16,062 nucleotides of DNA. It comes from Candidatus Heimdallarchaeota archaeon. GTDB lineage: Archaea > Asgardarchaeota > Heimdallarchaeia > Heimdallarchaeales > Heimdallarchaeaceae. The position numbers were made by a program, and so were the translations under genes. Shown here one piece after another: positions 1 to 16,062 of this stretch (its first letter is position 1; each line of letters opens with the position of its first letter). The stretch spans positions 1 through 16,062 of the forward strand of contig DAOVET010000053.1 of assembly GCA_030668825.1 (NCBI GenBank). The letters run 5' to 3'. The notes beneath the pieces are model-generated. The model ran no database searches. It saw nothing but the letters and a program-made list of their open reading frames with translations, and was not told the origin of the DNA.

Positions 1-903
1 AAGCTCTAGTTGGTCTTTAGTAGAATTCCTTAGTTGATAAATTTCATGTCTAGAAGAACTATTCGTGATAAAGAATCGCATAAAAGGTGAATCTAATGGG
101 GAGAGAATCTCTTCATAACTTTCTAATGAGATGACCAGAACGCTACTTTTACCACCATATATTAGATGAACAGAGAGAGCAGTTAATAGACCACTATACT
201 TATTCCAAGTTGCACGCATCGATATGGAAGTTTCCAGTTTAATATCTAATGAAATTGTAAACTCTTCATCACCTTTATTGTAAATATTGACTGAAAAAGA
301 TTCATCAAGTAGCAAAGAAGCGAATTCAGCTTCATATCTATCAAAATCTTCCCCAATAATTAGAGGTAAGAAATCAAAATAATTAGCATCTTTAATCATT
401 GCTCCAAAATTTGGTCTAGTTATGTTAGTGAAGATTTTTGGTATAATTATAGCAGTTTCTTTGGGCAGTTCAGCATGTATAATTTCTGATTCTACTGGTT
501 CGAAATTAAAACCAATGAACTCTGCGATAAAGTCACTTCCTGTGTTAATTTCAGCAGTTAAAGACTCTTCAAGAATTAAGTAACTTTCGATTGAATATAC
601 TGTTTCCTGAGTTGGTATGAATTTGTCAGATTCAATATAGTAGATGTCTCTAAATTCTGTGGTCCTTTCCCTTAGTAAAACATTCAATACTCCATTTGAG
701 AATGATCCATGTAAATCAAATCCTAACTCTTCAAACATGTTATCTAGATTTTCACCTTGAGCAATCCTATAACTGATAAGATATCCTTTATCCTCAAAAC
801 TAATCTCTCGAAAATTTTCAGTATGTTCAGCTTCTATTTTTGAGACAGAAAGACTAAGTACTATGAAAACAAAAAGAACTGATACTAATTTGTTATTTCT
901 CAT
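1..903 (-). CDS. Secreted/cell-surface hypothetical protein, 3'-truncated by the window edge (>=301 aa)
   Basis: Not in the ORF track. Manual translation from the ATG at 903 stays open to position 1: MRNNKLVSVLFVFIVLSLSVSKIEA-EHTENF... (Sec-type signal peptide, then an acidic, beta-rich-looking body). The start overlaps the last codons of the MMPL gene (stop at 893-895), suggesting translational coupling. Confidence 0.85.
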   Translation of the reverse strand, partial: MRNNKLVSVLFVFIVLSLSVSKIEAEHTENFREISFEDKGYLISYRIAQGENLDNMFEELGFDLHGSFSNGVLNVLLRERTTEFRDIYYIESDKFIPTQETVYSIESYLILEESLTAEINTGSDFIAEFIGFNFEPVESEIIHAELPKETAIIIPKIFTNITRPNFGAMIKDANYFDFLPLIIGEDFDRYEAEFASLLLDESFSVNIYNKGDEEFTISLDIKLETSISMRATWNKYSGLLTALSVHLIYGGKSSVLVISLESYEEILSPLDSPFMRFFITNSSSRHEIYQLRNSTKDQLEL

Positions 904-3814
904 CCTTAATACCTCTTCTGTTTTTCTTTTTTGTTTTCTCCCCTTTGAAAGTTAATACTATAGCTGGAGGAACAATAAATAACCGTGAGACAAAAACATC
1001 GATTAGTATTCCAATTCCTAGGCCTAATCCTAATTGTTGCATGTGAATAGATGAAGTGAATAATAAGCTGAAATAAGTTGCTGCCATAATTATTCCTGCA
1101 ACTGAAATATTATTCATTGTTTGTTCTACTGCTTCTACAATTGCTTTTTCTGAATCTTTAACATCAGTATAAATATCTTGAAAAATGCCTAGAAATAGTA
1201 CATCAAAATCCAATCCTAAAGCTGTTAAAACCGCATATGCTAGTAAAGGCACAATCCAATATATTGAACCACCTAAGAAAATTAAAGCACACAAACTAAA
1301 CAAGCCCAAGCTTATTCCTAGAGACAAGAGTATAGTTATTAGAACTCTTACAGACATAAAGAAATTTCTTAAAAACAAGAATAATAACAGAGTAATTGTA
1401 ACTGAAACAAATAGGAAAATTAAGTTAAAGTCAAATGAAATTCCTGTTTTGGAATCATACAGAACTGGTGCAAAGCCCGTTGCATATGTTTGCCATTCTG
1501 TAATCTCTCTCTGTTCAATAATTTCTGAAATTGTCTTTCTGATAGTTTTAATCTGTTCATCTAATCTTTTGTCCCCTTCCATATATTGGGAGCCACAATA
1601 AACAATAGCATAAGTTTCATCGGAAAAAACAAAATTCTTCATTAGAATTTGTATTTCTTCTGTTACAAACAAAGAAGTGTTCTGGAAATGTTCATAATAT
1701 GGTCTACCAAAAGGATGACTTAGCCCTGCAAGAACCGTTATATTCGTTTCAATCTTAATTGCTTCAATTATAAATAAAACCTCGTTTATAGATTTATAAT
1801 TCAAACTGTCATTACTGAAAATAAATGGCTCCACGTCTGTAGTCTTGAAAAGAAGAGAAATTTGACTAATATATTCTGTTCCCATATGTTGAGTAATTGC
1901 GTCCAATCCTTGTCTTGATTGATATGATTGCGGGGCTGATGAAATTTGAGCATAATCTGTTGGTACTGCAATGAAAATTCCTATTCCAACCAAACTAATG
2001 ATTACAAAAACAAGTAAAACTTTCTTTGGTTTTTGAACTGCTTTTTTCACATATTTAATGATTGAACCCTTTCTTTTCTGAAATATTTTTAAATTAATTC
2101 TCCACTTGGTAAGAATATTTTGATTCAGTAGAATAAGTATTGCTGGAACCAAAGTTAAGGAAACAACCATGCTTGTTAGAAAACCAATTATACCTGCTAT
2201 ACCCATTCCAGTTGCTAAAGCAAAGCTGCTCAAAACTAATCCTCCAAAACCAAAAGATAAGGAAATTGATGCAATGATTATGCTTTTAGAAGTACGTTTA
2301 AGAGTGGTTCTAAGAGCACTATTCTTGGAATTTGTTTTCTTTAGATTAAGTAGATAATCCCCCATTAGGAATACACAGTAATCAGTTGTTGCTCCTAAGA
2401 GGGTTACACTCAAGATAATAAGACTCGTTGAATCTAGACCTCCTGTTAAAGATCCTATTCCAATGAAGAGCAGACGAGAAACTCCTAAGGAAATTGCTAG
2501 AACAAAGAGTTGAATTAGTGGCAAGATGGGAGATCTATAAACTAGCAGAAGGATAACTACTATAGTAATAAGAACAATCAAATCTGTTTTTTTTGCTTGA
2601 TTTTGATAGTCCTGCGAAATCTCAACTATGAATAAATCAATTCCTGTTGCATAAATTTCTAAGGGTTCATTTTCTTCTTTTATTGATGGTAAAATGTCTA
2701 AAATTTCAAGATAAGCTGCTTTTCCTTCTTCATTCAAATGATTAAGCGCCATATTAAACGTTATAATTGTAGTATCAGCATCATCCATACTTTCTTTATA
2801 ATTTGTGTATTGCCTTAGAAATGTAAGAATTATATCTTCAGTAATTGGAGGAATTGTGGATTCCATTGTCAGGACTGGTAAAAAATATTTGTTTTTAGCA
2901 TCAATGAATCCTTGAATATTACCATCATCATAAACTTCTCTTATGAAATCAACCTCAAAGGAATTATTTGAGTCAAATAAAAATTCAGCAATTTTTTCGT
3001 AGGAATATGTTGCATTTTGCCATTCGCTAGAATTGAAATTATTAGAAAGTAACCCAAGAAGTTGTGTTTGTCTCGTATCTGCTGAAACCTCAGAGATAAA
3101 AGTTGAATTTGCATTCACTATACTACTTAACAAATTGAAAACGTCTTCTTCACTAGTTGGTGTGGATAAATTCGCAAAATAGTTAAAACTCTTTGACAAT
3201 TCATCATAAAAAACATCAACAAAACTATAATATCTCGATTCATTGAACGAATCCAGAAGTGTTTCAAGATAGTTATTTGTTAATTGTTTGGTTACTGTTG
3301 TTGCCAAAAAGGTACTATTTGTGCTATTATATTGATCAAGCCAAGTTGAGCTAAAATATTCTATACCACCCCAAACATAATGAATTGAAGCAAAAGATAA
3401 TTGTGTAGCATACCATTGAAGACTTAATATTGTTCTGAGAAGATTATCTGCATCAACATATAACGAAGAATAAGGTTTACTTGGAGATAAATATGGACCA
3501 ATTTTTGGATTATGCGTTATATTAAATACTAAACTTGCTACCTTTAGATACATGGATTCCGAAACTATACTACCATTAGGATTCCTAACTATAATCTGAA
3601 ATGAACTGTTTACTTCGCTAAATGTGGATAAAATCTCGGCACCAATCGAAGATTCAGATTGGCTAGTTGTAGAAAGATTATTACCTTCATCACTTACATA
3701 ATCTGAAATATTCAATATTTTATTGATATTAATTGAGACAAGTAAAATCCAAAATAATAATATTGCAGATGCAACTATTTTTGGTCTCTTCCATAACTTG
3801 TCCCATAATTTCAT
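893..3814 (-). CDS. MMPL/RND-family membrane transporter (973 aa)
   Basis: Two repeats of one TM helix, a large extracytoplasmic domain and a block of about 5 TM helices. MMPL-type motifs LLLVYRSPILPLI, LGATTDYCVFL, VSLTLVPAIL, ALGLDFDVLF and GILIDVFVSRLFIVPP. Many N-x-S/T sequons in the loops. Confidence 0.9.
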   Translation of the reverse strand: MKLWDKLWKRPKIVASAILLFWILLVSININKILNISDYVSDEGNNLSTTSQSESSIGAEILSTFSEVNSSFQIIVRNPNGSIVSESMYLKVASLVFNITHNPKIGPYLSPSKPYSSLYVDADNLLRTILSLQWYATQLSFASIHYVWGGIEYFSSTWLDQYNSTNSTFLATTVTKQLTNNYLETLLDSFNESRYYSFVDVFYDELSKSFNYFANLSTPTSEEDVFNLLSSIVNANSTFISEVSADTRQTQLLGLLSNNFNSSEWQNATYSYEKIAEFLFDSNNSFEVDFIREVYDDGNIQGFIDAKNKYFLPVLTMESTIPPITEDIILTFLRQYTNYKESMDDADTTIITFNMALNHLNEEGKAAYLEILDILPSIKEENEPLEIYATGIDLFIVEISQDYQNQAKKTDLIVLITIVVILLLVYRSPILPLIQLFVLAISLGVSRLLFIGIGSLTGGLDSTSLIILSVTLLGATTDYCVFLMGDYLLNLKKTNSKNSALRTTLKRTSKSIIIASISLSFGFGGLVLSSFALATGMGIAGIIGFLTSMVVSLTLVPAILILLNQNILTKWRINLKIFQKRKGSIIKYVKKAVQKPKKVLLVFVIISLVGIGIFIAVPTDYAQISSAPQSYQSRQGLDAITQHMGTEYISQISLLFKTTDVEPFIFSNDSLNYKSINEVLFIIEAIKIETNITVLAGLSHPFGRPYYEHFQNTSLFVTEEIQILMKNFVFSDETYAIVYCGSQYMEGDKRLDEQIKTIRKTISEIIEQREITEWQTYATGFAPVLYDSKTGISFDFNLIFLFVSVTITLLLFLFLRNFFMSVRVLITILLSLGISLGLFSLCALIFLGGSIYWIVPLLAYAVLTALGLDFDVLFLGIFQDIYTDVKDSEKAIVEAVEQTMNNISVAGIIMAATYFSLLFTSSIHMQQLGLGLGIGILIDVFVSRLFIVPPAIVLTFKGEKTKKKNRRGIKDEK

Positions 3815-3913
3815 ATTATCAAATGAATATCGTATTTTCCTCCTTATATTTCTATTTCTTGTATTCTTGGAATTTATATCAAAAAACTGTGTTAGGTAAC
3901 AATAGGTCTGTTA

Positions 3914-3927
3914 TTTACTTAAGTAAA
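3914..3927. promoter_or_regulatory. Perfect 14-bp palindrome TTTACTTAAGTAAA in the divergent MMPL/SIS intergenic region
   Basis: The palindrome is read directly. An operator role is inference, and the region is AT-rich. Confidence 0.35.
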
Positions 3928-4006
3928 ACAATATTACCGAATAAGGTTCTTTCAGAAAACCGAGTGATTTAAAAACATTATCCAATAGTGTGCTTAAGAG
4001 AGAAGT

Positions 4007-4032
4007 AAATGATAATTTCTGGGTTATCATTT
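4007..4032. promoter_or_regulatory. Inverted repeat AAATGATAA-N8-TTATCATTT upstream of the SIS gene
   Basis: Perfect 9-bp arms (4007-4015 and 4024-4032) ending 30 bp before the ATG at 4063. Candidate operator or 5'-UTR hairpin. Confidence 0.45.
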
Positions 4033-4062
4033 GAGAGTTAACTTGTAGTAAGTTGTGAGAAA

Positions 4063-4737
4063 ATGGTTAAAAAAAACAATGCAAAAAATAAGAAGCGTGT
4101 CATGTCAGATGAGCGAATTAAAAAACTTGCTAGTTACACAGAACAACCTGCAATTTTTAGAGCAATGGAATTGATGGTATCAAACTTACAAGATAATATC
4201 AAACACATGACTGATCATTATGAGTATGTTCAACAAGTTAGGGATAGGTTAATGGTTGATATACAAGACAAAAAAAGAATCTATATTTTAGCAAGTGGAA
4301 GAAGTGCATATGTAGGTCAGATGTTTCAAACAAGATTAGAGCATTTTGGTGTTGAAAGCCGTTTTATCACAAACACAAGATCTGTCCCTCGTTTAAGGGA
4401 AGGTGATACCATTATGGTAATTAGTGGATCTGGAACAACTCCTATAGTTAAAGCTATGTTAGAAACTTATTTGATATATAATCCGTTTGTAATTGTCATT
4501 ACAAGCTATCCTTTGAGTGTTATTGGGCGATTAGGGGATGTTACCGTGAAACTCAAAGGTAGAACAAAATCTGATTTAGAAAGAAGAGACCAGGGGTTGG
4601 ATAGTACATTAGCACCTGAAGGAACAGCCTTTGAACATGCTACATTAGCTTTTTTGGATGGAATTGTCGCAGAACTAGCTGTTTCCCTTCATAGAGATGA
4701 GAAAAACCTTCTAAATCAACATAATCAAGGTCTATAA
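4063..4737 (+). CDS. SIS-domain protein, 6-phospho-3-hexuloisomerase (Phi/HxlB)-like, divergent
   Basis: Motifs RIYILASGRS, RLEHFG, GDTIMVISGSGTT, ITSYPLS, LAPEGTAFE..LAFLD and a C-terminal His match the Phi/HxlB pattern. Alternative start at ATG 4102. Confidence 0.82.
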   Translation: MVKKNNAKNKKRVMSDERIKKLASYTEQPAIFRAMELMVSNLQDNIKHMTDHYEYVQQVRDRLMVDIQDKKRIYILASGRSAYVGQMFQTRLEHFGVESRFITNTRSVPRLREGDTIMVISGSGTTPIVKAMLETYLIYNPFVIVITSYPLSVIGRLGDVTVKLKGRTKSDLERRDQGLDSTLAPEGTAFEHATLAFLDGIVAELAVSLHRDEKNLLNQHNQGL

Positions 4738-4833
4738 TACTTTTATCACATCTCTGAGGTTCGGAATTTAGAGAATAGTTGTTTCATAGTGAAATTATAG
4801 CAAAGTTTAATAGAATTTCATTATAATGGAGAC

Positions 4834-4843
4834 ATATATAAAT
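4834..4843 (+). promoter_or_regulatory. Putative archaeal TATA box (ATATATAAAT) for the GTPase gene
   Basis: Strong TATA-like element in the intergenic gap about 70 bp upstream of ATG 4912. Confidence 0.45.
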
Positions 4844-4911
4844 CAAGAAAAGGTTTTAGAATTCGCACCTAAAAACCTAAATACGTAAAAATCTTGGCGG
4901 CTAGATATAAG

Positions 4912-5679
4912 ATGTCAAGCAGTTTAAAAATAAAAGATATTTTCAAAGTAGATGGTTCTGGAATACCGTATCTAAAATTGGTTATATATGGACCTTCATT
5001 GTCAGGTAAAACAAGTATGTTAACAGTCTATAATGTTCTAAGGAAAGTTGAAGATCCTGAAACAATCTATTCTTCCTTAAAGAAGATAGATGACCCTAGT
5101 GGTAGAACAATCTTTTATGATCAAAGTACCTTTGAATTACCAAAAGGACAAGGCGTAAGTGTTCCAAAGCTAAGATACCAAGTTTGGACAGTAGCTGGTC
5201 AGAAAAGACATTATATTCAAAGAAAAGTTGTTCTTGAGGGTGCTGACGGATTGATATTTATGTTCGATCCCAGCAAAAATATGTGGGATGACAATGTAGA
5301 AAGCCTTGTTGAGCTCATAGCCCTTAAGGGAGATATCTTAGGAAAATCCTTGCCATTCTTAATCGTTCTGAATAAGATTGATCTTCCTCCTGAAGAGCGT
5401 ACTCCTACAGATAAGTTTCTTGATTTATTAATTGAAAAGAAACTTGCAGCTAATAAAGGAGAAGCCTACATGCGAGTAATTGAAACATCTTGTCTTCAAG
5501 CTAGAAATGAGTTGATGACTCTTTTAAGAAGTCCTGATATAAAATCAATGCTTGATGAATATGGACGTCTTAAAAAAGGAGCTAGACCTTTAAGTGTTCA
5601 AAAAACTGCTCAGCCAATTGAGCAATTAACACGAGAAATAATTATTCACCGAGTTAAATCTGCTAAAAGCGAATCTTAA
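4912..5679 (+). CDS. MglA-like small GTPase (Ras superfamily)
   Basis: G1 GPSLSGKT (4990-5013); G2 GRTIFYD, like MglA RTLFFD; G3 TVAGQ, like MglA TVPGQ rather than DxxG; RKVVLEGADGLIFMFD; G4 NKID; G5 ETSC. ATG 4912 is preferred over the TTG at 4894 given in the track. Confidence 0.9.
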   Translation: MSSSLKIKDIFKVDGSGIPYLKLVIYGPSLSGKTSMLTVYNVLRKVEDPETIYSSLKKIDDPSGRTIFYDQSTFELPKGQGVSVPKLRYQVWTVAGQKRHYIQRKVVLEGADGLIFMFDPSKNMWDDNVESLVELIALKGDILGKSLPFLIVLNKIDLPPEERTPTDKFLDLLIEKKLAANKGEAYMRVIETSCLQARNELMTLLRSPDIKSMLDEYGRLKKGARPLSVQKTAQPIEQLTREIIIHRVKSAKSES

Positions 5680-5682
5680 TAT

Positions 5683-5698
5683 TCTCATTTTTATTTTA
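5683..5698 (+). terminator. T-rich tract after the GTPase gene, possible archaeal terminator
   Basis: CTCATTTTTATTTTAT immediately follows the stop codon. Confidence 0.3.
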
Positions 5699-5711
5699 TG
5701 TTGATTAGAGA

Positions 5712-6389
5712 ATGGATAACTCAATTGTTACTATATTAAATCATATATTCAATCGCAATAAAGTAGATGTAACTAATCTTAAAGCAGTGGAAAAAGATAG
5801 ATGTATTCCCCTTCTTACTTCTTTGAATTATTCATTAGAAGAATTCTTCAATAAGGTTGATTTCACAGATGAAGAAAAGGGTCAAATTCTACTTTCTCTT
5901 CTTATGCAAGGTATTAGTGTGAAAAGCATACTCGAGTTTATTGATTGGAAAGGATTTGAGAATGTTATTACTGCTCTTTTTGATGAGTTAGGTTATTCAG
6001 TTCTTTCTAATTTTCGATTTAAGGACGAGTTCACAAAATATGAAATTGATGTTCTAGCATTCAAATATCCTTACTTATTTTTGATTGATTGCAAATATTA
6101 TAGGCATCCTTCGCCCTCTATCATGAAAGATGCAGCTGTTAAACAAAAGGAAAGAACAGAAGTACTTTATGAAATATTTCCCGTCCTTTCAGAAGAACTT
6201 ATTTCAAAACTTGCTTTACCATTGAAGAGGGAAGTGAAGCTTTATCCATTAATTCTCTCTTGGAGAGATCATAATATTCAGTTCTCTTCAGAAATTCCTA
6301 TAATTCCCTTTTACCAACTATCAGGCTTTCTTCAAGAAATTGATGAGTTTAGAGATGATTTATTCTACATTCCATTATATCTGAACTGA
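5712..6389 (+). CDS. PD-(D/E)XK restriction-endonuclease-fold protein (Mrr_cat/NERD-like)
   Basis: WKGFENVITALFDELGY...EIDVLA....LIDCK has the E...D...(D/E)xK catalytic arrangement, preceded by a helical N-terminal region of about 75 aa. Confidence 0.82.
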   Translation: MDNSIVTILNHIFNRNKVDVTNLKAVEKDRCIPLLTSLNYSLEEFFNKVDFTDEEKGQILLSLLMQGISVKSILEFIDWKGFENVITALFDELGYSVLSNFRFKDEFTKYEIDVLAFKYPYLFLIDCKYYRHPSPSIMKDAAVKQKERTEVLYEIFPVLSEELISKLALPLKREVKLYPLILSWRDHNIQFSSEIPIIPFYQLSGFLQEIDEFRDDLFYIPLYLN

Positions 6390-6426
6390 AAATCAATTTA
6401 ATGCCATGTTTTTAGTGAAAACAACT

Positions 6427-6443
6427 GAAAAACTCATATATAT
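6427..6443 (+). promoter_or_regulatory. Putative BRE + TATA (GAAAAACTCATATATAT) for the coiled-coil gene
   Basis: Purine-rich BRE-like run followed by ATATATAT, about 45 bp upstream of ATG 6488. Confidence 0.5.
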
Positions 6444-6487
6444 CGTTAACTTAATAATTTGTATAGGTAAGCTATGAGCTGAAATAA

Positions 6488-8122
6488 ATGGCTATAGAAA
6501 CGCAAAGTCCTTTCAGTGTTGTGCGCTCTCTCGTGAAGAAATTTCTAGGTGAAATGAGAGTTATTCGTACAACTTCAGAAGAACAAGTAAAAGCTAGAGC
6601 TGAAGAAATTAAAAGTAGTTCTTTAGCACCTGGAAAAGCACAATATTCTGTATCCGAAGTTGATAAAATCATTCGAAATTTCAAAGATAGTTATGTGGGT
6701 CTTTTACGAGATATCCATCTAATGGTTGTTACAGAAAGCACTAGTAAGATTCGTCAAGGTATAGAACAGGGATTTGTTGATGCGAAAATGATTACTCAAG
6801 AAATGCTTGGTGAGCTTGAGAAATTAAGGGTTGAAGCTGCAAAAATTCCTGGGTATGAAACGAAAATTCAAGATGATGCTTTGAAAATTGATGAATTAAA
6901 TGATCAAATTGGAAATCTTAAAGCTGAGACAATCTCTATACAAAATGAATTGACAGATATTCAGTCTGTTCTCAAAAGCAAAGACCAAGCTATTGGAGAA
7001 CTATCTGAAAAAGCAACTACAATGGGTGTGGATCAAACTATAATTGAAGCTAGAGACCAAGTGATAATGGACAAAGACAGAACCATTCATCAGTTATCTC
7101 TGGAAAAGAATAACCTCCAATCTGAATTTAATAGATTAAAAATCGAAAGAGATGCTATGTCTACACATGTTGAAGAAATGGAAGCACGTTTAAGATCTGT
7201 GTCTTCTGAAGCTTTATCCAAAGAGGATCAATTATTCGATGAACTACAAAAACAACTTGATAGCACAAGACAGACAGTTTTCAATCTTAGAAATCAAATT
7301 GCTGAACATGAAGATACTGTAAGAAACCAAAAAATCGATATTCAACAGAAATCCTCTCAAATTGATTCATTAAAGAAACAGATGGAAGATATTCAAGATC
7401 AAGCCGCTGATCAAGCTGAAGATTCAACACAGCTAGAGGAACTTAGAAAACAAATTCATCAAAGAGATGAGGATATGGAAAGACTTGCTGAAACTATGGT
7501 TGAACTCCAACAAGATATAAGTTCAAAGGAACAAGAACTACATGGTTTACAGACAACAACAGATGAAATGATGTTACAATTTGCTGAGAAGGAAGCTGAA
7601 ATTCAAGAAATTAGAGACATTGCTGAAAAAGCTACAGAAGAAAGAGAAAAGGTTGAAGAACAAATTTTAGAAAAACAAGATACTCTCGAGGATTTGAAAG
7701 CAAGGCTTGAAGAATCAACTAAAGAATTAGCAGACACAAAGAACACTTTACTCACTATGGAAAAGCAAGGAACAATTTCTTCTGAAGAGAAGTATCAGTA
7801 TGAACTCAATATACAAAAATTAAGAAAGAAAATTGACAATCTAAACAAAACTCTAAAGTCAGTTGAAGCTTTCCTAAATACAGATCCTAAATATAGAGTT
7901 CTATATTTGCTCAATGATTTCCAGAGACCTTTAGCTAAAGAAGAACTCTCTAAAATGCTTAATGTACCTGAGGAAGTTGCATCCAAGTATATCTTTGAAT
8001 TGGATTACTTTGGTTACATCAAACAGAATATCGATGCTGGAAAAACATTTATAGAATCAACCGCACTTTTAACACCTCCTCTTTCGTATGATGAAGAAGA
8101 AGAGGAAAAAGAATCCGAGTAA
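6488..8122 (+). CDS. Long coiled-coil protein with C-terminal winged helix and acidic tail (544 aa)
   Basis: About 350 aa of E/K/Q/L-rich, nearly proline-free heptad sequence. From about residue 466, DPKYRVLYLLNDFQRPLAKEELSKMLNVPEEVASKYIFELDYFGYIK has a wHTH pattern. Ends DEEEEEKESE. No Walker motifs and no TM segment. Confidence 0.85.
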   Translation: MAIETQSPFSVVRSLVKKFLGEMRVIRTTSEEQVKARAEEIKSSSLAPGKAQYSVSEVDKIIRNFKDSYVGLLRDIHLMVVTESTSKIRQGIEQGFVDAKMITQEMLGELEKLRVEAAKIPGYETKIQDDALKIDELNDQIGNLKAETISIQNELTDIQSVLKSKDQAIGELSEKATTMGVDQTIIEARDQVIMDKDRTIHQLSLEKNNLQSEFNRLKIERDAMSTHVEEMEARLRSVSSEALSKEDQLFDELQKQLDSTRQTVFNLRNQIAEHEDTVRNQKIDIQQKSSQIDSLKKQMEDIQDQAADQAEDSTQLEELRKQIHQRDEDMERLAETMVELQQDISSKEQELHGLQTTTDEMMLQFAEKEAEIQEIRDIAEKATEEREKVEEQILEKQDTLEDLKARLEESTKELADTKNTLLTMEKQGTISSEEKYQYELNIQKLRKKIDNLNKTLKSVEAFLNTDPKYRVLYLLNDFQRPLAKEELSKMLNVPEEVASKYIFELDYFGYIKQNIDAGKTFIESTALLTPPLSYDEEEEEKESE

Positions 8123-8129
8123 AATCTCC

Positions 8130-8150
8130 TTCCTTTTTCTTATTTTTTTA
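8130..8150 (+). terminator. Pyrimidine/T-tract terminator between convergent genes
   Basis: TTCCTTTTTCTTATTTTTTT directly after the coiled-coil stop codon. Confidence 0.5.
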
Positions 8151-8198
8151 ATTGTGATACAGGTTAGTCAAATCTTGCTTATACTTTAGATTAACCAG

Positions 8199-9422
8199 TT
8201 AAACCAAATTAGAAATACTTTCGAGCCTTACATGAGTTTCTTTTTGTTCAAAACTTTTCATTAAGTATGTATCAGATATGGTTTTAAGTTCCTCTCTCAA
8301 TCTGTAGAAAGCTTTTCTGTTCACTGTCTTTTTTATAACATATCGTCTTTCTTGAAGTTGCTTTAAATGGTGGGAGGCTGAAGTTTTTTGTATCCCTAAA
8401 TTATTAACAATGTCATCATATGTTATACCAAAATCATAAGCAGTAGACTTCATCGTAATTAGAGCAAGAATAAATGTTTGAGTATTATCATTAAGTGTCA
8501 CAAGATCAAAGAATTCCTTGTTCACGTCAATGGCTAGAAATGATGTAACATCATTAATTAGGGACAAAGAAGAGATATCTAGACCATTATAGAAACATTC
8601 TTCGCAAACTTTGGTGCAAATCTTTATGGCATTTAACAGACTTCCACTAGCTTTTTTTGAAATTGCTTGAAGTATTTCTTTGGTGAAAGGATTTAGAATT
8701 TGCTTATTTTTGCTTAATTTCAAACTTAAAATCTCAAATATTTCATCTTCATTTAAGGAATTAATTTGTTGACTTGGTACCATACTATTGATTAAATCAT
8801 AATCAGAAAACGCAAGCTGATTCTTTAACCGTGTCCATCCACCTTGAGAGAAAACAAATACTATGGGTGTATTCTGAAAATCTCTATCTAATGCGTATCT
8901 GAAGTCTTCAAAGAAATCAATTAAGAAATCAGCATGATCTATAATTAGTAGTGAAATGGTATCTCCTCCTGTATTCTGACTTCCTATGAAATTTCTAAAA
9001 TTCTGAATTGTTTTAGCGATAGAATATTGGTTGTCTTCAAATTCAACTAATTCTTTAGCATCTGAGAAAACAGTGTTTGTTAATTCTTTGTGAACTTTTA
9101 TCAAGTATTGATGAACTAAAGAAATTAATGTACTAACACCTGATTGACTTGGACCATACAAAACACCATCCATTATCGCGGTATCAGAATCTTTCTTCTT
9201 TTCCTTACAAGTGTCAAGAAAGCTATTGTGAACCTTGTTGATGTATTTAATAACCACTCTAAAACGAGATTCAATACATTCTTCATTCTGCAAATCTTCT
9301 ATAGATGTTTCAAGAAACGGGTTGGCATCAAAGCCAAAAGAGACAAAAGGATCTTGAGGAGTATAAGAACTGCCTTTACTCTCTTCTATTGCCTCCAAAG
9401 CTAGCTTCTCGAACTTATCCAT
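8199..9422 (-). CDS. AAA+-fold (Orc1/Cdc6- or ExeA-like) protein with degenerate ATPase motifs and C-terminal wHTH
   Basis: N-terminal FGFDANPF; Walker A position GPSQSGVST; Walker B position LLIIDHAD; lid region PFTKEILQAISKKASGSLLNAIKIC; wHTH GITYDDIVNNLGIQKTSASHHLKQLQERRYVIKKTVNRKAFYRL. ATG 9422 is preferred because the GTGGT at the track's GTG start (9431) looks like its SD. Confidence 0.82.
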   Translation of the reverse strand: MDKFEKLALEAIEESKGSSYTPQDPFVSFGFDANPFLETSIEDLQNEECIESRFRVVIKYINKVHNSFLDTCKEKKKDSDTAIMDGVLYGPSQSGVSTLISLVHQYLIKVHKELTNTVFSDAKELVEFEDNQYSIAKTIQNFRNFIGSQNTGGDTISLLIIDHADFLIDFFEDFRYALDRDFQNTPIVFVFSQGGWTRLKNQLAFSDYDLINSMVPSQQINSLNEDEIFEILSLKLSKNKQILNPFTKEILQAISKKASGSLLNAIKICTKVCEECFYNGLDISSLSLINDVTSFLAIDVNKEFFDLVTLNDNTQTFILALITMKSTAYDFGITYDDIVNNLGIQKTSASHHLKQLQERRYVIKKTVNRKAFYRLREELKTISDTYLMKSFEQKETHVRLESISNLV

Positions 9423-9450
9423 GATGACCACAAAATATTATCTAGACAAC

Positions 9451-9519
9451 ATCTGAATTGTTCGAATATTTGAACCTTTCGTATCATTCGAATTATTCGA
9501 ATTTTCCAATACTTTCCGA
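9451..9519. repeat. Tandem array of degenerate TTCGAA palindromic hexamers, 8-10 bp period
   Basis: Hexamers start at 9452 TCTGAA, 9461 TTCGAA, 9469 TTTGAA, 9478 TTCGTA, 9487 TTCGAA, 9496 TTCGAA, 9504 TTCCAA and 9514 TTCCGA. Includes the exact tandem (ATTCGAATT)x2 at 9486-9503. Confidence 0.75.
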
Positions 9520-9587
9520 CAATAATAACCGCTTATGAAATTTCTAGCAAGATGTGAGCAAGAAATATAAGTGCGTAACTGGAGAAA

Positions 9588-9603
9588 GAAAAAGGCTTAT
9601 AGG
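9588..9603 (+). promoter_or_regulatory. Putative BRE + TATA (GAAAAAGGCTTATAGG) for the ABC permease
   Basis: Purine-rich run then CTTATA about 25-30 bp upstream of ATG 9626, the usual spacing for a short-leader archaeal transcript. Confidence 0.45.
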
Positions 9604-9625
9604 TGTATATAATTGTCTGGAGCTA

Positions 9626-12600
9626 ATGAAGCAAGCGAATGACATACCTAGAAAATCACGACGTTACATTTTACAAAACTTCTTCATTTTAACTAAGACA
9701 TATTTCCGAAACTTATCCGAGGCAAAATTAAGTGGGAAACCTGATTTTCAGATCGTCATGGATATTATACTATGGGTGCTTTTGCCCGCTTTAGTTATAG
9801 TTCTCCCTATAATAGATGTTTTTCTTCTCTTGTTCTCTCCTGGTCTTCATCTCTTCAAACCACTCTTTAAAGCTGGTTGGAAATATGCACTTATTTCAGC
9901 AATAGGTGTAACTCTTGCAGTATCTGTGATAACACAATACGTATTCTTCATTTATTCTTATCAATTCCAGGCTTTTGATCTTTATTTGGCTGATGAACCT
10001 CGAAGGTTCATCCAAGTTGAATTAGCAGGTATACCAATTGAAGCATCATATCATCAATACAATAGCATTGACAATGTTGCTAAATATGCTATGGATTTCA
10101 TTGATATGACTCATCGTGTTCCACAAAGAGATTTGTTTTTTAAATTGGCATCGTTCACGCAATCACTTGACCCTACAACTAATCTCACGAGTTTCCCGAA
10201 TATGCAATTGTATGGATCCGATCTCAAATTGAGGCATTTCATTGAGAGTAATATTGCATACGGTCATGCACCTGAGAGTGATAATGAAGCTTTGGCTCTA
10301 ATGACTAGAGATTTTTATAACCATACAACTTTCAGAAATGGTTCAATAATTCCACTCTTTATTCAAATTGCTTTAGACAGAAGTGCTTCTCTTACAGTTC
10401 CTGGAGCTCAAACAACTGTCAATATTACGGGGATTGTCTTTTTGGACGACCTTCCTGTTTATGATGTGATAGAATCTACAATTGGTATACCCATTAAATA
10501 TGTGCTGGAATTAGAAGATAATTTAGCTTTGTTTACCCGATGGATACCTGCTGCAAATATAAACAATGATATTGCGCTAACATATAGTCAAGGAACTGTC
10601 TATGAAAATTTATTCTATGACGTATCATTAATTGATGCTTTTCAGATTGATAAAGAGATAACTATTCTCAAAACAATAGGAATCCAACTAAAAGAATGGT
10701 ATCAAACTTTAGGTGGTATTAATAATGCTCGAATTAGTTCTTATCTCGTCGATTTAATGGAAAGTTTTAAAGATGAATATGAATTATATCAAACTTTCAT
10801 GTTTTCTTTTCTTGCTCCTATTATGGCTTTAACTATTATATTGACAGTGTATGCTGCCAATCTGGTAAGAAAGAAAAGAGATAGACAATTAACAATCTTA
10901 ACTGAAAGAGGGAGTAACAGAGGAGAAATTGGTTCTTATCTAGCCTTAGAATCGCTAATTGTAGGAGGGGTTTCTTTGTTCGTGGGTATTTTTCTAGGAA
11001 CACCTATTGCATCCTTATTAACTAGAAGCTCAGGTTTCTTGAAATTTTCAAACACTACTTCTCCTTTGAGAATAGAGCTTTCTTCAGTAATTGTAGCAGT
11101 TTTAGGCAGTGTTGGAGCAATATTATTTATTCAACTTTTCAATACGATGACACTACTGAGAAAGAGAAGTATTGATGATTATGGTAAAGTAGAGAAGTCA
11201 CTACCTCGCTTCTATAAGTACTTTGTAGATATTGTTCTATTACTCTTAGCAGGTACAGTATGGATAGTTTATCAATTACCCATATTAACCTCCCATAAGG
11301 AATCTACTGCACGATATATAGGAATTCCTGCAACAATTTTAATGATTTTTGGTTTAATACTCTTATTCCAAAGATTTTTACCATTATTTTCTCGCTTATT
11401 AATTAAATTAACTACTAAATTGAAAATGGACATTTCTTCTCTCAGTGTAAGAGAGATAAGTAGATATCAGAAAAGTTTTGCTAGGTCTTCAATAATTCTC
11501 AGCTTATCATTTTCTCTCGTTGTCGCATCAATTGTTGTACCTTTCACTTATCAAAATTACAACCTGAATAGTGCATATTATGATGTTGGGTCAGATATTA
11601 TGATACGAGATTTTCCTGTAGATGATTATATACTAAAAGCAACAATAGATAATCTTACTTCTGTTGAATCTACTTCAATTGTTCGTTTAATCAACTTAGA
11701 TAATGTTCAAGGCGATCTTGCCTTAACATATTCGGTCTTAGTTGTTGACCCAATTAGTTATAATAAAACGGCATATTTCAGAGATGATTTTAGTAAATTT
11801 GAGTTTAATGAACTTATGAATGAGCTTAATACTTCTAATGATCTAGCTCCAAAATCTGTACTTGCTCAAGAGGACGAAATAGCTGCTTACAATATCAAAA
11901 CATGGGAGGATAAACCTATAACATATAGAGCTTATAATGAAAGCATGCGTCCTATACTCGGTACTCCATATTGGGATGAGAATATAACTCTTAAAATAAT
12001 GGACACTTTCAAGTACTGGCCAGTTCTTGTTAAAGACATATTAACTACTAATGTCCGATCACAGGTTTTTCACTTTGTAGCACCAATTAATTTCTTGAAC
12101 TACATTCAAATAGCTCCTTTCGATGTGATAAGTTATCTTTTTGTTAAAGTCGCTGATGGAGCAGTCATATCTGAGGTTGCTGATGAGATCTCTTCCTTTA
12201 GTACTGGATTCATATTTGATGTTGAAAGAGAAGTATTCGTAAGTCCCGATAGCCCCAGATCATCAATTCTTTACTCAGCTATTAACTCAACGCTCCTAAT
12301 GTCATTCACTATTAATGCAATAATTCTTGCGTTGTTCGCTTCCATTCAATTAATCGATAAATCAAAAGAAATTGCTACAATGAAAGCCATAGGTATTTCT
12401 TCTAGACAATTGATGAAGTATTATATCTCAGTGTATGTCTCTTTACTCGCTTTCACAACAATTGTAGGTCTAATTGTTGGGTATATCTCTTCAACGATGC
12501 TTATGGCAATATTAGCAATTAATAGAACAATTCCACCGTATTCAATGGCATTTCCAGTTGGGCAAATAGCATTAGTATTATCAATCCTGTTTGTAACTGC

Positions 12601-12676
12601 TTTGGTTGGAGCAGCAATACCTACTATAAGTTCTTCAAAACAAGAAATTGGAACTGAATTAAGACAATCTGCTTAG
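9626..12676 (+). CDS. MacB/FtsX-family ABC transporter permease (duplicated FtsX domains)
   Basis: Two FtsX-type motifs (RDRQLTILTERGSNRGEI and KSKEIATMKAIGISSRQL), each followed by 3 TM helices, plus two large extracytoplasmic domains. ATG 9626 (GGAG and TATA upstream) is preferred over GTG 9554. Confidence 0.9.
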   Translation: MKQANDIPRKSRRYILQNFFILTKTYFRNLSEAKLSGKPDFQIVMDIILWVLLPALVIVLPIIDVFLLLFSPGLHLFKPLFKAGWKYALISAIGVTLAVSVITQYVFFIYSYQFQAFDLYLADEPRRFIQVELAGIPIEASYHQYNSIDNVAKYAMDFIDMTHRVPQRDLFFKLASFTQSLDPTTNLTSFPNMQLYGSDLKLRHFIESNIAYGHAPESDNEALALMTRDFYNHTTFRNGSIIPLFIQIALDRSASLTVPGAQTTVNITGIVFLDDLPVYDVIESTIGIPIKYVLELEDNLALFTRWIPAANINNDIALTYSQGTVYENLFYDVSLIDAFQIDKEITILKTIGIQLKEWYQTLGGINNARISSYLVDLMESFKDEYELYQTFMFSFLAPIMALTIILTVYAANLVRKKRDRQLTILTERGSNRGEIGSYLALESLIVGGVSLFVGIFLGTPIASLLTRSSGFLKFSNTTSPLRIELSSVIVAVLGSVGAILFIQLFNTMTLLRKRSIDDYGKVEKSLPRFYKYFVDIVLLLLAGTVWIVYQLPILTSHKESTARYIGIPATILMIFGLILLFQRFLPLFSRLLIKLTTKLKMDISSLSVREISRYQKSFARSSIILSLSFSLVVASIVVPFTYQNYNLNSAYYDVGSDIMIRDFPVDDYILKATIDNLTSVESTSIVRLINLDNVQGDLALTYSVLVVDPISYNKTAYFRDDFSKFEFNELMNELNTSNDLAPKSVLAQEDEIAAYNIKTWEDKPITYRAYNESMRPILGTPYWDENITLKIMDTFKYWPVLVKDILTTNVRSQVFHFVAPINFLNYIQIAPFDVISYLFVKVADGAVISEVADEISSFSTGFIFDVEREVFVSPDSPRSSILYSAINSTLLMSFTINAIILALFASIQLIDKSKEIATMKAIGISSRQLMKYYISVYVSLLAFTTIVGLIVGYISSTMLMAILAINRTIPPYSMAFPVGQIALVLSILFVTALVGAAIPTISSSKQEIGTELRQSA

Positions 12677-12681
12677 GTGAT
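12675..12681 (+). promoter_or_regulatory. Shine-Dalgarno AGGTGAT overlapping the permease stop codon
   Basis: TAGGTGATAAAATG places an archaeal-type SD 3 nt before ATG 12685. Confidence 0.7.
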
Positions 12682-12684
12682 AAA

Positions 12685-13560
12685 ATGGCATTTATTGAAG
12701 TACGAGACTTGATAAAAATCTACCACACTAAAGAATTCAATATAAGAGTTCCTGCTTTAAGGGGGATAGAACTTGAAATAAATCAAGGAGAATTCATATC
12801 AATAATAGGTCCTTCAGGTTCGGGAAAAACCACCCTTCTGCTTGTTCTAGCAGGGATGACTGAACCCTCTGCTGGTCGAATTAGTGTAGGGGGTGTTCGT
12901 TTGGACCAACTAACTGAGGATTCAAGAAGCCTTTATCGACGATTTAAAGTAGGAACTTTATGGCAAATCCCTAATAGAAACTTAATTTGGGAGATCAATA
13001 TTTTGGAAAACGTGGAAATTCCTATGCGATTACTTGGTATTCCGCGAGAACAGCGAATAAAAGATGCAAAAGAACTACTAGGTGAAGTTGGTTTGGCGAA
13101 AAGGCTAAAACATAAACCTAGTCAGTTATCTGGTGGAGAAGTACAAAGAGCAGGTTTGGCTTGTGCTCTCGCCCATAATCCAATACTTTTGCTTGCAGAT
13201 GAACCAACAGGAGAACTTGATTCTAAAACTGCAGGAGAGCTTTTAAAATACTTTAAACATCTAAATGAAACCCATGGAATTACCGCGATTATGGTTACTC
13301 ATGATTTCGATGTTGCTAAATCAACAGATAAATTGATTCAAATTGTAGATGGTAGAATCTCTGGTTATTCACCTACTGAAAAACTGAAAACAATCCGTGA
13401 TATGCATCATGTATATCTTGACCGTTATGGCGGGATTCAGCTACCAAGACATGTAATTGATAAATTAAAAGTTCAACAAGAGATTTTTATTGATGAAGAA
13501 GATGGTAAAGTCGTTTTACATCAAAACAATTCTAATGATGTGAAAAAAGCAAAGAAATAA
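12685..13560 (+). CDS. ABC transporter ATP-binding protein (LolD/MacB family) with C-terminal AbrB-like extension
   Basis: Walker A GPSGSGKTT, signature LSGGEVQR, Walker B LLLADEPTGELD, H-loop VTHD. Tail VYLDRYGGIQLPRHVIDKL...EDGKVVL. Confidence 0.95.
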   Translation: MAFIEVRDLIKIYHTKEFNIRVPALRGIELEINQGEFISIIGPSGSGKTTLLLVLAGMTEPSAGRISVGGVRLDQLTEDSRSLYRRFKVGTLWQIPNRNLIWEINILENVEIPMRLLGIPREQRIKDAKELLGEVGLAKRLKHKPSQLSGGEVQRAGLACALAHNPILLLADEPTGELDSKTAGELLKYFKHLNETHGITAIMVTHDFDVAKSTDKLIQIVDGRISGYSPTEKLKTIRDMHHVYLDRYGGIQLPRHVIDKLKVQQEIFIDEEDGKVVLHQNNSNDVKKAKK

Positions 13561-13656
13561 AAAAGAGAGCACAGTTATATTTTGTGGTAAGTAATATTCA
13601 AATTTCAATTACTGAAAATAAACTATATCAAACAAAGCAGATGAATCCAAATTAGT

Positions 13657-13722
13657 GATAAGAATGACTAAAAAAAAGCCACCCTCAAGGATAAGAATGA
13701 CTGAAAGAAAGCCACCCCCAAG
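13657..13722 (+). repeat. 33-bp tandem duplication (2 copies, 30/33 identical)
   Basis: GATAAGAATGACTAAAAAAAAGCCACCCTCAAG (13657-13689) and GATAAGAATGACTGAAAGAAAGCCACCCCCAAG (13690-13722). Confidence 0.95.
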
Positions 13723-13954
13723 TAAACTAAAACCAGACAGACTATTTGATCTAGTTGTTATAAAAATGATGACTGCTCTTGCAATGAGTGTAGCATTATT
13801 ATTTGGCGGGGGAACTGTCTTTATTTATGCTGTTGCAGGAAACATTGCTGTTGGTTCATATGACAGTTCAGTTGGGACAATATTCGGAGTTCACATAGCT
13901 TTACTGATGTTCTATTATTCTTTTGCACTGTTTAAGTATATTGTAAGTGATTAA
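13664..13954 (+). CDS. Small two-TM membrane protein with basic, Pro-rich N-terminus
   Basis: Two hydrophobic segments (MMTALAMSVALLFGGGTVFIYAVAG; VGTIFGVHIALLMFYYSFALF). ATG 13664 follows AGTGATA; second possible start at 13697. The stop is 1 nt before the next ATG. Confidence 0.75.
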   Translation: MTKKKPPSRIRMTERKPPPSKLKPDRLFDLVVIKMMTALAMSVALLFGGGTVFIYAVAGNIAVGSYDSSVGTIFGVHIALLMFYYSFALFKYIVSD

Positions 13955-13955
13955 A

Positions 13956-14777
13956 ATGCGGTTTCCATTTAGAAAAGATAAAACAGAAAAGGTAGAAATA
14001 GATTTCTTGAGTCTTACTCTGAAAGAAAAAATAAAACTAATCGCTCTTTTTTGTTTGAAATGGGGAGGTATAATTGTAGTAATGGAAATCCTTATCTGGG
14101 TACTTCTAGAAGTAACTGTTGGTGGTTTCTTTTTCGAAACCTCCGTGTTCGTTGCTATGGGCGGATACTTCTATTCAGGTGATCTTATAGCATTTAATGG
14201 TGGTGCAATCTTCGAAACAACCCTTCTTTATCTCCCAGCTGCATCGCTGATACTTGGGGGGTGTATGGGGGGTTTGAGTAGATATAATGTACCTCCAAAA
14301 ATGAGAATAATAGAACCAGATGATCAGGCTGTTACACCAGCTGAGTTTCAAATCAGAATTAGATATGATGAGATCAGAATAGATCCTGAAACTATTTCTG
14401 TATATGTTAACAACAAAGCTATTCCAAGTAAAATTAACAAGGAAGAAAAAATAATTCATATTCCTAAAGTCTTCAAAACTCCTCCAAAAAAAGCTGTATC
14501 TTTATTCATCAGTGCTATAGCTTATGATGCAAAAGAAAAAGAGATTAAAGACAAAATCCGAGTGATTTGTGATCCTGAATCAGATAGAGAGGATTATCTT
14601 GATTATTGGGAATTCAAGAGAGGCGATGAGACCTTCTGGGGAAAAGAGATGATAGCTGCAAACAAACATGCCAAAAGAAATTTAACAGCAGTAAAATTGG
14701 TAATTTTAGCTGTTGTATTAATTGGAGCTAATTATCTGTTAAGCATTATAGTTAGAGCAATTTCAACGAAATTATAG
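13956..14777 (+). CDS. Membrane protein with central Ig-like beta-sandwich domain and C-terminal TM helix
   Basis: N-terminal hydrophobic region, then PPKMRIIEPDDQAV...FQIRIRYD...IDPETISVYVNN...ISAIAYD (bacterial Ig-like pattern), then LVILAVVLIGANYLLSIIV. ATG 13956 is preceded by AGTGAT. Confidence 0.75.
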   Translation: MRFPFRKDKTEKVEIDFLSLTLKEKIKLIALFCLKWGGIIVVMEILIWVLLEVTVGGFFFETSVFVAMGGYFYSGDLIAFNGGAIFETTLLYLPAASLILGGCMGGLSRYNVPPKMRIIEPDDQAVTPAEFQIRIRYDEIRIDPETISVYVNNKAIPSKINKEEKIIHIPKVFKTPPKKAVSLFISAIAYDAKEKEIKDKIRVICDPESDREDYLDYWEFKRGDETFWGKEMIAANKHAKRNLTAVKLVILAVVLIGANYLLSIIVRAISTKL

Positions 14778-14848
14778 ATAGAATTATTGCTTGATTGTGA
14801 ACATTTTTAATGATATTTGTCACTTATAATCTAAAGAGGTCACTTTTC

Positions 14849-16062
14849 ATGAATAGAAGAACGAGGAAGATAGCTTATTTTAGTATTAGTTTGGTATTCA
14901 TAGTTCTCTTAGGGAACTCATATGCCACTTTAGGAATTGACACTGAATTTAATTTAGAGCAGAATGAATATGCAAAGGTTGCTTACGATTTATTCAAAAG
15001 TGATCCTACAAATCCCACACAAGTTCTGAAATACAAATATTTGTCAGAAAATTCCCAACCTGTTTCAGACTTACCAAAACTCAGTGTTCCAGTCAAAACA
15101 GATGTTATAGATGAAGTACAAGATTTTTGGATGATTGATTCCTTTGAATCCTATCCTTATACATATGTGAAAAGATCAGCTCAATTACTAGCTATAGGAG
15201 CAAACAGTTATGTCTATATTTTGAATAGTTTAATTTCATACCATGGACTATCCAATGCAAGAGCAAAAGCAGAAGATTGGAGAGATGAATTTGAAACAAC
15301 GATATACCCAAATGATGTTCTCTACTTTGGTGATCCTGATGGATATCTAGGAGATATCGATGGCGATTCTCATATAACAATCCTAATATCTGATCTGGAT
15401 GGTGGAGTTGCTGGGTATTTTGATCCAAATAATGAAGGAACTGGACCAACTTCAAACCAAAGAGAAATGGTTTATGTTGATTACGATACAACATATGGTG
15501 TTTTAGCTCATGAGTTCCAACATCTAATTCATTTTAATCATGATGAAGATGAATTCTGGTGGGTTGATGAAGGTTGTGCTGAACTTGCCAAATATCTCAA
15601 TGGATATGATGTCACCAATAATTTAACAGTTTTTGCTCGAGATTATTTTGCTCATAATGTTGATGACTCACTATTATATTGGAATTATGAGAGCATAGGT
15701 GGAAAGGATGTACGTATTGATTATGGAGGAGCTTATCTCTTTATTTTCTATTTAGCTGAGAAATATGGGGTTGATGCAATAACCTTCTTAGTCAATGAGA
15801 CGGCTGGTGGAGCACTTGGTGTTGAAAATGCTCTTGCAAACGTTGGATATATTATAGAATTTAATGATTTGTTTCTAAATTGGGCAACAGCATTATATGT
15901 AGACGATACATCATTCGGAGGAGGATTATATGGTTTTACTAATCTCGATATTATGATGGACTATGAATTAATTTCAACAGTTCCAACATCTGAAATTAAT
16001 AAATTAAATCGGTTTTATGGGCTTTATGTTGCAAAGTTGAATTCGCCTCCTGATTACCTTAT
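14849..16062 (+). CDS. Secreted zinc metallopeptidase (gluzincin, M30/hyicolysin-like), 3'-truncated by the window edge
   Basis: Not in the ORF track. Open from ATG 14849 (GAGGT upstream) to the window end. Signal peptide MNRRTRKIAYFSISLVFIVLLGNSYA; GDIDGD; GVAGYF; SNQREMVYV; LAHEFQHLIH (HEFQH at 15509-15523); WVDEGCAE; DYGGAYLFIFYL. Confidence 0.9.
   Translation, partial: MNRRTRKIAYFSISLVFIVLLGNSYATLGIDTEFNLEQNEYAKVAYDLFKSDPTNPTQVLKYKYLSENSQPVSDLPKLSVPVKTDVIDEVQDFWMIDSFESYPYTYVKRSAQLLAIGANSYVYILNSLISYHGLSNARAKAEDWRDEFETTIYPNDVLYFGDPDGYLGDIDGDSHITILISDLDGGVAGYFDPNNEGTGPTSNQREMVYVDYDTTYGVLAHEFQHLIHFNHDEDEFWWVDEGCAELAKYLNGYDVTNNLTVFARDYFAHNVDDSLLYWNYESIGGKDVRIDYGGAYLFIFYLAEKYGVDAITFLVNETAGGALGVENALANVGYIIEFNDLFLNWATALYVDDTSFGGGLYGFTNLDIMMDYELISTVPTSEINKLNRFYGLYVAKLNSPPDYL

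Follow-up and report, generated by a model that had tools for sequence, protein, structure and literature searches.

A non-catalytic Orc1/Cdc6-fold protein and a conserved box array at its own promoter form a candidate self-regulating pair in a Heimdallarchaeota genome

The window, by which we mean the whole stretch of 16,062 nucleotides analysed from Candidatus Heimdallarchaeota archaeon, contains a gene for a protein of predicted Orc1/Cdc6 fold (hereafter the Orc-like gene). Its upstream region carries a periodic array of TTCGAA boxes and faces a divergent FtsX-like/ABC transporter operon (Table 1). The open frame of the Orc-like gene covers 8199..9431(-) and would yield 410 aa when read from its GTG. 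Because the orthologue alignments begin at MDKF, we placed the start at the ATG at position 9422, which gives 407 aa and bears out the intact ORF of the original prediction. The gene is present in single copy and was found in 28 of the 30 other genomes of its family, in which the protein is vertically kept. On the other side of the intergenic region, the permease most likely starts at ATG 9626 and not at GTG 9554, so that this region comprises 203 bp (9423-9625); alignments with the permease orthologues begin at residue 1 of the ATG-9626 protein. The element AAAGAAAAAGGCTTATAGGTG was seen as its reverse complement within the 260 nt upstream of the Orc-like gene in loci L001-L018 and L020. The locus had been described as a divergent promoter common to the Orc-like gene and the ABC transporter. 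The divergent arrangement is confirmed, whereas 'shared' overstates it, since the permease has a conserved BRE/TATA-like element of its own.

Table 1 Features of the Orc-like gene and its upstream region (positions refer to the window).
Feature	Position	Strand	Remarks
Orc1/Cdc6-fold protein gene	8199..9422	(-)	407 aa; stop codon 8199-8201; predicted AAA+ base, lid and C-terminal ArsR-like winged helix
SD-like GTGGT	9427..9431	(-)	4 nt before ATG; GGTGA or GTGAT in orthologues
Second conserved element AGATGTTGTCTAGATAAT	9437..9454	(-)	between TATA-like box and SD-like site
69-bp ultra-conserved non-coding core	9437..9505	(-)	boxes 1-6, TATA-like box and second element
Box 6, TTCAGA, degenerate	9452..9457	(-)	ends 29 nt before ATG
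Box 5, TTCGAA	9461..9466	(-)	downstream of TATA-like element
TATA-like TTCAAATA	9467..9474	(-)	in phase with the boxes, array position 4; putative by position and consensus
Box 3, TACGAA on gene strand	9478..9483	(-)	9 bp from box 2, directly upstream of TATA-like hexamer
Box 2, TTCGAA	9487..9492	(-)	9 bp from box 1
Box 1 (distal), TTCGAA	9496..9501	(-)	TTCGAA in 28/29 family loci; TTTGAA in L026
Distal motif TTGTCGGAA (TTGTCGnAA)	9514..9522	(-)	one or two copies upstream of array in family loci
Context: conserved AAAGAAAAAGGCTTATAGGTG	9585..9605	(+)	outside the module; probably BRE/TATA of divergent FtsX-like permease (ATG 9626)

The 407-aa protein was modelled by AlphaFold2 (pLDDT 80.4, pTM 0.77). 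A Foldseek search with this model returned archaeal Cdc6/Orc1 as best match (2qby_A, E 1.8e-9), and VIA-align yielded Z-scores of 16.0 for 2qby_A and 15.2 for 1w5t_C, the latter with 317 residues aligned within model residues 28-399. As judged from the model, the protein is predicted to adopt the three-domain fold of Orc1/Cdc6, i.e. an AAA+ base, a lid and, at the C-terminus, a winged helix. TnsC and MuB were the next best folds (Z 12.8-13.8 by VIA-align), with TnsC within ~2 Z units. By hhalign, the protein aligned with the Orc1/Cdc6 proteins of its own genome (prob 57.5%, E 1e-4, 283 collinear columns), and this alignment provided the register in which we read the catalytic positions. Where Walker A GxxGxGK[ST], Walker B hhhhDE and a sensor-2 Arg (GDAR) are expected of Orc1/Cdc6, the protein displays GPSQSGVS (G90-PSQS-G95-V96-S97) lacking the Lys, IIDH (IID162-H163) lacking the Glu, and L263 (GSLLN at the aligned site), respectively. 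All three residues are substituted in 29 of 29 family orthologues. The fold match, the hhalign register and the orthologues therefore agree with the originally proposed AAA+ plus winged-helix architecture with substituted catalytic residues; the missing Walker A Lys is no proof that nucleotide binding is gone. The ISM-like helix, whose counterpart contacts DNA in Orc1, has a conserved QNFRN (residues 140-144). Cys269, Cys273 and Cys276 on the lid helix are near-invariant. We discarded this CxxxCxxC as an Fe-S motif, as its first Cys is a Thr in G006 and G007 and hence not invariant. Prediction of a homodimer from two copies scored 0.01 against a mark of 0.42, which says nothing about self-association either way.

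A TIGR02928 search of the whole genome gave no match at the Orc-like locus at E <= 0.001; three genes elsewhere (C91, C78 and C18) scored above the cut-off and represent true Orc1/Cdc6. Pfam detected no AAA, Cdc6_C or AAA_22 (PF13401) match in the protein, and its sole signal was HTH_5 (ArsR-type) at residues 340-367 with 19.1 bits, below the cut-off of 22. The NCBIfam model NF033788 matched with 25.4 bits, again below its cut-off (55). These sub-threshold but consistent ArsR/SmtB-type matches span residues 333-378, and the family profile matches MJ223 and SmtB chains, with 1ku9 at E 2e-4. The C-terminal winged helix thus appears ArsR-like, as far as sub-threshold scores can tell. A distant match, P0055, is an AAA_22 protein (81.8 bits), and one source labels the cluster of another relative, P0054, 'predicted ATPase ExeA'. 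The ESM Atlas contained only look-alike archaeal AAA_22/HTH clusters, often with AAA_22, which we take as leads and not as evidence. Repeating the profile search in a word-indexed protein collection gave nothing beyond the first search. PADLOC returned only weak Csa3/CARF-type matches to the winged helix (E 1.2e-6) and hence no call of a defence system. We found no description of the protein family or of a TTCGAA array at an Asgard promoter in those parts of the literature that were accessible; the supplementary and FigShare tables of replication-gene homologues belonging to PMC12680538 might list the protein among Cdc6-like hits. In our best reading, the gene product is a non-catalytic AAA+ protein that belongs to the initiator (Orc1/Cdc6-like) clade and ends in an ArsR-type winged helix.

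Upstream of the gene, six hexamers with a spacing of 8-9 bp occupy positions 9452-9501. Three of them are exact TTCGAA (9461, 9487 and 9496), and TRF reports a repeat with a period of 9 and 5.6 copies (9455-9503), which confirms the periodic TTCGAA array that had been noted before the ATG. Boxes 1 and 2 constitute a perfect palindrome, ATTCGAAT-N-ATTCGAAT. Box 3 presumably sits at the BRE position, as judged from the standard archaeal promoter layout. The TATA-like hexamers in the window's genus (TTCAAA) are weak versions of TTTAAA, and distant orthologues display TTTAAA, TTTTAA or TTTATA at this site. In the window's genus, all 23 loci (L001-L022 and L025) have an equivalent of box 5 (TTCGA or TACGA) downstream of the TATA-like element. 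The element AGATGTTGTCTAGATAAT, which probably spans the transcription start, can be traced from the window's genus to G006/G007, the deepest orthologues; it is family-specific and missing from relatives in other families. The SD-like site before the ATG suggests a leadered mRNA. Searching positions 9300-9750 against Rfam gave no match at E <= 1.

Within the family, the array shows a constant architecture. All 29 loci carry three boxes at a strict 9-bp period (score 15-18/18), followed by a 3-nt spacer and then the TATA-like hexamer. In 12 loci of the same genus (L007-L018) the 69-bp core is 87-96% identical, including the spacers between the boxes, at a protein identity of 66-82%; four-fold synonymous sites in these loci are 33-48% identical, i.e. 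saturated. The promoter core shows higher conservation than the protein under its control, which is unusual for a promoter. The original prediction had named orthologues lacking the array, or an array tracking with the ABC operon, as outcomes that would speak against it, and the comparison favours the pairing of gene and array.

We then asked how often the array occurs in the genome. The total of TTCGAA in the window is not unusual (7 copies versus 4.5 expected); 3 of the 7 fall within 41 bp. The 2.76-Mb genome contains 898 copies, and ~0.08 triplets within 41 bp would be expected. The sequence TTCGAANNNTTCGAA occurs once in the 2.76-Mb genome, at this promoter, and the three-box pattern with up to 2 mismatches is likewise confined to this locus genome-wide. 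Of 10,528 genome windows of 260 nt, three reach 15/18 at 9/9 spacing, one being this locus. The genome scan for periodic TTCGAA arrays that had been proposed as a check thus found the three-box array once. Across 31 family genomes, a pattern match with a TAA/TTA spacer always lies at this gene, and other matches amount to ~1 per genome, similar to a reversed-pattern control. A wider regulon was rejected: two-box sites (<=1 mismatch) number 18 in the genome versus 12-44 for five control patterns and are mostly coding, so that no second site was found above controls genome-wide. Extra exact two-box matches in G307 (8 versus 1 in the control) were also set aside, as the six outside the locus are all coding, with TTCGAA encoding Phe-Glu. 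No arrays were found near the true orc1/cdc6 genes.

The array extends beyond the family. Relatives in other Asgard families (21-30% protein identity where measured) were scored on their only gene or, in tandem pairs, on the first one: 14 of 25 carry an array of at least 15/18 (f33 1/1, f29 1/1, f28 3/5, f32 1/2, f5 7/10, f19 1/1) and 11 lack a clear one; second genes of tandem pairs have none (0/6). Most of these relatives keep an intact Walker A GK[ST]. Their six extended loci have no neighbouring genes in common with the window, and the 5'UTR varies between 34 and 171 nt across nine array-bearing loci. In six of these nine (L051, L053, L054b, L055b, L056b and L061) the third box either is itself a TATA-like hexamer or is immediately followed by one. 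The arrays of other families show evident boxes upstream only, apart from one extra downstream box in L061. Linkage of the array to the gene and to the TATA-like element is phylum-deep. The candidate operator is kept at the gene's own promoter across orthologues (29/29 in the family, 14/25 in other families) and is unique in the genome. The junction of boxes and TATA-like element, the 69-bp core, the array-gene linkage and the arrays in other families are new with respect to the original prediction. As a side observation, the f5 family has TTCGAT boxes and an N replacing the S before the [YH]H pair of the recognition helix, and deep orthologues with a KTTISYHL helix tolerate a TTTGAA box; covariation of helix and box was dropped, as the independent events are too few to count.

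Among known systems, Orc1-2 of Saccharolobus islandicus likewise employs a three-domain Orc-like build for transcription control and not for initiation. According to two reports, this non-initiator Orc1/Cdc6 is a regulator of the DNA-damage response that binds the hexanucleotide ANTTTC on its own promoter (PMC9738581, PMC12490963). It keeps Walker A and B, is turned on when it binds ATP and off by hydrolysis, and binds DNA poorly as a Walker A mutant (PMC9738581). Orc1-2 controls many promoters, whereas the genome of the 407-aa protein offers a single triple-box site; the 407-aa protein is not recognised by the Orc1/Cdc6 sequence model, has lost the Lys, Glu and Arg and carries an ArsR-like wing. 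Orc1/Cdc6 initiators on ORB elements (PDB 2qby, 2v1u, 1w5t, 1fnn) are the best structural matches over base, lid and winged helix, and in both cases the binding site, here a candidate, adjoins the gene. However, identity to these initiators is 12-15%, TIGR02928 and Cdc6_C do not match, the catalytic residues are lost, and short palindromic 6-mers with a 9-bp period replace the long ORB elements flanking an unwinding region. ArsR/SmtB repressors provide the sole sequence-level domain signal, all of it below curated cut-offs. Many of their members autoregulate from operators over their own promoters; known ones are small dimers of ~100-120 aa, whereas here the wing forms the tail of a 407-aa AAA+-like protein. 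Of the AAA_22/ExeA-like, TnsC and MuB proteins, initiator-clade AAA+ proteins that coat or mark DNA, TnsC and MuB are the next best folds, and the N-terminal FGFxxNPF motif resembles the ExeA N-terminus. Unlike this group, the 407-aa protein has no AAA_22 match and no transposon or secretion link, and is single copy. DnaA is likewise an AAA+ protein of the initiator clade; its DNA-binding domains occupy closely spaced, phased short boxes, including those at its own promoter, its AAA+ modules touch one another, and its gene is autoregulated. It is bacterial, requires ATP for the oligomer and uses 9-mer boxes at ~11-bp spacing at many sites per genome. Resemblance to heat-shock factor, in which a winged-helix domain reads contiguous TTC/GAA arrays of typically three units, is superficial: the units of heat-shock elements are 2 nt apart throughout (5-bp register, 10-bp period), whereas the gaps of the Heimdall array alternate between 0 and 3 nt at a 9-bp period.

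Our preferred reading, which we consider probable on balance, is that the protein represses its own gene by binding to the BRE/TATA region of its promoter. The winged helix would read the TTCGAA boxes set 9 bp apart, filling the best conserved boxes 1 and 2 first. Occupancy would next spread to box 3, on the BRE position and abutting the TATA-like box, and in the window's genus would go on to boxes 5 and 6, which lie between the TATA-like box and the start site. This would exclude TFB/TBP or RNA polymerase, and the gene would shut itself off by negative feedback. The degenerate AAA+ module might act as an oligomerisation or scaffold surface, and we propose that no ATP cycle operates in this family, as the P-loop Lys is gone. 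We infer the protein as binder, the sign of the regulation, cooperativity and ATP independence, and its own promoter as the candidate and only multi-box target in the genome. Of the three roles in the original prediction, the autoregulator fits best, given the TATA-locked array in every family locus, its presence in other families and its uniqueness in the genome; a regulator of the ABC operon and an ORC-like scaffold found no support. As the genome-unique boxes are also kept by distant Asgard relatives, an ancient self-regulating switch is most likely. Saccharolobus Orc1-2, with its hexanucleotide on its own promoter, sets a precedent. Several points count against self-repression: a 46-kDa protein on every box would be cramped at a 9-bp spacing, this spacing is also off the 10.5-bp helical repeat, a purely self-regulating protein has no evident purpose, and a clear array is missing from 11 of 25 distant relatives. 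Moreover, conservation of the spacers exceeds the needs of a hexamer operator.

The sign of the regulation could also be positive, since boxes 1-2 lie upstream of the BRE position, the usual place of an activator. Occupancy of boxes 1-3 by the same protein would then recruit TFB/TBP, resulting in self-activation with positive feedback or a bistable switch, while the downstream boxes would cap the level. This placement holds in 29/29 family loci, deep orthologues and other-family arrays (L061 excepted) show evident boxes upstream only, upstream sites usually activate in archaea, and the weak TTCAAA hexamers of the window's genus would fit a need for an activator. However, box 3 overlaps the BRE position itself and, in the window's genus, two further boxes lie between the TATA-like element and the start; we regard self-activation as fairly unlikely. 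Still less probable is that another factor reads the array, or that it merely represents an unusual core-promoter architecture, with the adjacent protein not being the binder. The linkage of array and protein is solely genomic, and the conserved spacers together with AGATGTTGTCTAGATAAT show that more than one signal is packed there. Against this, the gene product carries a winged helix, and the array, which the genome contains only once, accompanies the gene in at least six Asgard families, without common neighbours in the loci examined; a separate factor dedicated to one promoter would be less economical.

That the divergent FtsX-like/ABC transporter operon is the main target of a local regulator, one of the roles initially suggested, appears very improbable. 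The divergent layout with gaps of ~170-290 bp is present in 7 of 12 extended family loci, including the window's close relatives. In the other five (G005, G006, G007, G010 and G011) other genes intervene and the distance to the operon ranges from 1.5 kb to more than 9 kb, with a non-divergent arrangement in G005, yet the array remains within ~100 bp of the ATG of the Orc-like gene. Furthermore, an FtsX homologue is missing from all six extended loci of other families (in one of them an ABC ATPase match that looks unrelated lies ~7 kb off, at 31% identity), and the permease's own BRE/TATA-like element lies ~84 bp from box 1. Array and protein might instead mark a unique chromosomal landmark, i.e. 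a secondary origin, partition or organising site comparable to Orc1/ORB, DnaA/oriC or ParB/parS. The Orc1/Cdc6-like fold, the one site per genome adjoining its gene, the extreme conservation of 69 bp and an SMC/Rad50-like coiled-coil protein as a conserved neighbour in the family are in line with such a site. We nevertheless consider it improbable, for the following reasons. In the closed relative G006, sampled as 80 pieces of 20 kb each (52% of its genome), the cumulative GC-skew minimum at 1.96-2.0 Mb coincides with the best Orc1/Cdc6 gene at 1.987 Mb; the Orc-like locus lies at 1.279 Mb in a flat skew zone, 0.7 Mb from the true orc1/cdc6 gene; skew alone could miss a minor origin. This, together with the three true Orc1/Cdc6 genes elsewhere in the window's genome, also speaks against the ORC-like scaffold or origin of the original prediction. 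In addition, what stays constant across families is a 3-nt junction with the TATA-like box and not an AT-rich unwinding region, the intergenic region is short, and the true orc1/cdc6 genes are free of nearby arrays. A joint reading, which we deem unlikely, holds that an ancient Asgard AAA+/winged-helix protein of the initiator clade forms a phased DnaA/ORC-style oligomer on three TATA-welded boxes at one chromosomal place, going beyond feedback as a replication or cell-cycle dosage timer or as a landmark, and that the Heimdall family made an ATP-switched version nucleotide-independent, a turn that may be likened to eukaryotic ORC keeping inactive subunits.

Eukaryotes have no closer known relatives than the Asgard archaea, whose gene regulation is almost uncharted and of which few members have been cultured. 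At this locus, sequence alone suffices to name a protein along with its probable DNA site. This site is short, occurs once in the genome and is retained in several Asgard families, which makes for an unusually clean and directly testable pair, and a 69-bp core that is more conserved than its protein calls for an explanation. Moreover, an Orc1/Cdc6-shaped protein has long been kept without its ATPase residues while sister families retain the P-loop. This constitutes a natural experiment on the role of an AAA+ module once ATP is no longer cycled, and is relevant to the origin of inactive ORC subunits.

The minus-strand ORF is uninterrupted and, because its orthologues begin at MDKF in the alignment, we assign the start to the ATG at 9422 and a product of 407 aa, in agreement with the intact ORF of the original prediction. 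Pfam detected in this Orc-like protein only an ArsR-type helix-turn-helix (residues 340-367), whose 19.1 bits lie below the cut-off of 22 bits. The AlphaFold2 model was confident (pLDDT 80.4, pTM 0.77; 24 homologues in the alignment) and matched archaeal Cdc6/Orc1 best, followed by eukaryotic Orc1/Cdc6 and then by TnsC and MuB (2qby_A, E 1.8e-9 in Foldseek and Z 16.0 in VIA-align; 1w5t_C, Z 15.2 in VIA-align with 317 aligned residues over 28-399; TnsC, Z 13.8 in VIA-align). Profile-profile alignment to the genome's own true Orc1/Cdc6 yielded 283 collinear columns (probability 57.5%, E 1e-4) and placed GPSQSGVS, IDHAD and GSLLN in register with Walker A (GTTGTGKT), Walker B (LDEVD) and sensor-2 (GDARR), respectively. 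The catalytic-motif losses are common to 29/29 orthologues of the family, the Heimdallarchaeaceae. The predicted AAA+ plus wHTH architecture with substituted catalytic residues is thus correct at the level of the fold. As judged by sequence criteria, the protein is not an Orc1/Cdc6; a TIGR02928 scan of the genome gave no match at its locus and three genes above cut-off elsewhere (C91, C78 and C18). Conservation of the AAA+-like, non-catalytic pocket and of QNFRN on an ISM-like helix suggests that this module remains functional, and it may contact DNA as its Orc1 counterpart does.

Two further sites are near-invariant: a His at the position of the Walker B Glu (residue 163; Asn in genome G004), and a CxxxCxxC motif of the lid helix (Cys269/Cys273/Cys276), which comes directly after the sensor-2 position and has Thr in place of its first Cys in G006/G007. 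Residue 163 or Cys269-Cys276 might form a metal or redox site. In one genome, G010, the full-length gene is followed by a 130-aa ORF (L030, G010:C97:216356-216733) that amounts to just the winged-helix domain, with 57% identity to residues 283-406.

The periodic TTCGAA array proposed upstream of the gene is borne out: TRF reports a 9-bp period with 5.6 copies, and the proximal end lies 29 nt before the ATG. The total of TTCGAA in the window is unremarkable (7 copies, 4.5 expected), while from its 898 genomic copies about 0.08 triplets within 41 bp, as present here, would be expected genome-wide. TTCGAANNNTTCGAA occurs once in the 2.76-Mb genome, at the array, and the three-box pattern with up to 2 mismatches was found at no other genomic site. 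For a second target, two-box sites with at most 1 mismatch numbered 18 in the genome, most of them coding, compared with 12-44 for controls.

Features of the Orc-like locus and its surroundings
Feature	Coordinates	Strand	Description
Small Ras/Roc/Arf-like GTPase	4894-5679		83-93% identity across genera
NERD/restriction-endonuclease-like protein	5712-6389		
SMC/Rad50-like coiled-coil protein	6488-8122		544 aa
Family-linked gene trio	4894-8122		GTPase, NERD-like and coiled-coil genes
ORF of the Orc-like gene	8199..9431	-	
AGATGTTGTCTAGATAAT	9437-9454		Conserved, non-coding, family-specific; between TATA-like box and SD-like site
Promoter core	9437-9505		69 bp
Box array	9501 down to 9452	-	TTCGAA-taa-TTCGAA-tga-TACGAA-agg-TTCAAA-ta-TTCGAA-caa-TTCAGA (gene's strand)
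TTGTCGnAA	9514-9522		Conserved, non-coding, family-specific; one or two copies upstream of array
FtsX-like permease, start	9554 or 9626		Listed from GTG 9554; orthologue alignments begin at ATG 9626
AAAGAAAAAGGCTTATAGGTG	9585-9605		BRE/TATA-like, conserved, apparently the permease's; placed for leaderless start at ATG 9626
33-bp tandem repeat	13657-13722		Two copies, 90% match, at start of the ORF below
ORF	13655-13954		No family match

The Orc-like gene is single-copy and its family narrow, comprising MAGs named by their sources as Heimdall-group (46 clusters in a collection of 5.8 billion proteins; 13 representatives in one of 1.84 billion). It is present in 28 of the 30 other genomes of the taxonomic family and absent from 16/16 genomes in the order's three other families; one of the two hit-less family genomes, G020, carries the array at a contig end. 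Upstream regions were extracted at the 29 orthologous loci, which span 36-98% protein identity. Without exception they carry three boxes with a strict 9-bp period (scores of 15-18 of 18), followed after 3 nt by a TATA-like hexamer (TTCAAA, TTTTAA, TTTAAA and TTTATA among them). As background, a score of 15 of 18 at this spacing was reached by 3 of the genome's 10,528 windows of 260 nt, the Orc-like locus being one of them. In 12 same-genus loci (L007-L018), the promoter core is 87-96% identical to that of the window, the proteins are 66-82% identical and four-fold synonymous sites are saturated at 33-48% identity. The promoter is conserved better than the gene itself.

Gene order is conserved in the genus (MMPL, SIS, small GTPase, NERD, coiled-coil protein, the reversed Orc-like gene, FtsX-like permease, ABC ATPase); in G006/G007, the GTPase-NERD-coiled-coil block is inverted and lies some 6.7 kb away from it. 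The divergent promoter thought to be shared with the ABC transporter holds as to arrangement in 7/12 extended loci, where the permease is the divergent neighbour across about 170-290 bp, but the permease has a BRE/TATA-like element of its own. In the other five (G005, G006, G007, G010, G011), intervening genes place the permease 1.5 kb to >9 kb away, and in G005 the FtsX/ABC operon is not divergent from the Orc-like gene. All five keep the array within about 100 bp of the Orc-like ATG, and no array was seen at the permease in the extended family loci. Because the permease has its own element and the array stays when the operon moves, the array belongs to the Orc-like gene, and synteny argues strongly against the suggested role as regulator of the ABC operon.

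Weak matches among the representatives were proteins of the same length with 21-25% identity, in clusters with members from MAGs named Hod-, Wukong- and Prometheo-archaeal by their sources; one source labels a cluster of distant relatives 'ExeA'. Common to the relatives are an N-terminal FGFxxNPF motif and the ArsR-like wing, and in most of them the Walker A GK[ST] is intact. A profile search placed the superfamily in 57/400 Asgard genomes across 12 families. Outside the family, upstream regions were examined for 25 genes that stand alone or lead a tandem pair; with 8-10-bp spacing allowed, 14 carry an array of at least 15 of 18, against a background of 28/10,528 windows (0.27%); three more loci, which have no usable start codon, were left out. 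By family, arrays occur in f33 (1/1), f29 (1/1), f28 (3/5), f32 (1/2), f5 (7/10, boxes TTCGAT) and, weakly, f19 (1/1), and in 0/1 each of f27, f8, f7, f31 and f6. In nine array-bearing loci of one non-family set, the ATG lies 34 to 171 nt away; in six of the nine, the third box either is itself a TATA-like hexamer or is immediately followed by one (e.g. TTCGAA-ata-TTTAAAT). Six extended non-family loci share no neighbours with the window except one 31%-identical ABC ATPase match about 7 kb away; synteny thus differs, leaving the gene, three boxes and TATA-like box as constants. Tandem paralogues follow the gene in two other Asgard families (L054-L056 in G304, G307 and G308; L080 in G065; L085 in G071). 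In such pairs only the first gene has the array upstream (second genes, 0/6), which suggests a two-subunit form there. The more distant P0056-type subfamily (L197 in G301; L215 in G397:C93) has 9-bp-spaced TTTGAA/TTTTAA hexamers 13-22 nt before the ATG, whose scores of 13-14 of 18 are on their own not above background.

The simplest reading is that the winged helix of the Orc-like protein reads the boxes and controls its own promoter. Counting from the distal end, nucleation would take place at the better conserved boxes 1-2, subunits would contact one another through the AAA+-like module, and binding at box 3, on the BRE position, would exclude TFB/TBP or polymerase. In the window's genus, two additional boxes sit downstream of the TATA-like element and ahead of the probable start. 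Negative feedback, which we would place slightly above even, is favoured because box 3 sits on the BRE position and these two boxes precede the probable start. Against self-repression, a period of 9 bp is tight and does not match the helical repeat, spacer conservation exceeds the needs of a hexamer operator, and boxes 1-2 sit at the usual position of an activator. That the same protein instead activates its promoter seems unlikely to us. For either form of self-regulation, the purpose of a self-only regulator is not obvious, no second site having been found in the genome. Binding of the boxes by a different factor would be less economical, and we consider it rather improbable.

The Orc fold and a single genomic site adjoining the gene would also fit an origin or other chromosomal landmark, but we give this very little credence. 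In G006, a relative with a closed genome, cumulative GC skew sampled in 80 stretches of 20 kb reaches its minimum at 1.96-2.0 Mb, with the best Orc1/Cdc6 gene at 1.987 Mb, whereas the Orc-like locus is at 1.279 Mb in a flat zone; moreover, the conserved junction leads to a TATA-like box and not to an unwinding element. GC skew leaves room for a minor origin there.

The array resembles the phased boxes of DnaA and the TTC/GAA arrays of HSF, but its gaps of 0 and 3 nt do not match the 2-nt gaps of the HSE register. The wing is similar to ArsR/SmtB repressors, at sub-threshold scores. Among characterised proteins, Saccharolobus Orc1-2 comes closest: this Orc1/Cdc6 does not act as an initiator and binds a hexanucleotide within the promoter of its own gene. 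It keeps both Walker motifs, controls many genes and depends on binding as well as hydrolysis of ATP (PMC9738581; PMC12490963). Full-text literature searches, which covered matching passages of an Asgard replisome survey (PMC12680538), yielded no account of the Orc-like family or the array.

Taken together, the observation is real and its support far stronger than the original prediction could know. Judging from sequence, the protein-site pair is conserved across several Asgard families. It would belong to a kind already known, as an autoregulated winged-helix factor or an Orc-like regulator. In the Heimdall family, it joins an ultra-conserved promoter core to a protein without ATPase residues.
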